Source: a virus. Taken from it: 64,000 nt of DNA. Shown here in pieces: positions 1 through 64,000 of this stretch (positions are counted from its first letter, which is position 1; each line of letters opens with the position of its first letter). A program made the translations under genes and the position numbers. The notes under the pieces were generated by a model. It saw only the letters and a list, made by a program, of their open reading frames with translations. It did no database searches and was not told the DNA's origin. Location: IMG/VR virus record IMGVR_UViG_3300028393_000035, positions 33,492 through 97,491 of that record. The stretch is one strand, 5' to 3'.

Positions 1-685
1 TTTGCGCATCAACTTCTTTAAGATTTTCAGCATTAGCAAAAACGCTAAGAACTTCATTAATGCTATCTGATTTTAAATTAGAGGGGGCAGGATCATTAGG
101 AACGACTGTAAACTCTTCAGTGTTATAATATCCATTCCTATTTGCATTAATATTAAAATTATAATTTAATATTTGATCTGTATGCTGATTAAAAATGTGT
201 TGATAATTTTCAATAATTCTTGTATTGTAACCAAGCGCTGATTTAGCGGCTAATCTCATTCCCTCAACTGTTGGTCCCAATCGTGCAGCATAAAAATAAT
301 CAATCGCTCTTTGTCTGTATGCTTCATCAAGAGATTTAATCAAAGCCCAAGAGTCAGCATCAAGAATGTTTTTTGAATTTTCTAAATACGATTCATCAAA
401 ATTTCTTGCAAATCGAAATGGGTTGCCGTACAATTTGTCAAGCTGATCAAAATTAAATCCATGTTCTTCTAATTGAAGTCGTGCATAAAAATAATTTAAC
501 TTTAAAAAGCTAACTCCAGCGGGACCAATTAAAGTATATAAAAATTTGTAAAGCCTAGAATCGGGCGAAGTATTAAAAACTTCTTCTGGAAAATTGTCTA
601 GATAACTAACAATGTTACCAGAGCTAGTTAATGCTTCAACTAAATACTGTTCATCTACTAGGGCATCATAAGTTGGTCTACTCAT
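1..685 (-). CDS. Baseplate wedge / P2 gpI-like tail protein (partial, runs off window)
   Basis: Not in ORF track. ATG at 685 overlaps the baseplate-J stop (ATGA). Reads MSRPTYDALVDEQ...LDKLYGNPFRFAR...DEAYRQRAIDYFYAARLGPTVEGMRLAA, matching the gpI-like D..YR.R......GPT..G pattern; lies directly after J. Confidence 0.7.
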   Translation of the reverse strand, partial: MSRPTYDALVDEQYLVEALTSSGNIVSYLDNFPEEVFNTSPDSRLYKFLYTLIGPAGVSFLKLNYFYARLQLEEHGFNFDQLDKLYGNPFRFARNFDESYLENSKNILDADSWALIKSLDEAYRQRAIDYFYAARLGPTVEGMRLAAKSALGYNTRIIENYQHIFNQHTDQILNYNFNINANRNGYYNTEEFTVVPNDPAPSNLKSDSINEVLSVFANAENLKEVDAQ

Positions 686-3600
686 AGTACGCTATTCCAA
701 GTATTTTGAGACTTAACCCTAATAGTCATAACCGATGATATGTCAGTGACTCCGCCAGATAACACTCCTTCCGGAAGGGCTGCAAGTTCGTCATCACCAA
801 TTTGAAAATCTTCATTATATGCGCCATAACCAGTATTAACATTTATTCCTACGACCGCTAATACGTCCTTATCGGTTTTACTATTATATGTAATTGTAAT
901 CGGATAATTAAATGATGGATCAACTTTAAAATCTACGGAACTTGAAGCAGTAATCAATGTATAATTACTATTCATTTTAGCCGTAAATCCAATTTTGTTT
1001 ACGGTGTCAACCTTCCAAGAGTTTGTATCGGTAGAAGGGTTGGCTCCAACATTGTTATCAACAAGAGATTGATAGTATGTAGATCCATACAATACAACAT
1101 CGTTCATTGAATAACTGAAATTTGCATCGTATATTTGAATTCTAAAATCATCAAATTCAATTACTTCAGGTTCATTTTTACCGTACTGAACTTTAAAATT
1201 ACTTACGACATAATTTTTGCTTATATTAGTTAAAGCTGTATTAATTGCTGGAGGAACTTCACCGGTTAAAGTTACAGATCCATCATCAATATATGAAAGT
1301 TCATCATAAATTTCATCTAGTAAAAGACTTCCACTTGTCCATGAATTAGATGTATTGCGATAAATTTTATAACCAGTGGCTTCATTAACTCTATCCCAAG
1401 TTAATTTAATTGACCTACTTGTTACCGATGGAGTCACAGTAACATAACTTGATGCAGTAGTTTGACCATTTGCATTAATTGCAGTAATTTTATAATAATA
1501 AGCCACATTTAGTAATGCGCCAGTGGAATATTCAACGGCAGTTAAATTACTTGGAGCAAGAAGACCGGTTGCGTCTTGTTTTGGCAAATATGGAAGGTAA
1601 AGATTATACTGCGTTGCCGTGCGACCATCTCCAATGTTAATCAAATCAAGTACTGGTTTACTAATCGATTGACCGTATTTATTTGTTTCAGTTAACCTAA
1701 CCCGTGAACTTTCAGTGTTATCGTACTCGGTTTTATTTTGATCTAATACGTCTTTAGACCAACGCACATTGTCAACTCCGCCAACGTTATGAATAGTTTG
1801 AATAATGTCTGATAATTGAATTTCATTTCCAAAATAAACATTGTCAAAATACCTCATTAAAGCAAGTCGAATTGATTCATTGACCGATGCTTTGTTAGCG
1901 CCAGTTGAATACATTACAGTAATATCGGGTTTAAAATATCTTACTTTGGCTTTATGAGCAAGAACGTCGGTAGTTACTTGTTTATTTGTTTCTAATAAAG
2001 ATTGAAGCGCGATAATATTACTATCATATTGATAATTATTAACATCGATAGAGGGATCAATAGTTGATAACAATAATGCAATGGTAGAATTGGCGTTATG
2101 CGAATTTACATAACTGCCATTTGCACCCCTGAGTTTAATTTGAAGCAGTGAACTTGGTTTATTTGGAAGCAAGGAGTATTGAATTTGCTCTGAATCTATA
2201 AGCAAGTAATCATTGTCAGGAAATTGCCTTGTTGTGGTTGACGCAACTTCCATCAAAACATTTACAATTGCACCAGAAGCAGTAATTGCAGCAGCCGTAG
2301 TTCCAAATTGCCCCCTATTGATGCCGGTAAATGTATTTGACGTTTTTGCACTGTAACTAATAATTTCACTGCCAATTAAAATATATCCTGAGGCTGGGAA
2401 TGGATCAGTTGAAGTAACTTTGATTGCAGTTAAGTTAGTAGCTGCTATGGTAACCAAAGTCACTTTGCCCGTATTAGCATCTCCGGTCAAAGTTCCAGTT
2501 ATACTGTACTTGATTGTACTACCGGCGGTTCCGGTAGTACAAACTGCTGAAGTTAAATTAAGTGCTGTACTTCCTGTAATTCCACTAATTTTAATTGTGT
2601 CGCCAACATTTAAATTATGAGCGGCTGAAGTTGTCAATGTGGCAGTGCCGTCCGTTGCTGACGAAGTTGATACTGATATTTGATTACCGGAATCAGAAGC
2701 ATTGGTAGTTGTTGATACGGCAGAAGAATTTGGCAACGCGGTTGCTAACGTAGCCATTGATAAAGAACTAGTGTTAATGTATGGACCTGTATATGGACCG
2801 CCGGTAACATCTCCTGAACCCTGCGACGGAATAGTTGTAGACCATTCAATGCCGTTCCTCGCCCTTATTGTTCCATTTAAATCTGTTACCTCTTCTACTA
2901 ACCAATAATGTTCATCTTTATTAAAAGTTCCATTACTTAAACTAATTTGATCTGGCAAATCGATAACTGGTTGATGATATAAAGGAGTTAATACATTTCC
3001 TTTAACGGGTCGCCTACCCGGCTCACCCATTCGTCTATAATTATCAATATAAAACGCGCTAGTCGTATCATCAGTAAATTGAAATGTTGGAACAGAACTT
3101 CCGGGACGAGGAATTGTTACATTGCCGGTCGTTGCATCCTCTCCATTAACGTAAACATCAACGCAATTTAAAATGTTTCGATCATAGTCATTGCGAGATG
3201 CTGTAGACATATAAGAATGTTCAAATAAAAGAACGTCGCCCGGAGCGATTGCGTTACTTGGACGGGTGCTAATATTGCCTATATAAACATTGGTAAATGT
3301 TATATTGGGTTGATACAATACTGGGGACTCAGTTGAGGTAGGATCAACCGTCCCAATATTGCGAGCGGCGTCACCCTTGTTTTTATCTTGAGGTAAGATG
3401 TTTAAAAGATAATCATAACCGGAAGTATAATAAATTGGCGACAAACCTGAATCATTAGCAACAAAATATGGTAAATTATCATAAATATGTTTCGAATTAT
3501 TATTATTTGATAAATTAGTTGTAAATTGATGAATTTTATCAGATGGACCATTGCCTCCCGACGTTGTATCAGAAACGCTGGGAACTTGAATGTATTCGCT

Positions 3601-4284
3601 ATATTTAGAAATTGGACCGACGACATTTGCTTTCTTTGATTTAGTCGAAAGCGCAAGTGATAAAAATTGATCTTTGGTACCAGCGAGGTTTCTAAAAGGA
3701 CCGGCGGTAGTAAACCTTGCTTTAAGTTCAGTGTCTGACTCGCTATCTGTTCCACCGGTAATTGGGTATTCGTTATTTACCGCAGTAATGCCATAAACGG
3801 GCGCTCCAACTGTTTCAGTAATAGTATTTGCAGCCACATTACCAATGATGCCGCCTTGAATAGCTTCAATAGGGGCAATAACTTCAGTAGTTCCGGCCTG
3901 CAATGTTACAGTTGTGGTAGTTCTAAATACTACGCTTGTATTTCCATCACCACCATTAGGGGTAAAGACTGTGGTGCCAGATCGAATAATAACTGGATTT
4001 GTTGTAGCGGTTTCTCTTGAAAATGTTACGTAACCCGTTGCGCGATTACCAGCTTGACGACCAAATCCAAGAATGGCCAGCATATTGTCAAGATCAGTTC
4101 CAAATTTTGCATCAATATCAAATGCCCCATTTAACACATTAAGATCGACTTGAGCATCTGCTATTGCTTGCGCAACAGTATCAATAATCCTACGCTCTGG
4201 GGTTCCCACTTCCGCAGAAATAGAAGGATCAAGCGCCCTTAATTGGGTAATCATACTTTGTGAAATTTGATCTTGTGTAGCCAT
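682..4284 (-). CDS. Baseplate J-like wedge protein with inserted beta-modules
   Basis: LDNMLAILGFGRQAGNRATGYVTF, GNVAANTIT and GGTDSESDTELKARF motifs; C-terminal SDIIQTIHNVGGVDNV. Confidence 0.9.
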   Translation of the reverse strand: MATQDQISQSMITQLRALDPSISAEVGTPERRIIDTVAQAIADAQVDLNVLNGAFDIDAKFGTDLDNMLAILGFGRQAGNRATGYVTFSRETATTNPVIIRSGTTVFTPNGGDGNTSVVFRTTTTVTLQAGTTEVIAPIEAIQGGIIGNVAANTITETVGAPVYGITAVNNEYPITGGTDSESDTELKARFTTAGPFRNLAGTKDQFLSLALSTKSKKANVVGPISKYSEYIQVPSVSDTTSGGNGPSDKIHQFTTNLSNNNNSKHIYDNLPYFVANDSGLSPIYYTSGYDYLLNILPQDKNKGDAARNIGTVDPTSTESPVLYQPNITFTNVYIGNISTRPSNAIAPGDVLLFEHSYMSTASRNDYDRNILNCVDVYVNGEDATTGNVTIPRPGSSVPTFQFTDDTTSAFYIDNYRRMGEPGRRPVKGNVLTPLYHQPVIDLPDQISLSNGTFNKDEHYWLVEEVTDLNGTIRARNGIEWSTTIPSQGSGDVTGGPYTGPYINTSSLSMATLATALPNSSAVSTTTNASDSGNQISVSTSSATDGTATLTTSAAHNLNVGDTIKISGITGSTALNLTSAVCTTGTAGSTIKYSITGTLTGDANTGKVTLVTIAATNLTAIKVTSTDPFPASGYILIGSEIISYSAKTSNTFTGINRGQFGTTAAAITASGAIVNVLMEVASTTTRQFPDNDYLLIDSEQIQYSLLPNKPSSLLQIKLRGANGSYVNSHNANSTIALLLSTIDPSIDVNNYQYDSNIIALQSLLETNKQVTTDVLAHKAKVRYFKPDITVMYSTGANKASVNESIRLALMRYFDNVYFGNEIQLSDIIQTIHNVGGVDNVRWSKDVLDQNKTEYDNTESSRVRLTETNKYGQSISKPVLDLINIGDGRTATQYNLYLPYLPKQDATGLLAPSNLTAVEYSTGALLNVAYYYKITAINANGQTTASSYVTVTPSVTSRSIKLTWDRVNEATGYKIYRNTSNSWTSGSLLLDEIYDELSYIDDGSVTLTGEVPPAINTALTNISKNYVVSNFKVQYGKNEPEVIEFDDFRIQIYDANFSYSMNDVVLYGSTYYQSLVDNNVGANPSTDTNSWKVDTVNKIGFTAKMNSNYTLITASSSVDFKVDPSFNYPITITYNSKTDKDVLAVVGINVNTGYGAYNEDFQIGDDELAALPEGVLSGGVTDISSVMTIRVKSQNTWNSVL

Positions 4285-4285
4285 A

Positions 4286-4735
4286 TTATAAAGATACTGA
4301 TAGTTTTATTGGATAAGCTTCGGGGTTTGCTTTTGCAGTTATGAAATTAATTTCAACATTAGCAGCGGTTAAATTTTGCTCTAATTTAGTAATTTGAAAA
4401 TCTATTACTACTTCTCTGGCAGTTAAAGTTGCCTTACCAAATGACATTTTATCTACTTTGGCTCTTGATAATTGACGAGCTTTATAACGATTGACAACTG
4501 CTGCTATTTCTGTTTCAATTTGTAAATGTAAATCGTTAAGAGAATTTGGCGTAGTTCCTATAATTTTATTTTCTAAACTACTGCCGTAATTTTCATTGAA
4601 TCGATTAGATCCTCTTTTTTCAAGTAATTCGCATTTAATATCTTGCATTAATTTTTGTTCATTGGCAACTTTGGCAAGGCCTTTGCTGCCAAGGGCTAAA
4701 TCACCGTCTTCTGTTAATCCTATGCTCCAAGTCAT
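4286..4735 (-). CDS. Baseplate wedge protein, gp25/gpW-like
   Basis: DGDL...QDIKCELLEKRGSNRFNENYGSSL pattern; directly upstream of J. Confidence 0.8.
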   Translation of the reverse strand: MTWSIGLTEDGDLALGSKGLAKVANEQKLMQDIKCELLEKRGSNRFNENYGSSLENKIIGTTPNSLNDLHLQIETEIAAVVNRYKARQLSRAKVDKMSFGKATLTAREVVIDFQITKLEQNLTAANVEINFITAKANPEAYPIKLSVSL

Positions 4736-4762
4736 ATCTATATATTACATGATAGAAGTTGG

Positions 4763-5266
4763 TTAACCTACAGCGCTCCAACCAATATTTGATTCGCCAG
4801 ATGTTTTTGCATACAAGGTGCTTCCTGCCGCACCATCTTTTCTAAGAAATAAACTACCAATCGGTGCTGTAGTAACGCCCTCAGGACCTCCGGTTCCTAT
4901 AACAATCTTAATCGACCCAACTTCAATTACATTAGTTTTATCTATTGTTACCAAAGATGATCCGCTAGGAGTCTTAATAACTTCAGCCGCAACCTTGGCT
5001 TCTCCGGGAGCTAAATGCACAACTTGAGTGTCATCAACATTATCAAATTTAGTATCAAGTTTCCAATACCCTCCATCTTGACGGACGATCCAATATTCAC
5101 CTTCTTTGGGCCAAACAAAAAATGATGGAACGTCAAATAATGAAATTTGAATATTACCTCCGTCTTTTAATTGAGCTTCAATTTTGCGGGTATCCGTATG
5201 CACTGTATGAATTCGCGCAGAATGCCTAGGACCAAACGCAGGATTAATATGATTGCGAATTGACAT
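4763..5266 (-). CDS. Putative baseplate spike/gpV-like protein
   Basis: Lies between hub and gp25-like genes; OB-like N-terminus (WPKEGEYWIV); C-terminal GTGGPEGVTTAPIGSLFLRKDG tail-protein motif. Confidence 0.5.
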   Translation of the reverse strand: MSIRNHINPAFGPRHSARIHTVHTDTRKIEAQLKDGGNIQISLFDVPSFFVWPKEGEYWIVRQDGGYWKLDTKFDNVDDTQVVHLAPGEAKVAAEVIKTPSGSSLVTIDKTNVIEVGSIKIVIGTGGPEGVTTAPIGSLFLRKDGAAGSTLYAKTSGESNIGWSAVG

Positions 5267-5269
5267 TAT

Positions 5270-6772
5270 TTATTTCTTATCCGATTTAGATGGATCTTTA
5301 TCCGTTGCATCTTTAAATGTACCAACGGCATCTGTAGTAGGCCAAGCTCTAATCATTCCTGCATGAACCCAAGATTTATCTGGATCTGCTGGAGTCCCGT
5401 CTCCATTTTTATATGCCGCAGGAGCCATTAACTCCGCTGTAGTGGTGAAACCATTTTCATACGAGCAGTTATGAGTCACAGAACTGACATAGCACTGCAA
5501 TCCATGTTCGGGAAACGCTACGATACCGCCGGGAAAAAGCTCGGGCATAAATGTAAATTGAAATTGAGTTTTAAATTGTTGAGACCAATATAAACAAAAT
5601 TTTTGATATGCTAAAAATGCTTCATAAATTGGTGCCCTAACCATAGGGGCTGGCTCATAATGCGGTCTTGCTCCGTATTTGCGCAAAAAGTTAATTGCAT
5701 CTTCTTGTTTAACAAGCGTCGGATATTTTTTAGGATCTACGCCTTTAAGATCACCTTTTGCATCTACGCCATTAAGAAAGTCGGCCATAAAAGCATTGAA
5801 TACACTAACCACTCCGCCTGTATTTATTTTATCATAAACATCTACGTTGCCACTACCACTGGCCGCACCAGATGGAGGTCCAACAATATCTCCAACTACA
5901 TAAACGTGAGTATATAATTCATCATCTGATAATTCGATGCTGCCACTAATAATTTCAATATCTTCAATAAACCAATAAGGAGTTTTTCCTAAACCGCCAA
6001 AGTAATCTGGGTAAAAAGCAAAAAAGTCTCCACTCGGAGTGGACATGAACTGCCTTAGACAAGCCATGGACAATTGCTGAATAAAAGGCATTAGAGGAGT
6101 ATCATTCATTAAACTTCTTTGACCAGTTAATGAATTTGATTCTATTGTGCTAACGAATCCGGGCATAGAAAAAAATGTTGAATAAGCAGCAGCTTTAGCA
6201 ATTGCCCCAACGTCAATGGTTTCTCCGCTTGGTTGAGTACCGGGTAAAATTGTTTGATCCGTTGGAGTACCAGTAGGATCACTAGCAATTGGATTACCGT
6301 TTTCGTCTGCATTGCCAAGTGAAAAATCTACAAATTTTCTTGGGGAAACGGCTCCGTTTGTTGTAGGTTCACCGCCTAGTGCAAACTCAGGTTTCATAAC
6401 TACGCGAACCCGATTACTTTGAGTAACCCATCCTTCGGAAACGCCTTTATTAACCGGTTTCCATTGTCCGTCACCAAGATTTACACTTGACGAAATGGGA
6501 CCCAAAGCAATACTGTCGTTTTCTTTAAAAATACCAATGGTTTCTTTAAATTGAAGGATCAGTGTTCTTTCATTGGCGTTATTCATGCCCCAAGTCCATC
6601 GAGATTTAACTGGGGCGCTGATGGTAATGGTACCATTGCTAATACCATAAATTTGACTTTTCATTAATCCATGGGCTGCGCTTTGATTTCCATACTCAGT
6701 AATTGTATGTAAACCAGATGAAGTTGCATTTGGAAATATTGGTGCTGGTTTTTTAGCTTGTGATCCGGGCAT
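5270..6772 (-). CDS. Baseplate hub, C-terminal half
   Basis: gpD/gp27-like C-terminal signatures (LYTHVYVVG, KYGAR, FMPELFPGGIV, YVSSVTH...GFTTTAEL); position after the three hub N-half paralogues. Confidence 0.65.
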   Translation of the reverse strand: MPGSQAKKPAPIFPNATSSGLHTITEYGNQSAAHGLMKSQIYGISNGTITISAPVKSRWTWGMNNANERTLILQFKETIGIFKENDSIALGPISSSVNLGDGQWKPVNKGVSEGWVTQSNRVRVVMKPEFALGGEPTTNGAVSPRKFVDFSLGNADENGNPIASDPTGTPTDQTILPGTQPSGETIDVGAIAKAAAYSTFFSMPGFVSTIESNSLTGQRSLMNDTPLMPFIQQLSMACLRQFMSTPSGDFFAFYPDYFGGLGKTPYWFIEDIEIISGSIELSDDELYTHVYVVGDIVGPPSGAASGSGNVDVYDKINTGGVVSVFNAFMADFLNGVDAKGDLKGVDPKKYPTLVKQEDAINFLRKYGARPHYEPAPMVRAPIYEAFLAYQKFCLYWSQQFKTQFQFTFMPELFPGGIVAFPEHGLQCYVSSVTHNCSYENGFTTTAELMAPAAYKNGDGTPADPDKSWVHAGMIRAWPTTDAVGTFKDATDKDPSKSDKK

Positions 6773-6826
6773 GATTAAACTACCTTTACTTGTCTTTTAT
6801 TAATTGAGCGATATTGAAACATTTGA

Positions 6827-7966
6827 TTAATCAACTAATCTAATTTCCACATTACCCGTACCGTCTTGGGTAAAGTTTAAAGCATCCGCAGCGTCTCTCC
6901 ATAAATCAATAGCTCTATTGGGACTGCCGCTTCCGTATCCTCTATCGGTTTTTGATGCAATAATAGATTTTCCTTTGTATCTAATTTCGACTTTTGTAAA
7001 CATTGGCAATTCGCCAGATCGACCAAAAAGAGCAGCCATGTAACCTTGATTGGTAGCCAAACCATTACTTGTTGCAGTACCCAACTCTGCATAATTATAA
7101 AGCCCACCGGGAGCATTACCCAATTTTCCTGACGCTCCGGGAGGTGGATCATCAAACCAAGAGGCCTCTGTTGTCTTCCATCCTGACCCCCCAGTTGAAG
7201 GTTGAGCGGCACCTCCGCCTCCTCCACTTGTTGTAGTTGAAGTTGAAAATTTACCATAATCACCACGACCAATAATTTCTCTGACAAATTTGGCAACTTC
7301 TTCGTTAATGTTTGAGTTATCTTTTTTGAATTCATCAAAAAGGTTTCCAACAACTTTTTCTATGTTACGAGGAAGTGATTGAATGTAAATATTATCATTG
7401 TTCCAACCGCCAATTTCATTAAGAACTCCATAAAGAAGATTACCAATACTGGAATCATTTAATCTATTAACTTTATTAATTTTTTGATTATCAGTATCTG
7501 CCGTACCAGCTTTACCATTAGACTTATCTAAGTTCCAACCGTAAGCTTTCATAAAATCGTTTACAAAAGAAAGTCCCGGATCAAAGTAAGTGTAATTTAA
7601 TCGCTTTAATGTACAAGAAGCTTTAATTTTGGCGGTCCCCGGAAACAATTGAACATCGGGAGTTGTGTCGCAATAACCTGTAAATACCTGAATGGGCTTG
7701 CCCGCAATTCTTTCAAGGATAATTGTTATCGGATCCATTGGATGAAAAACGGGAAGAACTTTGCCATCAGCTTCGCGTTCTGTAAACAAGAACCTAGGTT
7801 TATTGTCTTTAAGTACTTTTGGATTGCGAAATTCTAATTCAGCCGTACTGATGTTATCAATGACTCTGTAAACGTCACATTTGATTATGTACGGACTTAA
7901 ATCGACTATGCCAGAGTCAGTTTTGATCCAAGCTTTGATTGATGGAGAGTAAACTAATCTTTTCAT
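6827..7966 (-). CDS. Hub N-half paralogue 3 + RlpA-like DPBB (lytic transglycosylase-like) domain
   Basis: Shared MKRLVYSPS... N-terminus; C-terminus EASWF...LPMFTKVEI...DRG...RAIDL..AA.AL matches RlpA/DPBB. Confidence 0.75.
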   Translation of the reverse strand: MKRLVYSPSIKAWIKTDSGIVDLSPYIIKCDVYRVIDNISTAELEFRNPKVLKDNKPRFLFTEREADGKVLPVFHPMDPITIILERIAGKPIQVFTGYCDTTPDVQLFPGTAKIKASCTLKRLNYTYFDPGLSFVNDFMKAYGWNLDKSNGKAGTADTDNQKINKVNRLNDSSIGNLLYGVLNEIGGWNNDNIYIQSLPRNIEKVVGNLFDEFKKDNSNINEEVAKFVREIIGRGDYGKFSTSTTTSGGGGGAAQPSTGGSGWKTTEASWFDDPPPGASGKLGNAPGGLYNYAELGTATSNGLATNQGYMAALFGRSGELPMFTKVEIRYKGKSIIASKTDRGYGSGSPNRAIDLWRDAADALNFTQDGTGNVEIRLVD

Positions 7967-9244
7967 TTAAAAACCTTGAATGTGTCTAGGTGTAAATCCT
8001 TCTGTTGTATGTGCATGCCACCATACAGTGTGCCCAGCGGGTGCGCTACTAGCAGTTCCAACAAATCTATTAGCAGCATCCGAATTGGCTAATTCAAAAA
8101 ATACATGGCCACTGGGTCCAGCAGGCCCCTTTGTCCAAACAGTAAGATACTGTCCTCTACCCGGCTCTCCCCAAGTTAAAAATTCATCAGAGCTTGGAGC
8201 GTAATTAAAACCTAATTTACCAATAAAATGAAGCATATAAGATACAAAGCTAGAGCAGTCAAACATTAAAGCACCGTCGCCGTCTACAGGAGGATTATTA
8301 AGATAATTGCCCTCTCTTTCACTACTAGCTCCTCCCGGTATATCGCCATCTCCACCAGAAACGTATCTTGTTTTGGCAGAAACAATTCTGTCAACTTCAG
8401 CTTTCCAACGTCTAATTAGATCTGGAGCCTGCGACGGTAAGACTGGAGTAGGACCTGCGGCAGTACTAGAATCTGCAAGTGGTTGAGTAGACAATTGTCC
8501 GTATCCACCACTACCAATAATACCCTTGACAAATTTGGCAACTTCCTCGTTGACTTTAGAATTGTCTTTTTTAAATTCATCAAAAAGATTTCCAACGACT
8601 TTGGCTATGTTGCCGGGGATCGGTTGAATATAAATATTATTGTTATTCCATCCGCCAATTTCATTAAGCGCAGCATAAAGTAAATTGCCAATACTGGAAT
8701 CATGTAATTGAACTGATGAAGTTGGCACTTGTTTTGGATTTTCATCTTTTGTTGCTTGTTTTTCATTAACCGCAGTACCATTAGATACATTAATTATCCA
8801 ACCATAATTGCGCATAAAATCTTGTACAAAATTTAATCCCGGATCAAAGTAGGTGTAGTTTAATCTTTTTAAAGTGCAAGACGCTTTGATACGAGCGGTA
8901 CCCGGAAATAACTGTACATATGGAGTTGTGTCACAATAGCCAGTAAAAACCTGAATGGGTTTACCCGCAATACGTTCAAGTACAATAGTTATTGGATCCA
9001 TAGGATGAAAAACCGGTCTTATTGAAGTGCTACCATCTGAACCCGTATATTCGTTTTCAGTAAACAAAAATCTTGGTTTACCATTTTTAAGCACTTTTGG
9101 ATTACGAAATTGAATTTCAGCATTGCTAAGGTCATCAACTTTTCTTACAACCGTGCATTCGGTTACATATGGACTCAAATCAATAACCCCCGAGTCTGTT
9201 TTTACCCAAACCTTGATTGACGGGGAGTAAGCTAATCTTTTCAT
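7967..9244 (-). CDS. Hub N-half paralogue 2 + NlpC/P60 peptidase
   Basis: Shared N-terminus; C-terminal FDCSSFVS...GHVFFE Cys-His dyad. Confidence 0.8.
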   Translation of the reverse strand: MKRLAYSPSIKVWVKTDSGVIDLSPYVTECTVVRKVDDLSNAEIQFRNPKVLKNGKPRFLFTENEYTGSDGSTSIRPVFHPMDPITIVLERIAGKPIQVFTGYCDTTPYVQLFPGTARIKASCTLKRLNYTYFDPGLNFVQDFMRNYGWIINVSNGTAVNEKQATKDENPKQVPTSSVQLHDSSIGNLLYAALNEIGGWNNNNIYIQPIPGNIAKVVGNLFDEFKKDNSKVNEEVAKFVKGIIGSGGYGQLSTQPLADSSTAAGPTPVLPSQAPDLIRRWKAEVDRIVSAKTRYVSGGDGDIPGGASSEREGNYLNNPPVDGDGALMFDCSSFVSYMLHFIGKLGFNYAPSSDEFLTWGEPGRGQYLTVWTKGPAGPSGHVFFELANSDAANRFVGTASSAPAGHTVWWHAHTTEGFTPRHIQGF

Positions 9245-11109
9245 TACTGCCCGCCTTGAATCGCTTTTGCTTTATTTATAATTTTATTTATCGGCAGGTT
9301 TCCCGGACAGTCTGGATGATCTCCGCCTCTTGATCCTAATTCGCCGTGTCCACAAATTCCATTTGTTGTAGACCTAACAAGCGGAATGTTAAATTTAGTA
9401 GACCAATAGGCAACCCATTGAGCAGATTTATTAATTTGCGCATCTGTAAATGCAGATACACTTTGACTTGCATATCCTATATGCTCAATTCCTAATGAAT
9501 CTTTTGATCTATACCCGCAATGATGAGCTTGATTTTGATCATTAACAAAGCGAGCAGAGTTACCTTCATTATCAACTCCAACATGAACGGAAATTCCTCG
9601 ATTTGGTATGCCGTGCGCAGTCGCCCAATCACTTCTTCTCATTAATCCATCTTTCAAGTTTCGCAAATCTGCCGTTCCAGCAATATTATCAGTTTGAGTA
9701 ACATGCAAAACAATAATTTTTGGATTATTATTTGATTCCCAATAATTTAAACCGTCTCCATTTTGAGGAATTGGAAGACTTATATGCTCAGGCTCTGAAC
9801 CCGGATTAGAAGCTGTTGCAACAGGTCTTAATGTGTTAACAACATCTGCAATAGTTTTTGCAAATACTAACTTGCCATGAGTAGTTGGATGAGGCTGATT
9901 ATTTGGATCAATTTCTGCTTTTGAAGCCCAATCAGCAATTGACAAATTAGAATGTTTTGAATGTGCTTCTCTAATTGCTTCATTAACATGATTATTAGTT
10001 GTTACAGTAACAAAAACTGCTTTTCGATTAGATCCAATATTAGCCATCGCTTTATCAATAGATCTTAAAAAGGTAGCTTTAGAATTATCTTCATCGTTTG
10101 TACCAAGTGCAACAATAACTATTCCGCCAAGAGATAATTTATTATTTTTTAAGATTTTTAATCCAGAATCTCCGCCCATAGTCGAAGATCCATAACCATC
10201 TGGACCCCATGCCATATGTTTTGAATTTTCTGCATAAATAGTAATTCCCGGCATTGCAGCTTCAAGTTCGGTTCTACTCATGTTAGTAATACTGTCTCCA
10301 ACCATGGTTACTCCTGTTCCAGTAACGCCGTTAGAATCAGTGCTATTGCTAAGTAATTTACCGTAATCTCCATTGCCAATAATTTCTCTAACGAATTTGG
10401 CAATTTCTTCGTTAACGTTTTTATTATCTTTGGCAAATTCATCAAAAAGTTTTCCTACTATTTGAGATATGTTATTAGGAAGTGATTGAATATAAATATT
10501 GTCATTGTTCCAACCACCAATTTCGTTTAATACGGCATAAAGTAAATACCCAATGCTAGAATCATTTACATTGGTTGATTTAACAGCTTTACTGATTTGA
10601 GAATCTGTGATGACACTGGCAGTACCGCTATTTCCTGCCCCGCCTTTTTTAACAACTCCATTTCCTCCTAATTGCCAACCATATTGACTCATAAAATCCA
10701 TAACAAAAGGAAGTCCCGGATCAAAATATGTATAGTTTAATCGTTTAAGTGTGCAAGAAGCAGTTAACCGCGCAGTACCCGGAAATAGTTGAACATATGG
10801 AACGGTATCGCAGTAACCAGTAAAAACCTGAATGGGTTTACCTGCTATGCGTTCAAAGATGACTGTTATTGGATCCATTGGATGGAAAACTGGCCCAATG
10901 TTTCCATCTTTTTGAACTCTTTGAGTAAACAAAAATCTTGGTTTTCCATCTTGTAAAACTTTGGGATTGCGAAATACAACGTCTAAAGAACTAAGATCGT
11001 TTACTTTACGCTGAACCCTGCACTCTGTAATGTGAGGACTTAAATCAACAACACCAAAGTCTGTTTTTACCCAAATCTTTACTGATGGGCTATACACTAG
11101 TCTTTTCAC
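9244..11109 (-). CDS. Hub N-half paralogue 1 + SGNH hydrolase + amidase_2
   Basis: Shared N-terminus (GTG start). SGNH blocks VGDSIT, LGTND, QPHPT; amidase motifs IVLHVT, SVHVGVD, SLGIEH, GHGEL..HPDCPG. Confidence 0.8.
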   Translation of the reverse strand: MKRLVYSPSVKIWVKTDFGVVDLSPHITECRVQRKVNDLSSLDVVFRNPKVLQDGKPRFLFTQRVQKDGNIGPVFHPMDPITVIFERIAGKPIQVFTGYCDTVPYVQLFPGTARLTASCTLKRLNYTYFDPGLPFVMDFMSQYGWQLGGNGVVKKGGAGNSGTASVITDSQISKAVKSTNVNDSSIGYLLYAVLNEIGGWNNDNIYIQSLPNNISQIVGKLFDEFAKDNKNVNEEIAKFVREIIGNGDYGKLLSNSTDSNGVTGTGVTMVGDSITNMSRTELEAAMPGITIYAENSKHMAWGPDGYGSSTMGGDSGLKILKNNKLSLGGIVIVALGTNDEDNSKATFLRSIDKAMANIGSNRKAVFVTVTTNNHVNEAIREAHSKHSNLSIADWASKAEIDPNNQPHPTTHGKLVFAKTIADVVNTLRPVATASNPGSEPEHISLPIPQNGDGLNYWESNNNPKIIVLHVTQTDNIAGTADLRNLKDGLMRRSDWATAHGIPNRGISVHVGVDNEGNSARFVNDQNQAHHCGYRSKDSLGIEHIGYASQSVSAFTDAQINKSAQWVAYWSTKFNIPLVRSTTNGICGHGELGSRGGDHPDCPGNLPINKIINKAKAIQGGQ

Positions 11110-11114
11110 GATAA

Positions 11115-12029
11115 TTAATTTCCGTTTGCGTCTGTTAAATCAAATTGACTATTAATTCCAATTTGTACACCATTTCCACGATGGTTGATTTGTGCGCCCG
11201 TAAAAGCTGTATCTGATATGCCACCGTTTGCGCTAATGTGCTTACCATTACTGATGGCATCGTTATATTGACCCTGAAGAATATTTTTTCTAATTTGAGC
11301 GCCATTTTTTGCTCCAAAGTCATCCTTGCGAAAAAGAGTCATCCAGTCCGTAATTTTAGATCCTGAACTTAAATCATTACCAAAAATGCCTTTATTTCCA
11401 TCGGATTGGGCAATAACAAAATCAATGGTAAATTGAGGAGCAAAATTAAATTTAGTTCCGCCAGCAGCAATAGACTTAATGTAACCCTCTAATTGCATAC
11501 CCTTTCTTGCACCCTTTTGATTTCTGGGTCGTCCCTCTACAGACCGTGGATTCATAATTAATGTTACGGTAGGAAGGGGAATTGTTGAATCGTCGCCATA
11601 ATGTTTTAAATAAAGATTTGATTTTTCACTGGCATTTGATTGAGGTCGTATATCACCATTCACATTTAAAGCTTCTGAATGAGATTCTCTAACAAAAGCG
11701 GCTAATTTGTTATACTCTCTTTGATTTGGCATTATTCCAGCCATTTTTAAAATAGGTTGATCAAATGAATGAGGGTAAAATTCTCTTTTCCAACGACTTT
11801 GACCAGTGCTACCAGTCATAGAAAAATCAATTGAAGCTTCTTCTACCCAAAGGTTCAAGTATTTATTATTTGTTTTAATAAGTCGAACGGTCCAATTATC
11901 TAATTTATTAGGATCGACATCGGGCGTACTAACTGCATATCCTGTGTCAACTCTAGGACCAGCTTGCCTATTTAATTTAGCTGCATTCTCAGCAGAATAA
12001 GGAATGGGATCAATTGGATTATTAGCCAT
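11115..12029 (-). CDS. Tail/baseplate protein (tube-initiator-like)
   Basis: Start moved to MANNPIDP (12029) because the longer ORF overlaps the upstream gene by about 300 nt; position between tape measure and hub. Confidence 0.55.
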   Translation of the reverse strand: MANNPIDPIPYSAENAAKLNRQAGPRVDTGYAVSTPDVDPNKLDNWTVRLIKTNNKYLNLWVEEASIDFSMTGSTGQSRWKREFYPHSFDQPILKMAGIMPNQREYNKLAAFVRESHSEALNVNGDIRPQSNASEKSNLYLKHYGDDSTIPLPTVTLIMNPRSVEGRPRNQKGARKGMQLEGYIKSIAAGGTKFNFAPQFTIDFVIAQSDGNKGIFGNDLSSGSKITDWMTLFRKDDFGAKNGAQIRKNILQGQYNDAISNGKHISANGGISDTAFTGAQINHRGNGVQIGINSQFDLTDANGN

Positions 12030-12810
12030 TATTTTTATTGTCCTCAGATGGAGCTTTTCCATCACCGTTTTTACCGTTTCCAGTATTTTGAAACGCAGCG
12101 TTATATGCAGGTTTAGACCAATTGGCTCCCAATGCCTCCGTTGCTGCTGCACCGCTTGAACCGGGAAGCCAAGATTTAATAAACGAGTTATATGGGCCAT
12201 TTGCACCACTAAGCTCGCTATAATAATCTTGAGTTGCGCCAGCCTTATAAGCCTTGCCCGTGTTAGGAGTTGTCCAAGGGTTAAATTGATGAAATCCGAT
12301 ACGAGCCGTAGCGGTTCCAAAAGGTTTAAAACTAGGATCATCGACTTGAGCTTGAGCTTCTGTTTTAATTAACTGCTCAAAACTTTCTGGACTTTCAACA
12401 ACTGCCGCGCTAATACTCCAAGTAGGAGCAACGACATCTTTACCATACCTAAATCCGGGCGCTGATTTAGGTTGAATAAGAAATTTCCAACCGCGAGCTG
12501 GATATTCAAAAGTAACAGGTGTGGTATCATAAGCCTGTGTTTTACCCTGAGTGGCAAGCTGCATGTAGGAAACAAACCATTGATAAATTGTTTCCATTTT
12601 ACTGTATGATGAAATGGTTCCTGTGATGGTCATGTCCTCAATAAACATTGAAAGAATTTGAACAACTTCGCCGCCAAAAGTTTGATAATTTTGAGTATTT
12701 AATCCATAAGACCAAACAATAGAATCAGGGTTGACTGATAATTTTAAATCAGGCAAAGCTTGAGTTGGATGAGAAAATATAATTTTTGCAGTATTAGCCA
12801 TTATTATCAC
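12022..12810 (-). CDS. Tail tube initiator/baseplate protein
   Basis: VNPDSIVWSY...TFGGEVVQ...MTITG pattern; immediately after tape measure. Confidence 0.6.
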   Translation of the reverse strand: MIIMANTAKIIFSHPTQALPDLKLSVNPDSIVWSYGLNTQNYQTFGGEVVQILSMFIEDMTITGTISSYSKMETIYQWFVSYMQLATQGKTQAYDTTPVTFEYPARGWKFLIQPKSAPGFRYGKDVVAPTWSISAAVVESPESFEQLIKTEAQAQVDDPSFKPFGTATARIGFHQFNPWTTPNTGKAYKAGATQDYYSELSGANGPYNSFIKSWLPGSSGAAATEALGANWSKPAYNAAFQNTGNGKNGDGKAPSEDNKNNG

Positions 12811-14681
12811 GTATTATTTTTTCCGCCGCCGTCTTTTCCTTGAGCGTCCTTAAGTCCCCTAGCAGCTTGCGCAGCAGTGTCTAATGAATTAACCAATTTA
12901 TCAAAATTGTCTCTAGATATGTCTTGTTTATTATCTGGTCCGCGAGCTTTGTCTAAATCTCTTAATAATTTCTTTTCCCAATCAGCATTTAATATCCAAT
13001 CGTGTCCTCCGCGTCTGCGATCTTTAGCAACTCCGGAGGTTACCAAATCCCTTTTAATTTCCTCCATTTGCTTAGGATCTTTGATTCCTGCACTCTTAAG
13101 AATTTTATTAATTTCGCTCTCGTTGGCCTGCTTTCCAGACACTGCGGGTAAATCATACCAACTTCCAGAATGAGTTTTAATACCTTTAACATTTGCAATT
13201 ATTTCGCCGTTTTTATTTTTATTAAAATATTTTGATTCTGCTTTATCAATTGCAGATCTTTGCGGCGCATAATCAATAACATTTTTTATTTCTTCGGGCG
13301 AATAACCTTGAAAACCATAAAGATTAATCATATCACTAATTGCTAATTCTCCGGGTTTAGAATTTAAAAATTTGGAATTAACCTGTCCAATGGATTTACC
13401 AGTTAAATTTTGAAAAACAGATCCCATGGCGGATGTTAAAGCCCGTTGTTGTTCCGAAGGGGACATAGCGCCAGCTTGATAAGGCATGTAACCCATTTTC
13501 ATAACTTGCTGTTGCGCCATGGGGTTATTCATTAGCGTTTGCAAATTTTTTGTAGGATCTATTCCCGGCATTGTGCGAGCCAATTCCGCTCCTTGAGGAA
13601 TTGAATAAGCGGACGATACGCCTGATTGCCCTGCAAGTTGAGCATATGCTCCAAGTTGCTGTGTTAATTGTTCAGTCGAAACATTTGCACCTGCTGCTAC
13701 TGCGTTAAGATTATTAATAGTGCGAGTCAAATGAGCCACTTCATTTACGTTTCCAAATCGCAAAGTTTGATCTAATAGCGCACCCGCCTGCTGAGGTCTA
13801 ATTGAAGGATTAAAACGAGTAATGTTTTCTAATGCCATTTCACCTGTTTTAAATTGATTATTATTAAAATTAAATCCCATTCCCATTAAAGTGTTATCTA
13901 TTTCTGCCATTTGCTGCATATTAACGCCAGATCGAACAGCCTGACCCATTTGATGAAACTTCATATCCAACCCTTTTTCAAAAGCGCTATTAAAAGGATT
14001 TCTAAAACCAAACCCTCCAATTTCAATATTGCCGCCTACTTCACCACCAATTTGAGTTGCCCCATAATTTGATAAACCCTGCATGGCGCGATAAGTAGGT
14101 TGAACGTATTGCTGAAACATCTTTTTGCCAGCTTCGTAATTAGGAATGACCTCATTGGCAAAAAAGTTTGCTCTGCGGCCAGATCGTATATATGCTTTTT
14201 GCTCATCACTATCTGGCTCAGCCCTAGCCGCCTTTTCTAAATTTCTAAGCATTGCTGCTTTAGCTAAGTTTTGAGCAGTAATTCCGCCTTTTAATGGACC
14301 AAAGCTAGGAGGAATAGTATAATATTGTTGACCAAAAACGTCTTCAAAGGGTTTATCGCCGCGCAAACCGGCTCCAACTCTACCCAAAAGGCTTTTAGCA
14401 TCTGAAGCATGCTTGGATGGTCCATCACCAGCGCTTACCGGAGCATCTGGTGCTGTTGCCTCTTCCCACCTTTTCCAACTAATATCTTCTGCTTGCTTAG
14501 CTCTTTTTTCATATCCAAAGGTACTGGCACGACTACTAGTTAAATCATCAAACCTTTTTCTTTCACTGCTCTCAGTAAACCGTGCAATTAGGTTATCTAA
14601 CTCAGGGCCGCCCAAAGCCTGTTTAAGTCCCCTTTCAACGGCGGCTGCAATTTCATCAATATTTGGATTATCTTCGGGCAT
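12807..14681 (-). CDS. Putative tape measure protein
   Basis: Helical Ala/Gly/Gln-rich 624-aa protein downstream of the tail chaperones. Confidence 0.6.
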   Translation of the reverse strand: MPEDNPNIDEIAAAVERGLKQALGGPELDNLIARFTESSERKRFDDLTSSRASTFGYEKRAKQAEDISWKRWEEATAPDAPVSAGDGPSKHASDAKSLLGRVGAGLRGDKPFEDVFGQQYYTIPPSFGPLKGGITAQNLAKAAMLRNLEKAARAEPDSDEQKAYIRSGRRANFFANEVIPNYEAGKKMFQQYVQPTYRAMQGLSNYGATQIGGEVGGNIEIGGFGFRNPFNSAFEKGLDMKFHQMGQAVRSGVNMQQMAEIDNTLMGMGFNFNNNQFKTGEMALENITRFNPSIRPQQAGALLDQTLRFGNVNEVAHLTRTINNLNAVAAGANVSTEQLTQQLGAYAQLAGQSGVSSAYSIPQGAELARTMPGIDPTKNLQTLMNNPMAQQQVMKMGYMPYQAGAMSPSEQQRALTSAMGSVFQNLTGKSIGQVNSKFLNSKPGELAISDMINLYGFQGYSPEEIKNVIDYAPQRSAIDKAESKYFNKNKNGEIIANVKGIKTHSGSWYDLPAVSGKQANESEINKILKSAGIKDPKQMEEIKRDLVTSGVAKDRRRGGHDWILNADWEKKLLRDLDKARGPDNKQDISRDNFDKLVNSLDTAAQAARGLKDAQGKDGGGKNNT

Positions 14682-14691
14682 ATAAATCTTC

Positions 14692-14720
14692 TTGATTATT
14701 AAGGGGTCGTATGTTACTAT
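14692..14720 (+). promoter_or_regulatory. Sigma70/SigA-type promoter for the antisense moron gene
   Basis: TTGATT-17 nt-TACTAT, 9 nt upstream of ATG 14730. Confidence 0.6.
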
Positions 14721-14729
14721 CTAACTACT

Positions 14730-15047
14730 ATGAACACATTTGAACATCAAGCTATTAAAACAGCGAAAGCATTTAGCATTGAAGGAGAGATAAGTTGGAG
14801 TCAACTTATTATTCTTTCACCTATTATTATACCTACCGCAATTGTTTGGGGAATCCTTGATTTTGTATTTGGCACTTTGCCAGATATGCTATTAGGTTTT
14901 GAACCACCATCTTCTCAACCAAAACGAACTCCAGAAGAAATGCAATTACTTCATCAGAAGTATCTTCAAAAGCAAGAAGCACTTAAGCAAAAGAGAATTG
15001 ATGAAATTAAAGCAGATCTTTGGCCTGAAAAATACTCTAATCGATAA
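14730..15047 (+). CDS. Small membrane protein (moron-like)
   Basis: Hydrophobic stretch LIILSPIIIPTAIVWGILDFVFG followed by a coiled coil; has its own promoter; opposite strand to the tail operon. Confidence 0.6.
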   Translation: MNTFEHQAIKTAKAFSIEGEISWSQLIILSPIIIPTAIVWGILDFVFGTLPDMLLGFEPPSSQPKRTPEEMQLLHQKYLQKQEALKQKRIDEIKADLWPEKYSNR

Positions 15048-15258
15048 CCCCAACTTGTTTAAGTTCACGCATTAATTTATTAAAATCAGACGTACTATCT
15101 GGAACAACATGCTCTAATTCCTCTTCAGGGGCGTATTGAGCCTCTTCTCCAAATAGTTTACTATACAGTTGAGGGTTATTAGCAAATACGTTATTTTTTA
15201 ATTCATCTTCTCTTAATTCATGTTGCATTTGCTCATCGCGCTGCATCATATACATCAT
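15037..15258 (-). CDS. Tail assembly chaperone T portion (expressed as G-T fusion via -1 frameshift)
   Basis: This frame is open from the slippery heptamer at 15393-15399 to the stop at 15037. Confidence 0.75.
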   Translation of the reverse strand: MMYMMQRDEQMQHELREDELKNNVFANNPQLYSKLFGEEAQYAPEEELEHVVPDSTSDFNKLMRELKQVGVID

Positions 15259-15800
15259 GAGTCTGCGTTGAACGGAATTAAGTCCTCCGGACCTTCCTCC
15301 AGATAATCCATTATCTCCGCTTCCGATGTTGAATCGGCCCTCTTTATCGAGGAGTCGGGCGAGGCCATAAAGGAAATCCGACCCTCTTTCGATAAATTTT
15401 CCATTTCTCTTAAAATGGATTCTTGTCTTTCTATTAATTCTACATATTTCATATAAATGTAATTAATGGTAGGTTCATACCAATTCTTGCTTACATACTG
15501 AAATCTTGCTCTAGCAAAATCCTTCTTATTAGGACCAGCTTGAGGACAAAAGTCTTCATTTCCGTCAACAGAAATTAATGCCATACCAACTTGAGCAGCG
15601 ACCCAAGCCTTGGCCTGAGAGATAGAATCTTTGTAGTCCTTAGCTGCATAACCTGCAACCATTTCATCTTCAAGTTTTAATGTGCGAATCACAAATTCGT
15701 GACCGCAAAACTCAAAAGAATCTTCTAAAAACCCTAGCCATAAAAGACCATCAACGTCATCAGCGACTTCATCAGGGAAGCCGTCATTACTTTCCATCAT
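15255..15800 (-). CDS. Tail assembly chaperone G
   Basis: Between tube and tape measure; contains A-AAT-TTA slippery site. Confidence 0.8.
   Translation of the reverse strand: MMESNDGFPDEVADDVDGLLWLGFLEDSFEFCGHEFVIRTLKLEDEMVAGYAAKDYKDSISQAKAWVAAQVGMALISVDGNEDFCPQAGPNKKDFARARFQYVSKNWYEPTINYIYMKYVELIERQESILREMENLSKEGRISFMASPDSSIKRADSTSEAEIMDYLEEGPEDLIPFNADS
15393..15399 (-). other. Programmed -1 frameshift heptamer A AAT TTA
   Basis: XXXYYYZ heptamer in the correct frame (GAA AAT TTA); -1 frame open into the downstream ORF. Confidence 0.75.
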
Positions 15801-15860
15801 AAAACACTCCTTTAACTTTCCGCCTAAACGGAATCTTACTTATAAATTAAAGGACGGATC

Positions 15861-16478
15861 TTAAGTAAATGACGTAGTTGTTGAGTTACTGACTCCACCA
15901 AGATTGGCAGATCTAGTACCATCAACAACAGGGTTAACTCCACCGCGAGTCATGTAAGTGTAATTAACAGAAATTTGCTTAATGATTTCCATTGTACCGA
16001 CAGAGATACGCTCACCATCAATAACATTAGAAATAACGCAGTTGTGATATTCTTCTGTATAAGGAGCCATTTTCTTGCCGCGAATTGCAGGTGGGCGAAC
16101 ATACTTAACGATACGGATAGGATTAGGAGTATTAGCTACTGCACGGAAGATTCCAACAATATCAACTGGACCCTTGCCAGTACCAGTAATTTTAGAATCG
16201 CCACCAAGATAAGATGCAAGGCGTTCCCAAACCTGCGCTCCATAAAGTTCATAAAGCTCAAGAGTAATCTGACCCATATTAGCAGCCTGAGGAGTAATAA
16301 GCTCAACAGGATAAGGCTCATCCATTGGGTGAATTGGCACGGTAGGAGCGACTGGAGTAGGAGAGGTATGCTCAATCTGCTGAGCAAAAAGAATTGGCTT
16401 GTTTTCCCATGTGAAAACGGTAAAACCTGAGCCTGCTACTCTTGCGCGATTTTGTGCTCCATTAAGTGGTCCAGCCAT
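15861..16478 (-). CDS. Tail tube protein
   Basis: Follows sheath; size and beta-rich pattern (GQITLELYE, YHNCVI, ISVNYT). Confidence 0.8.
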   Translation of the reverse strand: MAGPLNGAQNRARVAGSGFTVFTWENKPILFAQQIEHTSPTPVAPTVPIHPMDEPYPVELITPQAANMGQITLELYELYGAQVWERLASYLGGDSKITGTGKGPVDIVGIFRAVANTPNPIRIVKYVRPPAIRGKKMAPYTEEYHNCVISNVIDGERISVGTMEIIKQISVNYTYMTRGGVNPVVDGTRSANLGGVSNSTTTSFT

Positions 16479-16481
16479 TTA

Positions 16482-18332
16482 TTATGCTCCTATATTTGTT
16501 TGGTTAGTCGTGGTAACCGAAGTAATTCCACTAGTTAAGTCAACGGCAAACTTGATATTTACATAATTAACTGCAAACGCTGGACGATAATTAAATCTAA
16601 TGCCGATTTGTGTAGGATCAATAGAATCAAACTGACCCTGAACCGAATCAAATTGAACAATAACGCCGTCATCTTGAAGAGTTCTAAGTGTTGATGCAAT
16701 AGTGGTAGCAATTGTAAGAGGTGCAGAATCGTCAGCAATAGTGCTACCAATAACTTGAGTATCAATTGTTTGACGAAGAGACCTGATCATGTAATGCTTT
16801 GCACGAATTGCATTAAGCTCTGCCTTGGCAACTGAAGTTTTATCAGTTGTTAGAGCGTGACGAACAAAGATTGAATTGTCATTTTTATTTTGTTCAATAA
16901 CAAAGAGTCCTACGCCTGAATCTTGAGTCTTCTGTGGCTTTGTGCTAGTGTCAACTATCTTCTTAAATCCAGCCAAAGTTTTTCTTGTCAAAGAAATTTG
17001 AGGTTCATAAGAAACAACCTTGCCTGCAACTGCTGCGGCTGCATACTGACCACCAAGAATTACTGAGGTGGTTGCGCTAGCTGTTGATGGGCGCTCAAAT
17101 TTAGTTTGAGCAATAAATACCATGCGCTCATTGAAACTTGTATTATTAGAAGTATATGCTTGAAGGCTTATTAGATGACTTCTAACAGTGTCTCTGCTTG
17201 CATAAGTGCTGCCCGATGGAGGATTGGTTGAATCTTCACCAATCACACCAATGATGAGTTGATCATAGTTTGAATCCATAAAGGCGATGTGACCTTGCAA
17301 GGACTGAAAAATATTTAATTGCGCCGTATCATTTAAAACTGAAGAGCTTCCAGTTCCATAATTGTAAGTTGCATTTTGTCCAATAACTGGAACAATGATT
17401 CCAATGTTTTCTTCATTTTGAAGCGCTCTAAACGTCTTGTTCCATGTGTTTGATGTATTTATACTGTCACTATTAGCTGGCTGAGTACGAGTAGGCATTG
17501 GACCAGTAATATCCTCAGTGTTATAAAAAAGTGGCTGAAGTACAAGGTCTTGAGCGCCATTTTCAATAGCAATCTTTGCAGCTAAAGTCAGTGGAGAGTT
17601 GACGGTCACTCCATCATCTGCAATTGCCTTACCAAAACGAGTTTCAATGTTTGAAAAATCGTTTCCAGATACATAATAAGGTGTAAAATAATCTGATGGT
17701 GTGTATGTATATGTTACATATACTTGACGATTATCAGGAATGACAAAACCGTATTTAACTTGAGAGCTAGCCGCTGTATGAACAGCCGCCGTAGTATTAT
17801 TTGCTCCGCGAGTTAAACCAGTAAATGTAATTGTACCGGCATTTAAAGTTGCAGAAGTGTACTGAATTTGTTCGTTATCTACGATAACCGCTCCGCCCGT
17901 GCTGGGGAAAGGACTTAACACAGAGGCGGTAGCCGTCATTGTAGTTGCGGTTGCGCTTAGTGTTGTGTCTGCAAGGGGAATGGAAGTAACCGATGCAACG
18001 CGAGCAATGGTGTGATCTGTAGCATTAAAAGTATAAGAACCCGGAATGTATCCACCGTTTGAAGTATAAGCCGCATTTGAACTTTGGGCGCTACTTGAAT
18101 CATAATCAGCTACAAATGTAATGCTTGTTGGGGTCATTAAATCTGTCGCTTTGACTCCTTTAAGCGAAGACGCTGTAGTACCGCTTAAAGTTACGGCTTC
18201 AGTGACTGTTACGCTACCACTAGCGGGTCCAACAAGGCAAAGTAAGTCGGGCGTAGCAATAATTGGGTTGATACCAGCCTGAGTAGTCTCAGTGATGGTT
18301 ACGCCGGGTGGTCTAATGTAAGCTCTGGCCAT
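16482..18332 (-). CDS. Tail sheath protein
   Basis: YIRPPGVTITE N-terminus; VRHALTT...ELN and YRPAFAVNYVNIKF C-terminal sheath motifs. Confidence 0.92.
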   Translation of the reverse strand: MARAYIRPPGVTITETTQAGINPIIATPDLLCLVGPASGSVTVTEAVTLSGTTASSLKGVKATDLMTPTSITFVADYDSSSAQSSNAAYTSNGGYIPGSYTFNATDHTIARVASVTSIPLADTTLSATATTMTATASVLSPFPSTGGAVIVDNEQIQYTSATLNAGTITFTGLTRGANNTTAAVHTAASSQVKYGFVIPDNRQVYVTYTYTPSDYFTPYYVSGNDFSNIETRFGKAIADDGVTVNSPLTLAAKIAIENGAQDLVLQPLFYNTEDITGPMPTRTQPANSDSINTSNTWNKTFRALQNEENIGIIVPVIGQNATYNYGTGSSSVLNDTAQLNIFQSLQGHIAFMDSNYDQLIIGVIGEDSTNPPSGSTYASRDTVRSHLISLQAYTSNNTSFNERMVFIAQTKFERPSTASATTSVILGGQYAAAAVAGKVVSYEPQISLTRKTLAGFKKIVDTSTKPQKTQDSGVGLFVIEQNKNDNSIFVRHALTTDKTSVAKAELNAIRAKHYMIRSLRQTIDTQVIGSTIADDSAPLTIATTIASTLRTLQDDGVIVQFDSVQGQFDSIDPTQIGIRFNYRPAFAVNYVNIKFAVDLTSGITSVTTTNQTNIGA

Positions 18333-18390
18333 AAGTAAATACTCTTTCAGAAATTATGAGTTAGTGAATTGAAGAAAGAAAGGTCTGGAC

Positions 18391-19068
18391 CTAAGTCCAT
18401 TCCGATCCATGCGGTAATCCGGTTGGTATTTTGTCTATACCCTTGATATATGGATATAGAAAAACTTTAGAAACATATTCGTATGAAGCATCTTGTGGAA
18501 GACTGTAAAACTCTCCCCAAATATCAACACGATAAGACGTTGAATAACTAAGATCGTTTTCTGCTCCCCAAGGAACAGGTGTTGAAGTTTCATTAAACCC
18601 TTGTATTCTATCAGCATTGATATTAATAAAATGACCAATTGAATCAGGAAATGCATCAGAGTCAGCAGGGTAAATTCGTTCAAAAAAGTTATTTGTATAA
18701 TCTGCAAGGTCGCCCATTGCAATAGTCTGAACAATGGTGTCAGCAATTAAATCCCGATCTAACGATGATAATGCATAAATCATGAATTCAATATTACCTT
18801 TATAAAAGTAATGTTTAAATTTCCAAACTTTATTATCGGCATCAGCAATTGCTTCTTCATGACCTACGCCAGCATTAAAAATTTCGCTTTCGTATAATCT
18901 AATTACGATTGCTGGAAAAGATTGCCTTTCTTTAGGCATATCAATAACAACTTTAGTTTCTTGTAATTTAGGATCTACATGTTCATGAAAAACAGGTTTT
19001 AATGATTCAACCAAAGCTGTTTTAATATAAGTCTTGTACTTAATTGTTTTTTCGGGTAAATAAGTCAT
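18391..19068 (-). CDS. Tail terminator/completion protein
   Basis: Position before sheath; FPAIVI and IYALSSLDRD pattern. Confidence 0.6.
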   Translation of the reverse strand: MTYLPEKTIKYKTYIKTALVESLKPVFHEHVDPKLQETKVVIDMPKERQSFPAIVIRLYESEIFNAGVGHEEAIADADNKVWKFKHYFYKGNIEFMIYALSSLDRDLIADTIVQTIAMGDLADYTNNFFERIYPADSDAFPDSIGHFININADRIQGFNETSTPVPWGAENDLSYSTSYRVDIWGEFYSLPQDASYEYVSKVFLYPYIKGIDKIPTGLPHGSEWT

Positions 19069-19856
19069 CGATCAATCTCAACATTCATTAAAATATGATT
19101 GGTTGGTAAAAGTGTAATTGGGTACTGTTGATTAACCGTGTGACGATTGCCAAAATCGGCACCCTTTTCCTTTTTACCCCTACGATCAAGCCCACGAATA
19201 GTTACTGGGTTAGTCATTTTTGCTTGATATCTACGATCCGAATCTACAACGTGGCCATAATCATCTAATTCAACATTAATAATTAAATCACCATCGTTTA
19301 CAGCAGGAAACCAACCCATCGTAACATCGGCTGTTTGAACCTGCATCATTGCGCCTTGAGGTGTCAATGTAAAAAAGTCCTGCGGAGCATCTGGCTCAAT
19401 TAAATAAGTCACAATGCTGGGACCAAATCCACGATATTTTGGAGCCTTAGGCCAACTGGCATCAGGGGTATAATCCGATCTTACAATTTCGCCAGTTGAA
19501 AGGTTAATCCACTCATCATCTGATTTTTCTCTTGAAACAAAACCGTTACCCCAAGAAAGGTCATCATTGTTGCGAGTTTGACCATAAATAGAATCGTAAT
19601 TTGGAGAGCGCTCTGCATATCCGCTTTCAACATCTTTAATAGTTAACATTTTTTTAATAATTACAGGTTGACCCATACGGCGCATCATGTCATGAACTTG
19701 ACGACGAAGACGTTTAATGTCTTGAGGGCAATTTTCTTCGCCAACATATTTGGTGGCATATAAAAGGTTGTTATAAACTTTGGTATAAAAACCTAATGAC
19801 ACTGCAAGATTTGCAGTTGCATTTAATAAGGAAGTTTTAGTATAATTAGTTGGCAT
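19065..19856 (-). CDS. Neck/head-closure protein
   Basis: Synteny; GQPVII and PAVNDGDLII pattern. Confidence 0.5.
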   Translation of the reverse strand: MPTNYTKTSLLNATANLAVSLGFYTKVYNNLLYATKYVGEENCPQDIKRLRRQVHDMMRRMGQPVIIKKMLTIKDVESGYAERSPNYDSIYGQTRNNDDLSWGNGFVSREKSDDEWINLSTGEIVRSDYTPDASWPKAPKYRGFGPSIVTYLIEPDAPQDFFTLTPQGAMMQVQTADVTMGWFPAVNDGDLIINVELDDYGHVVDSDRRYQAKMTNPVTIRGLDRRGKKEKGADFGNRHTVNQQYPITLLPTNHILMNVEIDR

Positions 19857-19865
19857 GTCAACCCC

Positions 19866-20327
19866 TTATCCAAGGGTTAACGTTAAACTATTCGCTAGAA
19901 TTGTAAATGTGTCGCCGGTAGTTAAAGTAATTGATGTGGACAAAGGTCCAAACCAAAGAAGATTGCCTGATCCAACTGTTAAATTATCAAAAATGCATAT
20001 AGTAGTAATATTACTGCTTAAACCACCCGTCCAATTAGATCCAATGACTGGGCTGACTCCCCATTTAATTTCTGCGCTATTTTTAATTGAAGATGAATTA
20101 GTTAAATCAGTGCTTGCAGTTGAATCGCCCCAAGTAATTGATTTGCGCGTATAACCAGTGCCAGATACTTCTACTCCATCTTCTGCTGTAGTATCAAGGT
20201 AGTTTACTGATGGCGGCGTTATAAAAAGAGCGGCATAAGTGCTACCGGGCGGAGTAAAACCAGTTACAGACTTGCCTACACTGTAACCAAGTAAACCTTT
20301 TTCTAAATATTTTGTAATGTTTGCCAT
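19866..20327 (-). CDS. Small conserved virion structural protein
   Basis: EVSGTGYTR...GNLLWFG...GDTFTI..NSLTLTL motif common in phage tail regions; start set at MANITKY. Confidence 0.6.
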   Translation of the reverse strand: MANITKYLEKGLLGYSVGKSVTGFTPPGSTYAALFITPPSVNYLDTTAEDGVEVSGTGYTRKSITWGDSTASTDLTNSSSIKNSAEIKWGVSPVIGSNWTGGLSSNITTICIFDNLTVGSGNLLWFGPLSTSITLTTGDTFTILANSLTLTLG

Positions 20328-20350
20328 TGTATATATTAAGTGTCGTAATA

Positions 20351-21268
20351 CTACCAATAACCGCGTCCAACCGACCTTGCTCGCATAGGAGCAGGAATAA
20401 GACGACCGGCTTTGGCGGAAACAAGAAGTTTGCTATGACCAAGCTGAAGAAAGCCACGCTTGTAAAGAGCAACCCAACGATCATACTGAGCCTTTTCAAG
20501 AGTATGCATTGTTTCCCAGCGCTGAAGATAATCGCGACGATCTTGATAGGCAACTTGCGCACCAGTCGGCATAGGTTGTTCAACATAAGAGCGCATGATG
20601 TGACGAAGAACTTGAATAAAGATGCCCTGAACAAGAAGTGGATAAGTATCAGTAACGGTATTATCCGCATTTACAAAAGTGCTAATACCTAAAGCGGTAG
20701 GGGGATTTTGATAATTAATGTCAAAAAGGGCATCTGCAATAAATTTTTCCATTTTTTCTTCACGAAAAAAGTGCAAAGTCATATCTTGAACCCAAGGACC
20801 TTCGTTTTCAGCATCAAAGCAATCTTCAAGTTTAGTCCAAACTCCATCTGCTACAACGCGAATTGGAGTATCAACAATTTCAAATGGATCAAAAACTTCA
20901 AAATCAACCCTTGTTGATTGAGTAGTGCCATCAACAAGTTCAAAGGTTGCAACTGCAATATAATGACCTAAACGAGTAGTGTCATCATAAATTAAAACTC
21001 CGGTGCCATCTTCTAAAACTTCTCCATCCATAGTTACTTTTTCAGCAGGATTTGCATACTCTGAATTCTTTTTATTATCTGATGGATCATCATTTGCGCG
21101 ACTAGCGGGCAGTTGAATAGTAAAGGTCACCGATCCAAGATCTTCATAAGAATATAATTGGTCTTTATCGTCATAAAGACGAGCAACAAGGCGGGCAGAA
21201 TCGCCCAATGCAACAATCTTAAGTTGTCTATCATAACCAAGGCTCATGCAACTATTAACTGTTGGCAA
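20351..21268 (-). CDS. Head-tail adaptor with N-terminal Ig-like domain
   Basis: Beta-rich N-terminus then helical DRRDYLQRW domain; synteny after capsid genes. Confidence 0.55.
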   Translation of the reverse strand: MPTVNSCMSLGYDRQLKIVALGDSARLVARLYDDKDQLYSYEDLGSVTFTIQLPASRANDDPSDNKKNSEYANPAEKVTMDGEVLEDGTGVLIYDDTTRLGHYIAVATFELVDGTTQSTRVDFEVFDPFEIVDTPIRVVADGVWTKLEDCFDAENEGPWVQDMTLHFFREEKMEKFIADALFDINYQNPPTALGISTFVNADNTVTDTYPLLVQGIFIQVLRHIMRSYVEQPMPTGAQVAYQDRRDYLQRWETMHTLEKAQYDRWVALYKRGFLQLGHSKLLVSAKAGRLIPAPMRARSVGRGYW

Positions 21269-21286
21269 TAAGGAATCTTAAAATAA

Positions 21287-21311
21287 AAAGAGCCGCACAA
21301 GGCGGCTCTTT
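21287..21311 (-). terminator. Intrinsic terminator
   Basis: AAAGAGCCGC-5 nt-GCGGCTCTTT stem; T-tract on minus strand. Confidence 0.75.
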
Positions 21312-21330
21312 CATTAAAACATTGATAAAT

Positions 21331-21672
21331 TTACTTATTTGACTCTTCAGTTGCAGGCGCAGTTTTCTTAGCGGCAGCCTTCTTAGGAGCGGCCTTCTTG
21401 ACCTCTTCCTTAACTACTTCTACAGTTTCTTCAACTTTTGCTGCAACTTCTTCTACCTTTTCAACAACTGTTTCTGCAACAGCCTGTACTGCCTCTGTTG
21501 AATCAACAGCAAACTGCTTAAGCTTATTTGTAACTTCTTTCAATTGTTCATCATAAGAAGCTAAATCTGCCTTTGCCCAATCAATTAGTCGAACAAGACC
21601 ATCTAAACGAGCTTTAAGCGCATCTTCAGTAATTAACTGATCAATTTCAATTTTTTTACTAAAAGTGTCCAT
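21331..21672 (-). CDS. Coiled-coil protein with Lys/Ala-rich tail
   Basis: ORF with SD; KKAAPKKAAAKK C-terminus. Confidence 0.7.
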   Translation of the reverse strand: MDTFSKKIEIDQLITEDALKARLDGLVRLIDWAKADLASYDEQLKEVTNKLKQFAVDSTEAVQAVAETVVEKVEEVAAKVEETVEVVKEEVKKAAPKKAAAKKTAPATEESNK

Positions 21673-21691
21673 ATTTTTCCTTGTTTATAAA

Positions 21692-22264
21692 TTAGTTACT
21701 ATAATAATCAGTTCCATCACTACCGGGAACTGCAACAACGCGAGGGCCAACGCTACTGCGAGTAATCTCAGTCGCTCTTTCCTCATTTGGACGACCCTCT
21801 ACTTCATTAAGATGACCGATTGTAATACTTTTTTCTGTATTTGACTTATCTAGACCTGTGAAATTACCAGCGTTACCAAGCTGATCGGTAAGAATGTCTT
21901 CTGGGCGAGGTTGTGATAAAGTGGATGCATTAGTCATCTGCTTTTCACGAATTTCCTGCGCATCAGCGGCAGAAATGACCTCGTAAAGACTACCAAGGTT
22001 ATTAAGGAAGATAGGATCGTCTAGCTCATCCTTACTAATTGCGGTCATGTCATTGCGCTGACCTCTAGGAGCAAGTTCAATCTTGCGACCAGTATCAAAT
22101 GTAACGCGAACATTAACGCCGCGAACATTGCGAACATACTTGTTTGTTGACGTACTCCTCTTAGGAGCAGCCTTGGGTTTTGCGGCAGGCTTGCGAGTTG
22201 CAGCAATCTTTGCTCCAACGGGTTCAGCAGCCTGACCATTTGGGGTTAGCTTCTTAGGTGGCAT
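21692..22264 (-). CDS. Hypothetical head-region protein
   Basis: ORF with capsid-gene-like codon usage. Confidence 0.65.
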   Translation of the reverse strand: MPPKKLTPNGQAAEPVGAKIAATRKPAAKPKAAPKRSTSTNKYVRNVRGVNVRVTFDTGRKIELAPRGQRNDMTAISKDELDDPIFLNNLGSLYEVISAADAQEIREKQMTNASTLSQPRPEDILTDQLGNAGNFTGLDKSNTEKSITIGHLNEVEGRPNEERATEITRSSVGPRVVAVPGSDGTDYYSN

Positions 22265-22547
22265 AATTTATTCTCTCTTTCTATAACAATATAAGACTTG
22301 ACTTAAAACTACAACGAGACTTGCCACTGATTAAGACAGGGATTCGATATAGTAATTAGGGAAGCCAAACCAAAGCTTGCTCGTTTTGACTATCTGATAT
22401 AGTCTACGTATAAGCTACAGTTTGGCTTTTTATATAATCCAACGAAAGGAGTTGTTTCCACTGGTCTCACTCAGCCCGTTAAGTTGTTAAGTAAGAGGGC
22501 TTGCGAAGTCAATGTAGGACAAATGAGTGTGTTCCAAGGATGTATTT

Positions 22548-23198
22548 ATGCTTAATCATAAAACACTAATATTATTCGCGCTAGTTGCGGCGATAGCACT
22601 TGCTATGATTTGCCCATCAAATGCGAAAGCGGATCTTCCGCAAGCAAATAAAGAAGTTGTTCAATTGTTTGACAATGGTGGGGTTATTCCAGAGCAAAAA
22701 CCCCCCGCCCCAATTGAAAAATGGACCGGCAAAGTAAGAATTGCTGGAATAATAAAGAAGATCAATACCGATAGCCCTTCTAAGCCTGTTGTAGAGGGTT
22801 CTAAGGCAATTGTATATAAAGGAGAGGCCTATGCTCCAAAAGACGCACCTAAAATTGTAAAAGGCGTTATTTGGGCTGGCAACAAAATTCGTAATTTGCC
22901 CTATGTTTGGGGCGGAGGTCACGGATCATTTAGCGCATCTGGGTATGACTGCTCTGGATCAGTATCATATGCCCTTCATGGAGCTAAATTACTAGATACA
23001 ACAATGACATCCGGTGACCTAGCATCATGGGGTAGATCGGGTCCGGGTAAATGGATTACTATTTACGCCAATTCGGGTCATGTATACATGCATGTAGCCG
23101 GTATTAGGTTTGATACATCAGGAGCCAATCCTTCAAGGTGGCAGTCTGATTTAAGACCTAGTTCTGAATATTTGCTTAGACATCCAAGTAATTTATAA
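22548..23198 (+). CDS. Secreted NlpC/P60 cell-wall peptidase
   Basis: Signal peptide (LILFALVAAIALAMICPSNAKA); PYVWGGGHGSF..GYDCSGSVS...GHVY; AAGGA SD before ATG 22548. Confidence 0.88.
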   Translation: MLNHKTLILFALVAAIALAMICPSNAKADLPQANKEVVQLFDNGGVIPEQKPPAPIEKWTGKVRIAGIIKKINTDSPSKPVVEGSKAIVYKGEAYAPKDAPKIVKGVIWAGNKIRNLPYVWGGGHGSFSASGYDCSGSVSYALHGAKLLDTTMTSGDLASWGRSGPGKWITIYANSGHVYMHVAGIRFDTSGANPSRWQSDLRPSSEYLLRHPSNL

Positions 23199-23202
23199 AT
23201 TT

Positions 23203-23230
23203 AAGGCCCTCGCAAGAGGGCCTTTTCTTT
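23203..23230 (+). terminator. Intrinsic terminator
   Basis: AAGGCCCTC-GCAA-GAGGGCCTT followed by T-tract. Confidence 0.85.
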
Positions 23231-23283
23231 ACACTTTAATCTATTTTTTAATATATGATCAACTTAATTAACAAAGGGTAACT

Positions 23284-23856
23284 ATGGCAAAGAAAATAGG
23301 CGTAAACGACAATGGCAGGGCTTGGATTAGTCCAGCTATAATTAAAACTCATCTTCCTTTAGGACCGGGACCATGGCGAACAGATTATAAAAATCCAACG
23401 GTAAGCGTTAAAGACATTAATTCACACAGTTACAAAGTTTTAAAAGATATTATTAATAGAGGTAATGCTATTTGTTTTAGGCCTTATAGAATGGGCGGAG
23501 GTCATGGTTTAAATTTAAATAACCATGGAGCGGTTAAGCGAAACGGCGCATGGGACTGTTCATCATCGGCTTCATGCATATTGCATCCTCATTTATATAA
23601 ACCAAGTCTTGCTTGCGTCTCAGACACTTTTGCAACACTGCAAGGGTTTACGTCTAGAGGTCGTGTCAATAAACAAAAGTCTATTGTAATATATGCAAAT
23701 TCAGAGCATGTGTTTTTAGATATATGGTGGCAAGGAAGCAGAATCACTTGGGATAATTGGGGTGGCAGGGGTAGTCACACTCCATGGTACCCATCATCAG
23801 GCAGTCCTGATAGTCCATCTGCTTACAAATATAAAATTGTACACAAAAATTTATAA
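23284..23856 (+). CDS. Second NlpC/P60-like peptidase (no signal peptide)
   Basis: PYRMGGGHG...WDCSSSAS...YANSEHVFL. Confidence 0.75.
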   Translation: MAKKIGVNDNGRAWISPAIIKTHLPLGPGPWRTDYKNPTVSVKDINSHSYKVLKDIINRGNAICFRPYRMGGGHGLNLNNHGAVKRNGAWDCSSSASCILHPHLYKPSLACVSDTFATLQGFTSRGRVNKQKSIVIYANSEHVFLDIWWQGSRITWDNWGGRGSHTPWYPSSGSPDSPSAYKYKIVHKNL

Positions 23857-23875
23857 AATAATATAAATACAAATA

Positions 23876-23903
23876 AAAAGGCCCCCATTTCTGGGGGCCT
23901 TTT
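23876..23903. terminator. Bidirectional terminator between convergent genes
   Basis: AAAAGGCCCCCA-TTTC-TGGGGGCCTTTT. Confidence 0.85.
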
Positions 23904-23929
23904 CTTTACCTCAAAGAGGAAAACTAGGA

Positions 23930-25006
23930 TCAGGCGAGGCCTGAGATGTCTAGCTTCTTGCTTGTTGTAGTGGTTGTGTAATCAGAGATTGCACCGCCCT
24001 TAACAATACGTGAAAGGCCGCGAGCGTTAAGGATAAGCATACCAATAAGCTCGTCCATGACCCAACCCTTCCAGAATGTTTCAACATTGTGGTTCTCTTC
24101 AACGTCAAGTGAGTACATGACGGGCATAACACCGACGTAATCAGGCTCAGCGGTAAGGAATACCTCGCCCTGTGGGACGATGATTGAGCGCTGGATCTGG
24201 AATTCACCGAATGTGGTGATCTTCTCTCCACCGAATACCTTATCCTTGAACTCAAAGCCAGTTACGTTAAGATCCCAGTTGTAGAAATCGCGAGCGTCAG
24301 CAGGGTGAATGATGACACGGCGAGCTTCAAGCTGGTTGATCTCGATCTGTGAAACAGCGCTGTAAAAGTCGCTAGGCTCAAGTGGGTTACCAGCACCGAT
24401 AAGAACGGTCTGCTCACCTGATGAACCAGCGGCAATACCAGTCTGAATACCACCGGTTGGGGCGGTACCAACTGTGTTATTGTTACGTGCAGTACCAAGC
24501 TCAGCAATAGCAGCCTCAAGAAGAAGGATAAGACGGGCGTCCTCCTGCTTCTGGATTGCCTGACGGCTCTCGTCCTGCGCGAATTCAACAGCGTTTACGC
24601 GAAGGTAGTAGAGATCTTCCTTACGGATACGAGGGAACGTAGCGATACGGAAAAGCTGAGGGAAAGCCTGCTTGCCCTCAAATGGTGTGATCTTAACTTC
24701 CGAGTCGGTCTGGTTAAGGATATAAGCCCTGCCCAGATCGTCAAGGATGTCGTAAGGCATAAGTGGACCGCGCTCAAGAGTATCTTCAATAAGAACATTA
24801 CGAGTAATACCCTCATAACGAAGACGAATCTGAATGGGACCGATCATACCCTGACCGATGCGGCGCATTGCGTTCGATGAATCCTTTAGGATTGACTGAA
24901 GCTTCTGAGCCTTTGCTTCCTTGGTAAGCTTAGGTGCGTTAGCAAGCTTAGCCTCGTAGTCGGCTGATGAAACAGCCTTGCGTGATGTAATTTCCATATT
25001 AATCAT
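23930..25006 (-). CDS. Major capsid protein (HK97 fold, Bxz1-like)
   Basis: IGQGMIGPIQIRLRYEGITRNVL, AIQKQED and GWVMDELIGM motifs; strongly biased codons; follows protease and decoration genes. Confidence 0.88.
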   Translation of the reverse strand: MINMEITSRKAVSSADYEAKLANAPKLTKEAKAQKLQSILKDSSNAMRRIGQGMIGPIQIRLRYEGITRNVLIEDTLERGPLMPYDILDDLGRAYILNQTDSEVKITPFEGKQAFPQLFRIATFPRIRKEDLYYLRVNAVEFAQDESRQAIQKQEDARLILLLEAAIAELGTARNNNTVGTAPTGGIQTGIAAGSSGEQTVLIGAGNPLEPSDFYSAVSQIEINQLEARRVIIHPADARDFYNWDLNVTGFEFKDKVFGGEKITTFGEFQIQRSIIVPQGEVFLTAEPDYVGVMPVMYSLDVEENHNVETFWKGWVMDELIGMLILNARGLSRIVKGGAISDYTTTTTSKKLDISGLA

Positions 25007-25015
25007 ATTCCTTTC

Positions 25016-25645
25016 TTATACCATTAGGTCCACGATAATACGGGATGTGCTAGGTACTTCAATTAAACGAGCGACTGGAATTGAACCAACGCCATCGTCG
25101 GTATTACGAACAGCATCGTCATTAGCATAGCTACGAGTGCCGGGCTTAGCAGTAACGGGAGTAGTTGTAAGACGACCATCGGCACCGGCATAAAGGTAAA
25201 CGTTACCACTGGTACCATCTACTGTTGGTGCTGCAATAGTGCCAAAGGCAGGAGCAAGAATCTCAAAAGTTGAATCAGGACCGCGCCAAGCGCCAACCTG
25301 ATTCTGTAGTGAGTCACCTGCAAAACCTTCATCAAGGTCTCCACCAACAAAGTTGGCAAGAAGGCCAAATGGACGCTCGCCTACTGCTCCAGTGGCGATT
25401 GTTACCTGATCAGTTCCCTTAACGCGAACAAGAACGATACCGGCAGGAACTGAGTTAGCTCCTGAACCAGCGGCCTTGTATGCGCCAGAAGGAATCTGAA
25501 GCGAACCATCAGCGGCACGAAATCCTGCTGAGCCGTCTGACTTTGTGTACAGAGTCGCAGCATAAGGCGTAGCCTGAGTATTTGCATACAATGGCCGACA
25601 AGTGCGCTTCTGATACTTATTAGCTAGATTCTTTAGTCTAAGCAT
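25016..25645 (-). CDS. Capsid decoration/cement protein
   Basis: Between scaffold and MCP; PFGL and LYAGADGRLT pattern; start set at MLRLKN. Confidence 0.65.
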   Translation of the reverse strand: MLRLKNLANKYQKRTCRPLYANTQATPYAATLYTKSDGSAGFRAADGSLQIPSGAYKAAGSGANSVPAGIVLVRVKGTDQVTIATGAVGERPFGLLANFVGGDLDEGFAGDSLQNQVGAWRGPDSTFEILAPAFGTIAAPTVDGTSGNVYLYAGADGRLTTTPVTAKPGTRSYANDDAVRNTDDGVGSIPVARLIEVPSTSRIIVDLMV

Positions 25646-25762
25646 ATTATGTATTTTCCTATTTTGTCTTTGTGATTTTAGTTTCACGCCTTGTGGGCGC
25701 TACGCCGTTTCAATTGTTTCTAGACGGCGGATTGTAAAAATAAAGTATTATTTCCTTTTTTC

Positions 25763-28459
25763 TTACATAAACAGAGCAGAATCATCAGAATCTGCTTGAG
25801 TTGTTGCAGGAGCAGTACTTGCCTCCCTAACTAGAGACGGAAGTCTCTTAGCTGTCCGCGCCGACTTCTTAAGGCCCGCTGTCTTAACGCGATTAGCGTA
25901 AGCCAGTGAAGCCTCAACAATTGCGGGCGCTGCCTTTTCAAGCTCAGCAACTCTTGCATACTTCTGTGAAGCGTCAAGAATGCCAAGTTCGATCTCAGTA
26001 TCAGCCAGCTTGAAAGCTGACATGATGTGAGCGGTGCTATCATTACCATCACCAAAAGCGTGATCCTTAGAATCAACACCAGTTGGGTAAAATTCCTTAC
26101 TATTCTGATCGTGGTAAAAACTCTTGCTTGAAGGGTCTACTGGATCAGCTTGACGAGTAACCGCGCTATTGCCATCTGGGAAAGTAGCCGTTGGGCCAGA
26201 ATCCTGAGTGGTAATTGCATATGGTCCCTTGTCATCTGTTACACTAATGCGGTCATCGGCCTTACCAATTGGATCGGAAGGCTCTGCACCGCGAACATCT
26301 GATACAACCCATGATGAAGCCTTTGCTGCTGGCTCATGCATTGTAAGAGGCGTAGCGCTATCTGAATTAAATACCTGATAGCTACTTACGTCAGTTACAG
26401 GGTCATGCTGACCAAGTGAGTCACCCTTATCGCCATGGAAAGTATCCGTATGGATAGCTTCAATGTTCTTTGAGTGTTCATCGCCCTGATCAACTTCTAC
26501 TGTCTTTTCATCGCCAGTGCCAACACCGGAAATGCCACCGATATCGGTAACATTAACCTGAGCGTCAGCCTTGGATGCGTCTTCATTTGAAGCTCCACCA
26601 ACGCCACCAGTTCCGACTACATCAGTATTGTAGTCAGGCTTGGCAACAGCCGGTGCGCTTGTCATTGCGTCAGCGATATGTGTTTCCATGTTGTTCCTTT
26701 TTCTGTTACCAGCAGCCGCAAGGAAATCCGATGCGGTGCGAACTGATGATGTGACGGGCTTTTGAGGGTCCTTCACAACATAGTCTTGCGGCTCATTAGA
26801 CGCTGGTGGCGTCTGAACCGGAAGTATTGGTCGTTCAATTTTATTGATTTGTGAAATTTTTGTATCGGATACTGTCCATCCGGCATCTGTTACATGAGAG
26901 AGCGTAGGCAAATTATTAGTATCAACGTCTAAAGTTGATAAAGATTCTTCATTTGCCTCTTCTGATTCGTCATGCCTTTTAGCGGCAGTAAGATCAGGAT
27001 CGCCAAAACCTTCAGGTTCTGCTTCATAACCACAAACGTCGCACTGTGGACCATCCATAATTTCGCCACAAATATCGCAAACCTTATCCTCGCGCAAAGT
27101 ATCTACTTCTTCAGGAGCGCGAGTTTTAGTGATCTGTGGCTTATCATTAGAAGTTTTTTCACTCTTATCATGACCGACCTCTTTGCCAACAACGGATTCG
27201 GCCCAAGAACGACCTGAATCTCCGCCCCAAAGCATCCAAGCAGTCTTCCAAGGTGAGTTGCCCTTGCCGCCATCATCTGGGCGAGTCTTGTCATGACGCT
27301 CAAAGAATGAATGCATACGCTTAACATGATCAAGGCTTAGAGCCTTGCCTGAAGCGATATCATGAGCGCGACCCTTGGTTGCAGATTCAAGACCGTCGCC
27401 AGCCTCGCCAGCTTCAACCATTTCAAGGCCGCGCTTAGCATTGTTCTGTACGGACTCTGGTGGAACAAATCCTTCAGATGAGTTCTTTTCCTGTTTATTC
27501 TTTTTCTTATTCATTGTTGCGTAAAAAACTTCCTTGCCTTTTTCTTCACCATACTGATCAATCATTGAATCGTAAGCCTTCTTAGCAGCACCTGTGCCGC
27601 CAAAGTATTTGTCATACTCACTAATTGGAGCAAATTTATTCATTGAAGCTTCCTTTACATTTGAGCGAACCTCGCGGATAAGAGCAGTCTCATCGGCGGG
27701 ATCAAATACTGCTGAAATCTCAAAGAACTTAATGCCGTAGCAATCCTCATATGATTTCTTTGAAGTTTTATGACCCGTCTCAGGATCGATGTAATCGCAC
27801 ATAGCGCCCTTCATGCGAACATGGTTACAAAATTCATCAGGAGTAGTAGCAGAGTTTTTGCAAATATTGCAAACGGAGCGCTCAACGTCGCATCCCATTG
27901 AGAATCCATCAATGCCGCTCTTAGCATTCTTTGATCCATCAATGATTGCCTTAGCAAGCTTGGGAAATGATTTAGCATCAACTTCAAGAAGAAGCTCAAC
28001 CCAAGTTGGAGGAGTATGATTAGCTGGGGCATCGCGATAATAAGAATCTTTTTGAGCAGCAGTCTTATGATCGTCTACATGAAGCTTGGCATCAACAATG
28101 ACTCCACGGGCGCGTGAAGGATCAGAGTTATGATGATCGACAAAGATTGGCTTGCCAAGGAAAGTAGAAAAACCATACTGATCGCTGGCATTAGCATTAA
28201 CAGTAAATCCGCCAGTAGAAGAAGTATGACGATCAAAAACATCTTGGCCGCCAGCAAGCTCTACTGAGGGCCAACCATCATGATTTTTATTAACCCTTGA
28301 AGAAATGGCACGAATACGAGCGTAAAGATAACCATCTTCAGTACGATAATCCTCAAAAGCAGCAATCTTAGAAAGAGAAGCAGAAGCGTCGCGCTCTGCG
28401 GAACCCTTGATCTCTAAAACTTTGCTAACCTCTAAAGAGGCGTATTTTGTGAATGCCAT
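25763..28459 (-). CDS. Prohead protease/scaffold polyprotein with inserted domains
   Basis: RAISSRVNKNHDGW, GKPIFVDHHN, FSMGCDV..S.C.IC, FFEISAV.DPADETA; long acidic scaffold-like tail. Confidence 0.85.
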   Translation of the reverse strand: MAFTKYASLEVSKVLEIKGSAERDASASLSKIAAFEDYRTEDGYLYARIRAISSRVNKNHDGWPSVELAGGQDVFDRHTSSTGGFTVNANASDQYGFSTFLGKPIFVDHHNSDPSRARGVIVDAKLHVDDHKTAAQKDSYYRDAPANHTPPTWVELLLEVDAKSFPKLAKAIIDGSKNAKSGIDGFSMGCDVERSVCNICKNSATTPDEFCNHVRMKGAMCDYIDPETGHKTSKKSYEDCYGIKFFEISAVFDPADETALIREVRSNVKEASMNKFAPISEYDKYFGGTGAAKKAYDSMIDQYGEEKGKEVFYATMNKKKNKQEKNSSEGFVPPESVQNNAKRGLEMVEAGEAGDGLESATKGRAHDIASGKALSLDHVKRMHSFFERHDKTRPDDGGKGNSPWKTAWMLWGGDSGRSWAESVVGKEVGHDKSEKTSNDKPQITKTRAPEEVDTLREDKVCDICGEIMDGPQCDVCGYEAEPEGFGDPDLTAAKRHDESEEANEESLSTLDVDTNNLPTLSHVTDAGWTVSDTKISQINKIERPILPVQTPPASNEPQDYVVKDPQKPVTSSVRTASDFLAAAGNRKRNNMETHIADAMTSAPAVAKPDYNTDVVGTGGVGGASNEDASKADAQVNVTDIGGISGVGTGDEKTVEVDQGDEHSKNIEAIHTDTFHGDKGDSLGQHDPVTDVSSYQVFNSDSATPLTMHEPAAKASSWVVSDVRGAEPSDPIGKADDRISVTDDKGPYAITTQDSGPTATFPDGNSAVTRQADPVDPSSKSFYHDQNSKEFYPTGVDSKDHAFGDGNDSTAHIMSAFKLADTEIELGILDASQKYARVAELEKAAPAIVEASLAYANRVKTAGLKKSARTAKRLPSLVREASTAPATTQADSDDSALFM

Positions 28460-28488
28460 ATCGCCTCTTAAGTGTGGGATAAACTAAA

Positions 28489-28665
28489 TTATTTAGTTAC
28501 AATATCCCGAATTGACTTTTCTGCGTCATAAGTTAATGACTTAAAGGTAGCCTTGCAACCCTTTTCTTGACGCTCAGGGAGACCCCAAGATTCAATAAGA
28601 CCTAGAACCCGACCCCGAAGAGTATTAAACTCTTTAATAATAATTTCTTCAGAGTCAAGGCTCAT
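28489..28665 (-). CDS. Small hypothetical protein (58 aa)
   Basis: Below track cutoff; MSLDSEEIIIKEFNTLRGRVLGLIESWGLPERQEK...; fills the gap between two genes. Confidence 0.6.
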   Translation of the reverse strand: MSLDSEEIIIKEFNTLRGRVLGLIESWGLPERQEKGCKATFKSLTYDAEKSIRDIVTK

Positions 28666-28666
28666 T

Positions 28667-29671
28667 TTATCGAGTCACTAAAGCGTGAATATAATCCCCG
28701 TCACGCTTAATGCGAGCAACGCGGAAACCCTTGTAAGTATTTTCAAGCTGAGCCTTAGCCATTCTAATGCTTACATCGCGATTAGGATCGGCCTTGGAGG
28801 CTGTAAATGACATCACTGGGCCTGAAGCTGAAGGTGATGCAGGAGCCATTGCATTTGATCCTGTTGAAGCTCCGCAAGAGCATGGACGACCGGGAGGGCA
28901 AGTGCAGCTTTGACTGGCCATAGGAGCGCCTACTGGACCTGAGGCAGTGCCTGTAGCAGGAGTTGCGGGAGTCATTGGAGCATTAGCTTCGCGCTTGCTG
29001 TCGCAATGCTCGCAAGAACCCTTTTCGCATTCGCCTTCGCAATTAGCAGTCTTAACTGAAGCAAATGCGGGTGAGCCAACAGGGGTCATACCGGGCTTAT
29101 TAGGAACCTCACCGGGCTTAAGCTTTGCGCCAGATCCGGGAGGAAGTGGATCTGGCTTTTTAGGACCCTTAGGTGCAGGTGCAGCAGGAAGATCAGCAGA
29201 AGGACCCTCTGGCATTTCATCCATATCTTCGCCCTTTTCGCTAATTCCAAGAGCATCAAGAAGAAGGTCAATCTTCTTTTCAAGTTCAGCAATCTTCTTA
29301 TCCTCTGAGCGCTCATGCTTTTCTTCATGATCCTCATGCTCATGCTCTTCAATCTCTTCAAGAGGGGATTCGCTCATTTCGTGTTTATCCTCATGAAGAT
29401 CGGCGGGCGATTCATCAATATCTTCAAACGCGCCAGCGGCAGTCTTTTTGCAATGCTGACAACCCTTATCTTCGCAATGCTCGCAAGGCTTTACATCTTC
29501 GCTGGAAGTCTTAGGAACGAGGAGCTTGGCAACCCAATGACCACCTTGATTATGAATGCTAGCAATCTTGGTTCCGGGCTGGAACTGACGATGATTTTGA
29601 AGCGAAAGAAGAGCCTCATTTTGAGTGAGTCCTGAAGCGGACTTAACGATACGGGTTGTATAATTCATCAC
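28667..29671 (-). CDS. Putative head/scaffold-associated low-complexity protein
   Basis: His/Glu- and Pro-rich with Cys clusters; similar short N- and C-terminal domains. Confidence 0.65.
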   Translation of the reverse strand: MMNYTTRIVKSASGLTQNEALLSLQNHRQFQPGTKIASIHNQGGHWVAKLLVPKTSSEDVKPCEHCEDKGCQHCKKTAAGAFEDIDESPADLHEDKHEMSESPLEEIEEHEHEDHEEKHERSEDKKIAELEKKIDLLLDALGISEKGEDMDEMPEGPSADLPAAPAPKGPKKPDPLPPGSGAKLKPGEVPNKPGMTPVGSPAFASVKTANCEGECEKGSCEHCDSKREANAPMTPATPATGTASGPVGAPMASQSCTCPPGRPCSCGASTGSNAMAPASPSASGPVMSFTASKADPNRDVSIRMAKAQLENTYKGFRVARIKRDGDYIHALVTR

Positions 29672-29703
29672 TTGTTATCCTTTAGATTTAAGTTGTTTTA
29701 AAG

Positions 29704-32655
29704 TCAGCAACCGAAAAGAAAATAATCGGGATCTGAATCGGCATAGTGAGTGCCTTCTAAATTAAGTTTGTCTGCATTGCGAGCTTCGCCATACTCATCA
29801 ATAAGTTCGCGCTGCTGCATTGGAGTGTAATGTTTTCCAGCAACCTTACTTCCAATTTGAATATGAGGTGTTGAAAGGTCAGTTGATTCGCCGGGAACCG
29901 GCACTGGCTTAGAATCCATATTTTCTTCAATGCCAGCAGGATTCTCTTCTGATCCAAAATCAGTTGAAACAAAACGATAACCGTTAAGATCTGCTTCTTG
30001 ACGATCAATTTCAATTGTGGTACGAAGCCCGCCATTAGATTCAATTTCATAAACGATGGAATCGGGCTTAACTTCAACTACGCGACCAACATCTGGAATT
30101 TCATAGTTATGAGCATAAATTTCATACTCTTTACCTTCTTCAAGAGGTTCGCCAGAATCGTCTGCCCAAGTATGAGTAGAATCATCCTCTTCCAATTCTT
30201 CAGGCTCGCTAAAAGAATCAACAGATCCGGGCATAACTTCCATTGGACCTTCATCAAGATTTAAAGCCTGATAAAAGCTAGAAGTTGTGCTTGTATCGGT
30301 TGAAGTACCATCGGAAGGAATTAAGTTTTTATCATTCCATTTATGACCGCATGAACGGCATTCGCATTTACCAGTAGACTGATTTACAACACCAGTAGTG
30401 TGACCATCGCACTTAGGACATGTACTAGCGGCAGAATCAGCAGCATGCTTAAGAATAGATTTAAGCATATCGTTTCTTACGCTAGACATGATTGGAGGCG
30501 GCATTGCACCGGGACCAGCAGGATTAAGATCAGCGGGAGTGGGTGCGCTCATATCAGGAATGCCCGGTGCAGGTCCAGCAGGGCCGGGAGGACCGCCCAT
30601 ACCCATATCTCCACCGGGTGCAGGCGGCATACCGGGTGCGCCCATACCTTGCATTTGCTCTTGCGGACTAGGGGCCATATCTTCAGGTGCAGCATCAAAA
30701 AGTTCATCTTGATTAGCAATCTCTGACCAAATTTTAGTAACTTCTGGATTAGAAGGTTCATTAAACATCATGTTTTCTAATTGAGCAACCTGCTCTTCAT
30801 CAAGTTTTCCAGCTTCAAACATTTCATGAAGATGCTCAATGAATGCATTCTGTTGTTCATCCGTATGAGGACCCTGTGTATTTGAAGCCGTAATTCCTAA
30901 TTGCTTTAAAGTTTTATTCATTTGATTTTGAACTTGCTGTTGAGGGTTTTGTAGATTCCATGTATCAGCTAATGTTTGAACGCTATGAGTAGCTGCGGCA
31001 GGTCCCTTTTTTGCAGTTGCCGTTTCATCTGACTCCGCAGCATGATTTTCGCACAAGCCTCCGGGTCCATCAGCAGGCATGCCGCATTGAAAACAACTAG
31101 GGCCAGTATTTGATTCTTTTTTATTTTTGTCATCAAACATAATTAAAATTTTATTTTCTTCTGGTGGAACCGCAAGATTTAAATATCCGGGAAATTCTGA
31201 TTCTAATCCTTCATGAACCGATTTAATAATTGGATCGTCTAAACCAGATTCATCGGAATTAAAATACTCCATAATTAAGGGAAAGGAATCTACAAATTGT
31301 TGAAGAGCTTTTGATAATTCGTTTGATTCACTAGCAGCAAACTGTCGTTTAATGCGCTCTCTAGCATCATCCTTGCCGCGAGGATCATGCGTCGATCCAA
31401 TTTCATTAACATCAAGCATGTCATAGGCCCAATCATCATTACTTTCATCTGATCTTTGATGAGGATCAATATTTTCAGGATCTTCAATTCTTTTTGTAAT
31501 GCTGGATGGATGCTCGTATTCATCGCCGTAAGTAGCCATCTTGGGCGCAGTATTTTGTCCGATCATATTATAATCAGGACCGCCACCAGTATCACCTAAT
31601 TCACCAACCGCGCCCTCTGCACCTTTAAGCGCTTCATGGCCAGCAATAGCAGGCAGAGCCACTCCTGCTACATCTCCAATTCCAGCAGTACCAGCAGCTA
31701 AGCCAGCAGCAAGTTCAGGAAGTGCGGCAAGCCAAAGTGAAACTTTAACTGATGAAGTTTTATCCAAAGCAGATAAGCTATTTGTCCGGGCTACGTCATT
31801 AATAATATCTGCCATGTGAGGGTCTTCTACTCCAATACGAACATTACCTTGTGTAATTTTTGGTCGAATAACTGACCAATACTCTTTATAAGGGCGAAGT
31901 TTGCCGTTTTCCTCTGGGTTTTCTACCCAAGCGTTAACGGCAATTAAAGCTTCATGTAAATTATCTGTAATACCTTCAGGCATCGGCATAGAATATTTAT
32001 TAACGGCCTCTGTAAGCTCTTTAGAAGGCTCTACAACCTCTACAATATCCCAGCCTAGCTGCTCAACAGGAAAATTATCTGGTTCTTCGTCAAGCCAAGG
32101 CGCTGCCGCAATCTTATTTGTAGATTGATGAGGCTCAGCTTTAGCATTTTCAAAATCTTCAACAACTTGATCCCAAAGCTCTTGATTGTTATCATCTCCG
32201 GGGTCGCTCCAGCTATGCTCGCCGCTATTACGAACAGAGCCAAGCATTTCATCTCTACCCATAGAACGATCAGATCTATCTCCGGGCTTCCACTGATTAT
32301 CTTTTACAGGATGAGTTTCGCCAAGGCCAGCGGGTTCAGTTGCTTCATCAAGCTCGGCGATTTCTTCCCAGTCCATTTTATCCTTAAGCCCAGCAAGAAT
32401 GCCTTCGCCAAGAGGATTGCCGCCTCTATCGTTTGATGCTCCATCAAGGGGAGTATTGCGCTCAGTCATTTCTGAATTAATAGGAGAAGGTTGGCCGCGA
32501 TAAGGACGACCACCTGTGCTAGAGCGCAAATCATAGCCGCATTCAGGGCAGTTATTATGAACGGTTTCAGGCTGAATTTCGCCTTGTTGAAAGAAAGCTC
32601 CGCATTCGGGGCAATCTATTTCGTCGTAGTGGTGCTCAGGACCTTTATGATCCAT
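29704..32655 (-). CDS. Large acidic protein with Zn ribbons (putative internal head protein)
   Basis: CPEC x2, CFQC, CPKC..CRSC; Asp/Glu/Pro-rich. Confidence 0.65.
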   Translation of the reverse strand: MDHKGPEHHYDEIDCPECGAFFQQGEIQPETVHNNCPECGYDLRSSTGGRPYRGQPSPINSEMTERNTPLDGASNDRGGNPLGEGILAGLKDKMDWEEIAELDEATEPAGLGETHPVKDNQWKPGDRSDRSMGRDEMLGSVRNSGEHSWSDPGDDNNQELWDQVVEDFENAKAEPHQSTNKIAAAPWLDEEPDNFPVEQLGWDIVEVVEPSKELTEAVNKYSMPMPEGITDNLHEALIAVNAWVENPEENGKLRPYKEYWSVIRPKITQGNVRIGVEDPHMADIINDVARTNSLSALDKTSSVKVSLWLAALPELAAGLAAGTAGIGDVAGVALPAIAGHEALKGAEGAVGELGDTGGGPDYNMIGQNTAPKMATYGDEYEHPSSITKRIEDPENIDPHQRSDESNDDWAYDMLDVNEIGSTHDPRGKDDARERIKRQFAASESNELSKALQQFVDSFPLIMEYFNSDESGLDDPIIKSVHEGLESEFPGYLNLAVPPEENKILIMFDDKNKKESNTGPSCFQCGMPADGPGGLCENHAAESDETATAKKGPAAATHSVQTLADTWNLQNPQQQVQNQMNKTLKQLGITASNTQGPHTDEQQNAFIEHLHEMFEAGKLDEEQVAQLENMMFNEPSNPEVTKIWSEIANQDELFDAAPEDMAPSPQEQMQGMGAPGMPPAPGGDMGMGGPPGPAGPAPGIPDMSAPTPADLNPAGPGAMPPPIMSSVRNDMLKSILKHAADSAASTCPKCDGHTTGVVNQSTGKCECRSCGHKWNDKNLIPSDGTSTDTSTTSSFYQALNLDEGPMEVMPGSVDSFSEPEELEEDDSTHTWADDSGEPLEEGKEYEIYAHNYEIPDVGRVVEVKPDSIVYEIESNGGLRTTIEIDRQEADLNGYRFVSTDFGSEENPAGIEENMDSKPVPVPGESTDLSTPHIQIGSKVAGKHYTPMQQRELIDEYGEARNADKLNLEGTHYADSDPDYFLFGC

Positions 32656-32663
32656 AAGATATC

Positions 32664-33023
32664 CTAGTACTTAACGCTAGCGTCTGATGTACGAGCGTGA
32701 AGCCTGAGAGTAGTAGGCTTGGTGTCTGCCGTACAAACAAATTTTACTCGCCAATATGGAAGAATAATTTGTTCTGAAAAACCAACGCTTCCATTAGCGC
32801 TATGAGTATATGCGGCGGTTTTTGTAAAATTAGAAATATCCCAATTGACTCCATCAGGACTTTGTTCGATATAAAGGCTTCCACCGGTATCACTTGATAC
32901 TGAACCCGTAATAAGATCGTGAGTATCAGTTTTCAAGAAATCTGAAACAAAGGTCTTTTTATTAGTACCACTGTAATCTACAGAAGTAAAAGTTGAACTG
33001 GGGGATGCGCCAATGAATGCCAT
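32664..33023 (-). CDS. Small virion beta-sandwich protein
   Basis: IEQSPDGVNW...YWRV pattern. Confidence 0.6.
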   Translation of the reverse strand: MAFIGASPSSTFTSVDYSGTNKKTFVSDFLKTDTHDLITGSVSSDTGGSLYIEQSPDGVNWDISNFTKTAAYTHSANGSVGFSEQIILPYWRVKFVCTADTKPTTLRLHARTSDASVKY

Positions 33024-33108
33024 TCTATAAGTTATTCTTTCGTATTAGGTTATTTAGTAGGTTAAGTTATTAGTGCTGTAAACTAATACTAATTAAAACG
33101 TACTAAAG

Positions 33109-33879
33109 TTAAGTTTTAAGTGCAATTAATGGTGCAACAGTATCCACGGCACCACCCACAAGAGTCTGACCGGATACTGTTATTGATCTGAACCAACAAT
33201 CAGCAGTTGTAATTGTAGTTCCAAATAAAGATGGAACGTCTAAAACTGAATAGGTTGCAGTTACTGCTTGAGTATTAAAAAATACACCAATCCAATAAGT
33301 TGTACCAGCAGTTAATGTAAGAGTAGACAGCGACCCAGATCCAGTATTTGCACTCAATGTACCAGTAATAATTCCAGTCGTTGATGTTGTAACGCTTATT
33401 GTGCCAGACACCGGCCTAGTTGTTCCGTCAGTAGCGGTAGAAGTAAGTAGTGTACTACCATCAGATGCGTAAACAGTCATGCGAATACTGCCAGTACTTG
33501 TTGGCGCAGTAGCACAATAAAGCGAATAACTAGCAACTGCAATCGTTTTTGTTGGAGTAAATCTAATTGCGCACGACCCTTGCGCACCCAAACCATTGTT
33601 ACCAACAAAACTTTGTTGAGCATATGTCATGGCTGGTCCTACTACATACAAACCCGCGTGAGAATCAATGCCACGATTATCAACATAATTCTTTGTTGCT
33701 GCGTCTTGAGCGGCAGTTGGATCTGTAACATTTGTAATTTTATTAGTATTAGCGGTAATAGACGCAGTTGCAGGACGATTAGTCGCAAGGTTATCCAAAG
33801 TTAAAGCAGTTGACAAATCACCATAAGCAATAGTTCCATCAGTAATGTCAGTACTTGTTGTGTTAGGATTGTAAGTCAT
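33109..33879 (-). CDS. Tail fibre/receptor-binding-like protein
   Basis: KITNVTDPTAAQDAATKNYVD fibre neck motif. Confidence 0.7.
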   Translation of the reverse strand: MTYNPNTTSTDITDGTIAYGDLSTALTLDNLATNRPATASITANTNKITNVTDPTAAQDAATKNYVDNRGIDSHAGLYVVGPAMTYAQQSFVGNNGLGAQGSCAIRFTPTKTIAVASYSLYCATAPTSTGSIRMTVYASDGSTLLTSTATDGTTRPVSGTISVTTSTTGIITGTLSANTGSGSLSTLTLTAGTTYWIGVFFNTQAVTATYSVLDVPSLFGTTITTADCWFRSITVSGQTLVGGAVDTVAPLIALKT

Positions 33880-36611
33880 TAGATAATAATCCAGCCCGTT
33901 CCTGTTGATTGAACAGTAATAGTTTGATAGCGTTTAACGTTACCATCAATTGTAATAGAGGTTGCGTTATCAATTGTATCGCTGCTGCCAGTTCTTGCAA
34001 TAGTTATAACTCCGGTACCACTATTTTTGATATTGTAAATACGACCAGTTACGCCTGCCGCTGCTGCCGTTGTTGATGCGGCTGGAAGGGTTACCGTATA
34101 TGATCCGCTTGTATAATTTACTGTATAATGAGATGCGGTAAGAATCAAGTTACCAGTAGAAGTCGCATCAAGATATGGCAATTGTAATGCTCCGCCTGAA
34201 CCGATTGCTGCCAATGTAGTGCTAGAACTATTTTGCCACTCTTGAATATTTCCTGATTGACCATTCCAAGCTTGAGTAATTAATTTGGTTCCAGTGGGGG
34301 CGGTTGGAGCGGTACCGGCAAAATAAGCATTTGTTAATGTGGCGGTACTTGTTGGTGTGCTAGATGAAACAGTGATAGTAAACTGTGTCGAACTTGTAAC
34401 AGTGACTGTGTAAGAACCAGAGTTAAGAGTCGTCCAGTTCGTACCTGCATTATTTGCAAACCCTGAAAAAGAAACACTCTGACCAGTATAAAGTCCATGA
34501 GCTACAGATGTTGTAAGAGTGACCGTTGTGCTTGATACAGATGCTGATGAAAACGGAGTTGTTCCTGTATCACTATATGTATTGGTTGTTGTAGAGCTAG
34601 CAGTTGTTTGTTGAGTTCCAGATACTGAGATGTATTGTGCGCCCGTCCATGTTGGACTCGCACCAGTCGCTCTATAAATTTTATAACTAGAAGCACCGGG
34701 AACTTGCGTCCAAGTTAATGATGCGGTCTGACTACCGGATGTGGGGGTAACATTTACAGTTGAACTAACCGTTGTCTCCCCCTGAGGGTTGACAGCCGTA
34801 ACCTGATAATTGTATTGTGTGCTGACCGTTAATGATCCTCCCGATGCTAACGCAGCAGAAGGAGAAGGAACCGCTAAAGCATTAAGATAAACATTTGTGC
34901 CATTATTTTTTAAATTGCCAAAATTATCAAATAAAGCATAAACGCTGTTATTTGTATCTGAAATTCTTAAAATGTCTTGCGTTTGATCATACCTTGATCT
35001 AGCGATTATTGGAACGGTACTAGACGAACCGCTTTGTGCGTTTACAGTATAGGCGGGCGAAATTAAAGTAGAGCCACCGGCAGTGCCATTAGCCGATAAA
35101 CCGCTATTGATAGTAGTAGTTCCGTAAGATTTGCCAACGGAAAACGTAGCGCCACCAGCATAATCGTAAATTGCAAAAACGTGTTGGTTCATTGCTGATA
35201 CACCGGCTGGAGCGGCACCCGAGGTACTTGTTCCTGTATCTTTGTAAGATGTAATTGATCCGCTAGTAATTGTGGTTAAAAGTAGACCGGATGCAGTAAA
35301 GGCGTTGGACGTATTGCGATAAATTTTGTAACCAATCGCGCCCGCAGTTTGAACCCAATTCAAAGTAACGGTATTTGTATTATTAACTGTAGTTTGCGTT
35401 TGCCTTACATAAGCAGAAGCGGTTGAAGTTGTGGTTGCATTTGTTGTTGCTACGAATCCGTCGCCATTTGAAAATACCGGAACAACAGTGTAATAATATG
35501 TTGCGGCTGTAGAGCTAAATGATGAACTTTCAGTGTTAATTACGACCGGCCATGTTGCAGTATATATAGCCCTATTAATAATTAAACCATTATTTAAAGT
35601 TAATGAACCAGTTTGATCAAATTTTGCCAATACATTATTATTAACATCGTTGACATCGTATATATCAGTAGATGGAGTCACTGTTGCGGTAGCATTAGTT
35701 GCGGTTGTAATACCAGAACCAGTTGAACTCAAAAGTATTGGCGTTCCTGCAAAGGTAACTGACACCCCAGCAGTGTGAGCGGCAGCAGCTGTAGAGTTCG
35801 CACCTCTAGTGCATCCAGTAAAAGTTGTTCCCGTTAATCCCGTATAAGTGATTTGTTCACTTTCAATTTGAATTGTTCCAGTATATGAAAAACCCGCTGT
35901 GCTGCCAACGGTAATTGTTGTACCACTTGAGCCGGGATCAGTACCGACCGTTGTTGAAGTTGAAATGGTGCCGCGAGTAGTAAAAGTATATGGGGCATAA
36001 CCGGTTTGACCAGAAGCTACAGTTGGATCTTTAGTTATGCTGGGAATACCAGAGGAGGAAATGGCATATGTAGTATAAGGTTGAAGACCCGTTGCGGAAA
36101 GACTGCCTCCTGTAGCGGTCAATGTTGCCTGAGCGCTGCCGCTTGAAGTAGTTACTACCAAATTAGAAAGAGATGATCCAAGACTTGAGGTACCCTTAAG
36201 TGTCAAAGGTACTGCGGTCGTAGAAGTAGGGGCAATAGTGTTAGCAGCAGTAAAAGTATTAGCAATATTTAATGTTGCAACCGTGCCACTTGTACTTGGA
36301 AACGTCATTGTTGTACCATCGGTACCGCTTAATTGAATGGAATTATTAGCGGTTAATGTTTTACCATCAGCGATTGTCAAAGTGGCATTATTATTAGGTG
36401 TAGTAATTGCAACTTTATTATAAGATGTTTTATTACTTAAAGCCTGAGAACCATCAATTGTTACAATATCACCAGCGGTTGTAGAAAAACCTTTACCAAG
36501 AACTTGAGTAGAGGAAAGGACGGTCGTTCCATTAATTTTATAAACTTGATCAGAGGCAGTATCAGCATTTCCTCCGTCAATGTAAATACCATTTTTAAAC
36601 TTAGCGGACAT
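33879..36611 (-). CDS. Thr/Ser-rich tail fibre with Fn3-like and other beta modules
   Basis: Repeated YYY..TAV...W..V.GA..YKIYR modules; C-terminal TVTLPAA...IKNSGTG...TID..W fibre tip motif. Confidence 0.75.
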   Translation of the reverse strand: MSAKFKNGIYIDGGNADTASDQVYKINGTTVLSSTQVLGKGFSTTAGDIVTIDGSQALSNKTSYNKVAITTPNNNATLTIADGKTLTANNSIQLSGTDGTTMTFPSTSGTVATLNIANTFTAANTIAPTSTTAVPLTLKGTSSLGSSLSNLVVTTSSGSAQATLTATGGSLSATGLQPYTTYAISSSGIPSITKDPTVASGQTGYAPYTFTTRGTISTSTTVGTDPGSSGTTITVGSTAGFSYTGTIQIESEQITYTGLTGTTFTGCTRGANSTAAAAHTAGVSVTFAGTPILLSSTGSGITTATNATATVTPSTDIYDVNDVNNNVLAKFDQTGSLTLNNGLIINRAIYTATWPVVINTESSSFSSTAATYYYTVVPVFSNGDGFVATTNATTTSTASAYVRQTQTTVNNTNTVTLNWVQTAGAIGYKIYRNTSNAFTASGLLLTTITSGSITSYKDTGTSTSGAAPAGVSAMNQHVFAIYDYAGGATFSVGKSYGTTTINSGLSANGTAGGSTLISPAYTVNAQSGSSSTVPIIARSRYDQTQDILRISDTNNSVYALFDNFGNLKNNGTNVYLNALAVPSPSAALASGGSLTVSTQYNYQVTAVNPQGETTVSSTVNVTPTSGSQTASLTWTQVPGASSYKIYRATGASPTWTGAQYISVSGTQQTTASSTTTNTYSDTGTTPFSSASVSSTTVTLTTSVAHGLYTGQSVSFSGFANNAGTNWTTLNSGSYTVTVTSSTQFTITVSSSTPTSTATLTNAYFAGTAPTAPTGTKLITQAWNGQSGNIQEWQNSSSTTLAAIGSGGALQLPYLDATSTGNLILTASHYTVNYTSGSYTVTLPAASTTAAAAGVTGRIYNIKNSGTGVITIARTGSSDTIDNATSITIDGNVKRYQTITVQSTGTGWIII

Positions 36612-36625
36612 TCTGCCCCTTTACT

Positions 36626-38050
36626 TTAACCAATGATGGTAATATCGTATGTATCGTAACTTGCTGTAACATCTGCAAATGTAATAGTAACTTGACCTGC
36701 GGCATTAATGACAATATCAGTATACACGACATTGCCAGAAGAATCAGAAACTTGAACAAGAAGATTTCTATTAGATGAAAGTCCGTGAGTAGCTTGAGGA
36801 ATAACCTTTGTTACGTTCCCAGAAGTCGCATTAAAGGTTGTTACATACTTAGTTGGAAGACTTTGATTAGTTCCCGTTGGAACAGTTGCAAGTGTACCCG
36901 AAGTTGGAAGGGTTACGTTAGTTGTAGCAGTAGCAGTAAGAGTTGTTGAATAAGCACCAGAAGTTGCTAATGTTGAACTATTAGCAAGAGTAAGCGTACC
37001 CGTGCGCGATGTAATTGTAACACCGTTAATCGAGGTTGCCGTTGCCACACCAAGTGTTGGAGTAGTAAGAGTTGGCGATGTAGCAAGAACAAAATTACCG
37101 GTGCCAGTGCTGATACTAACTGGAACCGTTGTATTATCAAGTTCAAAATTAGTACCATTTGTTATTTTAATACCAGCGGCAGGATTGTTTGCCGTATATG
37201 ACGCAAGTTGCGTAAACAAAGTAAACGTAAGGCTGCTTGTACCAACGGTAAGCGCTCCAGTTGCAGACTGAATCCAAGCAGTTGATTTTTGACCGCCATA
37301 AAGAACGAAAATGTAATCGCCATTTGCAACTTCGCCAGTAATACTGCCATCGTAATCTGTATCACGAATAAGTTTTGCAGTTGAAGCAGTTGGAAAACTA
37401 TCAAGATAATAAACGCCATTTTGCGTTTGAGTCGTTTGATTTTTAACAAGAACTCTGTCGCCGGTATAATTGGTTCCTGCCGTAAGTAGCTTGCCGTCAA
37501 TTGTCAAAGTTGAACTAGTTGCCGTGACAGTAAGATAGGCTCCAATGCCGTTTCCGTTTGGCGCGGTGTAGCTATTTCCAAGGTCTGCCGTAGTAGCTGC
37601 TACAACGGGGGCATGAACATTAAGATTAGCAACAGCGGCATCAACATAACTTTTATTGGCCGCATCATTATCGGCAGTAGGGGTGGCAACGTATTGAATT
37701 TTTTGAGGTGTACCGCTTGTACCGGCAGAGATAGTTCCAGTGGCGTAACCGATAGTGTCAAGTCTTACAGAATTAGCTGTAGCAGACGTTGTAAGAAGTT
37801 TAGTTACGTCAATTGCTGCACTAGATGAAATATCAGCATTGACAATATTTCCGGAATAAGGAATGTTTAACCAAGCGCCATTAGCGGCATTACGAATGAT
37901 CAACCTATTATAAGTTGCCGTATTTGCTGCATTTGTATCAAAATAAATTAAACCAGCGGCATATGTGCTAGGCGTACTAGCTTGAGGATTTAGCGAAACA
38001 TTCTGAAGCTGATTGTTATTTAAATTGATCGATGTATAAAATTTAGGCAT
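36626..38050 (-). CDS. Tail fibre protein
   Basis: DAANKSYVD and GDRVLVKNQT..QNGVY motifs. Confidence 0.75.
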   Translation of the reverse strand: MPKFYTSINLNNNQLQNVSLNPQASTPSTYAAGLIYFDTNAANTATYNRLIIRNAANGAWLNIPYSGNIVNADISSSAAIDVTKLLTTSATANSVRLDTIGYATGTISAGTSGTPQKIQYVATPTADNDAANKSYVDAAVANLNVHAPVVAATTADLGNSYTAPNGNGIGAYLTVTATSSTLTIDGKLLTAGTNYTGDRVLVKNQTTQTQNGVYYLDSFPTASTAKLIRDTDYDGSITGEVANGDYIFVLYGGQKSTAWIQSATGALTVGTSSLTFTLFTQLASYTANNPAAGIKITNGTNFELDNTTVPVSISTGTGNFVLATSPTLTTPTLGVATATSINGVTITSRTGTLTLANSSTLATSGAYSTTLTATATTNVTLPTSGTLATVPTGTNQSLPTKYVTTFNATSGNVTKVIPQATHGLSSNRNLLVQVSDSSGNVVYTDIVINAAGQVTITFADVTASYDTYDITIIG

Positions 38051-38364
38051 TAGTTAAAGAAAGCCTTCCCTGAAAAAGCGGCGGTAAATGTTAACGTTAC
38101 TTGATTGACGGAATTGTAATGAATTTCTCCAATGACAACATCGTTATTACTGTCTACAACTGTTACGGAGCAGTATTTGTTTAGATTATGGTTTATTGTA
38201 TTTCCACTTGAGCCAGCTATAAAATTTCCGGTATGAACAAAATTTGCTCCACCGCCTTGACTTACAAACATTGGTTCTGTACTTAATATCAAATTAACTG
38301 GGTTGATCGGATTTTCTAATTTTATTTTATCAGGCATATCATTTATTATTTGATGGTAAATCAA
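38050..38364 (-). CDS. Small fibre-associated protein
   Basis: INHNLNKY.SVTVVDS...FSGKA motif. Confidence 0.65.
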   Translation of the reverse strand: MIYHQIINDMPDKIKLENPINPVNLILSTEPMFVSQGGGANFVHTGNFIAGSSGNTINHNLNKYCSVTVVDSNNDVVIGEIHYNSVNQVTLTFTAAFSGKAFFN

Positions 38365-41300
38365 ACAATTGTCGCGCTTGGCGTCCCTTTAATTGCCAAT
38401 GTTTCAGAAATATTGACCTGCAAGTATGGATTTATGATCCTTAAATTTTTATTATTTAAAGCAATGTAAGAAGTATTGTCATTGGCAGTAAAAGATAATT
38501 TCAAATTGTCCAAAGTTTGAGAACTAAATGTGCAATTGTTGTTCAAACTGATACCAGTATTAAGCAATGATAAATTAACCGCCGTGCTTGAAATTTGAAA
38601 GCCTTTGACCTGTCCGCGCAAAACTTCGGTACCGGAAGTATTTGTATTGCCGTATTTAATTTGTATGTTACTGATAAATCCGCTAGATGCATTTGGAGAA
38701 ACGTTTGCCGTGTCGTTATAAACGTTTAATTTCCAATTATTTGGATACCAATAATTTGAATTTGACAAGGTTACGTTAGATATTCCAGTATCGGCTTGCC
38801 AAGCACCACTTGAGGTAGACAATGGAATAACAAAATTTAATTTATTGTTTGTAACAATAGGAGAAGTTTGATAAGTTGTCCAACCTCTGAAATTTAAAGA
38901 CCCAGATATTGAACCAAGCAAGGGGTTACTCAAAGTGACAGAAGTGCTATTTCTGATTGTTATGGTAGTATTGGTTTGTAATTGACTGCTACCAGTAACA
39001 AGCATTCCATTTGTTAAATTGGCGGTACCAGAAGGAACGCTGAGAATGGTTGAACCCGCGTTTCCCGTGCAACCAGTGGCTACAAAACTATTTGCCCCGC
39101 CATTAGTTGAAGTAATACCAACGCCCGGTGCCCAAATTTTATAGATTCCGTCATATGGCCCGTTATTCGAAGTTGATGTACTTTTATAATAAACTAAATC
39201 GCCTTGAGTATAATAAAGTGAAGGAGTTGATTGGGATCTGTATAATCCGCGATATTTTAACGTTAAGTAATTAAAAATTCCTAGACCGCTACCGCTGGGA
39301 CCACCGTTATCATTACTTGAAATGGTAATTGTGTTATTAGTTGTTGTATCGTTGCTTGGCAAAGAAATATTGACATTAAATTGATATAGATCCGATCCAT
39401 TAACTCCGGCATTAGAATTAGAAAAATCAAATGCCCAATTTTGATATCTGGATCCGCTACTCGTTACTGCTTGAGTAACATTGCTTTGATTTGAATTTGT
39501 AATTAAACTATTTGAATACAATTGAGCGTTACCAAGTTGTTGGTTAAGACCAATTCTCTTACTGTTTAAATTCAGGTCAATATTGGAACTACTTGGGGCA
39601 ATTGTATTCAAATATGTAAACCCATTGTTTTCAGAAACATAGGACGCATCTAATTTGATACCAAACCGATTTGACAAAGGCAAATTTTCCACAAAATTAA
39701 AATCGACTAATTTTGGCATTAAATACACAGCAATGCCATCAGCGGTCACCTTTGGAGAAGTTCTTGTTAAATTTAATAAATAAGAACCGCTGCTGTCGGT
39801 TAATTTTCCATTATACGAAATCATTTCGCTATTGACAACGATTGTGCCAGAGTTAGGAAAGTCGCCATATGTTGATGTTGCTCCCGAATCCAATCTTAAA
39901 GTAGACGAATAACTTCCCGAATTATTACTTGTATTGTCATCAAGCCCCACAACTGGCAAAGATCCGGAAACCCAATAAGTTGTATTTGTTGGCGAATAAC
40001 TGTTTCCTTGTGGAACGGTCCCATTCCAATTTGGAATTGAAGAAATCGTAGTTTTAACTTTATAATAAGCGCTATTGTATCTAACCCAGTCGCCGCCTCT
40101 ATATGTATAATTATTTTGCCAAGTTGAAGCGTTAACACTAGCAGATGTAGAGGCATAGTAACTGCTACCTTGATCTGTAAAGGCAGTGTCCGTAGTTCCG
40201 CCAATTTTCCAGTACCCGGAATATTTGGTTCCGCCTGAATTGATTGATTTATATTTATAAACGTAATATTTTTGAACCGTGTTACTAGTTCCGCTTGTCA
40301 ATGTGGAGTTGGCTGACCAATCAAGTGTAATATTTTTAGAACTAGATGTAGTAATAGTTGAATCGGAATCAGCGGGGTATAACAAAGTTTCTGTTCCATC
40401 TGACAATAGCGCTGAAACAGAATATTGATACGTTCCTGCTACCACGGAACCCGCCGAAGCACTTTCTGAAATGCTTGTGATTCCAATAATTGGGTCACTT
40501 GCGGGGGTAAGGTAGTAAGGAACAATTGCACTTGGTTTGTTATCTAAAACGTATTGATGCGAAACAATGGGATCAGAGTAAATAGTTCCATCGTTTTCAT
40601 TCATTCGGTTTTTAAAATTAGCAATAATATTAAAATTCAAATCAGTTCCTGATATAACTCGATAATCTCCAAGCGCTCCAGACAAATATTTTTTACTTCT
40701 TAATATATAGTTTGAAACCACTGATTCTGAAACCGCAGTCGATGAATCTAAATTGACATCACTATTTGGAACGGCACCTTCTTCAAGGACGACTGGATGA
40801 TTTAAACTTGCGCATTTAATGATCCCGGCAATGGCGTCTGGCACAGAGTCAACAACGTATTGATGTGGACTTATAATATCTACCAACGATTGAATATTAT
40901 TAAACCCAAATCCGTTTCCGGAACCTCCGTCTGCATCTATATAAGTGGTACTAATGGAGATTGGAGTATCTACATCGTATGTACGAATTGCTGATTTCAT
41001 TGCATTAATCCATGCCGTTGCAATAGTCTCGTTTGACCTACCATTTGGCGTAAATGTTAGATACGTAGAGTAAAACATTCCATTTGTTTTATCAAAATAA
41101 TTATTTGTATTGGCCCAAGTAAAGGGACTAGTTATTAAACAATTTTCTGAAGGTCCGTGCGTCGTTATCCCAGATCCGGTAGACAAGGAAATATTATATC
41201 TGCCATTTGAAGTAACCTTGGAGGAACCGGCAATGTCATCTGTTAAAAACAGTACATTACTAGATGCCGGAATATAAGTTCCTGAACTAATAAAATAAGG

Positions 41301-43601
41301 TTTGTTTGGCTGTAATAAACATTTTGCGTATGAGGCAGAACTAAGCGAAGGATTTGTGACCGAGGTCGTTCCTACGACAGAGAAGGTATTTGGTCCGCCA
41401 ATTGAAGTAACTTTAAACGCTCCATTTAAAGCAGAAGGACTGGCCCCTTTAATTACAACGATGTCATCAATTTGTAAATTGTGATCGTTGTTTGTTACAT
41501 AAGTATATTGATTACCATTAACGATGATATTTGATGACAAAAGATTTCTATAATTTGAAACGGTTAAAATACCACTAGCAACAAATGCATGTCCGTAATC
41601 ATTTAAATCAAATTTATTAGAAAACAAGTCTGATGACGAAATAACATTTGTGCTATCAAGCATAAATACAGTATTGTCAAAAAATTCACCAAAGATTAAA
41701 TCTTTAATCGCCGTGTTCCATTTAGAAATTGACCCAATATTGCACGATGTTGTTCCAAAACTATTGGTAATATTATAAGTAGTGCTACCGGATGAAATTG
41801 TTGCAAATTTTTCATAATCTATGATAGAATTTACAATAATTGGCGGTGGTGAACTTGATTCAATTTGCCAATAATCTAAGCAAGCAGATCCTGAATTTAC
41901 GGTTAAATTAATTGTAAATGTATTTGCGCCAGAAGGAACGTTATGTATTCTTTTGACAACCGGTGCAACTACGCCAGATAACGTGTCAATGCCCGATTTT
42001 AAACCTTGGTAATACGTTCGGTCGTTTAATGTTATTTGAGCCGATGCATCTGCGTTATTTTCAACCATAAATCCAATTGCAATTGTTCCACCGGCAAATG
42101 AGTAATCCGTTGAAAATGTAACAGTTTGATTTGTCGTGGTGCGTTGATAGCTACCACCGGAGGCACTAATTTTGCTAATTTGTGTAGATCCCGAAAAATT
42201 GCTAGTTGTAAATTCTGAAACATAACTTGCCCTTAGCCGACTAAATACGACTCTTAATGTTTGAATAAAAAAGTCACTATTGTAGCCATTTGGTGCGCCA
42301 TAAGATAAAAAATCGTTAATTCCAAAATTTACAAAATTAATTCTGTTCCCGTTATAATACGTTGAAGCATAATACTGACTTGCCGCTACACTGTAAGGAT
42401 GCAAAACTTGACCATAACCCAAAGGGATCGTGTTTATCGCACTATCGTCATTTAAATTTGATCCATAAACCCCGTGATTATTTTCAGTTAATCCTAAAGA
42501 TGATGACAAACCTTTTGTATACCTGTTAGAAAGATAAGTCAGTCCCACCAAATTAGTAGTGCCAAAATCGTCTCCACCACCAGTCGAATTATTTACATCT
42601 TTAAGCGCAGCGGTATAATTGCCACCAACAAAACCTGCAATTGTTTTATTTGAAGATTGAGAAGTTTGAAATGTGTCAAACTGATCGGCGAAATTTAAAT
42701 CAATTGTTGCAACGTTAAATGGCGAACCAATAATGTCGCTAATTTGAAGATTGCTAATGTCGGCTAATTTATCAATAAACGAAATATAACTTTGACCGTA
42801 ATTAGTCTCATCAAGATCGGACGGATTGTAGCTACCAAATTGTTGCTTTAAACAACCTAAAAGATGAACGGTGTAGCCAATGATTGTTTCTCCCGCCTCG
42901 TCATAATTTGTATCAAAGTAAAGATCGCTGTATTTTAAATACGCTATTTTTTGCGTACCGTTTCCGTAGTTACCGTTACTAATTAAAGCATAACCTGATT
43001 CGCCAAGTTTGGAAGGAATGTTGGTGCTATAAACATCGATAATATCAAAAGTAAAATCAATAGTTGAGTCATCGTTTGTAACAAAATTAGAAATTGCAAA
43101 ATTGACATCTTGATCAACGGGTTTATTAATCAAATTGTACCAAGCGACAGCGGGGTGACCATTTGTTCTGCGAGCAATTTCTTTCCAAAAATTACTTTGT
43201 ACTAACCATCGGTCGTTTTCGCTTAATTCGGACAACCAAATTGGTTGGTCGCTAATTTTCCAAGTATTTGCTCCAGTTATGATTACATAAAAATCATATT
43301 GAGCCGCAAGATTTAAAAATTGAACAAGTTTATCAAACTGGCTGCTGTTAGGAGTGCTTACATTATTCATAAATTTGTTTATTTGTAAACAAATGCGAAT
43401 AATATTGCTATTAGGCTGAGTACTTTGCATATCGGTTTCAATATATGCAAAACTGTCCGACCACAAATCTTCAAGTAATTGACCTCTTGGCCTAAAGTAA
43501 TTGTGACCCCAAGCAACAAACTGGGAGTTATCATCTTTTTGAATATTCCCAGTTTTATTACCAGACTGGTCTTTTTCTATTTTTAACCTTTGGGTAATCA
43601 T
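38361..43601 (-). CDS. 1746-aa mosaic tail spike/adhesin: split degenerate GH5 barrel + nested degenerate SGNH + beta modules
   Basis: GH5-like WGHNY...WYNLINKP and AIR..D..TPIS...DIISPHQY...PVVLEEG; SGNH-like GGNYT, GIND, DLNDYGH. Confidence 0.7.
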   Translation of the reverse strand: MITQRLKIEKDQSGNKTGNIQKDDNSQFVAWGHNYFRPRGQLLEDLWSDSFAYIETDMQSTQPNSNIIRICLQINKFMNNVSTPNSSQFDKLVQFLNLAAQYDFYVIITGANTWKISDQPIWLSELSENDRWLVQSNFWKEIARRTNGHPAVAWYNLINKPVDQDVNFAISNFVTNDDSTIDFTFDIIDVYSTNIPSKLGESGYALISNGNYGNGTQKIAYLKYSDLYFDTNYDEAGETIIGYTVHLLGCLKQQFGSYNPSDLDETNYGQSYISFIDKLADISNLQISDIIGSPFNVATIDLNFADQFDTFQTSQSSNKTIAGFVGGNYTAALKDVNNSTGGGDDFGTTNLVGLTYLSNRYTKGLSSSLGLTENNHGVYGSNLNDDSAINTIPLGYGQVLHPYSVAASQYYASTYYNGNRINFVNFGINDFLSYGAPNGYNSDFFIQTLRVVFSRLRASYVSEFTTSNFSGSTQISKISASGGSYQRTTTNQTVTFSTDYSFAGGTIAIGFMVENNADASAQITLNDRTYYQGLKSGIDTLSGVVAPVVKRIHNVPSGANTFTINLTVNSGSACLDYWQIESSSPPPIIVNSIIDYEKFATISSGSTTYNITNSFGTTSCNIGSISKWNTAIKDLIFGEFFDNTVFMLDSTNVISSSDLFSNKFDLNDYGHAFVASGILTVSNYRNLLSSNIIVNGNQYTYVTNNDHNLQIDDIVVIKGASPSALNGAFKVTSIGGPNTFSVVGTTSVTNPSLSSASYAKCLLQPNKPYFISSGTYIPASSNVLFLTDDIAGSSKVTSNGRYNISLSTGSGITTHGPSENCLITSPFTWANTNNYFDKTNGMFYSTYLTFTPNGRSNETIATAWINAMKSAIRTYDVDTPISISTTYIDADGGSGNGFGFNNIQSLVDIISPHQYVVDSVPDAIAGIIKCASLNHPVVLEEGAVPNSDVNLDSSTAVSESVVSNYILRSKKYLSGALGDYRVISGTDLNFNIIANFKNRMNENDGTIYSDPIVSHQYVLDNKPSAIVPYYLTPASDPIIGITSISESASAGSVVAGTYQYSVSALLSDGTETLLYPADSDSTITTSSSKNITLDWSANSTLTSGTSNTVQKYYVYKYKSINSGGTKYSGYWKIGGTTDTAFTDQGSSYYASTSASVNASTWQNNYTYRGGDWVRYNSAYYKVKTTISSIPNWNGTVPQGNSYSPTNTTYWVSGSLPVVGLDDNTSNNSGSYSSTLRLDSGATSTYGDFPNSGTIVVNSEMISYNGKLTDSSGSYLLNLTRTSPKVTADGIAVYLMPKLVDFNFVENLPLSNRFGIKLDASYVSENNGFTYLNTIAPSSSNIDLNLNSKRIGLNQQLGNAQLYSNSLITNSNQSNVTQAVTSSGSRYQNWAFDFSNSNAGVNGSDLYQFNVNISLPSNDTTTNNTITISSNDNGGPSGSGLGIFNYLTLKYRGLYRSQSTPSLYYTQGDLVYYKSTSTSNNGPYDGIYKIWAPGVGITSTNGGANSFVATGCTGNAGSTILSVPSGTANLTNGMLVTGSSQLQTNTTITIRNSTSVTLSNPLLGSISGSLNFRGWTTYQTSPIVTNNKLNFVIPLSTSSGAWQADTGISNVTLSNSNYWYPNNWKLNVYNDTANVSPNASSGFISNIQIKYGNTNTSGTEVLRGQVKGFQISSTAVNLSLLNTGISLNNNCTFSSQTLDNLKLSFTANDNTSYIALNNKNLRIINPYLQVNISETLAIKGTPSATIV

Positions 43602-43609
43602 AAAATTAC

Positions 43610-45577
43610 CTATGACGTAGGTACTACATGTTCAAATACTAAGGTAACTGATAGATTTTTAGGTGTGCCGGAAATACCGTAGATGTAAAGTGATATTTCA
43701 TCTTCGTCGGCCATTGATTTAGGAAGATTTAAAGTTGAAGATTGTTTAGTAGTAGTCGCGGTTAAATAGTTTGGACTTAAAGGATTTCCTGAAGTCGCTG
43801 GAGAAATTTGCGTACCATTTTGATTAATCCAAAATTGAACGCCCGTCCCAGACGCAATTTTATAAATAATTTTTACAAGATTAAACGTTGTTTGATTTAC
43901 GGTTTTGGATACAAAAAACGAAGGAATTGCAAGCCCAGTGATAGGATCGCTAGTTATAATGTTACCTTGAATAGCGAAACTTTGAGTAGTTCTGAATGTA
44001 TGCGTATGAGTGCTTAGAGAATAATCCGTGTCTGCGCGAGTTGCGATTGTCCCTAATCCCAAATTAGTTCTTGCACCAGAGGCAGTGGTCGCGTTAGTTC
44101 CGCCATTAGTAATAGGAAGCGCATTAATAACTTTAGAAGTCAAATCTATACCGCCGCTTAACATCGCGTTGGTGATCGCGCCAGTATTAATGTATAGTCC
44201 CGTTGTAGGATCGATTGTGATTCCGGAACCAGCTTTGACCTCAAGGCCGCTGCTCGTTGCCGTTAAAGCCTTGGCAGAGTTATAATTAACGCTAATTCCA
44301 AACGAGCCTACTGTAATAGTTGGATTTGTTGGATTGGCAACAACAGTCAAACCAGACCCATTATCTAATCCGCTAATTGTGGCTAGTTTAGTAGAAATCG
44401 ATCCGCCGCTAATGCTGATGCCATTTCCGGGCGTTAGAGTAACGCTGGAAAATTTATTAAATGAAATTGGCGTTGAATCAATCGTTTCAGTTCCGACATT
44501 ATCGACACTTGCAAACCAAGCCGTACTTGCAAGCGTAGAACCTTTATCGACAAAAACATACGCTCCAACAACATTCTTCTTCCAGTCGGCGTTAGTAGAT
44601 CCGGACATGTCGGTTGCTCTTGTCCAAGACCCTGAGACTGCGACATAAATACCATTTTGCGTTTTATCAGTTTGATCTTTGACGAGAATTCTGTCCACTC
44701 CGGCAATTAGTGAAGATGAACTATCAAGATTTGTTTGAGTAGAGGTGCCACTTAAATTGATGTTACCGGTAGTCGTATATGCAACCGAAGTGTGAACATT
44801 TAGTCCAACCGCAACTCTGTCAACGTATCGTTTATTGACGGCATAATCTCCGGTTGCAGTTTCGGTAATATCTAAAAGATTAGTAATCTTGTGATTATTC
44901 ATTGAAAGATCGTTGTCAATCAATGTGTGAGTATGATTTGCCGTAGCCGCTCCAATATCTGATGGGGCAATCGCATCCGCTCCGCCTGTTGCATGAGTAG
45001 ATTTATGGGCAGTAGGCGTCCGAGAGTTTGAAAGTCTAGAATCAGAGGTTATTACCGCCGTTCCAGTAATTGCAGAAGTAGGAAGTCCGCCGGAAACTAT
45101 CTTTGCACTTGTAACGGATCCGTCAGTTGGTACTCTTTGATTAGTCAGCCTTGAGTCTGAGAGAGGAACATAGGTTGACGCAGCAGTAGTTGTGTCTAAC
45201 TTTTGATTTAAAACCGCCTGAGTTGCTGTAGAAATAGGTTTATCTACATCCGACGTATTATTTACATTATTAATATTTAAATTTAATTTGGCCTCTGGAA
45301 CAGAAACAATGTCTGATAAATTTAAATTAGTTTGTAAGGCTCCGGCAATTCTAGAGTCGTTGTAAGCGGCAACGCCATTTGGACCAACTGTAATTCCTAA
45401 AACCGGATTAGTCGCAGTTCCAGAGTTAATGATTGGAGGAGTAACGCCAGCAACCCAAGAAATAGCGGTAGTTCCGCTAATTGCTACTGCGGTTTTCTGA
45501 CCGTCAGTATGCAGAGACAGTCCTTGCGACTCTTCAACAAGGAGAATCTTTTTAGTGCCGTCTACCTCTAGGTTCAT
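43610..45577 (-). CDS. Tail fibre protein
   Basis: NVNNTSDVDKPISTATQ, HKSTHATGGADAI, DRILVKDQT..QNGIY and GGTNATTASGARTNLGLG motifs. Confidence 0.8.
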   Translation of the reverse strand: MNLEVDGTKKILLVEESQGLSLHTDGQKTAVAISGTTAISWVAGVTPPIINSGTATNPVLGITVGPNGVAAYNDSRIAGALQTNLNLSDIVSVPEAKLNLNINNVNNTSDVDKPISTATQAVLNQKLDTTTAASTYVPLSDSRLTNQRVPTDGSVTSAKIVSGGLPTSAITGTAVITSDSRLSNSRTPTAHKSTHATGGADAIAPSDIGAATANHTHTLIDNDLSMNNHKITNLLDITETATGDYAVNKRYVDRVAVGLNVHTSVAYTTTGNINLSGTSTQTNLDSSSSLIAGVDRILVKDQTDKTQNGIYVAVSGSWTRATDMSGSTNADWKKNVVGAYVFVDKGSTLASTAWFASVDNVGTETIDSTPISFNKFSSVTLTPGNGISISGGSISTKLATISGLDNGSGLTVVANPTNPTITVGSFGISVNYNSAKALTATSSGLEVKAGSGITIDPTTGLYINTGAITNAMLSGGIDLTSKVINALPITNGGTNATTASGARTNLGLGTIATRADTDYSLSTHTHTFRTTQSFAIQGNIITSDPITGLAIPSFFVSKTVNQTTFNLVKIIYKIASGTGVQFWINQNGTQISPATSGNPLSPNYLTATTTKQSSTLNLPKSMADEDEISLYIYGISGTPKNLSVTLVFEHVVPTS

Positions 45578-45963
45578 ACGCCATTAACCTTAATCCCTCC
45601 ATAAAGTAGGGCGTCGGTAACTCCACTAGCGTCAGTGATTGTTAAATCATATACTGCGGTCTTCCAATTAATGATTTTAGTAAAATTAGCCTCAATTTTA
45701 AGCTTTATTTGTCCGGTGCTACTAGAGTCAACAGGTAATTCAATGCTACATCCATCGTCAGATGGATTTGGATTATTGCCAGTTGCCAAAGTTAAATATA
45801 TATTTGTATCATCATTAGGTTTTTGCCTAATGATCATTTCGGCAGTGTATCCAGTAAGATTGCGAGGTTGAGTTCGATCTATTGTTTCATACAATGTCAA
45901 AACTTCAAAGAATGTAGCACCTTTCCAAATAGTAAAAGTGTGCTTATCAGGAATAACGGTCAT
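45574..45963 (-). CDS. BppU/LtfC-like small tail protein
   Basis: GATF...NLTGYTAEM.IR...VYDL...G motif. Confidence 0.7.
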   Translation of the reverse strand: MTVIPDKHTFTIWKGATFFEVLTLYETIDRTQPRNLTGYTAEMIIRQKPNDDTNIYLTLATGNNPNPSDDGCSIELPVDSSSTGQIKLKIEANFTKIINWKTAVYDLTITDASGVTDALLYGGIKVNGV

Positions 45964-46053
45964 GGTAATAATTACAGTTCGTTAAAGCTATAAACTACAG
46001 CCCGATATCTTCAGGCTCAATGATAATATCTTCAATATCTAAATCAATATTCA

Positions 46054-48402
46054 TTAATTAGCTGCCTCCCTTCCTACTTCTGGATTCAATGCCCAAATCT
46101 CTGGTGTGTTAAGCGGGCCGTCCCCAAGTGCCAAAGATTCAATAAGATGTTGCATATGCCTTTGACCGGGACGACCAACAACCTTGTTCTTAGTATCAGG
46201 ATGATGATAAAAAGGCATTAGCATACTAGAGAATGCAGCATCGGCTTTCTTTCTAAAAGGAATAGCGTCCTTAGGATTAGATACACCCTCAAGTCTATCC
46301 CATTGCTTGCCAATTTGCTTGCGCACATCTTTAGTGTCATTAAACCAACTTGGAATAATTGGTTTCTCTGATTTCTTTGATCGATTATCCCAATCAATGC
46401 CGTCATGAGGAACGGGAAGGAGAACGTGCAGGTGATCTTTTGAAGGATGATGACCGGGCATGTGCCTCATAAGATTTTTCAGCCCTCTAGAAAACTGACC
46501 AAGAGGAAGGTGTCCATATCCAGAGGCATCTCTGGCGCCCTGTAATTGACGTTCAGCCTTAAAGTAATCCCTTATTCCCATATCATCTTTTTTATGCCCA
46601 AGAGCCTTTAGAACGTCTGAGTTAATTGACCCAAGTTGGCTTGTATGAGGCGCAAGGAAAAACCAAGCTTCGTCAACTTGATTTGGCTCCATGTCATCAG
46701 TAAAAAATTGTTTCATGAATGAAGATCTAAAGTGATGACCTCTGCCGCCCTGACTAATATCCTCAAGTGCAATTTGAACGATGTCTTTAATGTTCTTGCC
46801 AATGTCAGCGATTGGTTTTACCTGATGAGCAAGCGGCGGAGAATAGATGGCTGAATCAGGATGCTTAGATTCAAAAAACATCTTTTCATTACCAAAATCA
46901 TAATCCTGATTGACCTTGGCATTAGTCATGCGCTTAAGTCTTTTGATAAGGCGCTTAGTTGCCTCACGATGAATGTCATCTGAAGTAGCATCTTCGCCAA
47001 GCTTCTTTTTAGCTTCGCGCTCTTCTTCTGCCTTCATATTTAAAAGATGGTAATCTGCTAAATCGCTAATTTGATTATGCCTTAGTCCGCCACCAATGTT
47101 TTGAATATGACGCTTAAATGGCATCATATAAGGATCAAGTTCTTTATTTGCCTGCAAGTAGCCGCGAGCATTATTGTGTGTATCGCGGGCGTGTGTGAGA
47201 GCATTCCAAATGCGAGCAGGGTCGTCTACTGAGCCGGGAAGATGATGAATTGCCTGATAGTGCTGACCATGACCACGCTCATGCTTACCGGGTTTCAAAA
47301 ATACATTAGCAAAAGCATTACTAACAGCTTGCTCACGGCTTGCATCATCTAATTCATGCCAATTAGATTTAATGCCGTTGGTCATATCAGTGAGACCGCG
47401 AGCATTAAGTGGATCAACCATTTCACCATCGGCATTACGAATGCGATGCCAATTATAAGCATTATTCTCTGCTGGAATAATGCCAGTTTCATAACCGTCA
47501 TTTGGATCAATTAAATTATCAAATGATGAACGTTTATCAAAGTTTGCATCATTAGGAATTTTAGCCATAGGGCCGGGGACAATGGTTTGTGAAGGATGAA
47601 CCGGATGATGATAAGGCTCAGGTGCTTCAGGGTTGTCAAAAATCTTTAGGAATGCAATCTTCTGCTGAGAGTAAGATCCGTAATAAGAATTAAATGCACC
47701 CTGACCAATGACTTCAGTAAACAATGCCTTTTGAGCAGTATAAGTCAGTAGTGGGGCGTGTGCTTGAAATGCCCTGTTAATACCAAACCAAGACCAATCG
47801 CCGCCAGAGGCACCGTGACCTAGAATGTCATGAGCAATACGAAAATCTATAACTTGGTTAATGCTCCAAAGGGGATGAGAAGCATTGGCCCTTGAAACAG
47901 TGAAATGACCCTTTTGAGTAATATCTTCGGCCATCTCTGAAAAAGTTTTATAAGGAAGTGGATCATCAGTAATTTCAATCTCAATCTCGCCTTGAATGAT
48001 CTCTACACGACGACGACAATCCTCTGCAAGTTCAGTCCAAGCAGAAGCTGCTTTCTTGTCATACATTTTAGCGTCAGCGTATTCATGCGCAATGGCTTCT
48101 TGAAGATCAATGTATGAATCGTGCCAAGCTGCCGCTCTTGCGTTCATGGGCATACGAAAGCTATGAAGGCGCTGAATCATATGCAGAAGGTTGCCAGCGG
48201 CTGTCTGCTGAGTGTTGCCAGTAGCTTCTAGCTTTTCGCCATGAACACTAGTAGCTTTGACCTTATAGCCATCTTTTTTATAATCGGAAGTATTATCTAC
48301 CTCCCACCCAAGATTCTGAATCTCATTCAGAATCTCAGGCAGGGGCGTAGTAATCCCAACAAAGGCGGAAGTAACATCAATAAATTTGATGTCTTCCCAC
48401 AT
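46054..48402 (-). CDS. 782-aa protein with FRxxHDxxGH domain
   Basis: HPLW...FRIAHDILGH...ALFTEV.GQ motif recalled from large phage head-associated/polyvalent proteins. Confidence 0.6.
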   Translation of the reverse strand: MWEDIKFIDVTSAFVGITTPLPEILNEIQNLGWEVDNTSDYKKDGYKVKATSVHGEKLEATGNTQQTAAGNLLHMIQRLHSFRMPMNARAAAWHDSYIDLQEAIAHEYADAKMYDKKAASAWTELAEDCRRRVEIIQGEIEIEITDDPLPYKTFSEMAEDITQKGHFTVSRANASHPLWSINQVIDFRIAHDILGHGASGGDWSWFGINRAFQAHAPLLTYTAQKALFTEVIGQGAFNSYYGSYSQQKIAFLKIFDNPEAPEPYHHPVHPSQTIVPGPMAKIPNDANFDKRSSFDNLIDPNDGYETGIIPAENNAYNWHRIRNADGEMVDPLNARGLTDMTNGIKSNWHELDDASREQAVSNAFANVFLKPGKHERGHGQHYQAIHHLPGSVDDPARIWNALTHARDTHNNARGYLQANKELDPYMMPFKRHIQNIGGGLRHNQISDLADYHLLNMKAEEEREAKKKLGEDATSDDIHREATKRLIKRLKRMTNAKVNQDYDFGNEKMFFESKHPDSAIYSPPLAHQVKPIADIGKNIKDIVQIALEDISQGGRGHHFRSSFMKQFFTDDMEPNQVDEAWFFLAPHTSQLGSINSDVLKALGHKKDDMGIRDYFKAERQLQGARDASGYGHLPLGQFSRGLKNLMRHMPGHHPSKDHLHVLLPVPHDGIDWDNRSKKSEKPIIPSWFNDTKDVRKQIGKQWDRLEGVSNPKDAIPFRKKADAAFSSMLMPFYHHPDTKNKVVGRPGQRHMQHLIESLALGDGPLNTPEIWALNPEVGREAAN

Positions 48403-48767
48403 TAGTACCTCTTACCGTGCCTATGCGGGCGCTTTTTGTTTTTCTTAATCTTTTCGGTAATTGAATTACCAATATCAAGGCCAAGACCACCAGCAAGATC
48501 AAGAGTACGAATAACAATATCCGCAAGCTCCTCTGTAAAATCCTGCTCTTGCTGTGCAGTCATGTAATTAAAGTTTGGCCCTTCAATGCCTTCATATTCC
48601 TCACGATGAACCTTAAGGGCCTCGCTCACTTCGTCCCCAATAAGGGCAAGCTTAACTGGAACAATGGCAAAAGGACTAATATCCTCAATATGCCAAAAGC
48701 CCTTCTCATCTGAAATCTCGCAAACTTCTGCGGCCAACTCATTAATCTTCTTACCTAACTTTGACAT
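48402..48767 (-). CDS. MazG-like nucleotide pyrophosphohydrolase
   Basis: KLALIGDEVSEAL...EELADIVIR.LDL...K..KN..RP.RHGKRY. Confidence 0.85.
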   Translation of the reverse strand: MSKLGKKINELAAEVCEISDEKGFWHIEDISPFAIVPVKLALIGDEVSEALKVHREEYEGIEGPNFNYMTAQQEQDFTEELADIVIRTLDLAGGLGLDIGNSITEKIKKNKKRPHRHGKRY

Positions 48768-49057
48768 TACATTCCTTCCATGGGCACGGGTTGCCCATAG
48801 TGTAGCTGATTAAAATTAAAATCATCCGGGGCAATTGGCTCCGAATCATCGCCCCTAAGGGCATCCATTACTTTACGAACCAAATAGGGATCATCAACAG
48901 CATCATGATCCTTATCTGTCAGTCTCCATCCTCCATCAATACGATAAACATAACCTTGTTGATCGCATTCTTGATTGCCATCAATATAAGCCTCATCCAT
49001 ATAAGGATCATAGGCCCAATGATGGTAAATCTTGTGCTGTTCAGGAATTTCCTTCAT
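48767..49057 (-). CDS. Hypothetical protein
   Basis: Tightly packed ORF. Confidence 0.6.
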   Translation of the reverse strand: MKEIPEQHKIYHHWAYDPYMDEAYIDGNQECDQQGYVYRIDGGWRLTDKDHDAVDDPYLVRKVMDALRGDDSEPIAPDDFNFNQLHYGQPVPMEGM

Positions 49058-49058
49058 A

Positions 49059-49283
49059 CTAATTATTTGCTAGCTTTTCAGCCTTTTCATAATTAGCAAG
49101 AGCAAGATGACGAAGACCTGTTGAATTAATTACTTCATCAAACATCTTACCACATGATTCGCACTTGTAATAGTACTTATGAGTAGTAAGAACATAATCA
49201 TACTTTTTACTTGAATAAACTTCATTAGAGTGCGGCGTTAAATCCTCGCCGCACTCTAGACAACAAAACTTGCCATTAGACAT
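49059..49283 (-). CDS. Zn-ribbon protein
   Basis: CLEC...CESC. Confidence 0.6.
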   Translation of the reverse strand: MSNGKFCCLECGEDLTPHSNEVYSSKKYDYVLTTHKYYYKCESCGKMFDEVINSTGLRHLALANYEKAEKLANN

Positions 49284-49284
49284 A

Positions 49285-49437
49285 TTAACTCGCTATTAGT
49301 TGTGATTCTAATACGTATTTGTAACTGTGAAAGTCTTTTGAACCGCAATTTTGACAAACGGCAACGCCATCTCTAATTTTTAGTCCGCAATCTCCACAAT
49401 TAACAATTTTAATTGACTTAGGAGGATGCTTGGGCAT
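49285..49437 (-). CDS. Small Zn-ribbon protein
   Basis: Start set at MPKHPP; CGDC...CQNC. Confidence 0.55.
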   Translation of the reverse strand: MPKHPPKSIKIVNCGDCGLKIRDGVAVCQNCGSKDFHSYKYVLESQLIAS

Positions 49438-49732
49438 TTGGATCAACCGGCGCAACTGGCGCTGGGTCTGGAGTTGGAGCAGGAGGATTATCAATAGCAT
49501 CTACGATGTCTTGAGCCTCCTTAGAAAACTTAGTCCTAGCCTCCGCAACCCGGCGAATAAAGTCAACCTGAGTTTCAGTAGAAACGTCTACCGATCCGCT
49601 ATTGGGATCAGATAGATCGGCTACCTGCTGCTCAAGATTAGCAATGCGCTGATAGGCGATTGAAAGATCCTGAGCCTTAGCCTCATTCTGAAGCTCAAGC
49701 GACCTTAGGATTGATCGGATTTCGTTATCCAT
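49418..49732 (-). CDS. Coiled-coil hypothetical protein
   Basis: TAATG coupling to the upstream gene. Confidence 0.65.
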   Translation of the reverse strand: MDNEIRSILRSLELQNEAKAQDLSIAYQRIANLEQQVADLSDPNSGSVDVSTETQVDFIRRVAEARTKFSKEAQDIVDAIDNPPAPTPDPAPVAPVDPNAQASS

Positions 49733-50043
49733 TACTTCTTGATCTCCTCAATAGTCTTAGCAACCTTGTCAACCTCGTCCTGACTTGTAGGGACAACGAT
49801 GTTAGAGCCTTCTGGAAGCTCGTTAGCTGCATCAGTAGCCTTCTGGAAAAACTCCAGAGCCTGACTACGAGTAAGCTGGAAACGGTAGCTGCCACTGGGT
49901 ACGCGCAGGGGGTTACCATCTGGACCCTGAATTGGGAACGTCATTCCGGCAACAAAAACAAGCTCAAGAACGCCTTCCTTGCCAGCTTCTACGTCAACAT
50001 TGCCAACGCTAGCTCCTACCAATTCAATAGTTGAATCGAACAC
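49732..50043 (-). CDS. Hypothetical protein
   Basis: GTG start, biased codons. Confidence 0.65.
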   Translation of the reverse strand: MFDSTIELVGASVGNVDVEAGKEGVLELVFVAGMTFPIQGPDGNPLRVPSGSYRFQLTRSQALEFFQKATDAANELPEGSNIVVPTSQDEVDKVAKTIEEIKK

Positions 50044-50185
50044 TATATTTCTCTTTTCTTTGTTAGTTTGTACTCAACTGAGTGCGTATAATGTAGCAGA
50101 TAGTTATTTGGTTTGCAAATCGATCAAAAGTGTGTATACTGACCGTGTGCTACAAAGCACTCCATATAATAAAGGAGCGATTTAA

Positions 50186-50377
50186 ATGAAAAAGAAGAAT
50201 GTTGCATTTAAAGATAAGGGTCCCAAGGATGATGGCAGCCGTTGGCTTGTCATTGGCGAGGACGGACGGCCTGTATATCAGGGCAAGGGTGTCAAGAAGT
50301 CTGATGCAGAGATGCTTGCTGGTCATCTAGTGCAATCTGCTACGCTTGAGATGATTGTACCTCCAACAGAAGGCTGA
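50186..50377 (+). CDS. Hypothetical protein
   Basis: AAGGAG SD; upstream TTGCAA-16-TATACT promoter (50113-50140). Confidence 0.65.
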   Translation: MKKKNVAFKDKGPKDDGSRWLVIGEDGRPVYQGKGVKKSDAEMLAGHLVQSATLEMIVPPTEG

Positions 50378-50379
50378 TA

Positions 50380-50799
50380 ATGCAAACATTTGTACCATAT
50401 GATGATTTTGAGCTTACTGCTATGACGCTTGATAATAAGCGACTTAATAAGCAGCGCATTGAGTCATTTCAAATCCTACGCGCTATTACTGATGACACTT
50501 ATGGCTGGCAGTCACATCCCGCAGTTCATATGTGGCGTGGTTATGTTGGCGGACTAGTTTCATACAGTCTTGCCATGTGTCGTGAGTGGCGCTTGCGCGA
50601 TGGTGCTGACAATACTGACCTTGAGGGTCGCATTGCAGCATTTGGTGCAGATGACAAGCTTCCAGCATGGTGGGGTGATGAGCGTGTGCATGAATCGCAC
50701 CGCTCTAACCTCTACCATAAGGAACCATCTTGGTATGATCAGTTCTGGACTAATTTGCCAGAGCTACCATACTTTTGGCCTACTAAAGAAGGTTACTGA
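50380..50799 (+). CDS. Pyrimidine-dimer DNA glycosylase (T4 endonuclease V/MSMEG_6728 family)
   Basis: MQTF.PY...LD.KRL.KQRIE..QI...HPAV.MWRG...H.SHRSNL..K motifs. Confidence 0.88.
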   Translation: MQTFVPYDDFELTAMTLDNKRLNKQRIESFQILRAITDDTYGWQSHPAVHMWRGYVGGLVSYSLAMCREWRLRDGADNTDLEGRIAAFGADDKLPAWWGDERVHESHRSNLYHKEPSWYDQFWTNLPELPYFWPTKEGY

Positions 50800-53744
50800 G
50801 TCCAATCAGAAGGAATTGTAAGGTCGCCCGGTTCATCTGGGCGGTCTACATTACATATTGGGCACCAAGGGTAAGATTCAGCTTGTAGCTCTGCTAATTC
50901 GGAAGCGGAATACTCTGTCATATAATCAGTGATGAGAAGATTATGCTCGCCGTCTTCATGAGCGTACTTTTCTGATTCCTTGATCTCATCTACAATTGAA
51001 TTATAAATTTCATTCCAATTGACTTTAGATTCATCAATGATGCTCGCTGTTTCATCTGCCTTTGGATCCATGCCAAAGATTTCATCAAAACCTTCAGTAA
51101 GAGCTTGAGCGCCTTCGCTCATATGCTCCCGTCCTGTTGGGCGCTCATCATAAGGAATATCATTCCATTCTTGAGCGTTTTCTAAAGCCTGCTTATTATG
51201 AGGGGCAATGACTGTTTGTGTTGCCCAAATAGCAAATTCATTAACAGGGACAAAATTCTTAACCATTTCCCTTGATTGCGTATAAGGTCCATAATCATTA
51301 TCCATCATTACTTTGGTATTCCAAGTTTCCCAATTGGTTGAGCCTTGATAATCTGATGTTTTGGCAACTCGCTGCCATTGATTGTTGTAAACAACCCATT
51401 GATAATTATTTTCATCAATCATTCTTATGTCTTTATTAATTGGATCCATATATGGCTGATTAGGATAAATTCCTTCATCGCCATTTGATAATCCTGTTTG
51501 ATCCTGCGGAATTTGAACACTTGGCAAAGGAGTTTCTGCCCATTCAGGGTGCTTTGCTAGTTCTTCTTGAAATTTTTGATCACCATAAAATTTTGGACTT
51601 AATTGAGGAGCATTTAAAGCTTTTTGCTGATCTTCCCGTAATTGCATAGCTCTTTGGGTTTCAATGTCTTGAATTTGCTCTTCTGGCTCTTGAGCTTCAT
51701 TAAATGACCAATTGGAAGCTGGAATATAAGGTTCGCTAATTCCAAGAGCGGCTCCAAAATTGCTGCCGTAGACATACTTATCTTGCTCTGAATCCCATGT
51801 CATTCCAAAAGCAGCATTAATTTTATTAGGATCATTGTCAAAAAATTCAATTAACCGTTGTTGATCCTCTGGAGAAATAACTTCATTTAATTGAGTTAAA
51901 TGGCCTCCATTTTCAAGCATTTGTTGAATTAAAAATAGGTGCAGATCAAGAGTCAAATCTGAACCAATATCCATTCCATTAACAGTGGCATGAGAGGGAT
52001 CCGCTGACGCTTGAATAGTTTCTGTATAAGTTTGAGCGTCTAAAGTTGGCGTAATATTTAATGACGCCCACCATTGCATGATTGCATTTTCAATATTTTG
52101 AGCTATGTATCCATCCATCGGTCCAAAAACGTGAGCGTTTTCAGCAATATTTACATATTTATACCCACTTGAATAAATTGCCCGACCTTCTTTATTGATT
52201 AGTTCTCGTTTGTCGCGCCTTATTCCTCTTTGCCTGTATCTTGGTACGCTTTTTAAAGATTTTTCCCTATCATCTGTCTGCCAGCGCAAATTTCTTGGAA
52301 TTTGAATCATAAACTTGTCAGGGTTTTCTTTAAGGAATTCCAATCCTCTACTTTGAAGTTCTTCATTTGAAGGAATTAATAAATTGCCTAATCCTTGATT
52401 ATAAAATTGTATATCTGTATCTGAAAAATCAGTAGGGTCTAAAATGTAATTTTTATTACGCACATTTGTTTTTTCATGTATTCCGCCCTCATATTCTTCC
52501 TGCCTTCTTTCCCAATTATTGGTGATGCCAATCACAATAGTTGAATTATATTGAAAAATATAAAGGTAGCCGGGTTCATTTGGTTTGTAACCGCTTGTTT
52601 GATAAGTCCATTCGGGGTTCCAGCCTCCTTCTAATTGATCTTCGTGAATTTGCTTTTGTTTAGCCAATTCGTTCATTACGTTACGCATAACCGACCTATG
52701 ATATTTATTATTATAATCAAGGCCAGCCTGCTCTAACCAATATTGAATATTCCACGGCTTAGAATTTACGCCGTCAACTTTTCTTTTTTGATTTTCTTTA
52801 ACAATGGTTCTTAAAGACCTAAGAAGGCGCGTTTTAATTTTTAAAACTTGCGTTTTTGTAAGATTTTGCTCTTTACAATTAGGACAACTTGGTTCTCTTA
52901 CCGTTGCAATTTCTACATCTTTATTGCAATTATCGCAATGAGCTATACCTTTTGAATTGGCCGGTTGACGCCCCTCAACTGGAATAATTTCTTTTAATTT
53001 TAAATTGCGATCATTGTAAATTTGTTTTTTATTCCACTCGTCAACCGTTCTTTCTAAACGATTACAATTAGGACATTTTGGATTACTCACCTTTGCGATC
53101 TCTACATCTTCGTCGCAGTTGTCGCAGTGAGCCATACCTTTTGATTGAGCAGGAGATTTGCCCTCCGCAGTCACGAATTTTATTAATTTTAAATTTTCAG
53201 TTTCATACCTTTTATCTTTATTCCATTCTTCAACTGATTTCGTTTGATCTTGACAGTTGGGGCATGATGGTCTTCTAACATGTTTAATTATTACATCTTC
53301 GTCGCAGTTGTCGCAGTGAGCCATACCCGGTCCATCAGCGGGAGATTTTCCTTTAACGGGTATAAAATCTATCAACTTTAAATTTTGAGTTGTATACTTT
53401 TCATTTTTATTCCATTGTTCAATAGAAATTGGAGGCCGCCCTCCTCCAAACTTCCAAGATCCGGCCCTAATCCCAGCTTTATCATCCCTAAACGGATCAA
53501 GGGGGAAGTTTTTAATAGGCTCTGATACACTATTAGGCCAATCACAAAGAGGACAGCGGCCATCAACAAGATTATTCTGATTGCAAGTTTTGCAAGGAGT
53601 GTCAGATTCCTTGCCCTTGCCTTCAGGGTATCCTCCGCCGGGGCGGGCTACGTTAGGATAATGGTCGGGCTGAACGGCCTTGCCGGATGAATCGTCTTCT
53701 CCCCAATCGGAGTCCGGCTTGTGGCTAAAATTCCAAATGCTCAT
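50793..53744 (-). CDS. 983-aa mosaic protein with 3 Zn-ribbon repeats and a GIY-YIG-like nuclease domain
   Basis: AHCDNC.EDV.I......CPNC x3; GYLYIF...IGITN...R...IE..I...YTET. Confidence 0.7.
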   Translation of the reverse strand: MSIWNFSHKPDSDWGEDDSSGKAVQPDHYPNVARPGGGYPEGKGKESDTPCKTCNQNNLVDGRCPLCDWPNSVSEPIKNFPLDPFRDDKAGIRAGSWKFGGGRPPISIEQWNKNEKYTTQNLKLIDFIPVKGKSPADGPGMAHCDNCDEDVIIKHVRRPSCPNCQDQTKSVEEWNKDKRYETENLKLIKFVTAEGKSPAQSKGMAHCDNCDEDVEIAKVSNPKCPNCNRLERTVDEWNKKQIYNDRNLKLKEIIPVEGRQPANSKGIAHCDNCNKDVEIATVREPSCPNCKEQNLTKTQVLKIKTRLLRSLRTIVKENQKRKVDGVNSKPWNIQYWLEQAGLDYNNKYHRSVMRNVMNELAKQKQIHEDQLEGGWNPEWTYQTSGYKPNEPGYLYIFQYNSTIVIGITNNWERRQEEYEGGIHEKTNVRNKNYILDPTDFSDTDIQFYNQGLGNLLIPSNEELQSRGLEFLKENPDKFMIQIPRNLRWQTDDREKSLKSVPRYRQRGIRRDKRELINKEGRAIYSSGYKYVNIAENAHVFGPMDGYIAQNIENAIMQWWASLNITPTLDAQTYTETIQASADPSHATVNGMDIGSDLTLDLHLFLIQQMLENGGHLTQLNEVISPEDQQRLIEFFDNDPNKINAAFGMTWDSEQDKYVYGSNFGAALGISEPYIPASNWSFNEAQEPEEQIQDIETQRAMQLREDQQKALNAPQLSPKFYGDQKFQEELAKHPEWAETPLPSVQIPQDQTGLSNGDEGIYPNQPYMDPINKDIRMIDENNYQWVVYNNQWQRVAKTSDYQGSTNWETWNTKVMMDNDYGPYTQSREMVKNFVPVNEFAIWATQTVIAPHNKQALENAQEWNDIPYDERPTGREHMSEGAQALTEGFDEIFGMDPKADETASIIDESKVNWNEIYNSIVDEIKESEKYAHEDGEHNLLITDYMTEYSASELAELQAESYPWCPICNVDRPDEPGDLTIPSDWTQ

Positions 53745-53820
53745 GTAAATTAAGGGCGGGGATTGAGTCGTTCGATAGGATCTGCTAAACTACAATGACT
53801 GTCAATTAGAAAGGGACATT

Positions 53821-54087
53821 ATGTTCAGACGTTTTATTAATTATATAAAAAATCGTGGACTTTGTTTTTCTGCCGTATCTAGGTCCAACAAGGTAGTTCT
53901 ATCAATTTGCTCTGACATCAATGCTGCGCGGATTGTAACCCCATATGACGATGAGCTAATAGACGGCATTGAGAATATCGTTGAGGCTCTTACAAAGGCT
54001 TACAAGGGCGCTCAGGACAAGGGTGATGAGGTAGTAATGGCAGAGATTCACAGCATTAAGCATGAGATTATGAAGAGCGAATCATGA
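53821..54087 (+). CDS. Hypothetical protein
   Basis: SD-like AAGGGA; ATGA overlap with thyX. Confidence 0.6.
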   Translation: MFRRFINYIKNRGLCFSAVSRSNKVVLSICSDINAARIVTPYDDELIDGIENIVEALTKAYKGAQDKGDEVVMAEIHSIKHEIMKSES

Positions 54088-54758
54088 TCAAGGTATTTCC
54101 CCCGCATGGGTGGGTTGATCTAGAAAATCACAGTGGTTCAGACCTAAGTGTAGTTAATGCCGCTAAGGTGTCGTTTGCCAAGCAGTCAGATGGATTTGGC
54201 GAGGATGAAAAGCGGGTGCTTAGCTTTCTGCTTAGGGAAAAGCATGGCAGCCCATTTGAACACAATTACTTCAAGTTTCATGTACGCGCACCGATCTTTG
54301 TTGTTCGTGAATGGCAGCGTCATCGCATTGGATTTTCATACAATGAGGAGTCGGGGCGCTACAGCGAACTAAGGCCAGATTTTTATGTGCCAGAAGAAGC
54401 TCGTATTCAAGAAGGTCGCCCCGGAGCATATGTATTTGAAGATGGCGATGATGCGCAAACAGAGCAGCTTAGAACTGCTGTAATGATGCACTCAAAGAAT
54501 GCTTTTAAATACTATAACGATCTGCTAGACTCTGGCATTGCAAAAGAGCAAGCGAGGATCGTATTGCCGCTTAATACATACACAGAGTTTTATTTCAGTT
54601 GTAATGCAAGAAGTCTTATGAGCTTCTTGGAGCTTCGTATGTCATCTCACGCAATGTATGAGATTAGAAAATACGCCGAAGCGATATATAAACTTTGGAA
54701 AGATGCCATGCCGCATACTGCGAAGGCATTTGAAACACATGGGTTTATTGCCCCCTAA
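54084..54758 (+). CDS. thyX: Flavin-dependent thymidylate synthase
   Basis: HGSPFEH, REWQRHR..SYNEESGRY (ThyX motif), EQAR..LP, FLELR...A..EIR. Confidence 0.96.
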   Translation: MIKVFPPHGWVDLENHSGSDLSVVNAAKVSFAKQSDGFGEDEKRVLSFLLREKHGSPFEHNYFKFHVRAPIFVVREWQRHRIGFSYNEESGRYSELRPDFYVPEEARIQEGRPGAYVFEDGDDAQTEQLRTAVMMHSKNAFKYYNDLLDSGIAKEQARIVLPLNTYTEFYFSCNARSLMSFLELRMSSHAMYEIRKYAEAIYKLWKDAMPHTAKAFETHGFIAP

Positions 54759-54771
54759 CAAAGGAGAATTA

Positions 54772-55038
54772 ATGAAAATTAGAGAAATTGATCCTTCTGA
54801 ATTAGAAGGATTTGCAGAACTTATAAAACCTGCAAATAATGCGCAATGCACTTGTGTTTGCGGAGAGATCCTGTCTAAACCAGCGGCTCAGGCAAAGATT
54901 CTAGACGCCCTTGCAAATAATGCACATAGGCTTTCAAAGCTTAGTGCTGCTACTGGCGATGATTATTACGCTAACAATGCGGAAGAAAACAGAAAACTTT
55001 GGCAAGAACTTCGAACTGCGTTTGGGCTTGATGACTAA
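54772..55038 (+). CDS. Hypothetical protein
   Basis: Start set at MKIREI after AAGGAG SD. Confidence 0.6.
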   Translation: MKIREIDPSELEGFAELIKPANNAQCTCVCGEILSKPAAQAKILDALANNAHRLSKLSAATGDDYYANNAEENRKLWQELRTAFGLDD

Positions 55039-55149
55039 GCTATATTTTAACTGACTTAGCATAGTTAATTTATACAAATAGCGCATTGGAACAACCGTCC
55101 GGGGATTGCTCTGGCAGGCCAATGGCATAAATTAAAGGAAATATATTAA

Positions 55150-56334
55150 ATGCCTCAAGCAAATACAGCTTATGACATTATGGGTGGTTTAGAAGTTACT
55201 CAGTCTACTACAACTGCCGCGTATGATACAGTAACGGTATCTTCTGGTGTATACAGAAATCGCACCGTTGGCGTTACAACTTATGCTAATAGTGCTTACG
55301 TTTCTGTCGTAGGCGCTTCGGTAACGGGCACGGGTTCATCCTCAACCCCCCTTGCTCTTGCAGCTACTGGTTACAAGCGCATCGACCTTGTTGTTTACGA
55401 TACAAGTTCGTCAACATTTAAGGTTATTACTGGTACAGCCGTTCTTGCAGCCGCTACTGCTATTACCCCTACTATTGCTTCGGCAACTCAATTTCCACTT
55501 GCTACCATTGCCGTTTCTGATTTAGCAATTAGCAGGCGTATTGATGTTCGTGACACTGCTGATTACCTTCCAGTCCGTGCGTTTAACCGTTCGCAAAATG
55601 TTCGTATTGGTAAGCAGGTTGTTAGGTCGGTAAATAACGTTTACGTTGATTTGAACGATCCCGTATCCGCTAAGGAGCTTGCTTATCACTCGTCAATTGG
55701 AGCAATTTATGTTACTGGTTCTATTACTAGTGCAAACTCTGACCTTCAGGTTAATACTGGCCTTAAGCCCGGCCTTGGTTCTTTTGCAAGTTCCAATCAG
55801 CCTCTGACTGCTAGCGCTGGCGAGATTCGTAATGCAGACAATCAGGTTCTTTACCCAGTTGCTTCTGCGAGTGCATTGCCAACTGCATCGGTTACGGCAA
55901 CCTCAAGTACTTCAACTGCTTGGACTTACACTGCCACTAACAACTTTGTTGTTGGTCAAAATGTAACAATTACTGGCATCACTGGTACAACAACATATAA
56001 CACTACTGGTCTTATTACCGCTAGAACTAATACGTCGTTCACCATTGCTGGCACAGGAAGCCCCGCTTCTACTAGCTCTCAATCAGGAACCGCATCTATT
56101 GCTATTCCTGTTGCTGGTACCTCTAACCTTAGAAACGATCTTATGTATCTTGACATTTCAGATCCAAATGTTCCTTTCTATGGCCTTTTGAATGGTACCG
56201 CCGCTGCTGGTACAACCGGATTGGCAGGAATTAGGTTTGCAGATCTTACTAAGGATCAAATTCCTGTTGGCGTTGTTATTGCACCTGCATCAGGTACTTC
56301 GTTTAGTATCGTTGACGTTCGTCCAGTATACTAA
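55150..56334 (+). CDS. Virion structural protein with internally duplicated domain
   Basis: Two copies of R.DL......GTA...P...DVR; Thr/Ala-rich; biased codons; AAGGA SD. Confidence 0.65.
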   Translation: MPQANTAYDIMGGLEVTQSTTTAAYDTVTVSSGVYRNRTVGVTTYANSAYVSVVGASVTGTGSSSTPLALAATGYKRIDLVVYDTSSSTFKVITGTAVLAAATAITPTIASATQFPLATIAVSDLAISRRIDVRDTADYLPVRAFNRSQNVRIGKQVVRSVNNVYVDLNDPVSAKELAYHSSIGAIYVTGSITSANSDLQVNTGLKPGLGSFASSNQPLTASAGEIRNADNQVLYPVASASALPTASVTATSSTSTAWTYTATNNFVVGQNVTITGITGTTTYNTTGLITARTNTSFTIAGTGSPASTSSQSGTASIAIPVAGTSNLRNDLMYLDISDPNVPFYGLLNGTAAAGTTGLAGIRFADLTKDQIPVGVVIAPASGTSFSIVDVRPVY

Positions 56335-56355
56335 GCAATACAAGATAACAAATGA

Positions 56356-56381
56356 TAAGGGCCGCTATATGCGGCCCTTAT
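56356..56381. terminator. Bidirectional terminator
   Basis: TAAGGGCCGC-TATAT-GCGGCCCTTA between convergent genes. Confidence 0.8.
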
Positions 56382-56531
56382 TTATTTCTGCTTAATATGC
56401 CAAGCTTTGCATTTGCGGCATTTGAAAAAATCCCATCTGCCAATATGATTAAATGCTTCATAAGCGGCAGCATAAGCAGACGCATATTTAATTCCGCACT
56501 TGCGGCTTTTAAATGCTTGGATGATGCCCAT
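56382..56531 (-). CDS. Small C-x-CxxC-xxH Zn-finger protein (49 aa)
   Basis: Below track cutoff; MGIIQAFKSRKCGIKY...FKCRKCKAWHIKQK. Confidence 0.55.
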   Translation of the reverse strand: MGIIQAFKSRKCGIKYASAYAAAYEAFNHIGRWDFFKCRKCKAWHIKQK

Positions 56532-57495
56532 TTTTAAATGACCAAGCGCCGCCCATATCCTCTACAAGAGTAAGAGGTACAGGACGATTAAAACTCTTAG
56601 TCCTTTGAACAATTTCAGCCCAATCACCGGGCATAGGCTCGCGCTGACCGCCAGATGGATTAATTGCTACAAGCCACTTACCATCTGGACCCTTAACAAA
56701 ACTGCCAGATGTATAAAATTCTGGTGATTTTTCTTCAGATGCTTTACGAGGATCAAAACCTTCGTCTGGGCCAAGTGGATGCTCTACAGCCGGAATATCA
56801 AAATGCTTTTGCAGCATATTTGCCTGACCTGCTGGGGTAGCGGGAGGAATTGAATGAGGAACATCTTCTTGTTCGTCTAAAGCAGGATTCTGCTCAAACT
56901 GCCAGCCTTCAAAAAGGGGAGGGCGAGATTCACCTTCAGGATTATATTCAGGGGCTTCAGATAGCTCTGGCACTTCGCCAAATATATCTTCGGCCTGACT
57001 GCCCATTGGGTTCTCTCCCTCTGCAAGATCCTCTGGATTCTTTTCCATAGTAGGAATGTTTTCAAGATCAGCCATAGAACTTGGCTCTGGCTTAGCATCA
57101 AACATAGCATCTCCTGCAATTGCCATATCATCTAGGCCTGATCCGCTTTCATCAACAATGGATCCCCACTGATTGATAAATTCTTTTTCGCCAATTTCTT
57201 CGTAAAGATCCCAAGTTTTATTATAAGCGTTAATGAGCGTATCAAGCTCTTCTGCATTTAATCTAATTGTATTATTATCGCTAGAAATAGCGTTAGCAAT
57301 GTAATCTGTTAAAGGATTAAGCTTCTCTTGATCGACGCCTAGCAGAATAGAAGCAAACTGAATGATGGACAAAAGACCCATAAGCCCTTCGCGGTTTTCA
57401 AAATCAATAGTGTAGTAAGTATTCTCTTTCTCACTATCTGCCTTTTTGCGAATAGGCTCATCATCGGAGCCGTCAAATAAAGAAAAGTGTCGCAT
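56509..57495 (-). CDS. Acidic hypothetical protein (putative head protein)
   Basis: Asp/Glu/Pro-rich ORF; TAATG coupling. Confidence 0.65.
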   Translation of the reverse strand: MRHFSLFDGSDDEPIRKKADSEKENTYYTIDFENREGLMGLLSIIQFASILLGVDQEKLNPLTDYIANAISSDNNTIRLNAEELDTLINAYNKTWDLYEEIGEKEFINQWGSIVDESGSGLDDMAIAGDAMFDAKPEPSSMADLENIPTMEKNPEDLAEGENPMGSQAEDIFGEVPELSEAPEYNPEGESRPPLFEGWQFEQNPALDEQEDVPHSIPPATPAGQANMLQKHFDIPAVEHPLGPDEGFDPRKASEEKSPEFYTSGSFVKGPDGKWLVAINPSGGQREPMPGDWAEIVQRTKSFNRPVPLTLVEDMGGAWSFKNGHHPSI

Positions 57496-58292
57496 TAATA
57501 TTCAGGCATTGTTGGAATATCATCTAGCCCTGATCCGGCTGCATCATATTCTGCTGTTTTAAGTGCTTCTAAGGCCTCTAAAATTTGAGCGCCCTGAGGA
57601 TTGCTTTCCCCAATTTGATTTAGGAAAACCCTTAAAGCGCCGGTAATGTTAGAAAGCTGCTCTCCAGTAAGTCTAAGAGTGTAATAAGAGCTTCCAAGAT
57701 TATCATTAGACTGATGCCAGCCAAGATGCTCATCAGGAACGCTAGAGCGATAAACTGACAGGTCGCTGCTCCTGCGCTTAGGACCGCGCTTTTGAATAAG
57801 GTTGCGGCCAAAGTCACGATTAAGTGCGCCCTCTTGATTATTGCATCCACGACAAGCAATCTGAACATTTTCAGGCAGTGGTTTTTGCACAGGACGAAGA
57901 CCCCATGGAGCCTTGCCAGCATTTACGCAGTCCTCGCACCAATTACCCTTGCCGGTAAACCAATTGCCGCCTTCGCTATAAGCCATGTGCTTATTTGCGG
58001 CAATAGAGGACTCAATAATCTCTTGCACCTGATTCATGATCTCCTGATGCGGAACGCCTGCGTCTCGCATATGCTTAATTAACTCGCGCAGTTTATTGTT
58101 TAGTTCAGGCTTGACGCTAGCGTAATCTTCGTCAGTGAACTCTTCGTTGCCAAAATTGCTGTTTTTAAGTCGCTTATCCATAGCTTCCTCTATATCTTTA
58201 ATGCTTGGAGCAACCTCACTTTCAGGTACCCCTCCGGCAATCATTTGATCTCTAAGAACAGAATCAAGAGTTTCATCAAGTTTATAACTCAT
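57495..58292 (-). CDS. Hypothetical protein with Zn ribbon
   Basis: Start set at MSYKLDE; CEDC...CRGC; shares a GSGLDD motif with the next gene. Confidence 0.65.
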   Translation of the reverse strand: MSYKLDETLDSVLRDQMIAGGVPESEVAPSIKDIEEAMDKRLKNSNFGNEEFTDEDYASVKPELNNKLRELIKHMRDAGVPHQEIMNQVQEIIESSIAANKHMAYSEGGNWFTGKGNWCEDCVNAGKAPWGLRPVQKPLPENVQIACRGCNNQEGALNRDFGRNLIQKRGPKRRSSDLSVYRSSVPDEHLGWHQSNDNLGSSYYTLRLTGEQLSNITGALRVFLNQIGESNPQGAQILEALEALKTAEYDAAGSGLDDIPTMPEY

Positions 58293-58417
58293 ACTAATTA
58301 CCCTTCGTTGTTTGAAAAAATACACCCTCTCGCGCAAACATAGGCGATTTCAGTTTTGATTTATCAATGTATTTAATTATTAAATACAAGTGGTGATGGT
58401 TGTGCTATACTGCGGCC

Positions 58418-58663
58418 ATGAATAATACACTCAAGCAAGATTCCGGAGCTAGGTTTGTCCGAAGGCAAGGCAAGTGGTTCATTGAGGTTCCATTTGAGCC
58501 GAAGGGATGGCATCCAGTTGCGAATCGAACAATATATGTCCGAAGGAAAGACCGAAAGCATGTAGGGGTAATTCTGAAGGAAAGGGTAGACCGAACGGAA
58601 TACGGCAACATATGGAGCTTTAAGAAGGGCTACAATGGCATAGGCGTCATCAGAGGCCCGTAG
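58418..58663 (+). CDS. Small basic protein, probably leaderless
   Basis: TG-C-TATACT extended -10 lies 6 nt before ATG 58418. Confidence 0.6.
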   Translation: MNNTLKQDSGARFVRRQGKWFIEVPFEPKGWHPVANRTIYVRRKDRKHVGVILKERVDRTEYGNIWSFKKGYNGIGVIRGP

Positions 58664-58710
58664 AAGGCAATCTAAAAAGCCTGCTCCGCAGGCGGGCAAG
58701 ATTGGGCGAA

Positions 58711-58803
58711 TTACGGCTTGTGTTTTTTAGAAACGCCTTTATCGCGCAGACCCTGCTTGTACTTCTTGAACTTAGCCTCGTAAGATGCTTTTTTCTTTTC
58801 CAT
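58711..58803 (-). CDS. 30-aa Lys-rich peptide
   Basis: MEKKKASYEAKFKKYKQGLRDKGVSKKHKP; preceded by TTAATTAAC like other late genes. Confidence 0.35.
   Translation of the reverse strand: MEKKKASYEAKFKKYKQGLRDKGVSKKHKP

Positions 58804-64000: not shown

Follow-up and report, generated by a model that had tools for sequence, protein, structure and literature searches.

Hub proteins bearing a single wall hydrolase have been described before. The hubs of the T4 gp27–gp5 and Mu gp44/P2 gpD systems share a four-domain fold and are unsplit; T4 lysozyme sits on the spike protein gp5 and not on the hub. The hub of Staphylococcus phage 812/K, with its CHAP cleaver domain (9euf chain E), is a single-chain homotrimer with one enzyme type at the C terminus; domains I and III alternate around the trimer, which bears its hydrolases on the hub itself (PMC13433997). 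Hub or minor tail proteins of PHROG 2810 actinophages (Mycobacterium phage Myrna gp132, Gordonia phage Skog gp186) are single chains of ~800–1300 aa in which a peptidoglycan hydrolase module lies between an N- and a C-block; the gene is flanked by the tape-measure region and by the gp25/J wedge genes and is present once per genome (223–224 deposited records, one place each). Beyond phages, a review (PMC10433429) describes specialised T6SS VgrG paralogues with different effector domains that may assemble as homo- or heterotrimers; in Serratia, VgrG1 does not mix with VgrG2 (PMC4924876).

Here we analyse a stretch of 64,000 nucleotides from an uncultured, actinophage-like myovirus (the window; IMG/VR record IMGVR_UViG_3300028393_000035, positions 33,492 to 97,491) with homologous N- and C-blocks at a like position. 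Unlike in the PHROG 2810 actinophages, the hub gene is split, with three tandem N-halves carrying different putative wall-cutting enzymes and one common C-half, and its cargo is not that of the actinophages.

Layout of the hub locus

The two PHROG 2810 blocks, joined in one polypeptide in the actinophages, lie on separate open reading frames in the window (Table 1). Three adjoining paralogues with a common N-block had been predicted, and the reading frames match that prediction exactly. The N1 and N2 genes share 1 nt, and N3 follows N2 without a gap. Between N3 and the C-half gene lies a spacer with an AAAGG motif and an in-frame TAA TAA, which on our reading of the sequence would uncouple translation of the C-half from that of N3. 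The tandem stop codons also rule out a read-through fusion of N3 with the C-half.

Table 1. Hub genes, their domains and neighbouring tail genes in the window
Feature	Position	Strand	Basis or remark
N1	9244..11109	-	621 aa, GTG start
N1 hub N-half	residues ~1-268, 10306-11109	-	PHROG 2810 profile match
N1 putative SGNH esterase	residues ~269-440, 9790-10305	-	weak profile match and motifs
N1 Amidase_2	residues 460-603, 9301-9732	-	Pfam
N2	7967..9244	-	425 aa
N2 hub N-half	residues 1-261, 8462-9244	-	profile and AlphaFold model
N2 NlpC/P60-type cysteine peptidase domain (putative)	residues ~262-425, 7970-8461	-	profile of homologues
N3	6827..7966	-	379 aa
N3 hub N-half	residues 1-252, 7211-7966	-	PHROG 2810 profile match
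N3 DPBB/RlpA-like domain	residues ~309-375, 6842-7042	-	borderline Pfam
N3/C spacer	6773..6826	-	54 nt, AAAGG Shine-Dalgarno-like motif, in-frame TAA TAA
C-half gene	5270..6772	-	500 aa
C-half degenerate M23/LytM-fold domain	residues 7-160, 6293-6754	-	model; followed by a disordered linker
C-half hub domains II-IV	residues 187-479, 5336-6214	-	profile and model
167-aa protein, candidate central spike	4763..5266	-	directly downstream of the hub; weak leads
gp25-like baseplate protein	4286..4735	-	phrog_2669, E 2e-13
Baseplate_J wedge protein, 1200 aa	682..4284	-	
Unassigned protein	11115 to about 12030	-	upstream of N1
phrog_2786 protein	12022-12810	-	upstream of the hub genes
624-aa protein in tape-measure position	12807-14681	-	no family match

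The genes run in the order sheath, tube, chaperone, tape-measure position, small proteins, hub genes, gp25-like and Baseplate_J. In this contractile tail module the hub genes thus have the tape-measure position on one side and the gp25/J wedge genes on the other. Myrna and Skog show the same order, with both halves in one 960-aa gene. An Atlas search with the protein directly downstream of the hub genes returned weak spike-like leads (0.76). The hub region had no match in a megablast search against phages, and single-sequence searches with the four proteins against PDB sequences returned nothing meaningful.

N- and C-halves map to separate parts of the hub fold

The PHROG 2810 profile (952 positions; the single-chain Myrna gp132 type) matches N1, N2 and N3 at 47–266 (E 1e-35 to 5e-30). 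It matches the C-half, which has no N-block, at profile positions 651–920 (E 2.5e-55). This bears out the proposal that the fourth gene carries the C-terminal part of the hub.

Structure models give the same division. The AlphaFold model of N2 is confident over residues 1–125 (pLDDT mostly >90), and its residues 1–210 align to hub residues 1–135. It aligns with 3d37 (Z 9.4, rmsd 4.5, 120 aligned), with residues 1–201 of the phi812 hub chain 9euf_E (Z 8.8, rmsd 3.8, 140 aligned), with Mu gp44 (9ki1_G, chain residues 3–130) and with VgrG1 (5–134), and VIA also relates it to the HFTV1 tail protein (Z 9.6, rmsd 2.2, 93 aligned) and the pyocin R2 hub (Z 8.7). The tube-like beta-barrel of domain I is found in the N-half; Mu gp44, T4 gp27 and VgrG all align from about residue 1. 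In the C-half model, residues 199–453 align with residues 103–337 of Mu gp44 (Z 8.3, rmsd 4.9, 182 aligned), and the model also aligns with T4 gp27 (122–365; Z 7.5), VgrG1 (107–350) and the phi812 hub (221–621; Z 8.6). Foldseek relates it to many hubs (E 3e-6 to 8e-4, probability 1.0). Domains II–IV, including the second barrel (domain III), are thus found in the C-half. VIA Z scores of 7–9.6 lie in that tool's middling range, and the case for the fold comes from their consistency across dozens of hub structures together with the PHROG profile.

A complex prediction for one N-block with C-half residues 185–500 gave a score of 0.71, a mark that 58 of 80 solved complexes and 2 of 110 mismatched pairs also attain; the best of three controls had 0.00. 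Contacts agreed between runs to at least 75%, with partner pLDDT of at least 64. This pass may reflect likeness, since the two chains each make up half of a fold whose relatives have been solved, and since the analyst's own alignments were used. Together, profile and models support the N-block and the last 290 aa of the C-half protein as complementary parts of one gp27/gp44-type hub, as predicted, and a split hub is in itself very probably the right reading of the locus.

The paralogues share an N-block and differ in cargo

N1, N2 and N3 have in common an N-block of 245–260 aa, with the motifs on which the original prediction was based present in all three. Pairwise identity is 65–70% at the amino acid and 68–71% at the nucleotide level. 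A Ser/Thr/Gly-rich linker of low model confidence follows (N2 residues 244–268, pLDDT <50), beyond which the three sequences are unrelated. All three copies are under purifying selection: dN/dS is ~0.18 in every paralogue pair, with dS saturated at 1.2–1.5. These dS values and a longest identical nucleotide run of 26 reject recent gene conversion among the paralogues. Positions at the predicted N–C interface are invariant among the three more often than positions elsewhere (73% versus 54%, p 0.01).

The prediction had also assigned an enzyme type to each C-terminal region, and these assignments are of unequal strength. Amidase_2 (PF01510) on N1 is a solid sequence match (E 1e-15, 58.7 bits against a cut-off of 26, profile positions 2–130 of 131); the SGNH, NlpC/P60 and DPBB calls are at or below Pfam cut-offs. 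The middle domain of N1 is weakly indicated as an SGNH hydrolase by a Lipase_GDSL_2 match (E 0.064) and by GDS and GTND motifs visible in the translation; its homologue P0072 scores E 4.8e-5 (24.4 bits, under the cut-off of 32.9). The original prediction had cast this domain as a de-O-acetylase, a putative role. For the N2 domain a Pfam search found no match, and a profile of seven homologous domains finds RipB (3pbi, E 2e-4) with a tail of weak NlpC/P60 matches. D-C-S and a His are invariant, and a homologue bears Amidase_5; the model of this domain is poor (pLDDT <50 at residues 347–425) and its fold not usable. The DPBB/RlpA-like domain of N3 is a borderline call, DPBB_1 scoring 25.7 bits with the whole protein and 29.2 bits with the segment (cut-off 28.8), and TIGR00413 rlpA E 3e-4, far under that model's cut-off. 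The same enzyme types occur in relatives at the C termini of N-halves or the N termini of C-halves. The cargo domains may have the activities that their families imply.

The C-half begins with a domain that the original prediction had missed. A Pfam search with it found no match; its model (residues 7–160) has an M23/LytM fold (lysostaphin 4qpb, Z 10.6, rmsd 2.7, 123 aligned). Every position of the M23 metal motifs HxxxD and HxH is substituted, whereas M23-bearing relatives keep them. From its sequence the domain appears to be an M23-like pseudo-enzyme whose metal and catalytic residues are no longer present, and it is probably a binding or structural remnant.

Distribution among relatives

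The fused ancestral form with the enzyme between the halves, which the original prediction ascribed to related actinophages, is real and the common state: a single fused gene occurs in about 60 loci and in all 223–224 deposited actinophages. Three N-halves with one C-half are found in eight other uncultured loci, which form one C-block clade with the window (96/99 support). The layout is therefore routine within that clade and not in the family at large; it is absent from every deposited phage genome searched. All nine clade members have exactly three N-halves, at C-block path lengths of ~0.8–0.9. Other relatives have 1N+1C, 2N+2C or 2N+3C, or combine a fused with a split copy, so that numbers range from one to three for N-halves and for C-halves alike. 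Some contigs bear several enzyme-carrying C-half paralogues, for example those of 38,669, 47,309 and 166,534 bp.

The C gene has its own spacer of 18–62 nt in 8 of 8 loci of the 3N+1C type, against 0 of 5 N-to-C junctions in other split loci; N genes abut in split loci with a separate C spacer. The N-blocks cluster by genome lineage (starred clades) and not by cargo. AU tests of cargo-based N-block orthology among the window and two related loci (L004 and L005), with groups named after the tree had been seen, gave p 0.09 and 0.016.

A model of hub assembly and its alternatives

We propose that these genes encode the central baseplate hub (T4 gp27/Mu gp44/VgrG-N fold) of a cluster C actinophage relative with a contractile tail, split at the point where relatives have inserted a peptidoglycan hydrolase. 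The N-half would consist of the tube-like domain I with a portion of domain II, and the C-half of domains III and IV with the remainder of domain II; the two would rejoin non-covalently. Because domains I and III alternate around the trimeric hub, a split hub would form an N-C-N-C-N-C ring in which each N-half contacts C-halves only. Each of the three N copies would retain the C-binding surface and tether a different putative wall-degrading module by its flexible linker: an SGNH esterase with an amidase, an NlpC/P60 endopeptidase, or a DPBB RlpA-like transglycosylase. Any N-paralogue could probably occupy any of the three N positions. The explanation as a whole, mixed occupancy included, seems to us somewhat better than evenly balanced.

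The original prediction offered an ordered trimer of N1, N2 and N3 or, as its second option, mixed virion populations. In the ordered form each hub would consist of one N1, one N2, one N3 and three C-halves (N1-C-N2-C-N3-C). That a diverged clade keeps to three N-halves could just as well point to such a heterotrimer; abutting and overlapping N genes beside an uncoupled C gene would fit equimolar synthesis, and selection has maintained all three copies. Against this, relatives with one or two N-halves show that three per hub gene set are not obligatory, N-blocks that group by lineage speak against position-specific specialisation, and one related locus (L007) has an N-half without any enzyme. 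N–N contacts are, moreover, not expected in a ring of the kind seen in phage 812 (PMC13433997), and N-halves that touch only C-halves leave no obvious basis for positional order. An ordered assembly is not supported as originally stated and appears unlikely; given the alternation in the ring and the varying copy number among relatives, mixed assembly is the more likely of the two. If the ordered form were true, each virion would carry one esterase/amidase, one endopeptidase and one transglycosylase-like module round the tube tip, a symmetry-broken cell-wall drill with division of labour, its stoichiometry set by the abutting N genes (if translationally coupled) and the separately initiated C gene.

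As to the second option, mixed hubs fit better than the ordered trimer, and its other form, with one N-paralogue per virion and three subpopulations hedging against different wall chemotypes, is quite improbable. It is compatible with the sequence, and the paralogue-specific variable loops (pN peaks at codons 135–195) would suit it, but N-halves that touch only a shared C-half would have no mechanism of self-sorting, and the arrangement of the genes suggests a single message. We give still less weight to a single structural N-half accompanied by soluble lysis or assembly enzymes, or by decaying duplicates, that happen to bear the N-block. Myrna gp132 is annotated LysA, which favours this reading, but it sits poorly with the uniform dN/dS, the preferential conservation of predicted C-binding positions, one-to-one orthologues in L004 (86–91% N-block identity) and the retention of the layout in the eight further loci.

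Comparison with known systems and implications

The proposed mixed hub differs from that of phage 812/K in that the enzyme site is the insertion point in domain II. Its nearest functional analogues are the T6SS VgrGs, paralogous gp27-fold subunits with different enzymatic cargo that could share one trimeric tip; beyond the fold, no sequence relationship between the window proteins and VgrGs was detected. VgrGs are whole chains in direct mutual contact, whereas the variable subunits of the window are half-hubs that should share one partner. Literature searches turned up no account of actinophage hubs that are split or paralogous. The layout has escaped annotation-based surveys because it is confined to uncultured, probably freshwater, phages.

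What would be new is a hub made of interchangeable half-subunits and duplicated so as to place several bond specificities on one tail tip, the design principle being that variable subunits assemble combinatorially on one common partner. Such a hub would illustrate how phages whose hosts presumably have thick walls come to breach them in more ways, and with what ease one insertion site exchanges its enzyme cargo. In relatives the same domain types occur on both sides of the split. For the display of enzymes on tail tips, the two half-hubs might offer a natural scaffold.

Evidence for complementary halves of one hub

The three paralogues N1, N2 and N3 share an N-block of 245–260 residues, which bears the motifs quoted in the original prediction, with pairwise identities of 65–70% for amino acids and 68–71% for nucleotides. 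A Ser/Thr/Gly-rich linker of low model confidence follows, beyond which the sequences are unrelated. This architecture is as predicted and at the predicted coordinates (table).

Three independent lines (profile, models and complex prediction) support the N-blocks and the fourth protein, the C-half (P0004), as halves of one hub. The profile of PHROG 2810 (virion structural proteins; 952 positions) matches each N-block with positions 47–266 and residues 171–453 of the C-half with positions 651–920. A single gene at the corresponding place in the tail module encodes both parts in Mycobacterium phage Myrna (gp132, 963 aa) and in Gordonia phage Skog (gp186).

AlphaFold models of the two halves, built from alignments of 110 and 78 relatives, have mean pLDDT values of 79 and 70, with hub parts mostly above 85. 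Residues 1–210 of N2 align from hub residue 1 (3d37, Z 9.4; phi812 hub, chain 1–201, Z 8.8) and also to Mu gp44 3–130, VgrG1 5–134 and T4 gp27 4–180; residues 199–453 of the C-half align to Mu gp44 103–337, T4 gp27 122–365, VgrG1 107–350 and phi812 hub 221–621 (Z 7.5–8.6; Foldseek E down to 3e-6), single Z values being middling by the comparison tool's own warning. Dozens of hubs from phages, pyocins, extracellular contractile injection systems and T6SS align consistently, in complementary ranges for the two halves.

When the N-block was modelled in complex with C-half residues 185–500, the score was 0.71, the best of three controls reaching 0.00; of 80 solved complexes 58 attained this mark, as did 2 of 110 mismatched pairs. 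Because the fold that the two halves make up has solved relatives, and given our own alignments, the pass speaks for likeness more than for proof of binding. At least 75% of contacts agreed between runs, with partner pLDDT at least 64. N-block strand 27–37 pairs with C-half strand 430–439 in the model, and predicted interface positions are invariant among the paralogues in 73% of cases versus 54% for other N-block positions (p 0.01). Profile matches, fold alignments and predicted complex together support the split hub originally proposed.

Enzyme cargo and gene neighbourhood

N1 carries a solid Amidase_2 domain, preceded by an SGNH domain with weak support (Lipase_GDSL_2, E 0.064; homologue, 4.8e-5; GDS and GTND motifs present) that may act as a de-O-acetylase. 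The C-terminal domain of N2 has no Pfam match. A profile of seven homologous domains matches RipB, an NlpC/P60 enzyme, at E 2e-4 and further members of that family weakly; one His and a D-C-S motif are invariant. N3 has a borderline DPBB/RlpA-like match. The activities of all cargo domains are putative. The N-terminus of the C-half, where the original prediction had no domain, has an M23/LytM fold (lysostaphin, Z 10.6; phi29 gp13, Z 10.1). Every HxxxD and HxH position is substituted here but retained in relatives that have a Pfam M23 match; judged by these residues, the domain is a pseudo-enzyme.

The source is a 97.5-kb IMG/VR viral contig, estimated to be 61% complete, with GC ~0.39 in the region analysed. 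Actinophage kinship, GC content and contig names that we take to be lake-type point to a low-GC freshwater actinobacterium as the probable host.

Tail-module genes in minus-strand order
Feature	Position	Strand
Tail sheath	16482–18332	-
Tube	15861–16478	-
Chaperone	15255–15800	-
624-aa protein	tape-measure position	-
Two small proteins	between 624-aa protein and hub genes	-
N1	9244–11109	-
N2	7967–9244	-
N3	6827–7966	-
C-half	5270–6772	-
167-aa protein	4763–5266, directly after C-half gene	-
gp25-like protein	after 167-aa protein	-
Baseplate_J protein, 1200 aa	682–4284	-

The J domain of the Baseplate_J protein spans residues 3–224 only, the remainder being a long C-terminal extension. A 408-aa ORF (11115–12341, minus strand) overlaps the upstream phrog_2786 gene (12022–12810, minus strand) by 320 nt. 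Translation of this ORF probably begins at an internal ATG opening MANNPIDP, for a product of ~300 aa, and the orthologue in L004, a close relative, has 307 aa (4733–5656). The gene directly after the C-half encodes 167 aa here versus 574 aa in L004 (11495–13219). Weak leads to spike proteins (phrog_2952 N-terminus, E 3e-4; Atlas, 0.76 to gp45-like and puncturing-spike clusters) make this protein a candidate for the central spike, in which case its C-terminal extension would be variable.

Split and fused hubs among relatives

HMMs of the N- and C-blocks were used to scan 80 viral loci and 79 metagenome loci (L numbers). The search found both fused and split genes, the latter with one to three copies of each half. 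About 60 distinct loci have one fused ORF of 730–1300 aa. Three N-halves and one C-half (3N+1C) occur in the window, L004/L084, L005, L006, L007, L008, L009 and L087; L010 and L090 are 1N+1C, L091 is 2N+2C, L011 is 2N+3C, and L015 has a split beside a fused copy. Each of the 223–224 matching records in the deposited-phage library has a single match place, covered by one gene; so far, therefore, only uncultured phages show the split multi-copy layout.

Split N-blocks form one clade (97/97), as do C-blocks of the 3N+1C loci together with L010 (96/99). Hundreds of stand-alone C-halves (450–570 aa) were listed, several per contig, with M23, Amidase_2, NlpC/P60 or Amidase_5 N-termini. By BLAST, the same cargo types occur on N-half C-termini and C-half N-termini, and the gene has therefore been cut on either side of the ancestral insert.

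In L015 (5455–10972; = L098) a split hub (N, 393 aa; C, 515 aa) immediately precedes a complete fused hub of 935 aa. The N- and C-blocks of this phage are mutual nearest relatives; duplication and split were therefore independent here. L011 (7540–14333; = L093) has two N-halves then three C-halves, with overlaps of 1–4 nt throughout; two C-halves have M23-type N-terminal domains (BLAST to M23-bearing relatives) and the third an NlpC/P60-like domain homologous to the N2 cargo of the window. L007 encodes a 246-aa N-half without enzyme domain (6285–7025), whose orthologue in its close relative L006 (7291–8448) bears an SLT domain; the first two paralogues stand in swapped order in these two loci.

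Among the window paralogues dS is saturated (1.2–1.5), dN/dS is ~0.18 and identical nucleotide runs extend to at most 26, marking old duplicates each under purifying selection; the dS values and this run length rule out recent gene conversion. The L004 N-halves are one-to-one orthologues (N-block identity 86–91%), with amidase and SLT domains in N1 versus SGNH and amidase here. Across the clade, N-blocks cluster with genome lineage and not with cargo (starred clades), a pattern suggestive of cargo swapping, older homogenisation or co-evolution with the C-half of the lineage. At the shallowest level, AU tests decided neither way.

N genes abut or overlap in the window and all eight 3N+1C loci, and in each a spacer of 18–62 nt with a Shine-Dalgarno-like motif precedes the C gene (window 6773–6826; L004–L009, L087). 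In the five other split layouts the N gene overlaps the C gene, by 1 nt where the layout is 1N+1C, 2N+2C or 2N+3C and by 16 nt in L015 (N+C+fused; start not refined). The spacing, one inherited trait of one clade, hints at equal N amounts and a separately set, higher C amount.

A model for hub assembly

Hubs of the gp27 type are rings of three subunits, with barrel domains I and III alternating around the ring and domains II and IV lying below them. By analogy, a trimeric hub split between domains I/II and II–IV would form an N-C-N-C-N-C ring in the virion, each N-half contacting C-halves only, and any N-paralogue could occupy any N position. There would thus be no evident basis for ordering the three N-paralogues, and copy numbers vary in relatives; the ordered N1+N2+N3 heterotrimer, one option in the original prediction, is so far unsupported, though a one-of-each ring is a live minority reading. 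Mixed hubs that would present all cargo types on average are favoured, and fit the varying copy numbers, N-blocks homogenised within lineages and conserved C-binding positions. Paralogues might instead sort into homotypic hubs, or the extra N copies might be non-structural; we consider both less likely.

Enzyme-bearing hubs are already known: that of phage 812 remains on the tube tip, where its CHAP domain cuts peptidoglycan (PMC13433997). The nearest functional analogue of the window hub is the set of specialised VgrG paralogues, which can form mixed trimers (PMC10433429); some VgrG paralogues do not mix (PMC4924876). The window hub itself would be a split, multi-copy variant of the enzyme-bearing kind.
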